Source: Malacoraja senta (lineage: Eukaryota). Taken from it: 64,000 nucleotides of DNA. Made by a program: the position numbers and the translations under genes. Under the pieces are notes generated by a model. The model did no database searches and was not told where the DNA came from. It was given only the letters and a program-made list of their open reading frames with translations. The stretch lies in NCBI GenBank assembly GCA_038087875.1, contig CM075988.1, positions 21,640,001-21,704,000 on the forward strand, read 5' to 3'. Shown here in pieces: positions 1 through 64,000 of the stretch (position 1 is the stretch's first letter; the number at the start of each line of letters is the position of its first letter).

Positions 1-1075
1 TGGAATTACAGGAACAGGCCATTTGACCCAGGTGGGCATACGCCATTTCCCGGTTGCTAAACCACTTAACTCCCCCTTCCTTCCCTCTCACACTCCAAAG
101 ACGTAAACATTTTCAGGTCCAGACCCGAAACATCACCTGTTTCTTTTGTCCAGAGATGCTGTCTAACCCGTTGAGTTACTCCAGCTTTGTGTCTATCTTC
201 GGTTTAAACCAGCATGTGCAGTTCCTTCCTGCAGGTTTGTAGGTTCATCGGCTTCGGTAACAATTGTAAATTGTCCCTAGCGTGTAGAGTACGTGCTAGT
301 GTACAAGGTGATCACTGGTTGGCGTGGACTCGTTGGGCCAAAGGGCCTGTTTCTGCGCTGTATCTCTGAAATCTGAAGTCTTAAATTAATGAATTCTCGC
401 ACACTGTGAATTTCTGCCTTGGTAACATCCAGCTCATCCTTAATTCCTTACAAGAAACCTAGCATGGATTAGTTGTTCAATCAATATCGCCCTGGTGTCT
501 AATTACTTCAACAAAGTTGTTTGTGATTTGAAGATTTGCTCTCGGTGGGATTGTTTACAATTGGTGGTCTTCTGATGGATTTTAAAGACAAGCTATCCGA
601 TGGCTTCATGCTGCCGATGTGATGCAGATTCATGCCATTTGTTAAGAATTAAGAGTACCTGGAGATTCATGTGCCTTGACGTTTTACTAAGTGGAAATTT
701 GTGAATATTTCAGTGCACAGGATGGTAATCTCCAGCAGCTTGCCTCCAGGTAACCATGTCAATCGATGAGTAGGAAAATGTTCCAAAGCTATGAAATAAG
801 GCAGAATTGCTGAAACACTCAGCAGAACTAACAAAGCATCTTTGACCCAAAACATTAATCTGTTCATTGCACATCATGTTGGCCTGCATTGCTATTCGCA
901 TCCCTGTATTCCTCTTGATATCATCTCTTCCCCAGCCCAGAGATTGTGGGCTCCACCTTGCCTTGATCATCGTCACTCTGTGCATACCTTTCATTCATTG
1001 ATTCTCGTTGAGTCTAGAGATACAGCGCGGAAACAGGCCCTTTGGCCCGCCGTGTCCGCGCCGACCAGCGATCTC

Positions 1076-1216
1076 AGCGGGGTGGAAGATTGCAACCTTC
1101 ACGTGGTCCGCCCTGTTTCGACGAATGCAATCAACCTGGCGTGCACAATCAAATAAGATCAATAGAACATGTTGTCCTACAACTTTAGGCTGTGCACGCC
1201 ATACGCAAGAAGAAGA
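1076..1216 (+). mobile_element. Short non-autonomous retroelement (family A): HDV-like ribozyme head and (GAA)n tail, inserted into a V-SINE
   Basis: 9-bp TSD AGCGATCTC at 1067-1075 and 1217-1225; tail CCATACGCAAGAAGAAGA; 11-bp inverted repeat TGGCGTGCACA/TGTGCACGCCA (1137-1147/1191-1201). Confidence 0.85.
1079..1132 (+). ncRNA. Minimal HDV-like (delta-like) self-cleaving ribozyme, family A
   Basis: P1 GGGGTGG(1079-85)/CCGCCCT(1108-14) with G1.U wobble. P2 GATTGCA(1088-94)/TGCAATC(1126-32). P3 ACC/GGT around L3 TTCACGT(1098-1104). G1115, vestigial P4 TTTCGA, then J4/2 CGAA with putative catalytic C1122. Element order matches the HDV double pseudoknot. Confidence 0.85.
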
Positions 1217-1737
1217 AGCGATCTCCGCACATTAACACTACCGTAAACACTAGGGACAATTTACACTTACACCCTTCCAATGAACCGACAAACCTGTACG
1301 TCTTTGGAGTGTGGGAGGAAACCAAAGATGTCGGAGAAAACCCACGCAGGTCACGGGGAGAACGTACAAACTCCGCACAGACAGCACCCATAGTTGGGAT
1401 CGAACCAGGGTCTCTGGCTCTGTAAGGCAGCAACTCTACCGCTGTGCCACCGTGCCGGCCATGAACTAAACTAATTGGTGGTGCATATGCAAATGTCTCT
1501 GTGTAAATTATAAAACTGGTTATTAAAAAAATTATTAAAAATTCAGATTTTTTTAAAACTATGCAAATAGATTGGAATTTTGCATTCTGCACAGAAGAAT
1601 ATCTGTTATCTCTGTCAAACAATTGCCTTTGCAGTCCTTCAGTAAATATCCATGTCGACCTTTGGAAAGGAAGATAGATACAACAAGATGGAGTAACTCA
1701 GCGGGACAGGCAGCATCTCTGGAGAGAAAGAATGGGT

Positions 1738-1765
1738 GACGTTTCGGGTCGAGACCCTTCTTCAG
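1738..1765 (-). ncRNA. Minimal hammerhead ribozyme motif in a Penelope terminal module
   Basis: Minus strand reads CTGAAGA-A-GGGT-CTCG-ACCC-GAAA-CG-TC. Confidence 0.7.
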
Positions 1766-2874
1766 ACAGTTCCTTCCTACACATTTGGAAAGTAAGAGCT
1801 GTCTTCATTCTGAGTCATGAATTATTTAGCATTGAATAAGTTAACACAAGACAAAGTCCTGACAGAAGTACTTTGAAAAGTTGGCTCGTTCAAGTGGAAC
1901 TGATGGATATTTAAAAAAACAAAAAATAGCAGAAAGATCCCTTTTTGAAATATTTAATATTTATCTACTTTTTTTCCTTTCCGTCTACAGTGTCTTCACT
2001 TTGTCTGCACGGACTCTCTCCAATGTCTTCCTGACTGACGCGTTTGATAATGTGTGCTGAAGGCTATTTTATCCATATAGTTTTATCACTTGTAAGCCCA
2101 ACTTTAATTTCATCTTCGAGAGACACAAAAAGCTGGAGTAACTCAGTGGGACAGGCAGCATCTCTGGAGAGAAGGAATGGGTGGCGTTTCGGGTCGAGAC
2201 CCTTCCACGTTTCATCTTGATGTCCACGATCGGTCTCACCAGATGAGTTATTCTGAGTTATAGTCATGGAGTCATCAGTGTGGAAACAGGCCCTTCAGCC
2301 CAACATGCCCATGCCAACCAATATGTCCCATCTACACTAGTTCCCACCTCCCTACATGCAGCCCATACCCCTCCAAACCTAAGGTAGACACAAAAAGCTG
2401 GAGTAATTCTGCATGTCAGACAAGCTCTCTGGAGAGAAGGAATAGGTGACGTTTTGGGTCGAGACCCTTCTTCAGGTTTAAACCAGCATTCTGCAGGTCC
2501 TTCCTACATATACCCTCCAAACTTATCCCATCCGTGTACACTAAACCTATTCTATCCATGTACCTGTAATTGGACTGGATGCTCCTGAGTAAATGAACTG
2601 GAAACAGGTCAAGTCTCCTTTCTCAGCTTCATCCATCCACTGGGAGTTCATGTGTATCAGATGTCGTATCATTGTGGGATACTTGGAACTCTCTTCCCGC
2701 AGTGCGTCCGCGCCGACCAGCGATCCCCGCACATTAACACTATCGTAAACACTAGGGACAATTTACACTTACACCCTTCCAATGAACCTACAAACCTGTT
2801 GGAGTTAAACCCACGAACGCTGCAAAAATACTGAGGTCGATCGTACATTAGCGTCTGAGGCAGAAAGGACAATT

Positions 2875-3176
2875 AGTTTAGTTTAGAGATACAACGTGGA
2901 AACAGGCCCTTCAGCCCACCCGCGCCGACCAGCGACCCCCGAACACTAGCGCTCTCCTACACACTAGGGACAATTTACAATTTTTATCAAAGCCAATTAA
3001 TCCACAAACCAGCACGTCTTTGGAGTGCGGGAGGAAGCCAGAGCACCCGGGGAAAACCAACGCAGTCACGGGGAGAACGTACTAACTCCATACCGACGGC
3101 ACCCATAGTCAGGATCGAACCCAGGTCTCTGGCGCTGTAAGGCAGCAACTCTACCGCTGCGCCACCGTGCCGCCCC
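2875..3176 (-). mobile_element. HE1-like V-SINE
   Basis: Full tRNA head, V-domain and tail ending (TAAAC)n on the minus strand. Confidence 0.85.
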
Positions 3177-3276
3177 AAATGACGGCAAAAAAAGCAAGCA
3201 AATGGGGAATAAAGAAAACAAGTGATGTAGACAAACTTCCACTCCTTGACTTGATTGAAGACAGCTAGGATAGGAT

Positions 3277-3580
3277 TGGCGGCACAGTGGTGCAGCTGGT
3301 AGAGCAGCTGCCTCACAGGGCCAGAGGCCTGGCTTCAGTTCAGACCTGGGCTACTATCTGTGTTTGGGAATTTGCCCCCATGGTCTCCCTGTGACCGCGT
3401 GGGTTTCCTCCGGTGGGTGTGCTCCGGTTTCCTCCCACACTCCAAAGACATGTAGGCTAATCAGCTTCTGTAAATTGTCCGTAGTGTGTGTAGGATAGTG
3501 CTAGTGTATGATTGCAAGTCTGTGGGGATTCAGTCGCTGAATGGCCTGGTTCCAAGCAGTATCTCTAAAACTCTAACTAA
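3277..3580 (+). mobile_element. HE1-like V-SINE (diverged)
   Basis: GGCGGCACAGTGGTGCAGCTGGTAGAG head; V-domain GGTTTCCTCCCACACTCCAAAGAC; CR1-like tail. Confidence 0.75.
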
Positions 3581-6110
3581 ATAAAATATGAATCTTGTCC
3601 TGGACTGATATTGCCGATGGATTATGAGTTAGTATAAAAAGCCGTGGTTGGTTTACACAAAGGAGTAAACAAGATCCATTATTAAATCATTATCATAACC
3701 TGAGTCACAAATTATTTTGTAAAACAAATATTTGGATATTATATTTTTTAGGATCTGAATTAATAATTAATAACCAGCAGTGATAGTTCATTTTAACTTC
3801 AACGGACACAGCTCAGAGAGGTGTTATAAAACGTATCGTAGCTTAGCTTGGAGATACAGCATGGAAACAGGCCCTTCGGCCCACCGAGCCCACACCTGTT
3901 CACACTAGTTCTATGTTATTCCACTTTCCCATCCGCTCCTTCTACACCAGGGGGAAAATGACCATTTACAATTAGCCTACAATCCAGCACGTCTTTGTGA
4001 TGTGGGAGGAAGCCGGAGCTGGCGGAGGAAATCCACGCGGTCACCGGGAGAACGCGCAAACTCCACACAGACGGGACCCGAGGTCAGGATCGAACCAGGG
4101 TCTCTGGCACTGTGAGGCAGCAGCTCTACCAGAAGATATATAGAAGAAAGCTCATTTCTGCTCTATGTGGATTTGTGAAAATGACGCAAGATCTTTCAGA
4201 AAGAGTGGAGGGAGAAGGGTTCATTCTAGGTCGACATTTACTGATGTGATTTCTATAAATCTTGTTGCCTTATAAAATTCCTGGATTTCTCACAGGGGAG
4301 TGCCTTACCCACTCTCTCTCACTGTCTGACATCAACACTTGATCAAATCAATCTCTATTTTCTGGATTGATGAAAGGCATATTTCAAGAAACCAGAGAGC
4401 TGCACTAAAACAAAACAGACATGGATTCATTAAACATCACACAGCTTTGTGAGAATGCACAATTGGATTGACTTGGTCTTATCAAGTCACTTACACACAT
4501 TGAATAGGAATGAGATGTGTCTGATAGACCACTGCATGGCGTGGAACCTCGACAATGCCACCAAGTGTTCTGCTGTTCGAAATTGGATTTTGTAAATTCA
4601 ACAACAAACATTTCATTAAAACGTAAGATTTATATCTGTGTTATGATGAACATCCCAATGAGTCCAATAGCTCTCAAGACTGGATCTAGGAATTGAAACT
4701 CGCTTCAATGAATATATTTGCAGCTGCACGAGTACCGTTCTGTTGCAAATTGCAAATGACATCCCAGCGCAGAGTTGAAAGTATTTGCGTGCAGTTTGAA
4801 TGGGCTTTACCTACGGAGCATAACGCAGTCTCTTTTACAGGCACAGGGCAGAGCGGCGCAGCTGGTAGAGTTGCTGCCTCACAGAGTCAGAGACCCGGGT
4901 TCGATCCTGAACTCGGCTGCTGTCCGTGTGGAGTTTGCACGTTCTCTCTCCCCTGTGACCGCGTGGATTTCCTCCGGGTGCTCCGTTTTCCTCCCACATC
5001 CCAAAGACGTGCAGCTCTGTAGCTTCTGTAAATTGTCGCTCGTGTGTGGTGAGTGGATAAGAAAGTAGGAAAATATAGAACTAGTGTGAACAGGGTGATC
5101 GATGGTCGACATGTTGCGGCAAAGGGACTGCAGATTCTGGTCTGCACCGAAGATAGACACAAAATGCTGGAGTAATTGAGTGGGACAGAAGGGTCTCGAC
5201 CCGATACGTCACCCATTCCTTCTCTCCAGAGATGCCGCCGGTCCCGCTGAGTTACTCCAGCATTTTGTGTCTCGTGTTCAATGGTCAGCGTGGACGTGGT
5301 GGGCCAAATAGTGTGTTCCCACGCAACACCTTTCAATTCAATTGCAATTGCACTTCAATTCTTTATTTTGTAGGATGCAGAGCAAAGCTGTGCTCTTCAA
5401 AGTAGTCCTGGCTGACATACGGGGGAAAGGTCAAGGTGCTACATAGCAAGCAAAGCAAAGAGAGCATTAATTCTTTGGTCTGGCTGTGGGTGCAGTGATG
5501 TATGAGAGGAACAGCCAGCACCACAGTCCAAGACAAATCAGTTGTGAATACGTTAAACATCCACCTCTGGGGAATGTGTCCCCACGCAGTAACTGGTAGT
5601 ATTCAGTTTAGTTCGGAGATGAAACCTGGAAACAGGCCCTTCGGCCCATCGAGTCCACGCCGACCAACGACCAACTTCCATGCTATCCCACTTTTTCATC
5701 CACTCCCTACAGACTGAGGGCAATTTGCAAAGGGCAACTAACTTAGACGCATGCATGCATACTACATGTGTTTAGGATGTAGGAGGAAACTGTAGCACCT
5801 GGAGGAAACCCACGTGGTCACAGGGAGAATGTGCAAACTGCCACACACAGAGACAGTACCCGAGGTCAGGATCGAACCTGGGTCTCTGGCGCTGTGAGGC
5901 AGAAGCTCTACCAGCTGTGCCACCATGCTGCCTGCGGAGGAGCTGTGGACAGATGTAGACCAGCAATGATTGAATGGCGGTGTGGACTCGATGGGCCAAA
6001 TGGCCTAATTCTGCTCCTATGACTACTAAACTTATGAACTTAGCACAAATGCAGGAAGGTGGGACTAGTGTAGATGGGGCATGTGACAATGTTTTTTCAC
6101 TACACGCGAC

Positions 6111-6162
6111 GGGGTCAAGGAAAGAGCGTTCACGTCGCTGCCCTGTTTCCACCAATCTTTCC
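6111..6162 (+). ncRNA. Minimal HDV-like ribozyme, family B (copy 1)
   Basis: P1 GGGGTC(6111-16)/TGCCCT(6139-44, one mismatch). P2 GGAAAGA(6119-25)/TCTTTCC(6156-62). P3 GCG/CGC around L3 TTCACGT. Then G, TTTCCA and J4/2 CCAA. Confidence 0.8.
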
Positions 6163-6286
6163 ACCACCATACACAAGAAGCACAAGAAGCGACAAGACAG
6201 ACACCATTGTATGCAGATGCCGAGAAGTGTATTCGGCTCTGGCTGAACAACTTCTAATCTTGTGTGTGGGCTCGATAAGAAGAAGG
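6111..6286 (+). mobile_element. Short non-autonomous retroelement (family B): HDV-like ribozyme head and (GAA)n tail
   Basis: 11-bp TSD CTACACG(C/T)GAC at 6100-6110 and 6287-6297. The insertion starts exactly at ribozyme G1. A homologous copy lies at 49771-49946. Confidence 0.85.
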
Positions 6287-8287
6287 CTACACGTGACAAT
6301 ATTAAACGAAGAAAATTGTAATGGCATGACCAAACTTATAACCCAAATATCTGCTTTCTTGATTTCGCTTAAAAGTGATCAGACTGCACAGTGGGCTCAT
6401 CGTTCACTGAAGGGCACTTGACTGTAGATGATCGGGTCAGGGATGTCAAAACTGCAATTTAATGAAAGTGGGAAAATGTGCAGAAAATGGTTGTTCTGTT
6501 CTATTTGGGAGGACATGGAACTATGGAAATGGCAGCTGTTAGCTCGCGATTGGCTAGACAATGGATTCTTCTTCTGGCCAGCATAATTCTTTATCCATTG
6601 TGACGGGACTGGACCTATTTAACAATCCATTCAAACTACGCTGCGAGATAAATATTCTCATTTCCCAACTGAACACACGCATCTATCAGGTCTTCTCCTT
6701 GAATACAAGCTGACTCAATGAGCAAGTTGGCATTTCCGCTGACGAGAAATTGCATTTATTGTGGAATCCAAATCTCCGATTAGCAATGTATAAAAAGCAA
6801 TCATTGGAAACATTTCAAGACTATTTGAATTCAAGAAGAAAATAATAAACTGGAATTAGATTATTCGAGCTAATCATTCAATTATAATTGTCGTAATTTA
6901 AGAAAAAGATATTTTGGCCGAGATGTCACACTCAATCAACAAAAATGTATTTTGTCTTTTTCAGTTATGGAAAACGATTAAAATTATTAAGTCCTGATGC
7001 AGAGTCTCAACTCGAAATGCCGATCATCCCTTTGCCTCCACAGATGCTGCCCGACCCACTGTGCGGAGTTTGTACGTTCTCCCCTTGACCTGTGTGGGTT
7101 TTCTCCAGGAGCTCCGGTTTCCTCCCACACTCCATAGAGGTACAGGTTTGTAATTTAATTGATTTGGTATCATTGTAAATTGCCTCTGGTGTGTGTGTGT
7201 GTAGGATCGTGTTAGTGTGTAGGGATCGCTTATACCTAAAATGGAAATTATGAATGAATGACAGCAAGGACCCGGTGGGGGGTGGGTTGAGAAGTAATGG
7301 TGTCCCGGCGAGTTGCCTGCGGCCACGTGCGCTGGCATGCCTGGTTCACCGCTGCGAGAAGATGAGGCCGTACTTGTCGGTGCCAAAACGTGGCAGTTTT
7401 CCGTGTACTGCCTCGGTGCTGTATGATTTCAGCATGTGAGGAAACTCGACCCCCCCCCCCCGGAGAAAAAACAGGGGAAGCATTGATGTGCCCAGACCTT
7501 CTGCCAGATGAAGCTATTGAAACGGATACAATTGCGACAGTGCGGCACGTTGGCGCGGCAGTAGAGTCGCTGCCTCACAGCGCCAGAGACCCGGGTTCAA
7601 CCCTGACTGAGTTTGTCCCTTCCCCCTGTGACCGCGTGGGTTTCCTCTGGGTGCTCCAGTTTCTTTCCACACTGCAAAGACGTGCAGGTTTGTAGGTTAA
7701 TTGGCTTCTGTAAATTCTCCCTAATGAGTGATCGCTGGTCGGCACGGACTCGGTCGGTCGAAGGGCCTGTTTCCGCGCTGTAAACGAAATGGAAAAAAAA
7801 CCCAAGTCTCATATATTTGTGTCGATTTGTCCCTAGCACATGTCTCGGCATCAAGGAGGTTAGTTTGATTCTTCCTTCTTGATGGGCTAAAAGATGATAA
7901 AAGCCACGACAACCAGCCACGGCAAACTATGATGCATGGCACCAGGCAACATCGTAGCATTCCCTCTCTTCCACCGTCTCCCCAACCAATAAGACAGAAA
8001 ATTACTCTTTGCCGCAACAGTTCGGAGTGAAGCCACGGAGCAAATGGCCCCTGCAGAGTTGTGTCAATGATAGAAGATGAGAGGAAAAACAAAGGTCTGG
8101 ACTAAAACGACATCAGATGTCAAGTCAATATATGAGGACTGATCGAGAGATTTAAAAAATGCTTCTGTCAGAGTTGAGACATTGTGTGCAGGAAGGAACT
8201 GCAGATGCTGGTTTACACCGAAGATAGACACAAAATGCTGGAGAAACTCAGCGGGACAGGCAGCATCTCTGGAGAGAAGGAATGGGT

Positions 8288-8315
8288 GACGTTTCGGGTC
8301 GAGACCCTTCTTCAG
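8288..8315 (-). ncRNA. Minimal hammerhead motif (Penelope terminal module)
   Basis: Intact CTGAAGAAGGGTCTCGACCCGAAACGTC on the minus strand, within module 8184-8320. Confidence 0.7.
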
Positions 8316-8488
8316 ACTGAAGATTTTTGTTGCGTGCTATCGAGTCAGCGGAAAGGCTTATACAGGATTACAACTAAGCCATCCACGGTGTACAGATACA
8401 GGATAAAGGGAATAACATTTAGAGCTAGATAAAGTCCAGTAAAGTCTGATTAAAGATAGTCCGAGGGTGTTGGTAGTTGGTGACAGGA

Positions 8489-8775
8489 CCTTCTGAACCT
8501 TCTGAATTTTGTAGTCGGCAGAGCAGTACTCTGCATATCGCCAACTTTGGACAATCTTTACATTTTTTATCAAGCCAATTAATCAAGCCAATTAACCTAC
8601 AAACCTGTACGTCTTTGGAGTGCGGAAGGAAACCGAAGATCTCGGAGAAAACCCACGCAGATCACGGGGAGAACGTACAAACTCCATACAGACAGCACCC
8701 GTAGTCGGGATCGAACCCGGGTCTCTGGTGCTGAATTTTGCTGTAAGGCAGCAACTCTACCGCTGTGCCACTGTG
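8489..8775 (-). mobile_element. V-SINE subfamily with alternative 3' tail ending (TTCAGAAGG)2, nested in a Rex1-like fragment
   Basis: Standard tRNA head and V-domain, but the tail is AGTTGGCGATATGCAGAGTACTGCTCTGCCGACTACAAAATTCAGAAGGTTCAGAAGG. Confidence 0.75.
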
Positions 8776-9354
8776 AGGATGGTTCAGTTGCCTGATAACA
8801 GCTGAAAGAGACTGCCACCTGAATGTGGAGGCGTGCGTTTTCAAACTTCTGCACCGCTTGTCTGATGGGAGCGGGGAGAAGAGAGAATGGCTGGGATGAG
8901 GCTGGTCCTTGATTAGGCTAAGAAAGGAACTGCAGATGCTGGTTCACATCGAAGATAGACACAAAAGGCTGGAGTAACACAACAGGTCAGGCAGCACCTC
9001 TGGAGAGAAGGAACTATCTTTGGTATAAACCAACACCTGCAGGTCCTTCCTACAACCCGAAACATCACCTGTTCCTTTTCTCCACACATGCTGCCTGACC
9101 CACTGAGTTACTCCAGCATTTTTTGTCTGACCTCGATTATGCTAGTAGCATGGTGGCCTTGCCGAGGCAGCGTGAAGTGTACATGGAGTCGGTGGAAGGG
9201 AGGTTGGTTTGTGTGATGGTCTGGGCAACATCTTGAGTCGTGACCTTTCAGACACTCCAGATCTCCCAGGAAATGTCAGGAAATCATTAACAAGGCAATA
9301 AATTAATTAAAGTTTCTGATTTTTAATTCCAGTAGAAAACATCTATTGGAATTT

Positions 9355-9645
9355 AAGAATAAGGAGTAAGCCATTTAGAACGGAGACGAGGAAACACTTT
9401 TTCTCACAGGGAGTGGTGAGTCTGTGGAATTCTCTGCCTCAGAGGGCGGTGGAGGCGGGTTCTCTGGATGCTTTCAAGAGAGAGCTAGATAGGGCTCTTA
9501 AAAATAGCGGAGTCAGGGGATATGGGGAGAAGGCACAGAAGGAGAAGGGGTACTGATTGGGGATGATCAGCCGTGATCACATTGAATGGCGGTGCTGGCT
9601 CGAAGGGCCAAATGGCCTACTCCTGCACCTATTGTCTATTGTCTA
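9355..9645 (+). mobile_element. CR1 LINE 3' fragment
   Basis: End of ORF2 (…FRTETRKHFFSQGVVSLWNSLP…), 3' UTR and (CTATTGT)n tail. Confidence 0.85.
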
Positions 9646-10438
9646 TCTTTTTTTGTTGTTGCAGTCATCACAAATACACACTCGGTTTTACAGACGGTGA
9701 CGTTTATCTCAGTGCAGCAGGAAGCAAACTGCTGAAATGGAAACCATGCTCTGACATTCAGGAAGCAATTCCATAATGGAAACGGTTTCAGTCAAACCTT
9801 TGAACACGATGATTTCTCTCGTGTGCTAATCCTCCCTCCTAAACAGATGAACACACACTCTCACACGTTGGAAAACCTTGAGCAGAAACAGAACAGGTTC
9901 CTCTTCAAAGATAGACACAAAAAGCTGGTGTAACTCAATGGGGCAGGCAGCATCTCTGGAGAGAAGGAATGAGTCACCCATTCCTTCTCTCCAGAGATGT
10001 TGCCTGTCCCGCTGAGTTACACCAGCTTTTTGTGTCTACCTTCGGTTCAAACCAGCACCTGCAGTTCCTTCTTGCACAGGATTCTCTTCAAAACCAACGC
10101 AGCGAGACCTGAGGAGAATGCGGTGTGTTCAGAAGCAAATGGAAATCGACAGAATCGGCGGTGTCAGTGGGGATTGTTAAGCACAGCTGGCGGCTGCTTT
10201 CTTATTTGATATCCACCAGGCAGAAAATTGGATTTTTCTAACCCAAAACCATCAGGAGAAATTTCCATCAGCTCCAGCTCTGGCATCCCAACCTATATAG
10301 GACATAGGACGGCACAGGAACAGGCCCTTCGGCCCACAAAGTCTCTGCTGAACATGATACCAAGATAAACTAATCTCACCTGCCTTGACATGATCCACAT
10401 TCCTTTATTCCCTTGCATGTCCATATGCCAATCTAAAA

Positions 10439-10715
10439 CCTTCTGAACCTTCTGAATTTTCTAGTGGGCAGGGCAGTACTCTGCATACCGCCAACTTGGA
10501 CAATTTTACATTTTTATCAAGCCAATTAACCTACAAACCTGTACGTCTTTGGAGTGTGGGAGGAAACCGAAGATCTCGGAGAAAACACACGCAGATCACG
10601 GGGAGAACGTACAAACTCCATACACACAGCACCCGTTGTCGGGATCGAACCCGGGTCTCTGGCGCTGCATTTTGCTGTAAGGCAGCAACTCTACCGCTGC
10701 GCCACCGTGACCGCC
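10439..10715 (-). mobile_element. Alternative-tail V-SINE (copy 2)
   Basis: Same CCTTCTGAACCTTCTGAATTTT…GCAGTACTCTGCAT end as the 8489 copy. Confidence 0.75.
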
Positions 10716-10889
10716 TTTGTAAAAGGTTTTGTAAAAGCCACCATTGTATCTTCCTTCACCGCCATTCCTGGCAGCGCATTGTGGGCATCTTGACGTTAGT
10801 TTATTGTCACATGTACAGTGACAGGTGAACAGTGGAAGATGCATACCAGGCATCTACCACTCTCTGTGTAAAAAACTCGCCCCGCACAT

Positions 10890-11335
10890 TTAGTTTAGTT
10901 TAGAGATACAGCGCGGAAACAGGCCATTCGGTCCACCGAGTCCGCGCCGACCAGCGATCCCCGCACATTAACACTACCCTACACACACTAGCGACAATTT
11001 TTTAAAAACATTTATACCAAGCCAATTAACCAACAAAACCTGTACGTCTTTGGAGCGTGAGAGGAAACGGAAGATCTCGGAGAAAAAACGCGCAGGTCAC
11101 GGGTGGAACGTACAAACTCCATACAGACAAACCCACACAGGTCACGAAGAGAAAGTACAAACTCCATACAGACAAACCCACGCAGGTCACGGGGAGAACG
11201 TACAAACTCCGTACAGACAAACCCACGCAGGTCACGGGGAGAACGTACAAACTCTGTACAGACCTGTAGTCAGGATCGAACCCGGGTTTCTGGCGCTGTG
11301 AGGCAGCAACTCTACCGCTGTGCCACCATGCTGCC
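10890..11335 (-). mobile_element. V-SINE with an internal ~45-bp unit amplified four times
   Basis: ACCCACGCAGGTCACGGGGAGAACGTACAAACTCCGTACAGACAA-like unit repeated across ~11087-11263. Confidence 0.8.
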
Positions 11336-13509
11336 CACCAGTTACTCCAGCATTTTGTGTCTATCTTCGAGACAATTGGATGATGCTACAATCTATATTT
11401 GAACTGACTCTGATGAAATACCAAGGGTAAGACTGGTAAAGGCTGACTAATCTGATAGGCACAACAAGCTGGAGTAACTCAGCGGGACAGGCAGCATCTC
11501 TGGGGAGATGGAATGGGTGACGTTTCGGGACGAGACCCGTCTTCAGACTAGTAGATCCTACTAGTACTGGGGCAGCATTGCTCACTGTTGGCGAAAGAAC
11601 AGGAATAAAATCATTCCATTTTTTTAATCACCAGTTACTGACAAAAACACAGGCTGGGAGTTTTAAATTGGAGCATTTCCTGAGGATGGATTTTTATTGA
11701 TGGTGTCCGTAAAATCCTACTCAATCATGATGTACCTGCAATTATAATCTGTTAAATCTTCTCAAACAGCTAATGAGCCAGTAAACCATTATAAACGCAG
11801 AAACGTTGAGATGTCCATTAGTATTCTGTGGCTCTCTTGATAGAAGATGGAAAAGACATTTGGATATAACATAATTTAGGGATAGCACTGTGGCGCAGCG
11901 GTAGAGTTGCTTCTACAGCGCCAGAGACCCGGGTTCGATCCTGCCCACAGGTGCTGTCTGTACGGAGTTTGTACGTTCGCCCCATGACCTGCTCCGGTTT
12001 CCTCCCACATTCCAAAGACATACAGGTTTGTAGGTTAATTGGCTTGGGGATCAATTGTAAATTGTCACAAAACAGACACAAAATGCTGGAGTAACACAGC
12101 AGGACAGGTAGCATCTCAGCGGGACAGAGAGAAGGAATGGGTGACGTTTCTGGTCGGGTGCTTTAGACCGAAGAAGGGTCTCGACCCGAAACGTCACCCA
12201 TTCCTTCTCCCCAGGGAGGCTGCCTGTCCCTTTCAGTTTCTCCGCCACTTCGTTGCAAACCAGTATCTGCAGTTCCTTCCTGCACATTTCCCAAACCTTT
12301 CTCCCCGGCAGCGCTAATGCTTATTGGATCATCCCCATCCTTGCGTTTTTGTTTTCCTTCCCATTTGCATTTCTGAAGATGTTCCTTTTTGTTAGTAAAC
12401 GGTTATTGTCCGGGAAGGGAAAGCTGTGTAAGGTGTTACACGCCGAAAAAACAATGATATGTCCACTGCTGGCAGCCGCAGATTAGATGTTGAAGTGGAA
12501 TTGGCTGCAAGATAGCCTAGCATCAGGAGCCATGACTGTAATGCAAGAGTCCAAGCAACTGAGTGAGATTTGATTTGACTGCTTTGCCAAGGATTTTCAA
12601 GGACGAACCATTAAGCTGCCTGTGAAATTAAATGCTCTATTGAGAATAGTTCGAATAAAAACAACAGCGGTGGATGTCATGTATTGCAGCCCAGAATGAT
12701 TATACACATCAGGTGCAGATGTTAACCCTGTGTTCAGGCCCACTGATCTAGGATAAACAAGGCAAAGTGGTACGTTATGTGTTTAGTTTAGTTTGGTTTA
12801 GTTTAGTTTAGAGATACAGAACGGAAACGGGTCCTTTGGCCCACCGAGTCCATGCAGACCAGTGATCCCTGCACATGAACACTATCCTACACAGACTAGG
12901 GACAATTTTTACATTTACACCAAGCCAATTAAACTACAAACCTGCACGTCTTTGGAGTGTGGGAGGAAACCGAAGATCTCGGAGAAAACCCACGCAGGTC
13001 ACGGGGAGAACGTACAAACTCCGTACAGACAAGCACCCGTTGTCGGGATTGAGCCCGGGTCTCCGGCGCTGCATTCGCTGTAAGGCCGCAACTCTACCGC
13101 TGCGTCACCCTGACCGCTAAAGATGTGGGACAAAAGGATTGAAGAGTTATGAATTGTGAAGCTGGAGGAAGGAATGTTGACGGGTTGGGGGGGGGGGGGG
13201 GAATAGGTGCAGGCTCAGGTGCGGTTCTGGGAGGGGGAAGATAGGCGGAAAAATCTGAGGGGGTTGGGAGTTGTTAGAGGTTACCTAAATATGAAGAATT
13301 CAATGTTCATACCATTGAGTCGTAATCTATTGAGTACTGTGTTTACAGAAGTGTTGTGTTTACAGAAGCAAGTAAGAATTTATTGTTTCATTTCTGGACA
13401 TACTGTATGACAATTAAACATTCTTGACTCTCTTGACTCTTGAGGTAAGGACTTGTTGTTTTTTTGGCCTGTCAGCCTTAGCAGCAAGTGAGTCAGGGTC
13501 TAGTGGAGC

Positions 13510-14465
13510 GCCCATTTAGAGAGGGGCCAGTTTGGAGCGGCCAGTTTGAGAGGGGCCAGTTTGAGAGGGGCCATATTGAGAGGGGCCATATTGAGAGGGG
13601 CCATTTTGAGAGGGGCCAGTTTGGAGCGGCCATATTGAGAGGGGCCAGTTTGGAGCAGCCATTTTGAGAGGGGCCAGTTTGGAGTGGCCATATTGAGAGG
13701 GGCCAGTTTGGAGCGGCCATATTGAGAGGGGCCAGTTTGGAGTGGCCATATTGAGAGGGGCCATTTTGAGAGGGGCCAGTTTGGAGCGGCCATATTGAGA
13801 GGGGCCAGTTTGGAGCGGCCATATTGAGAGGGGCCAGTTTGGAGCGGCCATATTGAGAGGGGCCAGTTTGAGAGGGGCCAGTTTGGAGCGGCCATATTGA
13901 GAGGGGCCAGTTTGGAGCGGCCATATTGAGAGGGGCCAGTTTGGAGCGGCCATATTGAGAGGGGCCAGTTTGAGAGGGGCCAGTTTGGAGCGGCCATATT
14001 GAGAGGGGCCAGTTTGGAGCGGCCATATTGAGAGGGGCCAGTTTGGAGCGGCCATATTGAGAGGGGCCAGTTTGAGAGGGGCCAGTTTGGAGCGGCCATA
14101 TTGAGAGGGGCCAGTTTGGAGCGGCCATATTGAGAGGGGCCAGTTTGAGAGGGGCCAGTTTGGAGTGGCCATATTGAGAGGGGCCAGTTTGAGAGGGGCC
14201 AGTTTGGAGCGGCCATATTGAGAGGGGCCAGTTTGGAGCGGCCATATTGAGAGGAGCCAGTTTGGAGCGGCCATATTGAGAGGGGCCAGTTTGAGAGGGG
14301 CCAGTTTGGAGCGGCCATATTGAGAGGGGCCTGTTTGGAGTGGCCATATTGAGAGGGGCCTGTTTGGAGCGGCCATATTGAGAGGGGCCAGTTTGAGAGG
14401 GGCCAGTTTGGAGCGGCCATTCAGAGAAGGGCTAGTTTGGAGCGGCCATGTTGAGAGGGGCTAGA
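13510..14465. repeat. G-rich minisatellite of interleaved 14-15 bp subunits (TTTGGAGCGGCCAT / ATTGAGAGGGGCCAG / TTTGAGAGGGGCCAG)
   Basis: Directly visible ~950 bp tandem array; it explains the three overlapping ~290-aa minus-strand ORFs. Confidence 0.95.
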
Positions 14466-14484
14466 TCAAGGTGGAATCTTTGTT

Positions 14485-15008
14485 AAATATCCAATCCAAT
14501 CCAATCCAACTTTGTTAAGCACATTAAAACAACCAATGTTGACCAAAGTGCTGTACAGAAGACTAAACAAGACATCATAAACAGACAACATAACAGAACA
14601 TAACATAACAGCTCACATGAGACGCAAAAATTACATATGAAATACAACAATAAATTAAAAGACATAAAACATAAAACATGAGTAAAAATAATAGCCACGC
14701 AATAAAAGCAATCAAAAAAGAAATTAAATCAAGTAAATAAAGTCAACATCTTACTGGGTATCAAAGGCCAAGGAGAAGAGATGGGTTGTAAGAAGTGATT
14801 TAAAAACAGACAGAGATGAGGCCTGTTTAATGTGGAGAGGCAGATCGTTCCATAATTTGGGTGCCGACACAGCAAAGGCACGGTCCCCTCTGAGCTTCAG
14901 CTTAGTTTTAGGCCCACTCAGGAGCAGCTGATTATCTGACCTGAGAGAGCGGGCGGGTGTATACGGTGTAGAAGCTCAGATAGGTAGGGTGGAGCAAGAC
15001 CATTCAAG
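14485..15008 (-). mobile_element. L2 LINE 3' fragment
   Basis: Minus-strand translation resembles the L2 ORF2 C-terminus (GLAPPYLSELL…RSLRS…GDRAFAVSAPKLWNDLP…HLFSLAF); (ATTGG)n tail. Confidence 0.8.
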
Positions 15009-15190
15009 ACCAAGATCAAATATCACCTTGATGTGAACAGTGTAGAGAATCAAGGAAGACATAAAGTGCTGGAGCAACCCAGTCAAAGATGTGGTATGGT
15101 CCTGCTGTCAGATGTGGGGAATGATTGGCTTATAAAGCACACATTAACCCTTAAAGAGCAGATCAATTCTAATTATAGTGCTGTACTTTT

Positions 15191-16190
15191 AGAGATTAGA
15201 GATTCCTTTATTTGTCATTCAGACCTTTCGGTCTGAACGAAATTTCGTTGCCTGCAGTCATACATATAATAATAAATGACAAAACACACAATAAACACAA
15301 ATTAACATCCACCACAGTGAGTTCACCAGGCACCTCCTCACTGTGATGGAGGCAAAAGTCTTAAAGTCTCTGTCTCTTCCCGCTTTGTTCTCCCTCTGCG
15401 CTGAGGCGATCCAGGCTTCTGATGCTGTGGCCCTGCCGGGCGACGGTAAGCCAGTCCAGCGGCCGAATCCGTGCTCCGCGACGGGCCGGTTCAAACTCCG
15501 CGGCCCGGGGTGGTCGAAGCTGCCGAAGCTGCCGCCCTCCAGTCCAGCGGACGCAGCTGTAGTTGACCAACCTGTGACCCGCGCGCTCCTGAAGATGTCG
15601 TCCACTGGGCCCGCGGTCGAGCCTCCGGATTCAGGTCGCCACCAGTGTCCTCGGTCGCCACCGCCGGAACGCCACCGCCACCGCCGGACGCCACCGCAGC
15701 CCCGAAGCCAGCCAGCCTCGCGCTCCCGAAGATGTCGTCCACTGGGCCAGCTGCGGCCGAGCCTCCGGATTCAGGTCGCCACCAGTGTCCTCGGTCGCCA
15801 CCGCCAGAACGCCACCGCAGCCCCGAAGTTGGACAGCCCTGCGCTGGTAAGTCCTGGCTCTGCCTCCGGAGCCTCGAGGTCGGTCGGTCGCTCGCAGTTG
15901 GAGTTGGAGGCCGGCAGCTCGCAGTTGGAGTTGGAGGCCGGCAGCTCCGCCATTTTGGCCTCGGCGCAGACGGAGGCAGAGAAGGGGGACACGACAAGGA
16001 AAAAGTCGCATTCCCCCGAAGGAAGAGACAAAAGTCATGTTTCACCCCCCCACCCCCCCCCCCACCCCACACATACACAACCCAATAAACTAAAATTTAA
16101 CTGAAACAGGACAAAAGAAAACAACAACAAAAGTAAAAACAGACGGACTGCAGGCGAGCCGCTGCTGTACGACAGCGCCGCCACTTCCGG
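15191..16190 (-). mobile_element. Composite non-coding GC-rich retroelement with Rex1-like 3' tail (copy A)
   Basis: Both ends are homologous to 22741-23647. Minus-strand tail TTTCGTTCAGACCGAAAGGTCTGAATGACAAATAAAG is followed by a short tandem tail. The centre has internal ~135-bp and 27-bp duplications. Confidence 0.75.
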
Positions 16191-17950
16191 AAGTGGCGGC
16201 GCTGTTCAATGTTCCATGTGAAATAACAAAAGTGCAATGTTAGAGAGGTGTTGCTGCTGGATTTATTTCCACACAGCCTTAACTAAACACTATTCATGTT
16301 ATTCCATTTATCATGTGTCTGTACACTGGGGATGGCTCGATTGTAATCATGTATTGTCTATCCGCTGACTGCATAGCACGCAACAAAAAGCTTTTCACTG
16401 TACCTCGGTAAACGTGACAATAAACTAAACTCAACTCAACTGATTAAGTTAATTTCCCTGAGTGGGAAATATTATAAAGATGAAAAGACCAGACTGGCAG
16501 ACTGTCCAAATGTTTCTTAAATCTTGTGATATTCCCTGCCTCAACTACCTCATCCGGCAGCTCGTTCCATACACCCACCACCCTTTGTGTAAAAGAGTTA
16601 CCTCTCAGGTTCCTAGTAAATCGTTTATAAAACCTCTATAAAATCCCCCCTCACCTTTAACCTATGTCCTCTGGTTCTGGAGTTCTCCGGCCTTCATGGC
16701 GATAATCTCACTCATAGAGTCATAGATTCTTACAGCATGGAAACAGTCCTTCTGTCAAGTTGCCCACACTGTCCAACATGTCCTACACTAGTACCACCTG
16801 CCTGCATTTGGCCCATATCCATCTAAACCTGTCCCATCCATGTACCTGTCTATGGACACAAAATGCTGGAGTAATTCAGTGGGACACAACGTCACCCATT
16901 CCTTCTATCCAGAGATGCTGCCTGCCCCACTGAGTTACTCCAGCATTTTCGTGTAAACCAGCATCTGCAGTTCCTTTGCGTGAAAAAGTCACCTATTAAA
17001 TCTTTCCCCCCCCTCACCTTAAACCCACCTTCCCCCCCCTCACCTTACACCCATCTTTCCCCACCTCACCTTAAACTCTGGGCAAGAGACTCTGTGCGTC
17101 TACCCCGATCTATTCCTCTCATGATTTTCTACACCTCTATATGATCACCCCTCATCCTCCGGCGCTCCAGGGAATAGAGTCCTGACGGTTTTTGCACCAG
17201 CCTTGGGAACTGATAGGGTTCCTCTGCGAACGTGAAGATCAGTCAAGGGGAGGCCTAGATCTGGGCAAAACATAAACCATCAAAGCCCAGAGAATTTCTG
17301 AACAGGATGTGCTGGTCACCCCTAATTAATTCAGAACGTCTGCATGTAGAAGGATTTTATTCCAGGATTATGTCTAACAAAAAACAGCTTGGTAATAATA
17401 CCTGCAAGTCCAGAATCAGAACCTGCGACATGAATGCAGAAATGTGCAGTCAGTTAATCCCTCCCGCCAGCACGGCTTCAGTCTCGGGGGTGCAGGATGT
17501 TGATTGAGCGCTCTGTGAAGTTTGGAGTGGGTGTGGGAGAACAGAGAAGCCTGCATTTACAACTTATTCACAGTATTAAACAGCACTCCCCTCCCTTCAG
17601 CACCCAATACAAGGAGATGTCCATATACTGTAAGTGGACGCAACTTAGTTTAGTATAGAGGTTAGAGATCACAGCGCAGAAACAGGCCCTTCGGCCCACC
17701 GAGTCCGTGCCGACCAGCGATCACTTCGTGCACTGATTCTACCCTGCACACACTAAGGACAATGTTACACTTTTCCCAAAGCCAATTAACCTACAAACCT
17801 GCGCGTCTTTGCAATGTGGGAGGAATCTGGAACACCCGGGGAAAACCCACGCAGGTCACGGGGAGAACGTACAAGCTCCGTACAGACAGCACCCGTAGTC
17901 AGGATCGAACTTGGGCCTCTGGCGCTGTGAGGCAGCAACTCTACCACCAT

Positions 17951-18326
17951 GCATATAAGATTGTTAAGGGCTTGGACACGCTAGAGGCAGGAAACATGTT
18001 CCCGATGTTGGGGGAGTCCAGAACCAGGGGCCACAGTTTAAGAATAAGGAGTAAGCCATTTAGAGCGGAGACGAGGAAACACTTTTTCTCACAGAGAGTG
18101 GTGAGTCTGTGGAATTCTCTGCCTCAGTGGAGGCAGGTTCTCTGGATGCTTTCAGAGAGAGCTAGATTGGGCTCTTAAAAATAGCGGAGTCAGGGGATAT
18201 GGGGAGAAGGCAGGAATGGGGTACTGATTGGGGATGATCAGCCATGATCACATTGAATGGCGGTGCTGGCTCGAAGGGCCGAATGGCCTACTCCTGCACT
18301 TATTATCTATTGTCTATTGTCTATTG
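17951..18326 (+). mobile_element. CR1 LINE 3' fragment
   Basis: YKIVKGLDTLEAGNMFPMLGESRTRGHSLRIRSKPFRAETRKHFFSQRVVSLWNSLP; (CTATTGT)n tail. Confidence 0.9.
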
Positions 18327-19365
18327 TGCCACCCTGTGCTGCCTGGCACATTCCTGGCTATCGGTCTACTTGATAAGGGATGCACTGGAGGTTAGTCAGG
18401 TTATTGCAACACCTTGGGTCTTGGTGCCACTGGCCCCTGAGGGACTGGGTCCTGCGATACAACCCTGCAAACACTCGAAGGGTGCGCTGTTTAAAGATAC
18501 CTCGTGCGTGACATTGGTCCTCTGTCCACACACTGCATTGACTCAAAGACACTGCGACTATATTGATCTGACAACACCATTAATTTATAAACTAAGCAAC
18601 ACTATGAATGCAAAGAAAGCCACATGTTGTTTTAAGCTGAGGGGGGGAAAGATGTAATAGGAACCACAGCGGTATCTACCACAGAATTATCTGCCTCAGA
18701 AGGCAGTGGAGGCCAATTCTCTGGATGCTTTCAAGAGAGAGCTAGATAGAGCTCTTAAAGATAGCGAATTCATCAAGGTATGTGGGGAGAAGGCAGGAAC
18801 GGGGTACTGATTGTGGATGATCAGGCATGATCATAGTGAATGACGGTGCTGGCTCGAAGGGCGGTATGGCCTACTCCTGCACCTATTGTCTATAACACGA
18901 TGGGTGGTAGGGGCCGGCACGGTTGCGCAGCGGTAGAGTTCTGCCTTACAGCGCCCGAGACCCAGGTTCAATCCCGACTACGGGTGCTGTCTGTATGGAG
19001 TTTGTGCGTTCACTCCGTGACCTACTTGGGTTTTCTCCAGGTGCTCTGGTTTCCTCCCACACTCCAAAGACGTACAGGTTTGTAGATTAATTGGGTTCTG
19101 TAAATATTGCAAATTGTACCTAATGTGTAGGATCATAGCCTCAGAATTAAAGGACGTTCTTTTAGGAAGGAGATGAGGAGAAATTTCTTTAGTCAGAGAG
19201 TGGTGAATCTGTGGAATTCTTTGCCACAGAATGTTGTGGAGGCCAATATATCAGTGGATATATTTAAGGCAGATTCTTGATTAGTACGGGTGTCAGAGGT
19301 TATGGGGGGAAGACAGGAGATTGGGGTTAGGAGGGGGAGATAGGTCAGCCATGATTGAATGGCGG

Positions 19366-19716
19366 AATAATAATAATAATAATAATAGATTTTATTTATA
19401 TAGCGCTTTTCAGGACTCAAAGTCGCTTTACAATTGAGAGTCAGGAATAAACAAAACAAAATAGAGCAGTAAGACAGAGGGGAGGGGAACATGGCACTAA
19501 GGGTATGCAGAGGTGAAGAGATGGGTCTTGAGGCGGGACTGGAAGATGGTGAGGGACTCAGAATTTCGGACCAGTTGTGGGAGGGAATTCCAGAGCCTGG
19601 GAGCTGCCCTGGAGAAGGCTCTGCCTCCAAAAGTGCAGAGGTTTGCTTTCGGAGTGGAGAGGAGACCAGCTGATGTGGATCTGAGGGACCGTGAGGGTTG
19701 GTAGGGGGAGAGGAGG
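19366..19716 (-). mobile_element. L2 LINE 3' fragment nested in a CR1 3' UTR
   Basis: Minus strand reads …PSRSLRSTSAGLL…GGRAFSRAAPRLWNSLP…LKTHLF, then AAGCGCTATATAAATAAA and (TAT)n. CR1 sequence resumes on both sides. Confidence 0.8.
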
Positions 19717-20104
19717 CTAAATGGGCTGAATGGCCTAATTCTGCTCCTATCACTTATGACCTTATGATAGTGATAATGTCCAATATAGACCCGGTGTGCC
19801 GAAGGGCCTTTTTATTGTGTTGTATCTCTAAACTAAACTAAACTAAAGGTACATGGAACGAGCTGCTGGAGGACTTACAAACAAAGAAATGCAGATGCTG
19901 GTTTAAACCAAAGATTAGGCACAAAGTGCTGGTGTAACTCAATGGGTCAGGCAGCATCTCTGGAGCAGGACAGGTGACGGAAGAAGGATCTTGACCCAAA
20001 ACGTCACCCATCCTTTTTCTCCAGAGATGCTGCCTTGGATAGGATAGGTTTAGAGGGATATGGGCCAAACGCAGGCAGGTGGGACTAGTGTAGATGGGGC
20101 ATAT

Positions 20105-21190
20105 TCTGTAGGAAGGAATGCAGATGCTGGTTTATACCGAAGATAGACACAAAATGCTGGAATAACTCAGCATCTCCGGAGAGAAGGAATGGGTGACATT
20201 TCGGGTCGAGACCCTTCTTCAGATTGAGGTCAGGAGAGAGGGAGATACATAGACAAGGATGTGTAAGATGTGAAAATAGGACAAAGGTGATGGAGATCAA
20301 GGAACATGTATAGATATTTTTAACTGGGAGAAGGTAACAAAATAAACAGATAAAATGTAGTCGGAGACAGTAAGACTGGTTGGAGAACTGGGAAGAGGGA
20401 AGGGATGGAGAGAGAGGAAAACCTGGGAAAACTTGAGGTTCGGGAAGTCAATGTTGGCACTGCTGGGGTGTAAACTGCCCAAGCGAAATATGAGGTTCTG
20501 GTCGTCCAATTTGCACTGGGCCTCACTCTGACAGTGAAGGAGGCCCAGGACAGAAAGGTCAGTGTGGGAATGAGAGAGGGAGTTAAAAGTGTTTAGCAAC
20601 CGGGAGATCAGGTAGGCTTAGGTGGACTGAGCAGAGGTATTCAACAAAACGATCGTCGAGCCAGCGCTTGGTCTCGCCGATATACAGGAGTTGACACCTG
20701 GAACAGTGGATACAGTAGATGAGGTTGGAGGAGGTGCAAGTGAACCTCTGCCTCACTTAAAAAGACTGTCGGGGTCCTTGGATGGAGTCGAGGGGGGGAG
20801 TACAGGGACAGGTGTTGTATCTCCTGCAGTTGCAGGGGAAAATACCTGGGGAGCGGGTGGGAAGGGTAGGAAGGGACGTTGACCAGGGAGTAGCGGAGGG
20901 AACGGTCTCTGCGGAAGGCGGAAAGCGGTGGAGATAGGAAAACAAAAGTGCTGGAGAAACTCAGCGGGTGCAGCAGCATCTATGGAGCGAGGGAAATAGG
21001 CAACGTTTTCGTGGCTCGTGGTGGGAACCCGTTGGAGGTGGCGAAAATGTCGGAGCGTCATGTGCTGTATGCGACGGCTGACGGGGTGGAAGGTGAGGAC
21101 TAGGGGGGGCTCTGTTCCTGTTATGAATGGGGGGGAGGGGGAGCAAGAGCGGAGCTGCGGGATATCGAGGAAACCCGAGTGGGGGCCTCA
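20105..21190 (-). mobile_element. Penelope-like element fragment (Cys-rich linker, GIY-YIG endonuclease, 3' terminal module with hammerhead)
   Basis: Degenerate PGIFPCNCRRYNTCP…FTCTSSNLIYCIHCSRCQLLYIGETKR. The hammerhead core at 20195-20222 lies downstream on the same strand. Confidence 0.85.
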
Positions 21191-21954
21191 TCTATGGTCG
21201 GCGTGGGCAAGTTGGTCCGAGTGTCTGTTTCCACGCTGTCTGACTCTCTGACTGGAGGTTTCCTATTTCTTTTTGCATATTTTCTTGTGAGTAATGTTTA
21301 ATTTTGAGATAAAATATGTGAAGGGAGCCTGTATTCTGCAGCTCCCTCGCTTCTCGGGGGACAGAGTCACCGTTCTGTGATGAAAATCTTCCTGCAGATT
21401 TTGAACCCATGGCTCGAGGGTATGGAAATGATCGAGGCTGAGACATGACAGCGTCTATTTATAGCTGAGCACGGGTTTAACCATTAATTTGAATCTTTAT
21501 CTGGCCCAACTTGCGCATCATTTCTCAATAGTAAATCAAGTCCTTAGTAACACTGCAAACAATTATTTGCATAAACAGCAAACGCCTGAAAACGTAATCA
21601 TTATCTGAGCAAAAAAAAAATCAATTGCACATCCATTTATCGTAAGTAATACTGCAGAGTGGTGCATTAAAAATGGAAATGCCAACTAATTCAAACTGTA
21701 ATTTTGAATTATGGGATTAATAATAATTTGACTAATTATTGCCAATGTAATAATCGGGATGTTAATGCTTCCAATTTAACAAATGAAGCATTCACAGACC
21801 CCAGTGTGTAAAAAAAACCCACTGTTCACACAGTATTCTGCACCTTTCAACCTATTTGCTAAAATATCTCAAAGGAATTTATCGCAAAAAGATAAAGCAT
21901 GCAGGTTTTCCAGTGATCATTGTGTAGGAAGGAACTGCAGATGCTGGTTTAGTT

Positions 21955-22500
21955 CATAAGTGATAGGAGCAGAATTAGGCCATTCAGCCCATCAAGTCTA
22001 CTCCGCCATTCAATCATGGCTGATCTATCTCTCCCTCCTAATCCCATTCTCCTACCTTATCCCCATAACCCTTGACACCTGTTGTAATCAAGAATTTGTG
22101 ATTCTTTGAATTAAAAATATCCATTGACTTGGCCTCCACATCCTTCTGTGGCAATTGATTCCACAGATTCACCACCCTCTAACTAAAGAAATTCCTCCTC
22201 ATCTCCTTCCTAAAGGAACGTCCTTTAATTCTGAGGCTGTGGCCTCTGGTCCTAGACTCTCCCACTAGTGGAAACATCTACTCATACTCCATATCCACTC
22301 TATCCAGGCCTTTCACTATTCGGTAAGTGTCAATGATGTTTCCCCTCATCCTTCTAAACCAGCGAGTAGAGGCCAGTGCCGTCAAATGCTCATCATATGT
22401 TAACCCACTCATTCTTGGGATCATTCTCATCAACCTCCTCTCATGGACCCTCTCCAGCACCAAAACATCCTTCCTCAGATATTGAGCCCCAAAATTGTTG
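21955..22500 (-). mobile_element. CR1 LINE 3' fragment
   Basis: ORF track 22278-22517 (YLRKDVLVLERV…RMIP…YRIVKGLDRVD) plus 3' UTR. Confidence 0.85.
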
Positions 22501-22740
22501 ATACAGAAGACAGACACAAAATGCTGGAGTAACTCAGCGGGTCAGGCAGCATCTCGGGAGAAAAGGAATAGGCGACGTTTTGGGTCGGAAAAGCATCCAA
22601 CTCTAAATGTCACCCATTCCTTTTCTCCAGAGATGCTGCCTGACCCGCTGAGTTGCTCCAGCCTTTTGTATCTATCTTCCAGCAATCCTTGTTGCTTCCA
22701 ACCAAAGCAATCATCTACAGTTCAAAGGGAGACCAGGACT

Positions 22741-23647
22741 TAGATAGCCCTTTATTGTCATTCAGACCGAAGTCTGAACAAAATTGCAACAGTCATACAT
22801 AAAACAACAATAAACACATATTAACATCCACCACAGTGAGTCCACCCAACATCTCCTCACTGTGATGGAGGCAAAAGTCTTAGGTCTGCAGTCTCTTCCC
22901 TCCTCTTCTCCCTCTGCGCTGAGGCGATACCCCCCGGGCGATGTTTCCCGTGGCTCAAACACCGCGGCCCGGAGTGGTCGAAGCTGCCGCCCACCAGTTC
23001 TGCAGACGCAGCCGCTGGCCCGCGGCCGAACCCCAGACTCAGGCCACCACCGCCAGAACACCGTCCCAGCCACTCTCACGTGAGTACCGTGCTGTCTTCA
23101 GCCTCGGGCTGGGCCGCCCCGACATGGGCGCCGAACCTCCCCCCGGGCCGGGCCGCTCCTACATGGGCGTCGCTTCTCCCTCCGGCCGGGCTGTCCCGAC
23201 TTGGGCGTCACTTCTCCCTCAGGCCGGGCCGCCCCGACTTGGGCGTCGCTTCTTCCCCGGGCCGGGCCGCCCCGACTTGGGCGTCGCTTCTCCCTCGGGC
23301 CGGGCCGCCCCGACTTGGGCGCTCCCGGGAGCACTGTTCCAGCCCTGAGCCGGACCACCCTCACGGGAGCGAGCTTAAGGTGAGTCCTGACGGGCTCTGC
23401 CTCCGGAGCCGCGAGGTCGCCACCTCCATTAGGCCTCAGCGCAGACAGAGGCAGAGAATGGGAATACGACAAAAAGTCGCATTCCCTCGCAGGGAGAGAC
23501 TGCAAACCCCGTTACAACCCCCCACCCCCCCAAAACACAAACTAAAAACCAAAAACTAGACTAACCAAAACGAAATAAACAACACAAAAAACACAAACAA
23601 ACAGGACTGCCGATGAGCCGCTGCAGCCAGTGCCGCGCCGCCACTTG
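22741..23647 (-). mobile_element. Composite non-coding GC-rich retroelement with Rex1-like tail (copy B) and ~39-bp VNTR
   Basis: Ends homologous to copy A. Central GGGCCGGGCCGCCCCGACTTGGGCGTCGCTTCTCCCTC repeated about 6 times (~23100-23325). Confidence 0.75.
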
Positions 23648-25454
23648 GCATTTAACTGGTGCTGTTACACAAAGTCAGTAGAATCAATGTAGGCTCAACT
23701 TACTTACAGCCTGCCAGCTAATTGTAGGGCAAGAAATTTTTTTTAAACATGCAGATACGGGAATCCCAAAATAAAAGCAGAAAATGCTGGAAACACTCGC
23801 AGTGAGAACGTGCAAACTCCGTACAGACAGCCCCCTTGTAGTCAGGATCAAACCCGGGTCTCTAAGATGTACATCAATCCAGTTTCTTAACTTTTCAGAG
23901 GTGCCAATATGCCATACTAAAGCATACCATCGCAGAACAGCACTGACAAAAGATATTTTCCTACGCAGGCCTTACTTTAGTAAGATCCCCGAGTTCTTTA
24001 TTTGTATCCTGTAAGTGTGCTGGTGTCAACGTGCAAACATACAGCGCGCATTAAATGCAAAATGTCAGCTCCCAAATTTATTAGTCAATAGCAGCTCTCA
24101 CTGATGTGTTAAACCTGACTGCATGCCCTTTCTATGGAAATTGTTCTGCATTTAACATTTTCTCCATTATATCGCCCTCGATGAATTCACTCCAGAGGTG
24201 ACTTTGCGCTAATTTGCCAGTGAAATCTTTGGTGGTCTAATTCTTGATATCTGCACTGACAACATTGTGTAAGAAACTGTTTGGAAACAGGCCAGGATAC
24301 TGCTCAGTGATGGTTGAATGGGTTATAAATGTATCCTGAAGGGACTCAGCCTTCTGCAGTGCTGAAGGCGAGGGCATTATGCAGTCCAAGAAGATTTTTT
24401 TTTTTAATGAACAATGAGATTGTTATTTTTTCTTGCAATGAATTGGCGTGGACATGAATGGCCTCCTGTGAATCTCCTGAACAATGCTGGTAAATTTAAA
24501 TTATTTATTATAAATCTCTGCTCTATTCAGAAAACGCAAGTGACAATCAAATGTCCATCATCGGGAATAAAAACAGCAAACTGCATCTTGCACCCTGAAC
24601 ACCATTGACATCAGAGTCCTCCACACTCGTGATGTAAACACAGCGCGTGCCAAGTAACACTAAGTGATTGTATTCATATAATTATCAGATGTAGGATTGA
24701 GCAACTGAAGATTATAATTTGTGCCAGAGAAAGAAAACACCACACTGTTGATCTGATTTCAACAAATCTCTCGAATTGTAGACGCAGAACGCTGGAGTAA
24801 CTCAGCGGGTCAGACGGCATCTCTGGAGAAACATCACCTGTTCCTTCTCTCCAGAGATGCTGTCTGACCCGCTGAGTTTACTCCAGCGTTCTGTGTCTAT
24901 CTCCGGTTTAAACCAGCATCTGCAGTTCCTTCCCACGCAAACTTCTCAGATTGTCCTCCAATTGCAGTTTTGGAAGCATTCCTGATGGTGCATATCTCAA
25001 AGAATGCGTTTAGGTTCCATTGATTGGAAGAGACGACAGAGCCTACAGAGATGACAAACATTTTCGGTGCCTGAGAGGAAACTCACTGAAAAGACAATCT
25101 GATTTGCAATCAGCACGAATACAATGGTGAATTTCATGCTCCGTGCATCGGTCAAAGTCTCTCGTTACACCATCTCCCCAGGTCCCTGTGTTGTCTGCCT
25201 CCAGTCAGAGTGTATTATTTGGTGAGGTTGTAAGCTTGTTAAACAAATACAAAGGAGGCTTTGGCCTTGGATAATGAATTGTTTGGCAGAGCAGAAGAAG
25301 TGTAAGCTATTTTATTCTGGGGATCTAATTGCTACACAAAGGCACACCAAGCCTCAATCAAAAGTCTGGAGTCTGAGACCCAAGGCCACTTCCTTGTTCT
25401 TGTGCCCTCAGCGTTCTTAATGGTGCGTAATGTTGGGAAGGCCTAGATATTTTG

Positions 25455-25768
25455 TTTTGTTTAGTTTAGGGATACAGTGCGGAAACAGGCCCTTCGGCCC
25501 ACCGAGTCCGTGCCGACCAGTGGTCCCCGCACACTAACACTATCCTACACACACTAGGGACAATTTACATTTATACCAAGCCAATTAACCTACAAACCTG
25601 CACGTCTTTGGAGTGTGGGAGGACACCGAAGAGCCCGGAGAAAACCCACGCGGGACACGGGGAGAACGTACAAACTCCGTACAGACAGCACCCGTAGTCG
25701 GGATCGAACCGGGGTCTCCGGCGCTGCATTCGCTGTAAGGCAGCAACTCTACCACTATGCCACCGTGA
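25455..25768 (-). mobile_element. HE1-like V-SINE
   Basis: Full-length head, V-domain and tail. Confidence 0.85.
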
Positions 25769-26033
25769 CACCAGTGCCACCCAGATGATTGCCAGTCGGC
25801 CAGCTACGATACGGTAACTCATTCACCGGCTCCAAAACCCCACCAGGCTGCTCGTGTCGTGGCCGTTTACCGCCACTCACACTGTGGGTATTTGTAAGGT
25901 GGAGATTCACAGGTTCTTGATTAGAGAATGAGTGTAGGAAGGAACTGCAGATGCTGCTTTACAGTGAAGATACACATAAAACGCTGCAGTAACTCAGCGG
26001 GACAGGCAGCATCTCAGGATAGAAGGAATGGGT

Positions 26034-26061
26034 GACGTTTCGGGTCGAGACCCTTCTTCAG
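26034..26061 (-). ncRNA. Minimal hammerhead motif (Penelope terminal module)
   Basis: Intact CTGAAGAAGGGTCTCGACCCGAAACGTC. Confidence 0.7.
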
Positions 26062-26162
26062 AGTCCGGGGAAAAGGAGACGAGAGATACAGACGGCGATA
26101 TAGTGAAAAAGATATGCAAAAATGTACACGCTTGGCTGTGGTAGCGAGTCTGGGTTCAAACG

Positions 26163-26592
26163 TGGGATAATGTGGACTGGACTAGCGTGGAAAATGTGGA
26201 CTGGAGTTTTGTGGATAATCTGGACTGGACTAGCCTGGAAAATGTGGACTGGAATCTATGTGGAAATGTGGATTGGACTATTGTGGAAAATGTGGACTGG
26301 TTTGCTGGATAATGTGGACTGGACTGGCCTGGATAATGTGGACTGGAATTTCCTGGAAAATGTGGACTGGAGTTACCTGGAAAATGTGGACTGGACTTCC
26401 CTGGAAAATGTGGACTGGAGTTACCTGGATAATGTGGACTGGACTAGCCTGGAAAATGTGGACTGGATTAGCCTGGAAAATGTGGACTGGATTAGCCTGG
26501 ATAATGTGGACTGTCTGGCCTGGATAATGTGGACTGGACTAGCCTGGAAAATGTGGACTGGATTTTCCTGGAAAATGTGGACTGGACTACCC
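26163..26592. repeat. 24-bp minisatellite (GGAAAATGTGGACTGGACTAGCCT), about 18 units
   Basis: Directly visible tandem array; it produces the NVDWTSLE/WKMWTGL repeat ORFs. Confidence 0.95.
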
Positions 26593-27585
26593 TGCAACCT
26601 CAAACTAGAATCAGTGAGAGCAGGAAGGTGCAATCATACATTTTATTACAAACTGCAGCACCTGAGTGCATGGTTCTCAGTAACAAACACCAGCATTTTA
26701 ACAATTGCAGCAAAGGAGTCTCACTGTGGTCAGAGGCTCCAGGGACCTGGAGCAGAGCAAGTTACAAAGTGCCGCTGAAGTGTTTACAAGGTACATGATC
26801 TGTGGCAACTCGTCGAAGCTGAGCTGGAGTGTAACCCTGTGTAGGAAGGAACTGCAGATGCTGTAACACCGAAGATAGACACAAAATGCTGAAGTAACTC
26901 AGCGAGACAGGCAACATGTCTGGAGAGAAGGAATTGGTGACGTTTCGGGTCGAGGGCCTTTATTTCTGCATTTAGTCCATATCCCTCCAAACCTGTCCTA
27001 TCCATATACCTGTGCAAATGTTTCCTAAACATTGGGATAGTCCCTGTCTTAACTACCTCCTCGGGCAGCTCGTTCCATACACCCACCACCCTTTGTGTGA
27101 AAAAGTTACCCCTCGGGTTCCTATTAAATCCTTCCTTCCTCACCTTGAACCTATGTCCTCTGTTCCTCGATTCTCCTCCTATAGATGGAGGAACTCCTGC
27201 CTCCTTCCTGTTCCTTGCTCTCTGCAGCGTTCATGATCATCCCTAGACAGTGACCAACCCTGAATCAAAGTCAGGGCTGTGGAGTCTGCAGGATCAACCT
27301 GTAACCATTCCATTTAATGGCATCAGCATCCTGTCCCGGGAAAACTTCATACTGAAAACACCATCATTTAGAACACACATGAGTGTTATTTTGCCATGTA
27401 TTGCTTTGTCTTCCAGCGGTATTGATTCACACCCTGAGCATCAACAGCTTTGTTGCGACGGCTTTAACATGGTCGAACATCACACAACGGTGTTATATAA
27501 TAAATCTGTATCCTGAGCCGCAGGGAACTGTTGGGGGCAACTCTTCATGCGGCGGGTAGAGCTGCTGCCTCGCAGCATTAGAGTT

Positions 27586-27908
27586 GGGGCGGCACGAAGG
27601 CGCGGCGGCCGAGTTGCTGCCTTACAGCGCCAGAGACCCGAGTTCGATCCGCACTACAGGTGCTGTCTGTACAGTATATAGTTTGTACATGTTCTCCCCG
27701 TGACCTGCGTGGGTTTTCTCCGGGTGCTCCAGTTTCCTCCCACACTCCAAAGACGTACAGATTTGTAGATTAATTGTCTTCAGTAAAATTGTAAATTGTC
27801 CCTAGTGTGTAGGATAGTGTGAGTGTGCGGGGATCGCTGGTCGTCACGAAATCGATGGGCCGAAGGGCCTGTTACCGTGCTGTATCTCTAAACATCTCTA
27901 AAACTAAA
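27586..27908 (+). mobile_element. HE1-like V-SINE
   Basis: tRNA head, V-domain and CR1-like tail ending CTAAAC. Confidence 0.8.
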
Positions 27909-28820
27909 CATTATGTGTTGGTGCAGCATTATACTACCGCTGGGCTGAATTTATTGCCCAAACTGAACGGAGTTCTTTGATGCATTGGAAGGTGCTTCCG
28001 AGACTAGCATAACGGTGACCTAGTAGTGACCTTTCAGATTGGATAAGGATGGCGGACTTTGTCTATGGACTGAATTCAGATTAAATCAGAGCATTTTACA
28101 CCACATCTTTTAGATAACTTCATTTTTCATTATTTTATCACAATTATTTTGCTGGAACGTAATTAATTTTTCTTTGCTGCAAAACCCAGCAGGAAACCTT
28201 CAAGATTCATAATGCGAGTGGTTGCATTCTATTCAGTTATTACCTTGCTCGCTGGCCGCTAGCTCCCGCATGGTGGCGCAGCGGTAGAGTTGCCGCCTTA
28301 CAGGGAGAATTTACAATTTTTACCAAAGCCAATTAACCTACAACCCTGAAAGTCTTTGGTCCAGAGACCCGGGTTCCATCCTGACTGTGGGTGGTATTTG
28401 TACAGAGTTTGTACGTTCTCCCTGTGACCGCGTAGTTTTTCTCCGGGTGCTCCGGTTCCCACCCACACTCCAAAAACATGCAGGTTTGTAGGTGTTGATG
28501 TTCCTACACTCGGTGTGAGACTACTGTCCGTGATTCACAGAAAGCAATGATCTGTCCTGATATTACATTTCACCAAGCAATATCTCCAGCCCGATTCAAT
28601 AAACAATTCATCAGACAGCCAACAAAATTCTCCTTCAATTCCTATCCATCTTGGAGTGACTGAGTCATTTTAAAATTGATTATCAAACAGCAGAGACCTT
28701 GAGTCTTCATCAAAGATTCTTATTTGTTGCAACAGATGTGATTTTAGTTTGTGGCATCAACCTGCATCAATTTGCACTTTCGCTAAAGTTTGCCAACAGA
28801 CTTAGTTGGAACCAAATTCA

Positions 28821-29125
28821 GGGGCGGCACAGTGGCGTGGCGGTAGAGTTGCTGCCTTACAGCGCCAGAGACCCAGGTTCGATCCTGACTATGGGTGCTG
28901 TCTGTATGGAGTTGTTGTACGTTCTCCCCGTGACCTGCGTGGGTTTTCTCCGGGTGCTCCGGTTTTCTCCCACACTCCAAAGACGTACAGGTTTGTAGGT
29001 TAATTGGCTTCGGTAAATTGAATTGTAAATTGTCTCCAGTGTATAGGATAGTGCAAATGTACGGGGTGGTCGCTGGTCGTTGTGGACTTGATGGGCCGAA
29101 GGGCCTGTTTCCATGCTGTACCTCT
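28821..29125 (+). mobile_element. HE1-like V-SINE
   Basis: GGGGCGGCACAGTGGCGTGGCGGTAGAG head, B-box GGTTCGATCC, V-domain and tail. Confidence 0.85.
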
Positions 29126-30598
29126 AAAGAAAAAAAAATCTGGGGATGTTGGAGATTAGAAATGAAAGCAGAAATTGCTGTGTTTGTTCTGGAAAGAGGT
29201 CTAGTGTTTCTTAAATGTTGCGAAAGTACCTTTCAAACTTTCAAAATAGACTTTATTCAAGTAATAAATATATACAATACAGGAAACGTGTACCAAAAAT
29301 CATCCTACGCTCTCAGAGGCTATACATTCAATACTCTTTACACACATTGCACAAATTTCACAAGTTTATCCCCCACCCTTGCCACTCATGTGGCCCACAG
29401 GCGTTGGAATCCCTTCCCTTATTTTTTTGGGCGTCCCCACCCCCCCATGTCTATAGTACCTGCCTCGACCACCTCCTCCGGCAGCTTGTTCCACACACTC
29501 ACCACCCTCTCAGGTTCCTATTAAATCTTTTCCCCGCTTCACCTTAAACCAATGCCCCCTGGTTGTTGATTCCCCAACTCTGGGCCAGAGACTGTGCGTC
29601 TATCCGATCGTTTCCTCTCATGATTTGAGATATCTGATCTTCATTTGAAAATCCATTTTAGGTTGGTTGGAGTATCAAGTGCGGTGATAACTGCCACTTA
29701 ACAAACTACTAGAAGCCCAGTAATCCTGTGATCATAAGGTTACACGGATAATTGCCCCGATTTAATGAAAAGCTCTGAAGTTGACAGTTGTTACTCGAAT
29801 CATTATTGGACAACTACTTAAATTCTGACTGTGAGAGAAAATATACAAGAACTGATGCGGTAAACTAATTAAAAGTAGCAATGTTGCTTGAGTATCTAAG
29901 CCATGTCAACTGGAAATTTTTTAACAATTTACCTCAACAACCTACTCACTAATCTCATTTGGTGAGCAGAGAGTGGTTTTATGGACCAATTTAATCCAAT
30001 ACCTCCTAACTAGAGACACAAGGAACTGCAGATGGTGGAATCTTGAGCTAAATAACACACGCTGTGCTGGAGGAACTCAGTGGGTCGGGCAGCATCTGTG
30101 GTGGGAATGGACAGGTAACATGTCTTTATTTCTTTAAATAATTTCTAAAATCGTATTTCTAAAATTTATTTGGTCAGAGGGTGGTGAATCTGTGGAATTC
30201 ATTGCCCCAGACGGCTGTGGAGGCCAAGTCAGTGGGTATTTTTAAGGTGGAGATAGATAGATTCTTGATTGTACGGGTATCAGGGGATATGGGGAGGAGG
30301 CAGGAGAATATGGTTGAGAGGGAAAGATAGATCAGCCATGGCTGAATGGCAGAGCAGACTTGATGGGCCAAATGGCCTAATCCTGCTCCTTTCACTTATG
30401 AACTTATTAAATAAACCTCATTACTGCCATTCCTTAGACTATGTTCAGGCAGAGGAGAATAGTTTAACTTGGCATCTTGTTTGATACGGACATTGTGGGC
30501 CGAAAGGCCTGCTCATGTGCTGTGTTGTTCTATGTCTTGAAACTTTGAGATATTTTAGACTAATAATTCATAGCTAAGAGAGGAGTGAGTTAACAGGT

Positions 30599-30730
30599 CT
30601 GAAGAAGGGTCTCGACCCGAAACATCACCCATTCCTTCTCTCCAGAGACGCTGCCTGTCCCGCTGAGTTACTCCAGCTTTTTTGTGTCTATTTTGGGTGT
30701 AAACCAGCATCTGCAGTTCCTTCCTACACA
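30599..30730 (+). mobile_element. Penelope terminal module with hammerhead core (30599-30626)
   Basis: GGT-CTGAAGAAGGGTCTCGACCCGAAACATC-ACC; flanked by the direct repeat TGAGTTAACAGGT. Confidence 0.75.
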
Positions 30731-31232
30731 CTGAGTTAACAGGTACCATGCTGGATGTACGCTTCAATGGAATGCAATATCACCGATAATGTGCCAGTCC
30801 TTATCTCCCCCTTTGTAATCATCGCATTTATTCAATACTTTTCACGTCTTGGAAATAGGGAATGGAGGCCACAGGTTGAACCAGATGAATGGCTCATTTA
30901 GAATTGACGTCAACAAATTATTCTTATAAATAAGTGGATTCATGTTTTGGGTGAACTTCTCACTGGAATGGTAAAGGCCATGAGTCATTGTGAAGGAAAC
31001 TGTGTACAACGATGAGGAAATTGATTGGGGCTGCACGGTGGCGCAGCGGTAGAGTTACTGCTTTGCGGCGTTTACAGCGTTAGAGGACTGACCCTTACTT
31101 GAATCCAGGACTGTGTAATTGCACAAGTAATTATCTAGATTGAAAATCCATTCAGCTCCAATCGGTCTGCTGCACTGAGCTCAAGGATGAGATGCTCCTC
31201 GGGCAGTTAAAAGGAAACTTATTACCATCTGA

Positions 31233-31562
31233 GCGGCACGGTGGCGCAGCGGTAGAGTTGCTGCCTTACAGTGATTACAGCGCCAGAGACCCGGGTTCGA
31301 TCCCGACTACGGGTGCTTGTCTGTACGGAGTTTGCACGTTCTCCCCGTGACCTGCGTGAGTTTTCTCCGAGAACTTGGGTTTCCTCCCACACTCCAAAGA
31401 CGGACAGGTTTGAAGGTTAATTGGCTTGGTGTATATGTGAAAAATGTCCGTAGTGTGTGTAGGATGGTGTTAATGTGTGGGGATCGCTGGTTGCGCGGAC
31501 TCGGTGGATCGAAGGGCCTGTTTCCGGGCTGTATCTCCAATCTAATCTAAACTAAACCAAAC
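31233..31562 (+). mobile_element. HE1-like V-SINE, full length
   Basis: A-box TGGCGCAGCGG, B-box GGTTCGATCCC, V-domain, GAAGGGCCTGTTTCC tail and (CTAAA)n. Confidence 0.9.
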
Positions 31563-32403
31563 TGTCCGCATTTATTCAATACTTTTTAAAGTCTTGTTGA
31601 TAGGAAATGGAGGCCATTGTTCAACCAGATGAATGGGTCATTTAGTATTGACGTGAAGAAATTATTCTTCATGGATAAGTGGATTAATACTTCAGGCGAA
31701 CTTCTCTGGAATGGTAAAAGGCCAAGAGTTATTACGAAGGAAATTGTGTACAATGATGAGGAAAATACAGGCATTTCTGGATGAATAAACCAAGCTAGGT
31801 TCAATGGGCACCCTAATGCTTACGGCTCTTAACTGCAAATAAGCTCCGGCCTGTGAAATTGTGGTCATCTACTCAAGGTGCTAAGTCACTTGGAATTCAA
31901 ATTAATCTTTACATCGCTGCTATTTCTTCCACATTTCATCTGCATGTCTGCCAAGACAGATTAACATAAAATATCAAAGCATGTTCAAGTATTAGAACTT
32001 AATGATTACAGCGTATAAAATGAATACAATTAAATTCAATATTGGGGAAAACTCCAAGAGGATTGGATGAAAAAAGATTCTTGGTTCCATTATAGAATTT
32101 CTAAGCTCAATAATATTTTAAAAAGTGTTAAATTGAGATGATAGTTTTGGATTGTTGACTTAAAAAAGGTCATTTAAAAAAAATCCATGTTGACTGTTCA
32201 TAAGGAGCATATGGATATGCAGGGAAAGGAGGGATATGGACCACGTGCAGGCACAGGGGATTAGTCTGAAGAAGGGTCCCGAGCCAAAACGTTGCCTATC
32301 CATGTTCTCGAGAGAACATTTTCTCCCTCTTCCCCCCTCTCCCATCGGGCAAGAAGTTCAGAAGTGTGAAAATACACACCTCCAGTTTCAGGGACAGTTT
32401 CTT

Positions 32404-32764
32404 CCAAAGATCCTATAGAAGCAAGATAGATCACTCGACGAAAAAACGGTCATGGGCAGATTCATGGGTAATTTTCGGCTCCATTTCCGTAACCGGCTTC
32501 CATCTCCGCACCAAAGATCCCAAAGATAACTAGTACGGAGACGGAAGTCGGTTACGGAAACATCCTCGTAAAAATCAAAGTTCTTTGGTAAAAATCTTCT
32601 CCTCATTTTCAGAATTATAATTTATAAACACAAACTGTTCCCCCGCAACGCTGATTACACTGCGAGTCGGGTCGGGTTACTGAAATGGATGAAAAAAAGG
32701 CCCACGTTCCGCTCCGTTGCGTACATTGCATTTAGAAGGAGTGGTCTATCTATAGGATCTTTGG
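32404..32764. mobile_element. Non-autonomous DNA transposon (MITE)
   Basis: TIR CCAAAGATCCTATAGA/TCTATAGGATCTTTGG. The TSD is either TTTCTT (6 bp) or GTTTCTTC (8 bp). It interrupts a Rex1-like fragment. Confidence 0.85.
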
Positions 32765-35700
32765 TTTCTTCCCAGCTGTTATCAGGCAACTGAATCATCC
32801 TACCACAACCAGAGAGCAGTGTGTTGGAATGCATCCTTAATAAGGATGGTGATATGGTTGTATAATAGTGTATTTAGTATTGAAGAATATTTGTTTGACT
32901 TGTATTATGGTGATGGGTTTTGTTTTGATTTATTTTGTCCTGTAAATATTATTGTAAATAATTGAATAAATTATTTTTGATTAAACAAAAGAGCTGTGCT
33001 GAACTATTATCTACCTCTTTGGTGACCCTCGGACTATCTTTAATCGGACTTTAACAGGAACCTGAGGGGCAACTTTTTTACACAAAGTGTGGTAGGTGTA
33101 TAAAACGAGGAGGTGGTTGAGGCTGGTTCTCTAACAATATTAAACAAACATTTGGACAGGTACATGGATAGGACAGGTTCAGAGGGATATGGGCCTATAG
33201 ATAGGCAGGCAAGTGGGACTAGTGTAGATGGGGCATGTTGGTTGGCATGGGCAAGTTGGGCCGAAGGGCCTGTTTCCACACTGTATGACTTTGTGACCAG
33301 GTGCTAAGAGTCAGCACAAGCAAAACAGGCATTGAATTATGAGAGGCGTAGACAGGGTGGACAGTCAGAACCTTTATCCCCAGGTGAATAACTGACTTTA
33401 CAACAACTGCGACACGTTCAAGGAACTAACAGAGCAGTGGGTGACAGAGTAGAGGAGAAAGCGATCACAGCAGAACTGCCATTTAATGGTGAGCTTTAGG
33501 CAGCTTGAAACAGAGTTGGTGTATGTACATGAACGGCAGTGATCACAATGCCATTACCCTCCAGTGCGACACAGGGCAGGGATAATAAAATTAATGTTCC
33601 CGCTGAAAGGGGAAAACGCTTGGAGGGACAAAATGGCAATGATAAATCAAGACATAAATCTGGGCAGAGGAAGCAGACCTGTGGACAGACGGAATCCATC
33701 TTGCCGCCAGTTCAACGTGACTCTGCCGCGGAGCAATCTCTCTACACACACAGCGGTGGCATTAGCAGCAGCGCTCGAAGCAAGAAGCAGGCTCCACAAC
33801 GCTCATTGGCACTCAGCGCAGAAGCATAAGGCTGCAGGAAGGCGGATGCGATTACAATCTTTCAAAAGGTCAGATGTCTGATGGTGGTAATCATGCCGCT
33901 GTTAACCTGACAGCTGCAGTGGAAGAAAATGCTGGGGTTTTATTACAACATAAGTGAGCTAACAACATCTGGTGGGAGCAGATACGATAAATCCAGGCCA
34001 AGTGGTGGGCGCATGTGCCGTCTGCATCTAATGTTGCTTTGGGCTTGCCGAAGATATGACACTGGAGTTGGGAGATGTTAGAATACTTCACATTCCAGGT
34101 TCACTCACTGGGTGAGCAGTCTGCTAATCCCAATCCTGCTACTGGAACAGATATCAGGGCTGTGGCTCAGCTAATACCAATTGCTGAGTCTGGAGAAGGA
34201 TCCGGACACAAAACGTTGCCTGTCCATTCCCTCCACAAATGCTGCCTGCAGATTAGTACAGGTGTCAGGGGTTGTGGGGAGAAGGCAGAAAAATGGGATT
34301 AGGAGGGAGAGATAGTTCAGCCATGATTGAATGGCAGAGTAGACCTGATGGGCCGAATGGCCTAATTCTTCTCCTATCACTTATGACCTTATGACCCGCT
34401 GAGTTCCTCCAGCACTTCATGTTGTGCTCAAGATTCCACATTCTTGTATCTATTCTTATTTTTTTGTACTTTAACTTAGAGATACAGCGCAGAAATGGGC
34501 CCTTCGGTCCGCAGAGTCCATGCTGACCAGTGATCACCCCATACACTAGCGCTGTCTAACACACAAGGGACAATTTACAATTTTTACCAAAGGCAATTAA
34601 CCTACAACCCTGAAAGTCTTTGGTCCAGGGACACAGGTTCGATCCTGACAACGGTTGCTGCCTCTACGGAGTTTGTACATTCTCCCTGTGACCACGTGGG
34701 TTTTCTCCTGGTGCTCCGGATTCCACCCACACTCTAAAGGTGTGCAGGTTTGTAGGTTAATTCTGTAAATTGTCATAAGAGTCATAGAGTAAAACGGTGT
34801 GGAAGCAGCCCCTCGGCCCAACTCGCCCACACCGGCCAACAATGTCCCATCTACACTAGTCCCACTTGCCTGCGCTTGGTCCATAACCCTCCAAACCTGT
34901 CCAATCCATGCACCTGTCCAACTGTTTCTTGAAAAGATGGGATAGTCCCTGCCTCAACTACCTCCTCTGGCAGTTTGTTCCATACACCCGCCACCTTCTG
35001 CGTGAAAAAGTTACCCCTCAGGTTCCTATTAAGTGTGTAGGATAGAACTAGTTAGTGTACGATCGCTGGTCGGTGCGGACTCGGTGGGCCTCAAGGCCTG
35101 TTTCCGCGCTGTATCTCAAAATTAAGCAAAACTTTTTTTTAAAAAACACGCTCCACGCAACACTGCACGGAAAGATTCTCAACAATGTCAGACTAGAGAA
35201 CTCGTTCTCCCTTTGATGTAGCATCACTATTAAAGCGGAGACCCTCATTAAAGTCAGATGTGGATATATTGGTTGGTATAATGAGAAATTAATTAGAAAT
35301 GATCTTGGAGTTTGCATTTTGCAATCAAGCTAACTTAGCCCTGGATATTATTGACAGGTGGGTTTCACCTGTGATGGCCAGCAGACCTAGAGGGTTAATT
35401 GCCTCCAGAAATTCACGGGTTCATAGAAACATAGAAACATAGAAATTAGGTGCAGGAGTAGGCCATTCGGCCCTTCGAGCCTGCACCGCCATTCAATATG
35501 ATCATGGCTGATCATCCAACTCAGTATCCCGTACCTGCCTTCTCTCCATACCCTCTGATCCCTTTAGCCACAAGGGCCACATCTAGCTCCCTCTTAAATA
35601 TCAAGGTTTAACCTTTCAGTAGGGGGTGAGTAGGGGGTTCATTGTTATTTTAGTAGGGTTAACAACTGCATAGAAATTAGCCAGATTAATCTTATATAAA

Positions 35701-36514
35701 CCTGTTGGAAAGGACGTGGCTGGAGGAAACTGCGTTGCTTGAAGGTTAGGCTTCAATTTGAGATTTGATACCCTGGAGCGGTGCAGCGAGCATCAAGGTT
35801 TAACCTTTCAGTAGGGGGTGAGTGAGAGAGAATCACAATGCTGTGTTCACCTTGCCTTTGATAATGATAAGACGCAGACACACAGAACTTGGAAATGGAG
35901 TCAGCTGCGTGGAGGATGGTCTTTGGTAGTTTAGTTTCGGTGAGAGATACAGCGCGGAAACAGGCCCTTTGATCCACCGAGTCCACGCCGGCCAGCGATC
36001 CCTGTACGCTAGCACTCTCTTACACGCTAGGGTCAATTTATTACCAAAAGCAATTAGCCTACAAACCTGTACGTCTTTGGAGCGTGGGCGGAAACCGAAG
36101 CACCCGGAGAAAACCCACGCGGGTCACGGGGAGAACGTGCAGACGCCACACAGACTGCACCCATGGACAGGATCAAACTGGGGTCTCTGGCGCTGTGAAA
36201 CCCCTGTCCCATGGTACGAGTCAAGGGTGTGTAATTCTCACATGCACTGGCAATGGAATGATGAAGTTCTTACAAGCTGCAGCGTTACAGGTCCATCAAT
36301 ACCATAATACATGCGTAAATGTACAATAATCAATAAAGCAGTACATTAAGAAGCAGTACTGGTATTATCGGACCATAATAGTGAAAAGTGTAGGAAGGAA
36401 CTGCAAACGCTGGTTTACACCGAAGATAGACACAAAATGCTGGAGTAACTCAAAGGAACAGGCAGCATCTCTGGAGAGATGGAATGGATGACATTTCGGA
36501 TCGAGACCCTTCTT

Positions 36515-37080
36515 CATTCAATTCAACTTTAATGTCATTGCACAAATACTGAGTATGGGTACAACGAAATGCAGTTTTGCGTCAGTCCGTAGTAGTAGTG
36601 CAATATAGAAATTTAAAAAAAAAGAGGATACAGAATAATCAAAAATACAGAATAATTAACAATGGGGACGGTGGGACCGGAGGAATCTGTCGGCGGGACT
36701 CCGAGTTCAGCAATGCGACGGTATAATTGTAGAAGCTGTTCCTCATCCTACTGGTACGAGACCTGAGGCTCCTGTACCGCCTCCCTGATGGGAGGAGGGC
36801 AAACAGTCCATGGTTGGGGTGGGAGGGGTCTTTAATGATCTTCCCAGCCCGTTTCAGACACCGTTTTCGGTGGAGGGCATCCATGGCAGGGAGCGGGGCA
36901 CCGATGATGTGCTGCGTGGTTTTCACCACCCGTTGTAGTGCCTTCCTGTCCGCAACAGTGCAGCTGCTGTACCATACCGTGAAGCAGGTGGTCAGGATGC
37001 TCTCGATGGTAAACCGGTAGAAGTTGGTCAGGATCTGGGGGGACAGGTGGGCTTTCTTGAGCCTCCTCAGGAAGTAAAGG
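36515..37080 (-). mobile_element. Rex1/Babar LINE 3' fragment (ORF2 C-terminus, still open)
   Basis: LYFLRRLKK…FYRFTIESILT…WYSSCT…LQRVVK…DPSHPNHGLFALLPSGRRYRSLRSRTSRMRNSFY; tail TTTCGTTGTAC…GCAATGACATTAAAG(TTGAA)n. Confidence 0.9.
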
Positions 37081-37088
37081 CCTGGACT

Positions 37089-37116
37089 CTGAAGAAGGGT
37101 CTCGACCCGAAACGTC
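37089..37116 (+). ncRNA. Minimal hammerhead motif (Penelope terminal module)
   Basis: Intact CTGAAGAAGGGTCTCGACCCGAAACGTC. Confidence 0.7.
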
Positions 37117-37361
37117 ACCCATTCCTTCTCTCCAGAGATGCTGCCTGTCCCGCTGAGTTACTCCAAAATACGTACTGCAAACAAAACAATGCCCATAGTT
37201 ACTGACTTTAGTGTTGTGCAGTGTTCCAGGGTCTGATGGTTGCTGAGAAGAAGCTGTTCTTGAACCTGGAGGTCACGGTTCTTAGGATCCTGCACCTTCC
37301 TCCCGATGGTAGTAGTGGGATGAGAGCATGGCCAGGTTGGTGTGGGCCTTTGATAATCTTA

Positions 37362-37684
37362 AAGCCCTGTCCCACGGTACGAGTTCATTCCAAGAGCTCT
37401 CCCGAGTTTAAAAAAAATCAAACTCGTGGTAAGCACGGAGAATGAACGTAGCGGGTACGTCGGAGCTCGGGGACGTCTCTTAGCGCTAACGGCAGGTACT
37501 CGGGAAGACTCGCTAACGGCAGGTAAGCACGGGAAGACTCGTGATGATTTTTCAACATGATGAAAAATGTCCACGAGAGCCCCGAGTACCGACGAGTTAC
37601 GGCCATTACCGTAAATCTCCGAGTTCGAATCAGGGCAAAGTCGGGAGAACTCTTGGAATGAACTCGTACCGTGGGACAGGGCTA
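37362..37684. mobile_element. PIF/Harbinger-type MITE
   Basis: TIR AGCCCTGTCCCACGGTACGAGTTCATTCCAAGAG and its reverse complement; TTA TSD (37359-61, 37685-87). Confidence 0.9.
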
Positions 37685-39305
37685 TTAGGCCGCAACTCTA
37701 CTGCTGTGCCACCGTGCCACCTGCTGGGTCTGTAGCCCGGTGTGCCATAACTCACCCATATAACCTATCTCCAGTGCCAGCTCTGTGGAGGTGTGCTTCA
37801 CAACTCTCCAGTCTAACCCAACTCCAGTCTGTAGCCCTGTGGTTCACAGTGCCCCAGTCTAATCCCACCTCCCAGCACCACTATCTCGGCCCCACAAGGC
37901 CGTGACCTCTGTTGGTCCGGCAGAACGGATAATCCGGAAAGGCTCTGGAACCAAGGTCGTTCGTTTAGTAAGGAGATGAGGAGAAATTTCTTCAGTCACA
38001 GGGTGGTGAATCTGTGGAATTCTTTGTCACAGAAGGCTGCGGAGGCCAAGTCAGTGGATATGTTTAAGGCAGAGATAGAGATGGATAGATTCTTGATTAA
38101 GTACGGGTGTCAGGGGTTATGGGGAGAAGGCAGGAGAATGGGGTTAGGAGGTAGAGATAGATCAGCCATCATTGAATGGCGGAGTAGACTTGTTGGCCCA
38201 AATGGCTTAATTCTACTCACATCACTTATGACCTTATGAAAATCGGTGGCGGACCTGTAGCCATGCCCTGCGTGTGCTGATACATGGTCTGTGCTGGAAA
38301 TGTGGCTTTCAGATTGATCTGAGGTCACTGCAGTCCTCCTAAGGTCAGCGATCGATGATCGGAAGCTGACCTGAGGATGGCCGCAGCATCACCAACACAA
38401 GAGTTTATTGATTCAGGTCAGATCCAGGCCTCCCAACGTTGACCTCCCTCCGTGGAGTGATTTAAAGCCTTCACTTCCAGAAAGCTGATTGGCTTAGTCT
38501 CTGAAGGAAGATGGAAGGGGGTGTCATGGCAACTGGTGCAAAGAGTGATGCATTATTTAAATCTGCTTTAAAAAAGCATTAGGCAGAGATCCGGAGCCAT
38601 GAGGTTGGTAGAAGGTGGACACAATCATTTGCTGCAGTTGAGTGTAGGCAGGAACTGCAGATGCTGGTTTAAACTGAAGATAGACACAAGATGCTGGAGT
38701 AAATCAGCAAGACAGGCAGCATGATAGACTTCAAAAAATGCCATACCTCACGTTTGTCTGTATTAAATGCCATCCACCCTTCCTCAGCCCACCAGGCCAA
38801 ATCCATCAAGTTCTGTGTTCATATATTGTTCAAACTGGAGTTATGCATTTTTAATTGATATCCATATTGTATTATATTGAAAGTGGGTCACCTTGGCATC
38901 AGGCCCAGGCTGTGAGCAGCCTTGTAACTTTCATTTTGGGGACAGACTTGTAGACTTTAGACTTTGAGCACAGAAACAGGCCACTTTGGCCCACCGATTC
39001 TGCTCCGACCAGCGAACACCACATACACAAGCACAATCCTACACACTAGGGACAATTTACAATTCAAGAGTCTCACATAGGACAGGTTTGTAGGTTAAAT
39101 GTCTTCGGTAAAGATTGTAAAGCTCACTTCAACAGAGATCAACGAGTTTAGTTTATTTATTGAGCGTGGAAACAGGCCCTTCAGCCCAAAGATACTAGCT
39201 CCTCTAGTATCTTTGCTTCAGCCCACCGAGACCACGCCGACCATTGATCACTCTGTACACTCGTTCTATCCTACACACGAGGGACAATTTACAGAAGATG
39301 CTCTG

Positions 39306-39618
39306 GCCGGCATGGTGGTTCAGTGGTAGAGTTGCTGCCTCACAGGGCCAGAGACCCGGGTTCCATCCTGACTACAAGTGCTGTCTGTACGGAGTTTGTA
39401 CGTTCTCCCCGTGACCGCGTGGGTTTTCAACGAGATCTTCGGTTTCCTCTCGCGCTCCAAAGACTTACAGGTTTGTAGGCTAATTGGCTTGGTGCAATTG
39501 TAAAATTGTCCCTAGTGTGTGTCGGATAGTGTTACTGTGCGGGGATCGCTAGCCGGTGCGGACTTGGTGGGCCGAAGGGGCTGTTTACGCGCTGTATATC
39601 CAAACTAAACTAAACTAA
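39306..39618 (+). mobile_element. HE1-like V-SINE
   Basis: Head, V-domain and (CTAAA)n tail. Confidence 0.8.
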
Positions 39619-39867
39619 AGTAAGATAATTAACCTCCAAACCTGCACATCTATGGATTGTGAGAGGAAAACCAGAGCACCTGGAGGAAACCCACACAGGT
39701 CACGGGGAGAACGTAGAAACTCCGTACAGACAGCACCCGTAGTCGGGATCTCTGGCGCTGTTGGGCAGCAACTTTACCATTATGCCACTGTGGGTCACTA
39801 ATACAAAAACTGCTGTCTGTCTTGGAAGATCAAGGGACATTTGACTTGAAAATATCTCCAACAGTAA

Positions 39868-40142
39868 TGGGCCTGTCCCACTTACGCGATTTTTTTCGGC
39901 GACTTGCCGGCACCCGTCATAGTCGCAGCAGGTGGCCGAAAATCTTCAACGTTGTAAATCCAGCAGCGACCAGAAAAAGGTACGGCTCTTCGGGCGACTA
40001 CTCACGACCATACAGGCGTCACTTGTTGATATGTCGCGGGGTGACGCCTACATGGTCGTGAGTAGTCGCCCAAAGAGTCGTACCTTTTTCTGGCAGGTGC
40101 CGGCAAGTCGCCGAAAAAAATCGCGTAAGTGGGACAGGCCCT
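39868..40142. mobile_element. PIF/Harbinger-type MITE, nearly fully palindromic
   Basis: Perfect ~46-bp TIR GGGCCTGTCCCACTTACGCGATTTTTTTCGGCGACTTGCCGGCACC plus a second internal inverted repeat; TAA/TAC flanks. Confidence 0.9.
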
Positions 40143-40934
40143 TACATCCAAGTCTTTAGTTAATTGCAGCCAGCTAAATGGATCTGACCTTGAGACCATT
40201 CACCATGTAGAAGGAGACTGGAGTGTAAGGGGTTAGTCCGTACAAATCACTCAACTTCCAACTCGATCCATATATGCCGTCCACAATTTTATCCATTGGA
40301 ACATGTCAGTGTTCCGTGGTCAAAATGTATGGTGTTGCTAATAAGGAGAAGAGATGTAGACACAATGAACTTTACCAAAAGAAAAGACACAAAGTGAAGG
40401 AATTGTCTTATCCAGCAGCAATTGAAAACCGACATCACTTTCCATTCAAAGTGCTGGGGTAACTCAGCGGGTCAGGTGACATCCCTAGAGAACAGGTGAT
40501 GTTTCAGGTCGAAACCCTTCTTCAGTCTACAGAAGGGTCCCAGCCCAAAACGTCACCTCTCCAAGATCTCCAGAAATGCTGCCTGACCCGTCGAGTTACT
40601 CCAGCACTTTGAATCGAGAGAGAAGTCTTTTTTCAACTGCTGCAGAATATGACAATTACTACAGCCAGTTTTAACATGACTACTTCAATTTTTGCCTAAA
40701 TACAACTTTACTCCCATTATTATGATACATTAAATGATTAATGCTGCCCCTAACCTTGCTTGTGAAATGCTGTTCTTGTTTAGTCTGACTGAAACAGGGC
40801 TGCAGGACTGACATAATACAGCTGGTTAATGAATTTATGGGGATTACATTTGTATCTGACAGTGAACCTACTGCATTTGAATGCTCATTTATCAGAATGA
40901 TGTCGGTGGTTACTCGTAACCGATAGTTTCTCGG

Positions 40935-41180
40935 TCCCTAGACACCATCCAGGAACCCGGACGGCCCTTTTGGGTGAGGCAGAGGTTCACGTGCACCTCC
41001 TCCAACCTCATCTACTGTATCCGCTGCGTGGACTCCAAAACATAGACGAGACCAAGAGCAAACTGGGCGATCGTTTCGCTGAACACCTTGGTCTACGCGA
41101 TCTCCCGGTTGCCAAAACATTTTAACTCCCCCTCCCATTCCTACACTGTCCTTTCTGTCCTGGGCCTCCTCCATTGTCAC
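40935..41180 (+). mobile_element. Penelope GIY-YIG fragment (degenerate)
   Basis: …VRQRFTCTSSNLIYCIRC…DETKSKLGDRFAEH…HFNSPSHS…VLGLLHC. Confidence 0.75.
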
Positions 41181-43235
41181 GTGGTGCAAGCTCGTTGGGT
41201 AACTGGCAGTGGTGAAGGGGGAAGGTTGGTGCAATGGGAGCCTCGATCAGCTACAACCAAAATCCATTACATAGAGATCTATCATTGCAAGTATTTACTC
41301 TATACAGGTCAAAGCAACGTGTCGGACTGCCTAACCCAATGCAGCAACCTTCTCTTCAATACCAAATGTAATGTTTCTGTTTAAGTCCAGGCCTTATTTT
41401 TCAGAAATGCATGATGTTGCATGGATGTTTCAGAGGCACTTTGAATTAAATTACTCCCTCGTGACTTTGGCCCACACTTTCAAATAATCCCCAACACTTG
41501 CTTTTCAATTCTGGTTGTAAACAAAAAGTAAGTAAATGATCTAACAAAGCTGCAATAATGCATTTTTAGTGACGGTGCCATAAATATTTAATACAGACTT
41601 TGAGTATGTGAATTTTTTTTCAGTTTTGAGTGTTCAGACAATTTTGGTGCTGAAATAAATATGAAAGATTGGAGCAAGGTTATGAAGGGTGTACATACAG
41701 TGAATACTCACAAGTCTTTTACCCAGAGGTTGAGGATTCTAAAACTAGAGGGCACAGTCTTGAGTTGAGAGGAGAGAGATTTAGGAGATACCTTAGGGGC
41801 AACTTTTGCACTCAGAGCATAATCCGTGTCTGGAATGAGCTGCCAGAGAAAGTTATAGAGGCAGATAAAATTACACCTTTTAAAAAGATTAGGACAGTTA
41901 TGCCTTTCAGAAGATTTTATGGATTTAGAAGGATAAGGGTAAATGCAAGCAAATACCACAAGCCTTGTTCATGCCTATTCATGTACCTGTCCAAAATTTA
42001 GATCGCTTGCCTCAACTATTTCCTCTGGCAGCTTGTTCCATACACCTACCACCTGTGAAAAAGGTGCCCCTCAGGTTAAATCTTTCTCCTTTCACCTTGA
42101 ACCTATGTCCTCGATTTTATACATTATACAGTAACTCAGTGCCACTTATAAAGACAGTGCCACATGTGTCTTAAGTTCATATGTTGCAGGAGCAGAACTA
42201 GGCCATTCGGCCCATCAAGTCTCCTCCACCGTTCAATCATGGCTGATCTATCTTTCCCTCTCAACCCCATTCTTCTGCCTTCTCCCCATAAGCCCTGACA
42301 TTTGTACTAATCAAGAACCCAGCAATCTCCACCTTAAAAAATATCCATTGACTTGGCCTCCACAGCCTTCTTGAGCAATGAATTCCACAGCTTCACCACC
42401 CTCTGACTAAGGAAATTCATCCTCATCTTTCTAAAGGTACGTCCTTTTATTCTGAGTCTATGGCCTCTGGTTCTAGACTCCCCCACTAGTGGAAATATCC
42501 TCTCCACATCCACTCTATCCAGGCCTTTCACTTCGGCAAGTTTCAATGGGGTGACCCCTCATCCTTCTAAGCTCCAGTGAGTACAGGCCCAGTGCCGTGA
42601 AATGAACACCAAGGAATAGGAAAGTGATTCTGCTTTGCTGAGAACACATAATCTTTCAACATTTCAAAATCCTAATATGTAATTACGATTTTCCAATAAC
42701 ATTAGAACTTTTTAATTCCGTTAGTCCTGTAATATAAAACTTCTGAGGATAGCATTTTAACAAAATACATAAAAAGCATAAAAATAATATTTGATAGAAT
42801 TTCACATGAGTGACCAAATCAATGAGCCCAAAAATAGTCTTCAGAGGAATTTCAACTTAAGGGAATCGAATGCTACAAGATAATGGCACTTTCACTGTGG
42901 ATAAGGGAATGAAAATTGTATTTGATGCTTGTAAAAAAATGCTACACCAACATAAATTAAATAATTCATCAACAATGCATCTTGTACATTTTTTCTGCAG
43001 ACTAGAAAAATGATTATGATTAATGAAGTATTATAAATAATGAGATCCAAGCATTTTTTTCAATCATATATTTCTTGTTAATTTCAGTGAAGATAAATAG
43101 CAGCGTATATGCCACATATCAGATTTTCTTTATATTTTATACTGAGTCAAAACAGATGTTTAAACTTATAAAATCCAGTGGATAGCTTGTTTTTCTAACA
43201 TTAATGAAGACAAAAGAGACTGCAGAAACTGGACG

Positions 43236-43412
43236 TGTGTAGGAAGGAACTGAGGATGCTGGTTTAAACCGAAGATAGACACAAAATGCTGGAGTAACTG
43301 AGCGACACTGGCAGCATCTCTGGAGGGAAGGAATCGGTGACGTTACGGGTCGGGTCTGAAGAAGGGTCTCGACCCGAAACATCACCCATTCCTTCTCTCC
43401 AGAGATGCTGCC
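43236..43412. mobile_element. Fold-back (inverted) pair of Penelope terminal modules, with a hammerhead core at 43356-43383 (+)
   Basis: A minus-orientation module is followed by a plus-orientation module. GGGT-CTGAAGA…GAAACATC-ACCC gives a 4-bp stem I. Confidence 0.75.
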
Positions 43413-43416
43413 TTAT

Positions 43417-43798
43417 ATGTTTCATTGAAACATATAAGATTGTTCAGGGCTTGGACACGCTAGAGGCAGGAAACATGTTCCCGATGTTGGGGGAGTCCAG
43501 AACCAGGGGCCACAGTTTAAGAATAAGGAGTAAGCCATTTAGAACGGAGAAGAGGAAACACTTTTTCTCAGAGAGAGTGGTGAGTCTGTGGAATTCTCTG
43601 CCTCAGAGGGCGGTGGAGGCAGGTTCTCTGGATGCTTTCAGGATAGGGCTCTTAAAAATAGCGGAGTCAGGGGATATGGGGAGAAGGCAGGAACGGGGTA
43701 CTGATTGGGGATGATCAGCCATGATCACATTGAATGGCGGTGCTGGCTCGAAGGGCCAAATGGCCTACTCCTGCACCTATTGTCTATTGTCTATTGTC
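43417..43798 (+). mobile_element. CR1 LINE 3' fragment
   Basis: IETYKIVQGLD…GHSLRIRSKPFRTEKRKHFFSERVVSLWNSLP; (CTATTGT)n tail. Confidence 0.9.
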
Positions 43799-44462
43799 CA
43801 GCATGTTGTGTCCTTCTGCAGATCTACATCAAAACCACAGAACGATGGAAAGACTCAGTGGTCAATCTGCATTTGTGAAGGAGAAAAGGTGTAAGTCAAT
43901 GCTTCAGGTTGTGAGAAAACCCACGCGGTCACGGGGAGAACGTACAAGCTCGGTTCAGACAGCACCCGAGGTCAGGATCGAAACCGGGTCTTTGGCGCTG
44001 TAGGGCAGTAACTCTACCGCTGCGCCACGGTGCCATATTAACAGTGCCACCAAAGAGTGCTCCAAATCATCGCAGCGTCAGACGTGTGATCATGGTTGAG
44101 AACAGTCTGTTTTCCTTGTTTATTCTTAGTTTGGTGTTAAGACTTATTTTGAAAGATAAATTACCTGGTTCTGTGCTCTCTGAGGGAGCCTGCTAATCTA
44201 TTATGGCCTGAGCAGCGCTGATATCTCCCGACCATTAATTCAGACCAAGTATCGAAGCAATCAGTCAAAATCTTGCTAAGGCTTACTCTTAGATTCATGT
44301 TGTGATCACAGGCAACTCTCCATCATGCCAGATTGGGAACAAGGTGCAGGGGAAATGGGCCATTGCGACGTCCTCCATCCTGAGTCCTGAACCGTTTCAA
44401 CAGGAGAGCCCTGAGATTGTCTTGTCAACACAGCGGAAGCAGATTATTCATTCTCAACTCTA

Positions 44463-44758
44463 GGGCGGCACGGTTACGCACAGCGGTAGAATTGCTGCCT
44501 TACACCACTTACAGCGGTTTCGATCCTGACTACGGGTGCTGTCTGTACGTAGTTTGTACGTTCTCCCCGTGACCTGCGTGGGTTTTCTCCGAGATCTCCG
44601 GTTTCCCCCCACACTCCAATGACGTACAGGTTTGTAGGTTAATTGGCTTGGTATAAATGTGTGTAGGATAGTGTTCGTGTGCGGGAATCGCTGGTCGGCG
44701 CGGACTCGGTGGGCCGTAGGGCCCGTTTCCGCGCTGTATCTCTAAACGAAACTCAACT
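44463..44758 (+). mobile_element. HE1-like V-SINE
   Basis: Head, V-domain and tail. Confidence 0.8.
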
Positions 44759-45285
44759 CATGTCTGTGGACCTCAGCTTCAACTTTAAACAAATAAACGA
44801 GATGAGATTTAATACATCATATACCTCATAAAACATACAGCTCCGACCATTAGTCTAGTGCTTTTTTGCCAATTAAAGGATCGCTACATATTTGTGTCAA
44901 TTTTCAGTGCTAATTGCTTTTATTAATCAAATTAGTTGACAACAGAGGAAAAGTTCACTAGTGTTATATAATTTAGCAAATGATATATTGCGCTATTACT
45001 TTGACAAATATTTTAATAACGTTGAGCAATCAACAGAAGGAACCAGTTCTGAAAGTAGGTTCTGGTGTTATTTTGTTTCGTCTGTGTCTAAAAACTTGCC
45101 CCGCTCATCTCCTTTGAACTTTGCCCCTCACGCATCAAAGCTTTGCCCTCAAGTATTTGATATATCCACTCTGGGATAAAGGTTCTGACTGTTCACCATA
45201 AATATGGCGCTTATAATATTATATACTTCTGTCAGATCTCCCATGTTCATAAGTTCTAGGAGTAGATTTAGGCCATTTGGCCCAT

Positions 45286-45921
45286 AACAAGAGGAATCGA
45301 ATATAGGAGCAAAGAGGCCATTCTGCATTTGTACAGAGCGCTAGTGAGACCTCACCTGGAGTATTGTGTGCAGTTTTGGTCCCCTAATTTGAGGAAGGAC
45401 ATTCTTGCTATTGAGGGAGTGCAGCGTAGGTTTACAAGGTTAATTCCCGGGATGGCGGGATTGTCATATGCTGAGAGAATGGAGCGGCTGGGCTTGTACA
45501 CTCTGGAGTTTAGAAGGATGAGAGGACATCTCATTGAAACATATAAGATTGTTAAGGGTTTGGACACGCTAGAGGCAGGAAATATGTTCCCGATGTTGGG
45601 GGAGTCCAAATCAGGGGCCACAGTTTAAGAATAAGGGGTAAGCCATTTAGAACGGAGATGAGGAAACACTTTTTCTCACAGAGAGTGGTGAGTCTGTGGA
45701 ATTCTCTGCCTCAGAGGGTGGTGGAGGCGGGTTCTCTGGATGCTTTCAAGAGAGAGCTAGATAGGGCTCTTAAAAATAGAGGAGTCAGGGGATATGGGGA
45801 GAAGGCAGGAACGGGGTACTGATTGGGGATGATCAGCCATGATCACATTGAATGGTGGTGCTGGCTCGAAGGGCCGAATGGCCTACTCCTGCACCGATTG
45901 TCTATTGTCTATTGTCTATTG
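45286..45921 (+). mobile_element. CR1 LINE 3' fragment (ORF2 C-terminus with a frameshift)
   Basis: LYRALVRPHLEYCVQFWSPNLRKDILAIEGVQRRFTRLIPG…LYTLEFRRMRGHLIETYK; (CTATTGT)3 tail. Confidence 0.92.
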
Positions 45922-46395
45922 TAACTCTACTCCGCCATTCATTCATGGTTGATCTACCTTTACCTCTAAACCCCATCCTACTGCCTTCTCCCCGTAACCC
46001 CTGACTCCCGCGCTAATCAAATCACCGCAACCTCCAGTGTTCTAGAGAAAACAATCGAAGTCTGCCCGACCCCTCCCTGTAGCTAATACCATCTAACCCA
46101 GGCATAATTCTGGTGAAGATAGACACAAAGTGCTGGAGTAACTCAGTGGGTCAGGCAGCATCTCTGGAGAAAAAAGAATGGGCGACATTTCCTGCTGGAA
46201 CCCTTCCTCAAACTCGAGACGTCACCCATCCTTTATTTCCAGAGATGCTGCTTGACCCGCTGAGTTACCCCAGCACTTAGTGTCTATCTTTGGTATTCCA
46301 GCATCTGCAGTTCTTTGTTTCTACATCATTCTAATAAATCTCCTGTGGACCCTTTCCAAAGCCTCCACGCCCTTCCTACATTGGGACAACCGGAA

Positions 46396-46668
46396 CCTTC
46401 TGAACCTTCTGAATTTTGTAGTCGGCAGGGCAAAATTCTGTACTCTGCATATCGCCAACTTGGACAATTTAACATTTTACCAAGCCAATTAACCTACAAA
46501 CCTGTACGTCTTTGGAGTGTGGGAGGAAACCGAAGTTCTCGGAGAAAACCCACGCAGATCACGGGAGAACGCACAGACTCCATACAGACAGCACCCGTGG
46601 TCGGGATCGAACCTGGGTCTCTGGCGCTGCATTTTGCTGTAAGGCAGCAACTCTACCGCTCTGCCACC
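46396..46668 (-). mobile_element. Alternative-tail V-SINE (copy 3)
   Basis: Same (TTCAGAAGG)2 tail; possible TSD ACCGGAAC at 46389-96 and 46666-73. Confidence 0.75.
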
Positions 46669-49600
46669 GGAACTGCCATCAATACTCCAAACGCCCGGTC
46701 AGATCAAGATCACTGCACTTACAACAACTGGGACTTGAGAATGGAGCCAAGCTGGCGACTCTGTACACTGTCGCAGTGCACCACTGCTATACACTTGTAC
46801 TGTATCAGAGATGTGTATCTAATATGTATCTAAGTGCGAATGTATAGTGATACCTGTACCGAACTGTATACAAAAATGAATTTCACTGTACCTTAGTACT
46901 TGACAAATAAGGTTCCGTACCAGACCATAACAAATGCAGCCTAATATGCTGAATAACATCCCCATTCTCTCTCCCCCTCTCTCTCTCTCTCCCCAGATAT
47001 ATTCTACTCAATAAATCCGCGTCAGTGCCAAGCTGAGTGATTTGCTTGCTCTACCCACAGAGTATAAATCCAGTCCCACGTCAGTGGAAGAGTCCACAGA
47101 ATTATCGGAGCACTTTGCGAAGCTAGCCAACATCAATTTAAATATTCTTCAACATGAGGGATGATATTGATGGCGAACGCCGTCTCAGGCCCTGTGTCAT
47201 TTTTAATTTGAATAACTGTTCCCAACTATGAAGCTGTTACACACTGGCGATTCTCCAGTCCTTTGATGATAAAATATGATCTGTGTATGCGGTGAATCTC
47301 TATAACTAAAACCATGATGCAGTGATGTACGGAGAATGGAGCAGATTGCACCCATTACCAGTCAGAGGAGAGGTGATTATGGGGCACTGCTTTCATGGGG
47401 AACTAGCAGGATTTGCTGATAGTGGGTTTCAGGTTGGATGGTATCAGTTCCTGCAGAACAACAAAATGATTCAGTCAAAGACCCACAACCTTTAGAAGTG
47501 TGTGAAAACGCACGCCTCCAGATTCAGGATTCTGAAGAAAAAGTTGCCCCTCAGGTTTCTATTAAATCTTTCCCCTTCGCCTTAAAGCAATATCCCCTGG
47601 TTTTTGATTCCGCTACCCTGGGGAAAAGATTTTGTGCATTCAACCTATCTATTCTCCTCATGATTCTATACACCTCTATAAGATCAGCCCTCAGCTCCCA
47701 AGGAAAAAAGTCAGAGCCTGCCTTAGCTCTTGCTAAAGCTCAAACCCTTGAGTCTAGGCAACATCCTTGTAGAGCAACATCCGTGAAGAATAATTAGGCT
47801 AATAATTCATAGCTAAGCGAGGAGTGAGTTAACAGGTCTGAAGAAGAGTCTCCCATTCACCCGAACGTCACCCATTCCTTCTCTCCAGAGATGCTGCCTG
47901 TCCCGCTGAGTTACCCCAGCTTTTTTTTGTCTATCTCCAGATCCAAGGACGGTTTCTTCCCGGCTGTTATCAGGCAACTGAATCATCCTACCACAACCAG
48001 AGAACAGTGCTGAACTACTATCTACCTCATTGGTGACCCTCAGACTATCCTTGCCTGGATTTTGCTTGCTTTACCTTGCACTAAACGTTATTCCCTTATT
48101 ATGTATCTGTACACTGTAAATGGATTGATTGTAATCATGTATTGTCTTTCCGCTGACTGGTTAGCACACAACAAAAAGCTTTTCGCTGTACCTCGGTACA
48201 CGTGACAATAAACAGGTATCAACTGATACAAACAAGGAACTACAGATGTTGGTCAATACACAAAAGGACACACAATGCTGGAGTAACTCAGCGGGTCAGA
48301 CAGCATCTCTGGAGAACAAGGACGGGTGACGGGAGAAGAAGGAACGACCGGGGTGGGACAAATCTTCGATTACGTTAGCAGCTTTACTAAGGCAACGTTC
48401 AGTTCAGTTTAGTTTATTGTCACGTGTACTGAGGTACAGTGAGAAGCTTTTGTTGTGTGCGAACCAGTCAGCGGAAAGACGATGCATGATTGCAATCGAA
48501 CCATTTACAGTGTACAGTTACATGATAAGGGCAAGGTAACGCTAGGAAAATAAAGTGTAAATGCAGTCAATGGTGGGATGTCTGGTGTGAGTGAGGGACT
48601 GGGCTACATCTGCGGCTCTCTTGCAATTCCTGCAGTCTTGGGCAGAGCCGTTCCCAAACCAAGCTGTGACGCCACCCGTCAGTACACTTTGTACGCAGCA
48701 TCTCTAGAAGTTTGTATGAGACATGCCGAATCTCTTCAGTCGCGAAGGAGTAGAGGCTTTAGTGTGGCTTCTTGGCTATCGCAGCAATGTGGTTGGTCCA
48801 CGACGGATCCATTGGTAATGTCAACGCCAAAGCTCTCAACCCTGCCCACTTCAGCACCATAGATGCTGATTGGGGCATTACTCCACCACGATTCCTGAAG
48901 GAATTACATTGAGAGTGGGAAATCTGGAACGTTTCCAGGGAATTCCTGGGCACCCTGCACACAGGCCTGACCCTTTACATAATCCTTGGATCATCCCAAC
49001 CCTCCCAGGGCTCTTCCTCTCCTCCGCCTCTGCCAGCCGTTAATTCTACACAGCGCACCAACCCTTCCCTTGGCTCTGGATGACCAACCTGAGTCAGTTT
49101 CTGCTCGAGGTGTCTCTTGCTCTCCTGTTTAGAGGGCTATCAAGTCAAGTCAATTTTATTTCTATAGCACATTTAAAAACAACTCTCGTTGACCAAAGTG
49201 CAGGTACTAAGTGCTACATCCAGTGGTACATAGATCTAACATAGATCATAGATACATACATACAGCGCTCCCTCAGAGGACCTCAAGAAAAGCTTGAGAG
49301 TAGAAATAAGTTTTAAGTCTAGAATTAATGGAGTTGATGGAGGGGGCAGTTCTGATGGGGAGAGGGATGCTGTTTCATAGTCTAGGCACAAGCACATGGG
49401 ACTAGCCTGGATGGGGCATCTTGGTCAGCATGGATGATATGGGCCGAAGGACCTGTGTCAATGCTGTGTGACTCTACGACACCCTTGTATGGTGTTTAAC
49501 AGTTGTGTGGATTGGGCGCTCGCTCGCCCAGGGCCAAGCTTCTGCAGTACACAGGGCGGGTTGAGAAGGAAAAATAGATCAGCTATGATCGAATGGCAGG

Positions 49601-49770
49601 GCAGACTTGATGGGCCGAATGGCCTAATTCTCCTCCTATGTCTTATGGTCTTCAATGGGAAGAGAGATAGAAGTTTAAGTCAGCATGGATAAGATGTGCC
49701 AAAGGGCCTGTTTCTGTGTTGTATAACTCCTTGACTCTTCCACCATTCACCTACACACTAAGGTTAACTT

Positions 49771-49946
49771 CTTCTTGTCGAGTCCACACACAAGATTAGA
49801 AGTTGTTCAGCCAGAGCTGAACACACGTCTCGGCATCTGCGTACACTGGTGTCTGTCTTGTCGCTCCTTGCGTTTCTTGTGCGTGGTGGTGGAAAGATTG
49901 GTGGAAACAGGGCCGCGACGTGAACGCTCTTTCCTTGACCCCATTA
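49771..49946 (-). mobile_element. Family B ribozyme-headed short retroelement (copy 2)
   Basis: 12-bp TSD TAAGG(T/A)TAACTT at 49759-70 and 49947-58; (GAA)n tail; homologous end to end with 6111-6286. Confidence 0.85.
49891..49942 (-). ncRNA. Minimal HDV-like ribozyme, family B (copy 2, all helices intact)
   Basis: Minus strand reads GGGGTC AA GGAAAGA GCG TTCACGT CGC GGCCCT G TTTCCA CCAA TCTTTCC. Confidence 0.85.
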
Positions 49947-50104
49947 TAAGGATAACTTACAGTGGCTGATGAACCGACCAACCTGCACGACCTTGGAATG
50001 TGGGAGGAAACCAGAACAACTAGAGGAAGCCATAGAGAGAGTGTGCAAACTCCACACAGGCAGCACCCACTGTTCCAACACTCTTCCATTCACAACCTTT
50101 CTCT

Positions 50105-50543
50105 GGAAAGAGTGCAGGGAAGATTTACAAGGATGTTGCCTAGACTCAAGGGTTTGAGCATTAGGAAGAGCTAAGGCAGGCTCGGACTTTATTCCTTAGA
50201 GGGCAGGGAGCTGATGGGTGATCTTATAGAGGTGTATAGAATCATGAGGAGAATAGATAGGTTGAATGCACAAAATCTTTTCCCCAGGGTAGCGGAATCA
50301 AAAACCAGGGGATATTGCTTTAAGGTGAAGGGGAAAGATTTAATAGGAACCTGAGGGGCAAATTTCTCACACAGAGGGTGGTGGGCATACGGAATGAGCT
50401 GCTAAAGAGGTAGATGAGACAGGTAGTACAACATTTCAAAGATATTTTGACAGGTACATGGATAGGAAATGTTTCGAGGGATATGGGACTAGCGTAGATG
50501 GGGCATGTTGGGCAAGTTGGGCTGAAGGGCCTGGTTCCATGCA
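50105..50543 (+). mobile_element. CR1 LINE 3' fragment (second subfamily)
   Basis: LERVQGRFTRMLP…FNRNLRGKFLTQRVVG…; tail GAAGGGCCTGGTTCC…CTATGACTCTAT, related to the SINE tail. Confidence 0.8.
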
Positions 50544-52601
50544 GTGTGTCTCTATGACTCTATAACACAGGATGATGTTGAGAAACGCTCTCAATCTCAA
50601 TGACATTGTCTTTACATCCTGTCTGCCCAGGACAGGAGTCTAAAATGTCCTCTTAACACTTCTGTATTCAGGCAGAGTTGCTGAATTATACATTAAGCTA
50701 TATTCTGTGGTGAAAAGGTGTCATTCTCGATGGTCAGCTATCCGAGGGTAAATGGCAGCCAGGGAAAATGGAGCACCATCAATTATTTTCACACAACATC
50801 TTGAACAATAGCAATTACTGTCATCATTCCTCCCCAGGTGGAACTTAGGAGACAATAGCTTCTGTCATATATAATCCGGAGAAAAGGCTATCAAACCCTC
50901 TATTATGTGAGATGCTGAGGGAAGTCATAGGCAGACACACAGCCTTTATTATAATATGTAACGGTATAAAAATGGAATTTAGTGAGGCATTATCTCACCC
51001 ATAATTTAAGTGGAATTCAGGCGACTGGATTTCACTAATGTCACAGTCCAAAGCTCATCTTTCATCTGCACATTCGACTACTTAATGCAGTCCACAAGCA
51101 AACTGGCACCAGTCCAGGAAGGACTAAGTTTAATACTCATGTCATTAAGGCTTTCCGCTTGCTGCAGAGTCACTGGGAAACTATTAGGCTCTGCTGCAAA
51201 GCACAGATTGGAGTTGGAGACAGGCCCTTCGGCCCAACTTGCCCACACCTGCCAACATGCCCCATCTACACTTGTCCCACCTGCTTGCATTTGGCCCATA
51301 TCCCTCTCAACCTGTCCTGTCCATGTGCCTGTCTAAATGTTTCTTAGACATTGTGATAGTACCTGCCTCAACTACCTCCTCCGACAACTCGTTCCATGCA
51401 CCCACCACCCTTTGCGTGAGAAAATTACCCCTCAGATTCCCTCCCTTTCCCATTCATCCCCTTTAATATCTATACCCCCCCCCCACCCCCCCTACACCCT
51501 AAACCTATATCCTCTGGTTCTCGATTCCCCTACTCTGGACAAGAGACTCTGTGTATCTACTCGATCTATTCCTCTCGGGATTTTGTACACCTCTGTACGA
51601 TCACCCCTCATCCTCCTGCCCTCCAAGTACTAGGTGACATTGTGCAAAGCGCAGCCTCGGTAGGTATGGGACTCCTGAACAAACAGCTCTGTGAACCACC
51701 TGCGTCTCGGACTGGCCAAGGGTGGTACCGGTGCCCCAAACCCACTTCACGGATGTGATCCATATGAATGGGGTCGGGTGGATGAACGGCAAATAGGCGG
51801 CACAGTGGCGCAGCGGTAGAGCTGCTGCCTCACAGCGCCAGAGCCCCGGATTAGATCCTGTCTGTACGGAATATGTACGTTCTCCATGTGATCGCGTGGG
51901 GTTTCTCCGGATGCTTTGGTTTCCTCCGACGCTCCAAAGACGTGCAGGGTTTGTCAGTTAATTGGCTTCTGTAAATAAATAGTCCCTGGTGTGTAGGATA
52001 GAGCTTTTGATTGATGGTCTAAGGGTCTGTTTCTACTCTGTATCTCTAAACAGGTACGTCCTATTATTCTGAGGCGGTGGCTATGGCCTCTGGTCCTAGA
52101 CTCTCCAGCTAGTGGAAACATCCTCTCCACATCCACTCTATCCAAGCCTTGCACTATTCGGTAAGTTTCAATGAGCTCCCAACCCCTCATCCTTCTATAA
52201 CAAAGCCACTAGACTGTTGGAAGCATGAGTGTCTGGTTTCAGCTCTGAAATGTTCGCAAGTCAAAGGCTGTTGAGCTGAAAATGACAAGAACACTTCTGT
52301 CATTGAAGCACAGCTCTGCTCCAATGCAACCCCCACTGTGTGCGTGAAGGGCCAGCTTGTTTACACACGGCACTCGGAGTTTCAGAACCATGGCAGCTCA
52401 TTTCAACAAACTAAGGACACCATTAAAACTGTCTTCCCCTCTTGAAACCACGCTGTATTATTGAAATTGGGGCTTGCCACTTGGAATGGCATCTCACTTT
52501 GTAACAATATTAATAATTCCAATGTCAAGGTGTTGACATAGATAACAGACACTTAAAAGGCAGAAGATAGACACAAAAAGCTGGAATAAAGCTCCATTAA
52601 G

Positions 52602-52953
52602 GGCATCACGGTGGCTCAGCAGTAGAGTTGCTGTCTTACAGCGTTTCCAGTGCCAGAGATCCGAATTTGATCCCGACTACGGGTGCTGTCTGTACGGAGT
52701 TTGTACGTTTCTCCCCGTGAACTGCGTGGGTTTATTCCGGGTGCTCCGGTTTCCTCCCACACTCCAAAGACGTCTATGATTTGTAGCTTTTTAGGTTTTT
52801 AGGTTTGTAGGTTAATTTGTAGGTTAATTGACTCGGTATAAGTGTAAATTGTCCCTAGTGTGTGTAGGATAGTGTTAATGTGCGGGGATCGCTTGTTGGT
52901 GCAGACTCGGTGGGCCGAAGGGCCTGTTTCCATGCTGTAGCTCTAAACTAAAC
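52602..52953 (+). mobile_element. HE1-like V-SINE
   Basis: Head, V-domain and tail. Confidence 0.8.
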
Positions 52954-53249
52954 TCCGTGAGTGAGGCAGCATCTCTGGATAAAAGGAATGGGTGACTTTT
53001 CGGGTCGAGACCCTTCTTCTCGATCCAACACATCACCCATTCCTTCTCTCCAGAGATGCTGCCTGACCCGCTGAGTTACTCCAGGTTTTTGCGTCCATCT
53101 GTGGTTTAAACCAGCTTCTCCAGTTCAATGTTATGCAGAATATGTAAGTACCAGGATGTTAATGCATTGGAAGTGGTTCAGAGAAAGTTTCTCAGACAGA
53201 GTCTGGGGAGAGGGAGACTGGAGATATGGAAGGGTAAGGTGTGAAAACG

Positions 53250-53745
53250 CCTCCCCTACCATAGATTAGGCTCTCACCAGGGTCTCTTCAATACCCCGCA
53301 ACACTGCTCTCTCTCCCCATCCCCCCACTCGTAACAAGGGCAGAGTCCCCCTAGTCCACACCTTCCACCCCACCAGCCGTCACATAAAACAAATAGTCCT
53401 CAGTCATTTTCGCCACCTCCAACGTGACCCCACCACTCACCACATCTTCCCATCTCACCCCATGTCTGCTTTCCGCAAAGACCGTTCCCTCCATAACTCC
53501 CTGGTCAATTCTTCCCTTCCCACCCGTACCACCCCTCCCCCGGGCACTTTCCCTTGCAACCGCAAGAGATGCAACACTTGTCGCTTTACCTCCCCCCTCG
53601 ACTCCATTCAAGGACCCAAGCAGTCGTTCCAGGTGCGACAGAGGTTCACCTGCATCTCCTCCAACCTCATCTATTGCATCCGCTGCTCTAGATGTCAGCT
53701 GACCTACATCGGTGAGACCAAGCGTAGGCTTGGCGATCGTTTCGC
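53250..53745 (+). mobile_element. Penelope-like element fragment, GIY-YIG endonuclease N-terminal part
   Basis: SAFRKDRSLHNSLV…PGTFPCNRKRCNTCRF…FQVRQRFTCISSNLIYCIRCSRCQLTYIGETKRRLGDRFA. Confidence 0.9.
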
Positions 53746-54784
53746 CATAGATGCTGCCGCACCCGCTGAGTTTCTCCAGCACTTTTGTTTACGATCAAAG
53801 GGGACGTTGCTCAAGGAAATGTAGAATGGTTCATTGTTAGCTGGGGGGTAGGTGACAACAAGGCATAAGTCTGAAGAAGATTTTGTGTCTATCTTTGATG
53901 TAAACCAGCATTTGTAGTTCCTACATATATATATATATATATATATATATACGCACACATTGAACTTTTTTTCTCGTTTATTACATTATTTACAGAGTAT
54001 TGTGTTCACATACTCAGTTGTGCAACTGTAAGTACGAATGTCATTGTTCTATCTGGGACATATGACAATAAAACACTCTCTTGACTCTATGCAAATGTGT
54101 GGTGAGGTAATGTTAAAGGGGGATCATGAAAGAGGTGAGTTTGTCGTGGGGTCCATCATCAAGAGACAGTGTTTACATAAGCTCATTGCAGATTCACAGC
54201 AGACAGTGACATTTTGACCTACCCCTGCAGACAGCATCAACCATCGCGGCAGCTACCTTTCAGAGTTGCGTTCTGAAGGGTAGTCACCCTCCGCTCCCAC
54301 ACAGCTGCTGAAGCAAGGTTGAAGTTCACGTTGAGGCAGCAAAACCCTTCATCCAGTGGAGAGTGCGATCGGCACATTGCGATGGAATAACTATTGAAGT
54401 GGCAGCCTGTGGACTGGCGAACAATGAAAGCAGCGTAATTAAAATTCATTTGGTGTTTCTTCCAGACCCCAGCCTTGGATCCCAGCCAGGTGCAGCATGA
54501 AAGAGGTGAGTAATACTGGTGAACACTTCAGAGAATCTCTCCTGCAGTAAAAACACATCTATACCTGCCCTGCAGTGTGGAAACCTTAGTGTTTGTCCTA
54601 CAGAGTAATTAGAACATTACAATAGTAGTATATATTTTTATTTTTTAGTAGTGTATATTTTATTTCGAAGATGTAAAACAAAAAAAGTTAAAAACAAAGC
54701 AAAATAGCAATAAAATGAAATGAACAATAAACCTATACACAACTCATTGAATGACTTCTCATAAACAACACAAATTTAATCTTA

Positions 54785-55647
54785 AGGGCCCGTCCCACTT
54801 TTTTCAGCGACTGCCGGCGTCATGTCAGTTTCGCCAAAAGATCTTGAACATTTCAAAATCCGATGGCCCAGAACTAAATGTGTTTCAAAAGAAACTAATA
54901 GACTATGGGTTAATAACTGGAAAAAAGCTAATTCTAAAATTTTGGAAGAAGGCTCCAATACCAACTATAAATATGTGGACTTCAAATATGTTCGAAACAT
55001 TACACCTAGAAGAGATAAGACTCATCCTAGCAGGTAAACCAGATCACTTCCACCTGACGTGGTCTGCATTTATAGAATTATTACAAATATAGGGTGCAAA
55101 AGTACTTAAAAAAAGATTGAGGTCAGGTAAGGGGGGATGCTAGTTGAAGAGTTGGTATGTCCCATTTACGTAATGCTCATAAAAATATTTCTCTCTTTTT
55201 CCTCTTTCTCTTTCTCTTTCTTTTCTAGGGTCTATTCCTTAACTCTTTTTCTTTTGTTTTTAATTTTGTTCTTATAGGGTCTTCGTTCTTTTTTGTTGTT
55301 ACATTTTCTACACTTTCACTTTTTCCTTCACTTTCTTCTTTCTTTCAATCTTTTCTTTTTTCTAGTGTAAAAAATAAATGGAGTACATTAATTGTAAGAA
55401 GACATAAGTGATGAGTACTAATGTATGTGGTTGTAATGTAATGTACTTCTAATAAATAAAATTAAAAAAATAAAAAAAAATTTAAAAGAAATCCGGCGGC
55501 GACAAAAAAAATGTTGCGACACTTGAAAAAACGCCGCGCGTCAATACGTCATCACGCCAAATCACGCCGCAAATTTTTCGGTGACCTGATACGTCAGTCG
55601 ATGATGCCGGCAGTCGGCGAAAATAATCGCCAAGTGGGACAGACCCT
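54785..55647. mobile_element. PIF/Harbinger-type MITE split by an L1 insertion
   Basis: TIR AGGGCCCGTCCCACTT / AAGTGGGACAGACCCT; TTA TSD (54782-84, 55648-50). Confidence 0.85.
54863..55488 (+). mobile_element. 5'-truncated L1/Tx1-type LINE (ORF2 C-terminus, T-rich UTR, polyA)
   Basis: GLITGKKLILKFWKKAPIPTINMW…LEEIR…FHLTWSAF; AATAAA and A-tail; TSD AAATCCG (54856-62, 55489-95). Confidence 0.85.
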
Positions 55648-56111
55648 TTACATGTTCGAAAAGGAGTAGGAGGAAGTATACACTTATTTATTCCTAACCC
55701 TTCTCCCCTATTCATCTATTCATTCACAAACTTTATCTCATCTGCATATATATATATATACACATATAAACAACTAAATACTACAGAGTAAAATGTGCAC
55801 CTGTGTGTTTAGTTTATTTTAGTTTAGAGATACAAGGTGGAAGCAGGGGCTTCGGCCCACCGAGTCCGCGCTGACCAGCGATCACTCGTACGCTAATGCT
55901 GTCCTACACAATAGGAACAATTTACAGAAGCCAATTAACCTACAAACCCGCACGTCTTTTTTGGATGTGTGGGAGGAAACCGAAGCACCCAGATAAAACC
56001 CACACTGTCGGTCACAGGGAGAACGTACAAACACCACACAGACAGCACCCGTGGTCAGGATCGAACCTGGGTCTCTGCCGCTGTAAGGTGGCAACTATAC
56101 TGCTGCACCAC

Positions 56112-56355
56112 TGTGTGTGTGTGTGCGTCCGTGTGTCTGTGTGTTCGTGCATGTGTTTGCATTGGTGTATGTGTGTGTGCATGCGTGTCTGTGTGTGTTT
56201 GTATGTAATTTTGTGCATGTGTGTCGGTGTGTGTTTGCCTGAAGGTGTTGGTGTGTATGTGTGCGTATATGTAAGTATTTCCATGTGTATGCGTGTATGT
56301 GTGTGAGTGTGCCTGTTTGCATGGCGGTGTTTCTGTGTGTGCCTGTGCATATGTG
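56112..56355. repeat. Degenerate (TG)n microsatellite
   Basis: TG-rich low-complexity tract. Confidence 0.9.
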
Positions 56356-58247
56356 CATTTTTGGATACACAGATAAGTTGTATGTGCTTTTCATTTACTT
56401 CATGAATAAAAAAATATCGGCGCCAATAACCAATATGTAGCTATAGTTCCAATCTAGGTCGCTGATATGTGCAGTGTCTCTGAGCCAACATGCTGTTTGA
56501 ACTTCGTTGGAATACAGATTTAATTGAATTGATTGAAAGAGACACAATGGAAACAGGCCCTTCGGCCCACCCAGTCCATGCCAACCATTGATCACCCATT
56601 CACACTAGTTTGATGTTATCCCACTTTCACATCCACTCACTGCACACCAGGGACCAATTAACCTACAAACCTGGAACAATGACTGTGATTGTCACACTAA
56701 CCCACCCATAATAATGCTGATCAGTGCAAAAGTAACAGAACAGAAAATGCCATTGTTCTTGCTGGCAAAGAAATATGCATTTCTCTCAGACCGGTTGATG
56801 AAACATTGACACTTGGTCAGCTTGGGATCGACACTTCAGAATGCACGAAGCAGCAGAGCGTGGATGTTTCTCTTCTGATCTCACAGAGGAACATCACTTC
56901 ATCTGACCTGATCTGACCCAACCCCAGCAGTCCCATGGACCTCAAGAGGTGGATGTCAGTCTTCACGAGAAACCCACTCCGTGCTCTGGATAATGCTGTC
57001 AGGAAATAGATAGCGAGGATACGCTTACTTGCAGACTGAGCATTTGTTTCTTTTAGTTCAGAGATACAGCGTAGAAACAGGCCCTTCGGTCCACCCAGTC
57101 CGCACCTATTGTGTCCTGGAGTCATCACTAGAGGGCTCTTTCTCGAAATGAATGTATTCTCAGGGAGGGTCCCTGGGGGATCTGCAGGGCTTGAGGGCAG
57201 CGACGTTTGGCTTGTAATAAATTCTGGACACCAAGTGTAGTTTGTGAAATATTTAGCCTTCGAATACAACAGCGCCGACCAGCGATCCCCGCACGCTTAC
57301 ACTATCCTACACGCACTAGGGACAATTTACAATTATACCAAGCCAATTAGCTTACAAACCTGTACGTCTTTGGAGTGTGGGAGGAAGCCGGAGCTACCCA
57401 GAGAAAACCCACGCAGCTCACGGGGAGAACGTACAAACTCCGTACAGACAAGCATCTGTAGTCAGGATAGACCCCGGGTCTCTGGAGCTGTAAGGTGGTA
57501 ACTCTACCATTGTGCCACCGTGCTGCCCACTGCTTTAGTGAACAAGTGAATGGTGATTCAGAAATTGGCCTCAAACACCCATAAATACAGGATGGACACA
57601 AAATGCTGGAGTAACTCAGCGGGACAGGCAGAGAGGCGGAGACAAGGAACGGGTGACGTTTCGGGCTGAGACCCTTCTTCACCCATTCCTTCTCTCCAGA
57701 GGTGCTCCCTGTCCCGCTGAGTTACTCCAGCATTTTGTGTCTATATTCGATTTAAACCAGCATCAGCAGTTCTTTCCTACACACATAAATACAGGTGTCA
57801 TCTAGAAAACATTGCGTTAAATCCAGCAAAACTGTTTGACAGCAAATAAAGTGGAAGTCATTGCTGGCCCATGGGAATGCAGCTGCACAAGATGCCTCTT
57901 GGTGCGATTACAGGATAGCTACTATGCCAATGGAAAGAGATGAAAATCACGCCATACATTAGTACAAAGCCAGAGAGACAAAAGACATACAACTTAGTGA
58001 AGTGATTCGGAAGTTGAGGTATCATTTAATCCTAAATTGTCATTTACTGCAGAGGATTTCAGCTTTGGAACCGCCTGGGTACGTATGTTGTCTTCGTGAA
58101 AGAACTGAAAACAGAAACATACCAAATCTGAAATGAAACTGGATGATGACAATGGAAACTCACGGCAGAAGGATCGAAGTCCGATGGACACAAAATGCTG
58201 GGGTGACCCAGCGGGACAGGCAGCATCTCTGGAGAAAAGGAACGGGT

Positions 58248-58275
58248 GACGTTTCGGGTCGAGACCCTTCTTCAG
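58248..58275 (-). ncRNA. Minimal hammerhead motif (Penelope terminal module)
   Basis: Intact CTGAAGAAGGGTCTCGACCCGAAACGTC. Confidence 0.7.
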
Positions 58276-60499
58276 TCCTGACCTTCATCAGGTCAGTTCA
58301 CTTATCTTTGTCCTTCTCATTGAAGTTTGTGACTGTCTTTTGGACCGTTTGCTACTAGATACATTTTGTTCCAGGTTTAATCACAAAGTTGAGACAGAAG
58401 AAGAGTCCTGAAATGGAATGTTACCCAGAGATGCTGTCCGACCCACTGAGTTACTCCAGCACTTTGTGTTCTATGTAATATTCCAGCATCTGCTGTTCCC
58501 TGTGTCTTACTCATACATTTGTTCATTCAATTGAGGCTTTTAGATAGGCACATTGGTAATCTGGGAATGGAGGGTTATGGATCATATGCAGGCAGAGGAG
58601 ATTAGTTTAGATACAGCGCGGAAACAGGCCCTTCGGCCCACCAAGTCGGCGCCGACCAGCGATCCCCGCACACTAACACTATCCTACGCATACTAGGAAC
58701 AATTTACAAATATACCAAGTCAGTTAGCTTACAAACTTGTACGTCTTTGGAGTGTGGGAGGAAACCGGAGATCCTGGAGAAAACCCATGCAGGTCACGGG
58801 GAGAACGTACAAACTCTATACAGACAAGCACCCTTCGACAGGATCATACCGGGGTCTCTGTCGCTGTACTGCTGTGCCACCGTGCTGCCCAAGTTAGTTT
58901 CCCTTGGCATCATGTGGGCTGAAGGGCCTGTTCCTGTGCTGTGCTGTTCTATGTCCAATGTTCCATGAGATAAACTTTCAGATAAAGGTATCAACAGATG
59001 TATGAATTGCCAACCAAACAAGGCTGAGGAAACAGTTATCATATCAAGTTTACTGAAAAATCTCGTTATTTTGGAAGAGCTTTGCACTCAACAGTCTGGT
59101 ACCGTAACACATGAAAGCAATTTCTAGAAGTATTCTTTATTGAGTGGTATAAGATAAAGATCTTGAAAAACGAGCTGGTAAAAGTGTACAGTCTATAAAG
59201 CTCGCGCATCAAGCCAGGAAAACTATCTTTACAGAACTGGAAATGGCCATTGAGAGATTTTGTAAGTACAGACTTTGGTTGTTATGAAAAAGGGATTTAT
59301 AATTTCTTAGTCACGACAGATGGATCAAGGTGGAAGATGTTAGATCCAGTACAACAGCAGGGTTTACTACTGAAAGCCAGTCGGCTTCTGTTTACTGTGT
59401 GGGAAGGAGCTGCAGATGCGGGAATATTTTGAAGATGGACACAAAGTGCTGGAGTAACTCAGCGGGTCAAGCAGCATCTCTGGAAAAAAAAAGATGGGTG
59501 ATGTTTTGGTTCGGGACCCTTCCCATAGAGTCTGAACAAGGGTCCTGACGTGAAACGTCACCCATCTTTTTTTTCTCCAAAGATGTTGCCCGACCTGCAG
59601 AGTTACTCCAGCACTTTGTGTATCCAGGTTGATGTTTAAGTTTGGTTTATTATTGACGTGTGTGTCCTAGAAGGGTGAACAGCTTTGTTTTTGCATGTTA
59701 TCCATTCAGATCAGATAATACTGTACATGTCATGTTGTTACTTGTGGGCGGAGCACCAAGGCAAATTCCTTGTATGTGAATACTTTCGCCAATAAACTTA
59801 CTTACTTACTTAAATACGATCAAGTCAAACTTTAAGTACAATAGGTAGAGAGCAAAGGGGAAGATAGAGTGCAGAATATAGTTCTCAGCATTGTAGCACG
59901 CCAAAGAGAGACACAACATGCTGGAGTAACTCAGCGGGACAGGCAGCATCTCTGGAGAGAAGCAATGGGTGACATTTCGGGTCGAGACCCTTCTTCAGAC
60001 TTGTTCCATAGACAAGTTCCAATGTCCGCAATGGGGTAGTGATGAATCGGACCTTCTGGAAGGACCGTTCAGAAGTCTGATAAGAGAGGGGAAGAAGCTA
60101 TCCCTGAGTCTGGTGGTGTGTGCTTTCAAGCTTCTGTACCTAAGCTTGGGTTCAGTGCTCTTTGTAAGGTAGGAAAATGTTCCGATTCAAAAGGCTCTCC
60201 TGGATGCATTTGAAAAATGACACATCCTCTGTACCTTTAACTCTGTAGCAATCATAGTTGATGTTAGAGAAGTTTACTCTTACACCTGTGATCTTAATAC
60301 ATATCTGCTTAATACGTATCCACCTCCTGCTGTCTGTTAGAAGGTTTGTGGATACCTTTGTGAACTGAGAGCTCCTAAACTGAGGTCTTCCCACATGGCC
60401 TCAGTTGATAAGCCTATGAAGAAGGCCTCCTCCTTCTCACAGTTTAGGATTCGTGGTTTATCAACGGTTCACTGGTTCATTTATTGTCACGTGTAAGTT

Positions 60500-61190
60500 T
60501 ATCGGTTACAGGTTGGGAGAGTGGGCAAAGAAGGTTGCGGATGGAATACAGCGTCGCAAAGTGTGGAGTCAAAGCAGTGGGAATGAAGGAGTAGACTATT
60601 TTCTAAATGGGGAGGGAATAAGGAAATCGGAGGTGCAGTGGGACATGGGAATGCTGGTGCAGGATTCCCCCCAAAAAGTTCATTTGCAGCTTGAATCGGT
60701 AGTAAGGAAAGCAAATCTAATGTTAGCATTCTTTTCAAGAGGGCTAAAATATGAAAGCAGGGATGTAATGGTGAGGCTTTACAAACTGCTGGTCAGATCG
60801 CATTTGGAGTATTGTGAGCAGCTTTGGGCCCCGCCTCTGATGAGGGATGTGCTGGCGTTGGAGAGGGTCCAGAGGAGGTCCAGAACCAGGGGCCACAGTT
60901 TAAGAATAAGGGGTCGGCCATTTAGAACGGAGATGAGGAAACACTTTTTCTCACAGGGAGTGGTGAGTCTGTGGAATTCTCTGCCTCAGAGGGCGGTGGA
61001 GGCCGGTTCTCTGGATGCGTTCAAGAGAGAGCTAGATAGGGCTCTTAAAGATAGCGGAGTCAGGGGATATGGGGAGAAGGCAGGAATGGGGTACTGATCG
61101 GGGATGATCAGCCATGATCACATTGAATGGCGGTGCTGGCTCGAAGGGCCCAATGGCCTACTCCTGCACCTATTGTCTATTGTCTATTGT
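60500..61190 (+). mobile_element. CR1 LINE ORF2 fragments (older copy with a younger 3' fragment nested in it)
   Basis: RLGEWAK…VVRKANLML…LYKLLVRSHLEYCEQLWAP…LERVQRR, joined to SRTRGHSLRIRGRPFRTEMRKHFF…. Confidence 0.85.
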
Positions 61191-64000
61191 TTACGAGAAT
61201 GATCCCAGGTACGATTGGGTTAACATACGATGAGCGCTTGACGGCACTGGGCCTGTACTCGCTGGGGTTTAGAAGGATGAGGGAGTTAGCTTAACTTGGC
61301 ATTGTGATCACCATTGTGGGCCGAATGGCCTGCACCTGTGCTATACCGTTCTATGTTCTGTGGTGTTGGGGTTGTAAACAATGGGTCATGTTTTATACCT
61401 GCTGTAATCAGAGCGGGAATCCTGGGCGTGTAGGTCTGATGTTGGTTCATTTACCCAGCAGGTGTATTTTTGCAGAAAGGTTTGGCTACGTTTCCAGTCC
61501 TTTGTCAGGCGAGCAGCTAGTAATCCATGTTTTGTAACCACCTAAAACACCTGGCCCTTGGAAATGGGATGTGTGCTGTGCCAATTGAAATATGCAGTGC
61601 CAACAGATCGCTGGGGAAAATAACAAACATGATCAGAGAAGTATATCAAAATCACTTAATCTCTCAAGGAGATGTGACAGAGAATATTGAAGGGTTATAT
61701 GGACACAGAATCTGCTTTGGAAGAGCTACTGTGAAACCTTTTATAAATGTAAACAATAGAAATGAATAAGGTAGATAGAAAATTATCCGGTTCAATCAAT
61801 GGTTCAAGGGTTTTTTATTGTCACGTGGGCACAGCACCATGTTGCTGCATTTCAGCGCCATAAAAAACATGTTTCATCGAAAGAACTTATTTGAAATATT
61901 GCACAGTGCTCACGGTAATTTAGGATGGCACAGTGGTAGAGTTGCTGCCTCAGTGTCAAAGTCAAGGTTTGCTCCTGACCTCGGATGCTGCCGGTGTGGA
62001 GTTTGCATGTCCTCTCTGCGACCGTATGGGTTCCCGTGCGTGTTTGCAGGTTAATTGGCCCTCTGTAGGTTGCCCCTGGTGTGTAGCGAGTGGATGAGAA
62101 AGTGAGATAATGTGAGGTGGTGAATGTGTGGCATTCTTTGCCACAGAAGGCTGTGGAGGCAAAGTCAATGGATATATTTAAGGCAGAGATAGATAGATTC
62201 TTGATTAGTACGGGTGTCAGAGGTCATGGGGAGAAGGCAGGAGAATGGGGTTAGGAGGGGAGAGATAGACCAGCCATGGTTGAATGGCGGAGTAGACTTG
62301 ATGGGCTGAATGGCCCACGTCTGCTCCTATCTCTTATGATCTTAGGGACTCGTGTGGACTGGTTGGTGTGGACTCTGTGGTCTGTTGGTGTGGGAAGGAA
62401 CTGCAGGTGCTGGTTTACACCGAAGATAGACACAAAATGCTGGAGTAACTCAGCGGGACAGGCAGCATGTATGGAGAGAAGGAAAGGGTGACGTTTTGTG
62501 TCGAGGCCCTTGCACCAGTTTTAGTCATTTGCAAGATATTTCCTTCCTGCTGCACTGCTCACCAATGTTCTCTGTTACAGTACATGAAGATCTGAATCAT
62601 TAAACCTGCAATTCCAGTCACATAATCTCATTAGCCGCTTCCAATTACTTGTGGTATCCTTCTAGACATTACTTGTTTGAAGGTATTATTATAACCCTGA
62701 TACCTTAGACCTAAACGAGAGTTTAGAATTTACCCATAGAATTGGTTACGCAGTATTCTAATGGTGTTCTGTTCAACTTTTGATGGGAATTTATTTATTC
62801 TGCTGTTCGATATCGACAGGCCTGGGCACTGAACTGATGCACTGAAGCCAGGTGGGACAACACCAACTCAATTCTTCTGCAGAGTGACTTGGGTTGGCAG
62901 GTTTCTTAGTAAAAATACAACACAGATCACGAGGGGAATAGAAAAGGCTGACAGTCTTTTACCCAGAGTAGGGGAACCAAGAACCAGGCGACATGGGTTT
63001 GAGGTGAGAGGGGAAAGATTTAATAGGAACCTGAGGGGCAGCTTTTTCACACAGAGTGCGGTGGGTAAACGGAATGAGTTGTCAGAGGAGGTAGTCGAGG
63101 CAGGAGCTATAACAACATCGAAAAGACACTTGTACAGGTATATGGATACGAAAGATTTAGAAGCATAAGGGCCAAATGCAGGCATGTGGGGCTGGTGTAG
63201 ATGGGGCATCTTGGTCAACATGGGCATGTTGGGCTGAAGGGCCTGTTTCCATGCTGTACCACTCTATGACTCTTCCCCTCATCTCTGTACCATCACCAGC
63301 TTTAAATATTTATCTAACTCTTCTTAACTTGCAACGCTCCTTACACTTGTAGGAGCCTCATCTCAGTCCAATTATGGATTTAGGGACATCTAACTCTTTT
63401 TTCTACTTCCTTCCTTACTCAATTAATTTCTTGATCTCCCTTCACCTTGGTACAAGGGCTTTTTTTTTTTTTAATCTTTCACTATCTCCTATTCTCCTGT
63501 TAATATTTCATGACTGTGTATTTCTGACAAGCTTCCCTTGCAAGATCACCTTCACCAGAGCTGTTCTTTCCTTTGCTGATTACATATCTAAATTTAGCAG
63601 CCTAGATCGCGGTCCTTCCCCACAAACCCTGTGCAGTGGCTGCTCCAAGCTTCATACCCTCCACCGCTTGTACTCCTGCACCTTGGGACATGCCTGATGA
63701 TAGCATTCGCCAGCAGCCATCCCCTTGCACTGCACGGCCAACCGTGGCACAGCTGGTAGAGGCTGCCACCCAACGGTGCCAAAGACCCGGGTTTGCGCCT
63801 GACCTTGGGTGCTGTCTGTGTGGAGTTTGCAAAGGCAGCCAACATTCATCGGAGACCCACACCATCCGGGCCTCACACGTATTTGTTCAAGAAGGAACTG
63901 CAGATGCTGGAGAATCGAAGGTAGACAAAATTGCTGGAGAAACTCAGCGAGTGCGGCAGCATCTATGGAGCGAAGGAAATAGGCAACGTTTCGTCTCGAA

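What the first reader, a model, noticed from the sequence alone, without database searches (positions are those of the whole stretch)
1076..1216. SINE-sized retroelement whose 5' end is a minimal HDV-like self-cleaving ribozyme (family A)
Seen: a 141-bp insertion with a 9-bp TSD and a (GAA)n tail. Positions 1079-1132 fold as P1 (GGGGTGG/CCGCCCT, G1.U), P2 (GATTGCA/TGCAATC), P3 (ACC/GGT), L3 TTCACGT, a vestigial P4 and J4/2 CGAA. The predicted cleavage site (5' of G1079) is 3 nt from the insertion boundary. I see no tRNA-like Pol III head. Known: HDV-like ribozymes define the 5' ends of R2, L1Tc/ingi and some RTE elements, and of Drosophila R2 SIDEs. Inference: this is a promoter-less element that self-cleaves out of host read-through transcripts and is mobilised by an Ingi/Vingi- or RTE-type LINE. 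The CCATACG-(GAA)n end suggests Vingi, but I have not verified that.
Basis: partly seen in the sequence, partly recalled or inferred. Interest (0 to 1): 0.92.

Follow-up and report, generated by a model that had tools for sequence, protein, structure and literature searches.

The report
Ribozyme-headed SINE of the CPEB3 type
A 138-base jumping element, present in thousands of copies, begins exactly at the predicted cut site of a stripped-down self-cleaving RNA fold, and related elements in the same genome carry the full version of a ribozyme so far reported only from a mammalian gene.

Summary
The target-site duplication is 12 bp (11 of 12 match), not 9. The element is therefore 1079-1216 (138 bp) and starts exactly at G1 of the predicted ribozyme.

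It is a young, abundant non-LTR retroposon ("family A"). Its 22-nt core occurs at 2,624 places in the genome. In 16 of 17 independent copies the duplication ends at G1.

The head has no tRNA or other small-RNA ancestry. It fits the HDV-like double pseudoknot, without P4.

The fold is supported by comparison, not only by reading:
- A second SINE family (B, two copies in this window) and two RTE-like LINE families in the same genome all start with the same architecture.
- Between any two of A, B and LINE-1, 8 of 16-17 helix pairs differ on both sides, none on one side only. The unpaired core is kept.
- Family B scores 31 bits on Rfam's CPEB3-ribozyme model.
- One LINE family ("LINE-C") passes that model's curated cut-off in 8 of 8 loci (52.8-64.2 bits against 35).

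Both LINEs carry (GAA)n-type tails, and the few duplications I could read are about 10-12 bp, like the SINEs'. They are the likely mobilisers.

Self-cleavage itself is not shown. PolyA RNA reads showed read-through and no pile-up of starts at G1.

Verdict: a new variant of a known kind, and of high interest.

The parts
1067..1078 (+). Left target-site duplication, AGCGATCTCAGC
   Evidence: Matches 1217-1228 at 11 of 12 positions. Paralogous empty sites of the host repeat are at 2712, 10946 and 58651.
1079..1216 (+). Whole family-A element, 138 nt: ribozyme head, closed stem-loop body, short 3' motif and (AAG)n tail
   Evidence: 40 of 40 scored genome matches are 96-100% identical and full length, out of 563 first-look candidates. 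The 22-nt core occurs at 2,624 places. DNA contigs of three coded organisms break at 1079 and at 1216-1218.
1079..1132 (+). P4-less HDV-like (CPEB3-type) ribozyme fold; predicted cleavage is 5' of G1079
   Evidence: Pairings read. Rfam RF02682 matches exactly 1079-1132 at 14.4 bits, below threshold. Descriptor hit with 0 hits in shuffles. Covariation with families B and LINE-1.
1079..1085 (+). P1 5' strand, GGGGTGG; pairs with 1108-1114
   Evidence: Seven standard pairs including G1.U.
1088..1094 (+). P2 5' strand, GATTGCA; pairs with 1126-1132
   Evidence: Seven Watson-Crick pairs. In A against B, 5 of the 7 P2 pairs differ on both sides, read from the pair lists.
1095..1107 (+). P3 (ACC/GGT) enclosing L3 TTCACGT
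   Evidence: L3 is identical in families A, B, LINE-C and D and in the Rfam CPEB3 consensus.
1108..1114 (+). P1 3' strand, CCGCCCT
1115..1121 (+). Linker GTTTCGA in place of J1/4 and P4. The first two bases, GU, are the candidate P1.1 partners of A1101-C1102.
   Evidence: The GT directly after P1' is kept in A, B, LINE-C, D and the CPEB3 consensus. P1.1 itself was read by eye and not tested.
1122..1125 (+). J4/2 CGAA; C1122 is at the position of the catalytic cytosine
   Evidence: In the Rfam alignments, CGAA of the CPEB3 consensus aligns with CGAA of LINE-C and CCAA of family B. Family A carries CGAA at the same place.
1126..1132 (+). P2 3' strand, TGCAATC
1137..1201 (+). Body: a multibranch domain closed by an 11-bp long-range stem (1137-1147 with 1191-1201)
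   Evidence: MFE -23.8 kcal/mol, z -3.8. Family B has the same layout with an unrelated sequence (z -4.8).
1200..1216 (+). 3'-terminal motif CATACGC followed by the (AAG)n tail
   Evidence: 15 of 17 identical to the LINE-1 3' end CATACGACAGAAGAAGA. The older A variant L061 is 18 of 19 identical to the LINE-C 3' end.
1217..1228 (+). Right target-site duplication, AGCGATCTCCGC
6111..6286 (+). Related element: a family-B SINE copy. Same layout, head closer to the CPEB3 ribozyme; this copy has a mutated P1'.
   Evidence: 1,783 first-look candidates. Duplication CTACACG[C/T]GAC.
49768..49942 (-). Related element: a second family-B SINE copy with the consensus head

Best explanation
Window 1079-1216 is one copy of a young, high-copy, promoter-less non-LTR retroposon ("family A").

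Structure. The first 54 nt form an HDV-like nested double pseudoknot of the CPEB3 branch in which P4 has been reduced to a 7-nt linker.

Proposed life cycle:
1. A source copy is transcribed as part of a longer host transcript.
2. The head folds and cuts the chain 5' of G1079, with C1122 acting as the catalytic cytosine. The ribozyme therefore stays on the released RNA.
3. The 3' end of that RNA (closed stem-loop body, CATACGC, (AAG)n) is used by the endonuclease/reverse-transcriptase protein of an RTE-like LINE for target-primed reverse transcription. This produces duplications of about 12 bp.

Two such LINE families exist in the genome, and both start with a ribozyme of the same architecture.

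Shown: the element, its copy number, its exact 5' end, the fold with compensatory changes, kinship to the CPEB3 ribozyme family through families B and LINE-C, and the existence and anatomy of the LINEs.

Inferred: catalysis, read-through transcription of source copies, and which LINE mobilises it.
For: (1) Retroposon.
- 40 of 40 scored matches are 96-100% identical and full length.
- The core occurs at 2,624 places.
- A duplication of 8-15 bp (mode 12) was found in 16 of 17 independent loci, in all 16 with no extra base before G1. The script missed the 17th, L005, because of its long tail; I read its duplication by eye.
- Paralogous empty sites exist.

(2) Exact 5' end at the predicted cleavage site in each family.
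- Family A: as above.
- Family B: a duplication in 26 of 29 unique loci, 22 of them with no extra base.
- LINE-1: 13 of 20 5'-end rows start GGAGGAG or GGGGGAG at G1. The 20 rows include 3 duplicate pairs, and the rest are truncated or abut an inverted LINE piece.
- LINE-C: one full-length copy with a 12-bp duplication ending at G1.

(3) Fold.
- Every pair of P1, P2 and P3 is a standard pair in A, B and LINE-1.
- A against B: 16 pairs compared, 8 identical, 8 changed on both sides, 0 on one side.
- A against LINE-1: 17 compared, 9 identical, 8 changed on both sides, 0 on one side.
- B against LINE-1: 16 compared, 8 identical, 8 changed on both sides, 0 on one side.
- L3 TTCACGT and GTTTC after P1' are identical in A and B. 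J4/2 is CGAA in A and CCAA in B.

(4) Specificity. The descriptor gave 100 hits in 537 kb, all but 2 in these families, and 0 hits in 1.54 Mb of shuffles.

(5) Kinship to a proven ribozyme family.
- The family-B head scores 31.1 bits (E 1.1e-6) on Rfam CPEB3_ribozyme, with 19 consecutive bases identical to the consensus.
- 39 of the 51 genome matches listed (59 candidates scored) exceed the 35-bit gathering score.
- 10 of 10 fetched loci pass at 52.8-64.2 bits.
- The B head is 84% identical to the LINE-C head over 37 nt; the A head is 66% identical over 38 nt.

(6) Not a Pol III head. No tRNA and no small-RNA family match.

(7) Candidate partners.
- LINE-1 has RVT_1 (1e-35) and Exo_endo_phos_2 (1e-6) on adjacent frames of one broken reading frame. 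Its ORF stops 14 nt before an (AGA)n tail.
- 5,929 first-look candidates exist for its C-terminus.
- Its 3' end matches family A at 15 of 17 bases.
- LINE-C is 3,138 nt long with a 12-bp duplication and a tail ...ACACGAAAAGAAGAAG. That tail matches an older A variant at 18 of 19 bases.

(8) P4-less HDV-like ribozymes are described in print (PMC10879173, passages).
Against: Catalysis was not tested and cannot be tested here.

RNA reads. The only RNA reads I could lay gave no support:
- The run was polyA-selected and paired, from coded organism G, which may not be the window's species. About 6 in 100 of the run was read.
- No place was reported where many molecules begin or end.
- 160 reads run on upstream of 1079 into unlike flanks, against a mean depth of about 174 in the bin 1076-1087.
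- So most reads at the edge are read-through or antisense.
- Reads lie in both directions, so sense and antisense cannot be separated.
- PolyA selection and rapid loss of uncapped products would both hide cleaved RNA. This is therefore weak evidence against efficient cleavage, not against the fold.

Curated models. Family A reaches no curated threshold: 14.4 bits against 44 for RF02682, and no CPEB3 match at E up to 10.

Folding energy. The MFE of the head is no better than that of shuffles.

Partner link. It rests on 15-18 terminal bases, the tail type and the duplication length. The bodies share nothing with either LINE. Pattern searches found no LINE carrying family A's own last 16-19 bases.

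Independence. Copies are 96-99% alike, so within-family variation says nothing about selection. The covariation comes from 3 families in my own parse (5 counting LINE-C and D), not from many independent lineages.
Confidence: 0.75

Rival explanations
1. The head is a true descendant of a ribozyme but is catalytically dead or very slow after losing P4. It would be kept as a structured 5' module, for example for binding the LINE protein or protecting the 5' end. The uniform 5' end would then come from another process, such as a transcription start at G1.
For: RNA reads show read-through and no pile-up of starts at G1. P4 is absent. Family A scores far below the Rfam thresholds.
Against: - P1, P2 and P3 all stay fully paired, the catalytic-position C is kept, and L3 is identical to the CPEB3 consensus. 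This holds in two separate P4-less families that amplified to thousands of copies.
- The subfamily with CTAA in J4/2 still keeps the C.
- P4-less HDV-like ribozymes are described in print.
- No promoter-like head was found.
Confidence: 0.13
2. It is an ordinary Pol III SINE with an unrecognised head, and the HDV-like fold is coincidence.
For: Uniform 5' ends are also what an internal promoter gives. By eye, GTTTCGACGAA loosely resembles a B box, with 3 mismatches to the recalled consensus GGTTCGANNCC.
Against: - 0 descriptor hits in 1.54 Mb of shuffles.
- The same fold with compensatory changes sits at the first base of independent families, including protein-coding LINEs.
- The CPEB3 model passes at 52.8-64.2 bits in the fetched relatives.
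- No tRNA, 5S, 7SL or snRNA match.
- Family B has CCACCAA at the B-box-like place.
Confidence: 0.03
3. It is a SIDE-type element: a LINE that lost its interior, so that head and tail are simply the two ends of its parent.
For: The head architecture and the last 15-18 bases match LINEs of this genome. R2 SIDEs arose this way (PMC3414825, abstract seen in the listing).
Against: - The 65-nt body matches neither LINE-1 nor the parts of LINE-C that I hold.
- The A head is only 66% identical to the LINE-C head.
- P4 is missing.
- No LINE carries family A's own 3' 16-19 bases.
- I did not see the interior of LINE-C, nor other LINE families.
Confidence: 0.07
4. It is mobilised by a LINE other than the two RTE-like families found here, for example a Vingi-type element.
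For: The sequence shared with the two LINEs is very short. The genome holds about 160,000 RVT_1 candidates of many kinds, and I sampled few.
Against: Both LINEs found share the tail repeat and a 5' ribozyme with the SINE. In the few copies I could read, they also share the duplication length of about 10-12 bp. The only other element with a (GAA)n-type tail found in 255 kb of held sequence was LINE-1.
Confidence: 0.15

Closest known systems
Mammalian CPEB3 ribozyme (Rfam RF00622), an intronic HDV-like ribozyme
   Same: - Same fold.
- L3 UUCACGU, the GU after P1', and J4/2 CGAA are as in family A.
- Family B shares 19 consecutive bases with the consensus.
- LINE-C passes the curated cut-off in 8 of 8 loci and family D in 2 of 2.
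   Different: - Family A has no P4, has different P1, P2 and P3 sequences, and does not match the model.
- CPEB3 is a single-copy intronic element. [quoted passage not shown]
- Here the fold heads dispersed multi-copy retroelements.
- I did not establish the taxon of this genome.
HDV-like ribozymes at the 5' ends of non-LTR retrotransposons (R2, R4, L1Tc, baggins, RTE)
   Same: A ribozyme at the very 5' end, cleavage at the element's first base, and promoter-less elements processed from co-transcripts. Sources: PMC3774820 and PMC6765202, passages. In LINE-1 the ORF start codon lies inside P2'. This recalls the reported link to translation initiation (PMC7761336, passage).
   Different: Those cases are autonomous elements. 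Family A is a 138-nt non-coding passenger with a P4-less version. I could not read the primary RTE paper (Ruminski 2011, not held). I therefore cannot say which RTE ribozymes, if any, are of the CPEB3 type.
R2 SIDEs of Drosophila and NARTc of Trypanosoma cruzi (non-autonomous elements with an HDV-like ribozyme head)
   Same: Non-autonomous, headed by the ribozyme of a LINE lineage, and mobilised in trans. Sources: PMC3414825 and PMC3383444, abstracts.
   Different: - SIDEs are internal deletions of R2 and insert in rDNA.
- NARTc shares the L1Tc head, which is also a promoter.
- Family A is dispersed, its body is unrelated to the LINEs, its head is only 66% like the LINE-C head, and it lacks P4.
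Minimal (P4-less) HDV-like ribozymes from metagenomes, and phage theta ribozymes
   Same: An HDV-like core without the P4 domain (PMC10879173, passage).
   Different: Those come from metagenomic or phage contexts. The paper says the origin and function of the metagenomic ones are undetermined. Here the context is a eukaryotic retroposon.
RTE-mobilised SINEs (Au-like, Bov-tA and similar)
   Same: A short retroposon with a microsatellite-like tail whose 3' end is shared with an RTE-type LINE (PMC6007223, abstract).
   Different: Those SINEs have Pol III-type heads and share longer 3' regions with their LINE. The T-stretch duplication signature described in that paper was not tested here.

Membership tests
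HDV-like (delta) self-cleaving ribozyme fold | P1 helix of 6-7 bp starting at the first nucleotide after the cleavage site, with a G1.U closing wobble | tested here: met
   1079-1085 pairs with 1108-1114: seven standard pairs including G1079.U1114. The same holds in families B, LINE-1, LINE-C and D.
HDV-like (delta) self-cleaving ribozyme fold | A 3-bp P3 with a 7-nt L3, whose 3' strand abuts P1' | tested here: met
   ACC / TTCACGT / GGT at 1095-1107, directly followed by P1'.
HDV-like (delta) self-cleaving ribozyme fold | P2 pseudoknot between the segment after P1 and the 3' end, supported by covariation | tested here: met
   Seven Watson-Crick pairs, 1088-1094 with 1126-1132. Over all helices, 8 of 16 pairs (A against B) and 8 of 17 (A against LINE-1) changed on both sides, and none on one side.
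HDV-like (delta) self-cleaving ribozyme fold | Cytosine in J4/2 just before P2' (the catalytic C) | tested here: met
   C1122 lies in CGAA, identical to the CPEB3 consensus CGAA. Only position is shown, not chemistry.
HDV-like (delta) self-cleaving ribozyme fold | P1.1 mini-helix between L3 and the bases after P1' | tested here: inconclusive
   A1101-U1116 and C1102-G1115 can pair, by eye. The GU after P1' is kept in A, B, LINE-C, D and the CPEB3 consensus, so there is no variation to test. LINE-1 has AC there.
HDV-like (delta) self-cleaving ribozyme fold | P4 helix | tested here: not met
   A 7-nt linker, GTTTCGA, takes its place. P4 is not a defining feature of minimal variants (PMC10879173).
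HDV-like (delta) self-cleaving ribozyme fold | Self-scission at the predicted site | not testable with these tools
   This needs a cleavage assay. The RNA read lay gave no pile-up of starts at 1079.
Rfam CPEB3_ribozyme (RF00622) | Score at or above the curated gathering score of 35 bits | tested here: not met
   - Family A: no match at E up to 10.
- Family B consensus head: 31.1 bits. Seven B variants that end GGCCCC reach 35.1-43.7 bits; these are the places common.
- LINE-C: 8 of 8 loci pass. Family D: 2 of 2 pass. Range 52.8-64.2 bits.
- So relatives of family A are members, but family A itself is not by this test.
Rfam HDV-F-prausnitzii (RF02682) | Score at or above the gathering score of 44 bits | tested here: not met
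   14.4 bits for family A, full model, exactly 1079-1132. 19.9 bits for the LINE-1 head, starting at G1.
Classical SINE | Head derived from a tRNA, 7SL, 5S or snRNA gene with an internal Pol III promoter | tested here: not met
   ARAGORN found none. Rfam gave no such match.
Classical SINE | 3' end shared with a partner LINE, plus target-site duplications | tested here: inconclusive
   Duplications are present. Only 15 of 17 terminal bases are shared with LINE-1, and 18 of 19 between LINE-C and the variant L061.
SIDE (short internally deleted element of a LINE) | Collinear with both ends of the parent LINE | tested here: not met
   The body matches neither LINE-1 nor the held parts of LINE-C. 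The interior of LINE-C was not seen.
RTE clade (for the partner LINEs) | About 3.2 kb, a single ORF with AP-endonuclease and RT, a very short 3' UTR and a microsatellite-like tail (features partly recalled) | tested here: met
   - RVT_1 and Exo_endo_phos_2 are both present.
- LINE-C is 3,138 nt from G1 to tail, with a 12-bp duplication.
- The LINE-1 ORF stops 14 nt before the (AGA)n tail.
- Relatives of about 1,000 aa lie on contigs of 3.1-3.5 kb.
RTE clade (for the partner LINEs) | Phylogenetic placement of the RT among RTE reference elements | not tested
   No reference LINE set was at hand. The named relatives carry only generic names.

The most novel reading that the evidence does not exclude
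The mammalian CPEB3 ribozyme may be a domesticated copy of the 5' ribozyme of an RTE-type retroelement. This genome still carries that lineage:
- an RTE-like LINE with a full CPEB3-family ribozyme;
- a relative with a longer P4 (family D);
- two SINE families (B and the reported A) in which the same core lost P4 and became the head of a promoter-less, self-releasing passenger.

This would give the CPEB3 ribozyme its first outgroups. It would also show that a P4-less delta ribozyme can drive SINE amplification in a vertebrate-sized genome.
Probability: 0.45. Interest if true: 0.88.

Novelty: new variant of a known kind. Interest (0 to 1): 0.8.

Why it matters
Ribozyme-processed LINEs are known, and so are a few non-autonomous derivatives of them. 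What is new here has four parts.

1. A dispersed short retroposon with thousands of copies has a head that is a P4-less HDV-like ribozyme rather than a Pol III gene. That is a different answer to how a SINE obtains a defined 5' end.

2. The fold belongs to the CPEB3 branch. [quoted passage not shown] In this genome, loci that pass the curated CPEB3 model sit at the first base of an RTE-like LINE.

3. If the genome is non-mammalian, the origin of the CPEB3 ribozyme becomes testable: a retroelement capture against independent invention.

4. The series runs from LINE-C and family D (with P4) to families B and A (without). It is a natural experiment on how much of the delta fold is needed.

Limits. 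I did not establish the taxon. The literature check consisted of eight searches of open-access text. Repeat libraries such as Dfam and Repbase could not be consulted, and the key RTE-ribozyme paper was not held.

Tried and rejected
- Plain MFE folding of the head. It is uninformative for a pseudoknot.
- Earlier notes of this scan. Nothing was held.
- Pattern searches for a LINE sharing family A's or B's exact ends, using excluded letters. They returned only SINE variants, such as an A subfamily with J4/2 CTAA and the body start AACTCGAT. Locus L061 turned out to be such a variant.
- RVT_1 search of the genome.
- A MAFFT alignment of the A and B heads put family B out of register by one base. 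I therefore did the pair counts in a script and did not use the count of structure pairs or a covariance model.
- Protein Atlas on the LINE-1 ORF (after two busy answers). It gave generic RT clusters and no help on clade or taxon.
- The search for homologous proteins. It confirms a widespread family of about 1,000 aa with endonuclease and RT domains. The few named members are teleost proteins at 65-68% identity. No clade name was given.
- RNA holders: no RNA holder was listed by the index.
- Rfam gathering scan of the repeated 3.1-kb segment that hosts 14 of the top 30 family-A hits. Nothing was found, so the idea that it is a transcribed RNA-gene cluster acting as a master locus has no support.
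- Vingi: nothing tested points to it.
- Papers PMC3308841 and PMC3256349 were not held.
- The T-stretch target signature of RTE retroposons (PMC6007223) was not tested.
Full report
WHAT IS AT THE COORDINATES

The window is a stretch of a 1.94-Gb eukaryotic genome.
- P1 GGGGTGG/CCGCCCT, with G1079.U1114.
- P2 GATTGCA/TGCAATC.
- P3 ACC/GGT around L3 TTCACGT.
- A 7-nt linker in place of P4.
- CGAA before P2'.

The tail AAGAAGAAGA ends at 1216.

The one correction concerns the duplication. Read with one mismatch, it is 12 bp: 1067-1078 AGCGATCTCAGC and 1217-1228 AGCGATCTCCGC. The element is therefore 1079-1216, and its first base is G1 of the fold.

The insertion sits in another repeat. Three uninterrupted paralogues of that repeat in the window (2712, 10946, 58651) show the empty site.

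ARAGORN finds no tRNA. Rfam finds no small-RNA ancestry. Its best weak match is HDV-F-prausnitzii at exactly 1079-1132: 14.4 bits, E 2.5, threshold 44.

IT IS A YOUNG, ABUNDANT RETROPOSON WITH A FIXED 5' END

- The genome search scored 40 of 563 first-look candidates. All 40 are full length and 96-100% identical.
- The 22-nt core TTCACGT...GTTTC occurs at 2,624 places.
- Of the 30 loci fetched, 14 are copies of one segment of at least 3.1 kb that is itself repeated on 14 scaffolds at 95-96% identity. I counted these as one locus.
- Among the resulting 17 independent loci, the script found a duplication of 8-15 bp (mode 12) in 16. In all 16 there is no extra base before G1. The 17th, L005, has a long tail that the script could not bridge; I read its duplication by eye.
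- DNA contigs of three coded organisms also break at 1079 and at 1216-1218. Runs of seven coded organisms hold 22-69% of the sampled words. This points to presence in several related species, though part of those words belongs to the host repeat.

THE FOLD IS SUPPORTED BY RELATIVES, NOT ONLY BY READING

A sensitive self-comparison found two weak matches of the head inside the window. They belong to a second family, B: 6111-6286 on the + strand and 49768-49942 on the - strand. Family B has 1,783 first-look candidates, and its 21-nt core occurs at 805 places.

Family B has the same layout as A:
- a head GGGGTC AA GGAAAGA GCG TTCACGT CGC GGCCCT GTTTCCA CCAA TCTTTCC;
- a body closed by a 12-bp long-range stem (z -4.8, against -3.8 for A);
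- a few bases, then (AAG)n;
- duplications with a mode of 12 bp in 26 of 29 unique loci.

While looking for the partner LINE I found a 5'-truncated element in a fetched locus that ends ...AAAAGACATACGAC(AGA)n. It is the 3' end of an abundant LINE, here called LINE-1.
- Its C-terminal 201 aa have 5,929 first-look candidates.
- Its reading frame carries Exo_endo_phos_2 and RVT_1.
- Its stop codon lies 14 nt before the tail.
- Full-length copies begin GGAGGAG AC AAAGACA GCC TCTACGC GGC CTCCTCT, then 38 nt, then CCAA TGTCTTT. This is an HDV-like ribozyme with P4.
- The ORF start codon lies inside P2'.
- Rfam again gives HDV-F-prausnitzii starting at G1, at 19.9 bits.

I parsed A, B and LINE-1 with one descriptor. 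All P1, P2 and P3 pairs are standard pairs. The pairwise counts are:
- A against B: 16 pairs compared, 8 identical, 8 changed on both sides, 0 on one side.
- A against LINE-1: 17 compared, 9 identical, 8 changed on both sides, 0 on one side.
- B against LINE-1: 16 compared, 8 identical, 8 changed on both sides, 0 on one side.

The descriptor hit 100 start positions in 537 kb scanned. All but two lie in these families. It hit nothing in 12 dinucleotide shuffles of the window.

THE CPEB3 CONNECTION

The family-B head scores 31.1 bits (E 1.1e-6) on Rfam's mammalian CPEB3_ribozyme model. Nineteen consecutive bases, AGCGUUCACGUCGCGGCCC, are identical to the consensus. P2 covaries, and a 7-nt linker stands where the model has 21 positions for P4.

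Searching the whole genome with that model gave 51 matches, 39 of them over the 35-bit gathering score, from 59 scored candidates. About 20 are 74-89 nt long and score 44-64 bits. I fetched ten, and all ten pass at 52.8-64.2 bits.

Eight of the ten are 5' ends of a second RTE-like LINE, here called LINE-C:
- GGGGATC AA GGTAGAA GCG TTCACGT CGC GATCCCT, a 26-nt J1/4 plus P4, CGAA, TTCTACC.
- This is followed by an ORF that opens into an endonuclease N-terminus like that of LINE-1.
- One copy could be followed to its 3' end. It is 3,138 nt long, with a 12-bp duplication ending at G1 and the end ...ACACGAAAAGAAGAAG.

The other two loci, family D, have a longer P4, P3 GCA/TGC and J4/2 CTAA.

Similarities among the families:
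- The B head is 84% identical to the LINE-C head over 37 nt. The A head is 66% identical over 38 nt.
- Family A shares L3, the GU after P1' and CGAA with the CPEB3 consensus. It does not match the model itself.

So family A is best described as a diverged, P4-less member of the CPEB3 branch of the fold. It is not a member of RF00622 by score.

THE PARTNER

Both LINE families share these features with the SINEs:
- A (GAA)n-type tail.
- A duplication of about 10-12 bp in the few LINE copies I could read: the L003 fragment and L064 by eye, and the full-length LINE-C copy.
- A 5' ribozyme.

At sequence level the link is thin:
- Family A and LINE-1 share CATACG[A]C[A]AGAAGAAGA, 15 of 17 bases.
- The older A variant L061 and LINE-C share 18 of 19 bases.
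- By eye, the family-B end GACTCGATAAGAAG resembles the LINE-C end GACACGAAAAGAAG.
- The SINE bodies match neither LINE.
- No other element ends with family A's own last 16-19 bases.

I therefore take the RTE-like LINEs as likely mobilisers, presumably recognising a short terminal motif plus the repeat. I cannot say which of the two it is. I call them RTE-like on anatomy; no tree was made. The nearest named proteins are generic teleost entries at 65-68% identity.

WHAT ARGUES AGAINST THE MECHANISM

Catalysis is untested.

The only RNA reads available were polyA-selected, from coded organism G, with about 6% of the run read. They cover the element in both directions at a depth of about 100-180 and 75-125. 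No position was reported where many molecules begin. 160 reads continue upstream of 1079 into unlike sequence, against a mean depth of about 174 at the edge.

Most steady-state polyA RNA that contains the element is therefore uncut or antisense. Several things weaken this negative:
- PolyA selection hides uncapped products.
- Products lacking a cap are likely to be unstable.
- The strand of the reads cannot be told.
- The species may differ from the window's.

Even so, efficient constitutive cleavage of all copies is not what these reads show.

KNOWN AND NEW

Already in print:
- HDV-like ribozymes at LINE 5' ends, RTE included, with cleavage at the 5' junction (PMC3774820 and PMC6765202, passages).
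- Non-autonomous elements with such heads: R2 SIDEs and NARTc (abstracts).
- P4-less HDV-like ribozymes from metagenomic and phage sources (PMC10879173, passage).

Not found in my searches:
- a dispersed high-copy SINE headed by a P4-less delta ribozyme;
- any CPEB3-family ribozyme in a retroelement.

Limits of that check:
- The searches cover open-access text only.
- I could not read Ruminski 2011 or Webb and Luptak 2011.
- Repeat libraries could not be consulted.
- The taxon of this genome is not established. Nothing I saw marks it as a mammal. No locus showed the CPEB3 core followed by anything other than the family-B linker in the one pattern search aimed at that (44 of 44 places were family-B variants).

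VERDICT

The element starts exactly at the predicted cleavage site. The fold is backed by compensatory changes across several retroelement families and by kinship to a proven ribozyme family. RTE-like LINEs with matching heads and tails are present. What remains open is the chemistry and the in vivo processing.

Noticed in passing
window 6111-6286 (+) and 49768-49942 (-): Two copies of a second ribozyme-headed SINE family (B, about 175 nt). Its head scores 31 bits on the CPEB3 ribozyme model. Its 21-nt core occurs at 805 places in the genome.
   Followed up: yes
L087-L090, L092-L094, L096; full-length copy L088 plus L098: An RTE-like LINE (LINE-C, 3,138 nt) whose first 84 nt pass Rfam's CPEB3_ribozyme cut-off at 52.8-64.2 bits. 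Only about 12 places carry its core with at most 1 mismatch. In L097 the reading frame appears to run into the (AAG)n tail without a stop.
   Followed up: partly
L091 and L095: A further CPEB3-type ribozyme (family D) with a longer P4, P3 GCA/TGC and J4/2 CTAA. The two copies stop being alike about 115 nt from G1, so its nature (SINE, LINE or fragment) is open.
   Followed up: no
L066:699-783, L068:824-908 and L069-L086: LINE-1 5' ends. The ORF start codon lies inside the P2' strand of the ribozyme. Two subfamilies differ in closing P1 with G1.U or G1-C.
   Followed up: partly
L070, L071, L076, L086 (upstream flanks): In 4 of the 20 LINE-1 5'-end rows, an inverted piece of the LINE's own 3' region lies directly upstream. 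This looks like twin-priming-type 5' inversion.
   Followed up: no
L002, L007-L012, L014-L020: 14 of the 30 best family-A hits sit in one segment of at least 3.1 kb that is repeated on 14 scaffolds at 95-96% identity. No Rfam family was found in it, and what the segment is remains unknown.
   Followed up: partly
5' junctions of families A and B: The base before G1, which is the last base of the duplication, is C in 14 of 16 independent family-A insertions, often as CAC. In family B it is T in 17 of 30. This target or second-strand preference differs between the two families and is unexplained.
   Followed up: no
window 47415-47486 and 54628-54688 (+): The only two descriptor hits outside the retroelement families. 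One is very AT-rich. They are probably chance and were not examined.
   Followed up: no
window 1086, 1123 and 1137 (table 3): Across copies in several organisms, A1086G (in J1/2) is seen in about half of the reads. G1123T marks a subfamily with J4/2 CTAA. Most other frequent differences are CpG decay.
   Followed up: partly
L066 about 981-1086: This LINE-1 copy carries an insertion of about 105 nt of another abundant repeat (...GGTTTCGGCCCGAAACGTTACC...). The same repeat also occurs in L061 and in the window.
   Followed up: no

What the first reader, a model, noticed from the sequence alone, without database searches (positions are those of the whole stretch)
6111..6286. Second ribozyme-headed family (B): full helix covariation with family A, and the insertion starts exactly at G1
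Seen: family B has different helix sequences but the same architecture. P2 is GGAAAGA/TCTTTCC (family A: GATTGCA/TGCAATC), P3 is GCG/CGC (A: ACC/GGT) and P1 is GGGGTC/(G)GCCCT. L3 TTCACGT, J1/2 AA, CCCTGTTTC and C-N-A-A are invariant. The 11-bp TSD abuts G1 directly, as expected if the reverse-transcribed RNA was the 3' cleavage product. Compensatory changes around an invariant core are strong evidence of a selected ribozyme fold. The 3' bodies of A and B are unrelated, so there are at least two lineages.
Basis: partly seen in the sequence, partly recalled or inferred. Interest (0 to 1): 0.9.

Follow-up and report, generated by a model that had tools for sequence, protein, structure and literature searches.

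The report
Ribozyme-headed short mobile element
This 176-base stretch is one copy of an abundant short retroelement that begins with a stripped-down relative of the mammalian CPEB3 self-cleaving ribozyme, and the same genome holds its parent LINE with the full ribozyme, which may bear on where the CPEB3 ribozyme came from.

Summary
Window 6111-6286 (+) is a 176-nt non-LTR retroelement copy (family B). It has an 11-bp target duplication (10 of 11 identical) abutting G1 and an (AAG)n tail. A second B copy lies at 49942-49768 (-) and a family A copy at 1079-1218 (+).

The first 52 nt have HDV-like architecture: P1, P2, P3, L3 UUCACGU, J4/2 C-N-A-A. Five nucleotides replace P4.

The exact conserved core occurs 1257 times (mostly B) and 5207 times (mostly A) in the genome, against 1 and 4 for reversed-pattern controls. 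A and B differ by paired changes at 7 of 10 P2/P3 pairs.

New here: a 3.1-kb endonuclease plus reverse-transcriptase LINE ("C") in the same genome. It starts at G1 of a full ribozyme with P4 and ends in (AAG)n. Its ribozyme scores 38-61 bits against Rfam CPEB3_ribozyme (threshold 35). Relatives of this LINE on metagenome contigs carry similar ribozymes. A model built only from LINE heads finds exactly the three window copies.

Self-cleavage is inferred, not shown. PolyA RNA reads cross the site uncleaved, with no pile-up of starts at G1.

Verdict: a new P4-less, SINE-like variant of the known kind "HDV-like ribozyme at a retrotransposon 5' end".

The parts
6111..6286 (+). Family B element, the copy in the finding (176 nt): ribozyme head, structured body, (AAG)n tail
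   Evidence: I4: 93% to the second copy; family consensus 163 nt
6100..6110 (+). Upstream target-site duplication ctacacgcgac, ending directly before G1
   Evidence: 10 of 11 identical to 6287-6297
6287..6297 (+). Downstream target-site duplication ctacacgtgac
6111..6162 (+). P4-less HDV/CPEB3-like ribozyme (52 nt). P1 6111-6116 with 6139-6144 (C6:T6139 mismatch in this copy); J1/2 6117-6118; P2 6119-6125 with 6156-6162; P3 6126-6128 with 6136-6138; L3 6129-6135; J1/4 GT 6145-6146; 5-nt linker 6147-6151 in place of P4; J4/2 CCAA 6152-6155 (predicted catalytic C at 6152)
   Evidence: CPEB3_ribozyme 20.4 bits, E 0.0053, partial; model R1 45.6 bits, E 5e-11, full length
6163..6276 (+). Body. Predicted long outer stem enclosing an inner hairpin that ends in ACAACTT, followed by a single-stranded 3' terminus ...GGGCTCGAT
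   Evidence: MFE fold of the family consensus; inferred, with no covariation test
6277..6286 (+). (AAG)3 + G tail
49768..49942 (-). Second family B copy. Its ribozyme 49942-49891 equals the family consensus (6-bp P1)
   Evidence: CPEB3_ribozyme 28.7 bits, E 6e-6, model 1-78; 48.4 bits
1079..1218 (+). Family A copy: ribozyme 1079-1132, tail 1207-1218. TSD is cgatctcagc 1069-1078 and cgatctccgc 1219-1228. It is inserted into an older SINE
   Evidence: 34.0 bits, E 1.3e-7; flanks overlap by 7-10 nt on 4 intact copies of the host SINE

Best explanation
Family B, like family A, is a short non-autonomous non-LTR retroelement with no promoter of its own that I could detect.

Proposed cycle:
1. The element is transcribed as part of longer host transcripts.
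2. The 52-nt head folds into an HDV-like double pseudoknot of the CPEB3 type, with P4 reduced to a 5-nt linker.
3. The head cuts the RNA immediately 5' of G1.
4. The 3' product (ribozyme, structured body, ...CGA(N)-(AAG)n end) is copied by target-primed reverse transcription.
5. The enzyme comes from a 3.1-kb endonuclease plus reverse-transcriptase LINE of the same genome. That LINE has the full ribozyme at its own 5' end and the same tail.
6. Reverse transcription runs to the RNA's 5' end, so insertions begin at G1 and are flanked by 9-14-bp duplications.

Shown: the architecture, the covariation, the copy numbers, the 5' boundary at G1, and the existence and anatomy of the LINE.

Inferred: catalysis by the P4-less head, co-transcription, and that this LINE is the mobiliser.
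For: Fold. All HDV-like elements are present at 6111-6162. A model built from 9 LINE-head ribozymes, none from A or B, gives exactly 3 hits in the 64-kb window: the two B copies (48.4 and 45.6 bits) and the A copy (34.0 bits). Each aligns over the whole model, with the 24 P4 positions replaced by 5 nt. Rfam CPEB3_ribozyme aligns to the intact B copy end to end (28.7 bits, E 6e-6).

Covariation. For A against B, 7 of 10 P2/P3 pairs changed on both sides and 96.3% of cells are paired. In P1, position 6 is C-G in B and G-C in A. Across LINE lineages, 13 of 23 pairs show double changes and 89.6% of cells are paired, against 77.1% shuffled and 37-52% slid.

5' end. 26 of 30 B loci chosen by a 3' pattern have the head. 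TSDs end within -1 to +3 nt of G1 in 21 of 23 B copies and 17 of 19 A copies. In run X17, about 330 contig pieces lose likeness at 1481-1483, which is G1.

Retroelement nature. There are at least 1257 and at least 5207 core matches. The A copy is a clean insertion into a SINE.

Partner LINE. L099:13-3119 starts at G1 of a 73-nt ribozyme, ends in (AAG)3, and has the TSD AATCACAACCT on both sides. It matches Pfam Exo_endo_phos, Exo_endo_phos_2 and RVT_1. Its 3' 25-mer has 166 exact matches against 22 for a head 16-mer, as expected with 5' truncation. The termini are alike: GACACGAA-AAG... in the LINE, GGACTCGAT-AAG... in B, CCATACGC-AAG... in A.

The LINE heads pass Rfam's threshold for CPEB3_ribozyme, a family with proven self-cleavage: 61.3, 59.7, 54.5, 39.9 and 38.4 bits against 35.

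P4-less HDV-like ribozymes exist in nature (PMC10879173, passages read).
Against: No cleavage was observed. In polyA RNA raw reads of a related organism (X23), 226 reads were laid and 96% run on into unlike flanks. At least 73 reads cross G1 into other sequence, and no position qualified as a place where many molecules begin. Mitigating points: only 255 copies carry the exact 52-nt consensus ribozyme, against at least 1257 with the core; this was one library; and it came from another species.

The finding's own copy has a P1 mismatch at 6139.

A and B fall below Rfam's gathering score. B scores 20.4 and 28.7 bits against 35. A has only a 14.4-bit, E=2 match to HDV-F-prausnitzii.

The A and B bodies show no detectable similarity to the LINE copies fetched, so the partnership rests on the tail, about 12-15 terminal nucleotides and the shared ribozyme type.

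A sharply defined 5' end is also what a fixed transcription start would give.
Confidence: 0.8

Rival explanations
1. The head is a catalytically dead relic of the LINE's 5' ribozyme. After losing P4 it no longer cuts. It is kept because the fold serves another purpose, such as binding the LINE protein, internal promoter activity as in L1Tc Pr77, or RNA stability. On this view the 5' end at G1 is set by a transcription start.
For: RNA reads cross G1 uncleaved and no read starts pile up there. P4 is missing. A and B are below Rfam gathering scores. A dual promoter/ribozyme head is known for L1Tc/NARTc (PMC3383444, abstract seen in the listing).
Against: A and B both have the 5-nt linker (TTCCA, TTCGA) and yet differ by compensatory changes in P1, P2 and P3. 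The catalytic C-N-A-A, L3 and the G1-U pair are unchanged. So the whole active-site architecture, not merely one helix, stayed under selection in the P4-less state. Natural P4-less HDV-like ribozymes are described (PMC10879173). The insertion boundary coincides to the nucleotide with the cleavage site that the CPEB3 model alignment predicts.
Confidence: 0.12
2. It is an ordinary Pol III SINE (tRNA-, 5S- or 7SL-derived head) whose 5' end is the Pol III start, and the ribozyme likeness is incidental.
For: SINE-like size, copy number and a sharply defined 5' end.
Against: ARAGORN finds no tRNA-like structure in 900-6500. Rfam finds no small-RNA family at 6000-6400 apart from the CPEB3 ribozyme match and a 14.8-bit, E=5 snoRNA match outside the head. 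The head is homologous to a LINE 5' ribozyme. Pol III A and B boxes were not searched for specifically.
Confidence: 0.03
3. The likeness of A and B to a ribozyme is chance or an artefact of choosing helices by eye.
Against: Core pattern: 3 matches in the window against 0 in 100 shuffles. Genome: 6464 matches against 5 for the controls. Slid-partner controls give 30-47% paired against 96.3%. Independent models (Rfam CPEB3, R1) place the same helices.
Confidence: 0.01

Closest known systems
Mammalian CPEB3 ribozyme (Rfam RF00622), an HDV-like self-cleaving ribozyme in an intron of CPEB3
   Same: B shares AGCGUUCACGUCGCG (P3, L3, P3') with the model consensus. It also shares the G-rich P1 with a G1-U pair, J1/4 GU and J4/2 C-N-A-A. 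The LINE heads of this genome pass the family's gathering score at 38.4-61.3 bits.
   Different: B and A lack P4 (5 nt in place of 21 model positions), have other P2 sequences, and score below threshold. They sit at the 5' end of dispersed retroelements in thousands of copies, not at one intronic locus. PMC8233481 (passages read) states that the CPEB3 ribozyme had not been found outside mammals.
HDV-like ribozymes at the 5' end of non-LTR retrotransposons (R2, RTE, Baggins, L1Tc)
   Same: The ribozyme is the first thing in the element, the cleavage site equals the element's 5' end, and the element has no promoter of its own and depends on co-transcription. This is as described in the review PMC6765202 (passages read) and in PMC3774820. 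LINE C fits this kind directly.
   Different: The primary papers (Ruminski 2011, Webb 2009) are not held, so I could not check whether vertebrate RTE-like elements of this ribozyme type were already listed. Here the ribozyme belongs to the CPEB3 sequence family.
R2 SIDEs of Drosophila and NARTc of Trypanosoma cruzi (non-autonomous elements that keep the parent LINE's 5' ribozyme)
   Same: Short non-coding derivatives headed by the parent's HDV-like ribozyme and mobilised in trans (PMC3414825 and PMC3383444, abstracts seen in listings).
   Different: SIDEs and NARTc are internal-deletion copies that keep long 5' and 3' stretches of the parent. The A and B bodies show no similarity to the LINE copies fetched beyond the ribozyme and about 12-15 terminal nucleotides plus the tail. 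A and B have lost P4. Their copy numbers run to thousands, dispersed genome-wide.
Minimal P4-less HDV-like ribozymes (drz-Mtgn-1, theta ribozymes of gut phages)
   Same: A double pseudoknot without the P4 domain (PMC10879173, passages read).
   Different: Those come from metagenomes and phages and sit next to tRNA genes. A and B are in a eukaryotic genome, at retroelement 5' ends, and derive visibly from a P4-bearing LINE ribozyme.
Hammerhead-bearing SINE-like elements and retrozymes
   Same: Non-autonomous retroelements that carry a small self-cleaving ribozyme (PMC4918200 and PMC7229834, abstracts seen in the listing).
   Different: A different ribozyme class. Retrozymes go through circular RNA, and nothing here suggests circles.

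Membership tests
HDV-like (delta-like) self-cleaving ribozymes | Nested double pseudoknot: P1 and P2 crossing, P3 inside P1, and J4/2 between P4 and the 3' strand of P2 | tested here: met
   Helices read directly. P2+P3 are 96.3% paired over 64 copies. P1 is 90-93% paired within families. Model R1 aligns end to end.
HDV-like (delta-like) self-cleaving ribozymes | G1-U wobble closing P1 at the cleavage site, and a catalytic C in J4/2 followed by N-A-A | tested here: met
   G6111 with T6144; C6152-C-A-A. These align with the CGAA of the CPEB3 model. That these residues are the defining ones is recalled knowledge.
HDV-like (delta-like) self-cleaving ribozymes | P4 helix | tested here: not met
   5 nt (TTCCA in B, TTCGA in A) stand where the models have 21-24 positions. 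P4 is absent in the described 'minimal' members too (PMC10879173), so its absence does not exclude membership.
HDV-like (delta-like) self-cleaving ribozymes | Self-cleavage 5' of G1 | not testable with these tools
   The only RNA data laid show read-through and no starts at G1.
Rfam CPEB3_ribozyme (RF00622) | Bit score at or above the curated gathering score of 35 | tested here: not met
   B: 20.4 bits (6111-6144) and 28.7 bits (49942-49891 region). A: no CPEB3 match. Whole window at gathering: 0 matches. The parent LINE heads do meet it: 61.3, 59.7, 54.5, 39.9 and 38.4 bits.
Non-LTR (target-primed) retroelement, non-autonomous | Dispersed copies with variable target-site duplications, a 3' simple-repeat tail, no ORF, no terminal repeats | tested here: met
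   TSDs of 9-14 bp differ at each locus. (AAG)n tails. An insertion into a SINE, with the empty site inferred from 4 paralogous copies. The element is 176 nt with no ORF.
Classical SINE | Head derived from a Pol III gene (tRNA, 7SL, 5S) with an internal promoter | tested here: not met
   ARAGORN finds 0 genes in 900-6500. No such Rfam family appears at 6000-6400. The head is a LINE-derived ribozyme.
SIDE/NARTc-type internal-deletion derivative of the parent LINE | 5' and 3' ends collinear with the parent LINE | tested here: inconclusive
   5' end: homologous ribozyme. 3' end: only the ...AC(N)CGA(N)(AAG)n terminus is alike. No significant body similarity to one C1 and one C2 copy. Other LINE subfamilies were not sampled.
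RTE clade (for the partner LINE) | Placement of the reverse transcriptase within the RTE clade by phylogeny | not tested
   Only the organisation fits: 3.1 kb, one APE-RT reading frame, about 100-nt 5' UTR, about 30-nt 3' UTR, simple-repeat tail. Relatives are 900-1000 aa on 3.0-3.4-kb contigs. No reference sequences were on hand.

The most novel reading that the evidence does not exclude
The mammalian CPEB3 intronic ribozyme may be an exapted 5' end of this RTE-like LINE lineage.

The lineage carries CPEB3-family ribozymes at its 5' terminus in a genome that is probably not mammalian (38-61 bits against Rfam RF00622). It also does so in an unidentified organism found in metagenomes, where P1 (GGGGGCC/GGCCCCU) and P2 (AGCAGAA/UUCUGCU) equal the Rfam CPEB3 consensus.

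These elements would be the outgroup that the field says is missing. Families A and B would show that vertebrate genomes can hold thousands of minimal, P4-less HDV-like ribozymes that drive a SINE-like life cycle without a Pol III promoter.
Probability: 0.45. Interest if true: 0.85.

Novelty: new variant of a known kind. Interest (0 to 1): 0.72.

Why it matters
HDV-like ribozymes at retrotransposon 5' ends are known. Three things here are not in the literature I could search.

1. SINE-like families with thousands of copies whose head is a P4-less minimal HDV-like ribozyme rather than a Pol III gene. This would be a promoter-free way of making a defined 5' end for a short retroelement in a vertebrate-sized genome.

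2. Ribozymes that pass Rfam's own threshold for the "mammalian" CPEB3 family, sitting at the 5' end of an autonomous LINE. A 2021 study wrote that the CPEB3 ribozyme had not been found outside mammals and that outgroups were lacking (PMC8233481).

3. The same ribozyme type upstream of related LINE reading frames on metagenome contigs. This gives many covarying lineages and a natural series of P4 lengths: absent, 4 bp, 8 bp and longer.

If the link to CPEB3 holds, the origin of a ribozyme implicated in memory becomes testable by comparative genomics.

The key primary papers (Webb 2009, Ruminski 2011, Webb and Luptak 2011) could not be read.

Tried and rejected
- Rfam at gathering scores over the whole window gave 0 matches. 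Only permissive scans see A and B.

- A third P4-less family with the same core was sought. A pattern excluding the P2' of A and B gave 17 hits, all mutated A copies, so there is none.

- A pattern for heads with a P4 start gave 63 hits against a control of 99, so it was not enriched overall. The signal was one recurrent variant (17 rows), all of which I fetched.

- Body similarity of A against B was not above shuffles. A and B bodies against one C1 and one C2 LINE copy gave only 13-26-nt chance-level matches.

- MAFFT alignment A2 (77 A+B+C copies) misaligned the 3' halves and was not used for counts. P1 of A and B could not be put in common columns in A1, so P1 was counted per family in a script.

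- RNA runs: no RNA holder was listed for the stretch.

- Earlier notes of this scan: nothing for this genome or this sequence.

- ARAGORN found no tRNA-like gene in 900-6500.

- Papers not held: PMC3159031 (Webb 2009) and PMC3308841 (Ruminski 2011).

- The unbiased 5'-truncation sample exists for B only.

- Rows dropped before the TSD counts: for B, 12 of 47 copies had no recognisable 3' end and 12 had a weak TSD. For A, the figures were 5 and 10 of 34.

Full report
WHAT IS AT THE COORDINATES. Window 6111-6286 (+) reads GGGGTC AA GGAAAGA GCG TTCACGT CGC TGCCCT GT TTCCA CCAA TCTTTCC, then a 114-nt body, then AAGAAGAAGG. Directly before G6111 lies ctacacgcgac (6100-6110), and directly after the tail lies ctacacgtgac (6287-6297). 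That is an 11-bp target-site duplication with one CpG-type difference.

A second copy, 93% identical, lies on the other strand at 49942-49768. The core pattern TTCACGT-N-CCCTGTTTC occurs 3 times in the window against 0.00 expected.

ABUNDANCE AND BOUNDARIES. The window is part of a 1.94-Gb assembly.
- The core with a 5-nt spacer (mostly B) has 1257 exact matches; the reversed-pattern control has 1. The core with a 6-9-nt spacer (mostly A) has 5207 matches; the control has 4.
- Exact 3' body words occur 1098 times (B) and 5443 times (A). Heads and tails are therefore about equally common.
- 255 copies carry the exact 52-nt B ribozyme consensus.
- Median difference from the family consensus is 13 of 163 positions (35 B copies) and 8 of 135 (29 A copies).

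To sample 5' ends without bias I took 30 B loci chosen by a 3' word. Of these, 26 have the head. Three of the other four (L065, L067, L072) are the 3' parts of elements whose heads lie 0.4-1.1 kb upstream on the same strand (L004, L006, L017), so they are split by nested insertions. One (L077) is truly truncated. The matching sample for A could not be fetched.

I then looked at where the upstream TSD ends. Among B copies, 47 were examined, 12 had no recognisable 3' end and 12 had a weak TSD. Of the 23 with a strong TSD:
- 10 end exactly at G1,
- 8 end 1-3 nt inside the G-run (ambiguous with the leading Gs, or a slight truncation),
- 3 end one base before G1,
- 1 ends four bases before G1,
- 1 ends five bases inside.

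Among 19 A copies with a strong TSD (34 examined, 5 and 10 dropped), 9 end exactly at G1 and 17 end within -1 to +3.

Contigs of a run that holds this very locus (X17) lose likeness to the element at 1481-1483 of L025 (G1 = 1483) in about 330 pieces and at 1648 (the tail) in 111 pieces. The flank consensus agreement is 0.35-0.37. The consensus therefore does not extend upstream of G1.

The A copy in the window is a clean insertion. Its two flanks align to four intact copies of an older SINE with a 7-10-nt overlap.

THE FOLD. P1 is 1-6 with 29-34, starting with a G1-U pair. J1/2 is AA. P2 is 9-15 with 46-52. P3 is 16-18 with 26-28. L3 is UUCACGU. J1/4 is GU. J4/2 is C42-C-A-A. Five nucleotides stand where HDV-like ribozymes have P4.

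The finding's copy has T at position 29 (6139), so its P1 has five pairs. The other window copy and the consensus have six.

Rfam results:
- At gathering scores nothing is found in the window.
- Permissive scans give CPEB3_ribozyme 20.4 bits (E 0.0053, partial) for 6111-6144.
- The intact copy gives 28.7 bits (E 6e-6, model 1-78), with 21 P4 positions replaced by 7 nt and AGCGUUCACGUCGCG identical to the model consensus.
- Family A gets only a 14.4-bit, E=2 match to HDV-F-prausnitzii, but that match spans exactly 1079-1132.

COVARIATION BETWEEN A AND B. On a MAFFT alignment of 64 copies (57 distinct rows), P2+P3 cells are 96.3% paired. Shuffles give 71.5 +/- 1.5 (0 of 500 reach the observed value) and slid partners give 30-47%. 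Seven of the 10 pairs changed on both sides. The pairs that do not change are the outer P2 pairs and the middle P3 pair.

P1 position 6 is C-G in B and G-C in A, and A has a seventh pair. Within families P1 is 90% (B) and 93% (A) paired.

This amounts to one evolutionary split, so on its own it is a modest sample. Variation within a family is decay of dead copies and says nothing about selection.

THE PARENT LINE (NEW). No third P4-less family with this core exists. A pattern allowing a P4 start gave a recurrent variant (17 rows of 63), and I fetched all 17.

They are heads of the form GGGGATC AA GGTAGAA GCG TTCACGT CGC GATCCCT GT CAAGTAAT-ATCACCAA-ATTACTTG CGAA TTCTACC (lineage C1). Two further lineages have other P1, P2 and P4 sequences (C2 and C3).

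One C1 copy, L099:13-3119, is flanked by AATCACAACCT on both sides. It starts at G1 and ends ...GACACGAA(AAG)3. It encodes an endonuclease and a reverse transcriptase (Exo_endo_phos, Exo_endo_phos_2, RVT_1), with the frame broken in this copy.

A head 16-mer has 22 exact matches and a 3' 25-mer has 166. Seven head/tail pairs lie on the same strand, six of them 3.06-3.14 kb apart and one 3.79 kb apart. This is the pattern of a 5'-truncating LINE.

A C2 copy ends ...GGACACGAAAGAAAA with the TSD AGCATCTGTAA. B ends GGACTCGAT(AAG)n and A ends CCATACGC(AAG)n. The termini and tails are therefore alike, while the bodies show no similarity to the LINE or to each other.

Both bodies are predicted to fold as an outer stem around an inner hairpin ending in ACAACTT. 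This is a prediction only.

THE LINE HEADS BELONG TO THE CPEB3 RIBOZYME FAMILY BY RFAM'S OWN CRITERION. They score 61.3 (C1), 59.7 and 54.5 (C2), and 39.9 and 38.4 (C3) bits against a gathering score of 35, all aligned over the whole model. The model's first paired G aligns with the element's first base, so the predicted cleavage site is the insertion boundary.

On nine C copies the full double pseudoknot is 91.6% paired, and 8 of 23 pairs show double changes.

RELATIVES ELSEWHERE. The reverse-transcriptase segment has 1298 homologues at E <= 1e-20. They are typically 900-1000 aa endonuclease-RT proteins on 3.0-3.4-kb contigs. The named ones come from insects, echinoderms, amphioxus, a lizard, a notothenioid fish and crabs, at 48-69% identity.

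Eighty metagenome loci encoding relatives were fetched. I gave Rfam the 20 that include the N-terminus with upstream DNA.
- One locus, seen in three assemblies (L116-L118), has CPEB3_ribozyme at 55.6 bits about 310 nt upstream of the reading frame. Its P1 (GGGGGCC/GGCCCCU) and P2 (AGCAGAA/UUCUGCU) equal the model consensus.
- L135 has another, with different P1 and P2.
- With these two added to seven C heads, 13 of 23 pairs show double changes (0 of 500 shuffles), with 89.6% paired against 77.1% shuffled and 37-52% slid.

A covariance model of this alignment (R1; P2+P3+P4) finds six further hits at E <= 0.01 in five loci not used to build it: L185 twice, L126, L127, L142 and L155. Each has its own helices. 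L127 has the ACC/GGU P3 of family A.

In the window, R1 finds exactly the two B copies (48.4 and 45.6 bits) and the A copy (34.0 bits), end to end, with P4 skipped.

RNA. No RNA run is on record as holding the stretch. I laid raw polyA RNA reads of a related organism (X23) on a near-consensus B copy. Of 226 reads, 96% continue into unlike sequence. At least 73 cross G1 into other flanks, and no position qualifies as a place where many molecules begin.

This is no support for cleavage in vivo, and it weighs weakly against efficient cleavage of the bulk of copies. It is weak evidence because most copies are decayed, and because it is one library from another species. Three other organisms' runs hold B copies with the same consensus.

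HOW IT MOST LIKELY WORKS. The element is co-transcribed with whatever surrounds it. The head cuts 5' of G1. The 3' product is reverse-transcribed at a nicked target by the LINE's protein, which recognises the terminus and tail. Copying to the RNA's end puts G1 next to the duplicated target.

Shown: anatomy, covariation, boundaries, abundance and the LINE. Inferred: catalysis without P4, co-transcription and the identity of the mobiliser.

One argument supports continued catalytic selection. A and B share the P4-less state (linkers TTCCA and TTCGA), yet they have since changed P1, P2 and P3 by compensatory substitutions while keeping L3, J1/4, C-N-A-A and the G1-U pair.

WHAT IS KNOWN.
- R2 SIDEs and NARTc are non-autonomous derivatives that keep the ribozyme (abstracts in listings).
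- P4-less minimal HDV-like ribozymes are known from metagenomes and phages (PMC10879173, passages).
- The CPEB3 ribozyme is described as mammalian, "not found outside of mammals" (PMC8233481, passages; PMC10919898, passages).

My eight literature searches found no report of CPEB3-family ribozymes on LINEs or of P4-less ribozyme-headed SINE-like families. However, Webb 2009 and Ruminski 2011 are not held and Webb and Luptak 2011 was not read, so prior description cannot be excluded.

From recalled resemblance of its common SINEs I take it for a cartilaginous fish. I did not test this.

VERDICT. It is a new variant of a known kind. The added finding of the parent LINE, and of CPEB3-family ribozymes outside their known setting, raises its interest.

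Noticed in passing
L099:13-3119 (G000:C1:86602702-86605808): A full-length 3.1-kb LINE with a CPEB3-family ribozyme (73 nt, 8-bp P4) as its first bases. It has a single endonuclease-RT frame (broken in this copy), an (AAG)3 tail and the 11-bp TSD AATCACAACCT. It is the likely autonomous partner of families A and B.
   Followed up: yes
L116:1117-1189 (the same locus in L117 and L118; metagenome contigs): About 310 nt upstream of a related LINE reading frame sits a ribozyme whose P1, P2 and P3 equal the Rfam consensus of the mammalian CPEB3 ribozyme (55.6 bits). The host organism is unknown.
   Followed up: partly
L108 (G000:C8:937549-937718) and G000:C8:937662-937806: At the 5' end of one full-length LINE copy, the segment GATCAAGGTAGAAGCGTTCACGTCGC is repeated about six times with a 25-26-nt period before the complete ribozyme. 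A smaller case with two units lies at G000:C4:35489741-35489782. This may be template slippage on the GATC shared by the two P1 strands.
   Followed up: partly
L100, L101, L102 (lineage C3): A ribozyme with a short 4-bp P4 and P2 AGAAGGA/TCCTTCT, followed by only about 25 nt (ACCACGCTACACTAACTAACC...) before the three copies diverge. The first 3-4 nt of P1 are replaced by flank. This could be a very short element with a (TAAC)-like tail and another partner.
   Followed up: no
window 1003-1078 and 1219-1465: The family A copy interrupts an older, very abundant SINE (families D3, D8, D10, D14 and D15). Four intact copies in the window show the uninterrupted site.
   Followed up: yes
window 13449-14229 and 26117-26561: Two tandem arrays, with alternating 14/15-nt spacing (29-nt period, 52 listed copies) and a 24-nt period (13 copies).
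   Followed up: no
L027/L028, L045/L046, L088/L089: Pairs of loci 44-115 kb apart (about 44, 57 and 114 kb) carry the same element with identical flanks. These are segmental duplications, not independent insertions.
   Followed up: no
P0087: A 970-aa relative of the LINE protein (55% identity) on a 3.5-kb contig is filed under a cyanobacterium (Moorena sp.). It is probably eukaryotic DNA in that assembly.
   Followed up: no
L032 (two A copies), L081 (one A and one B copy): Several elements lie within 3 kb of each other. In L032 the downstream flank repeats GGGGTG after the TSD, which suggests microhomology at the 5' junction.
   Followed up: no
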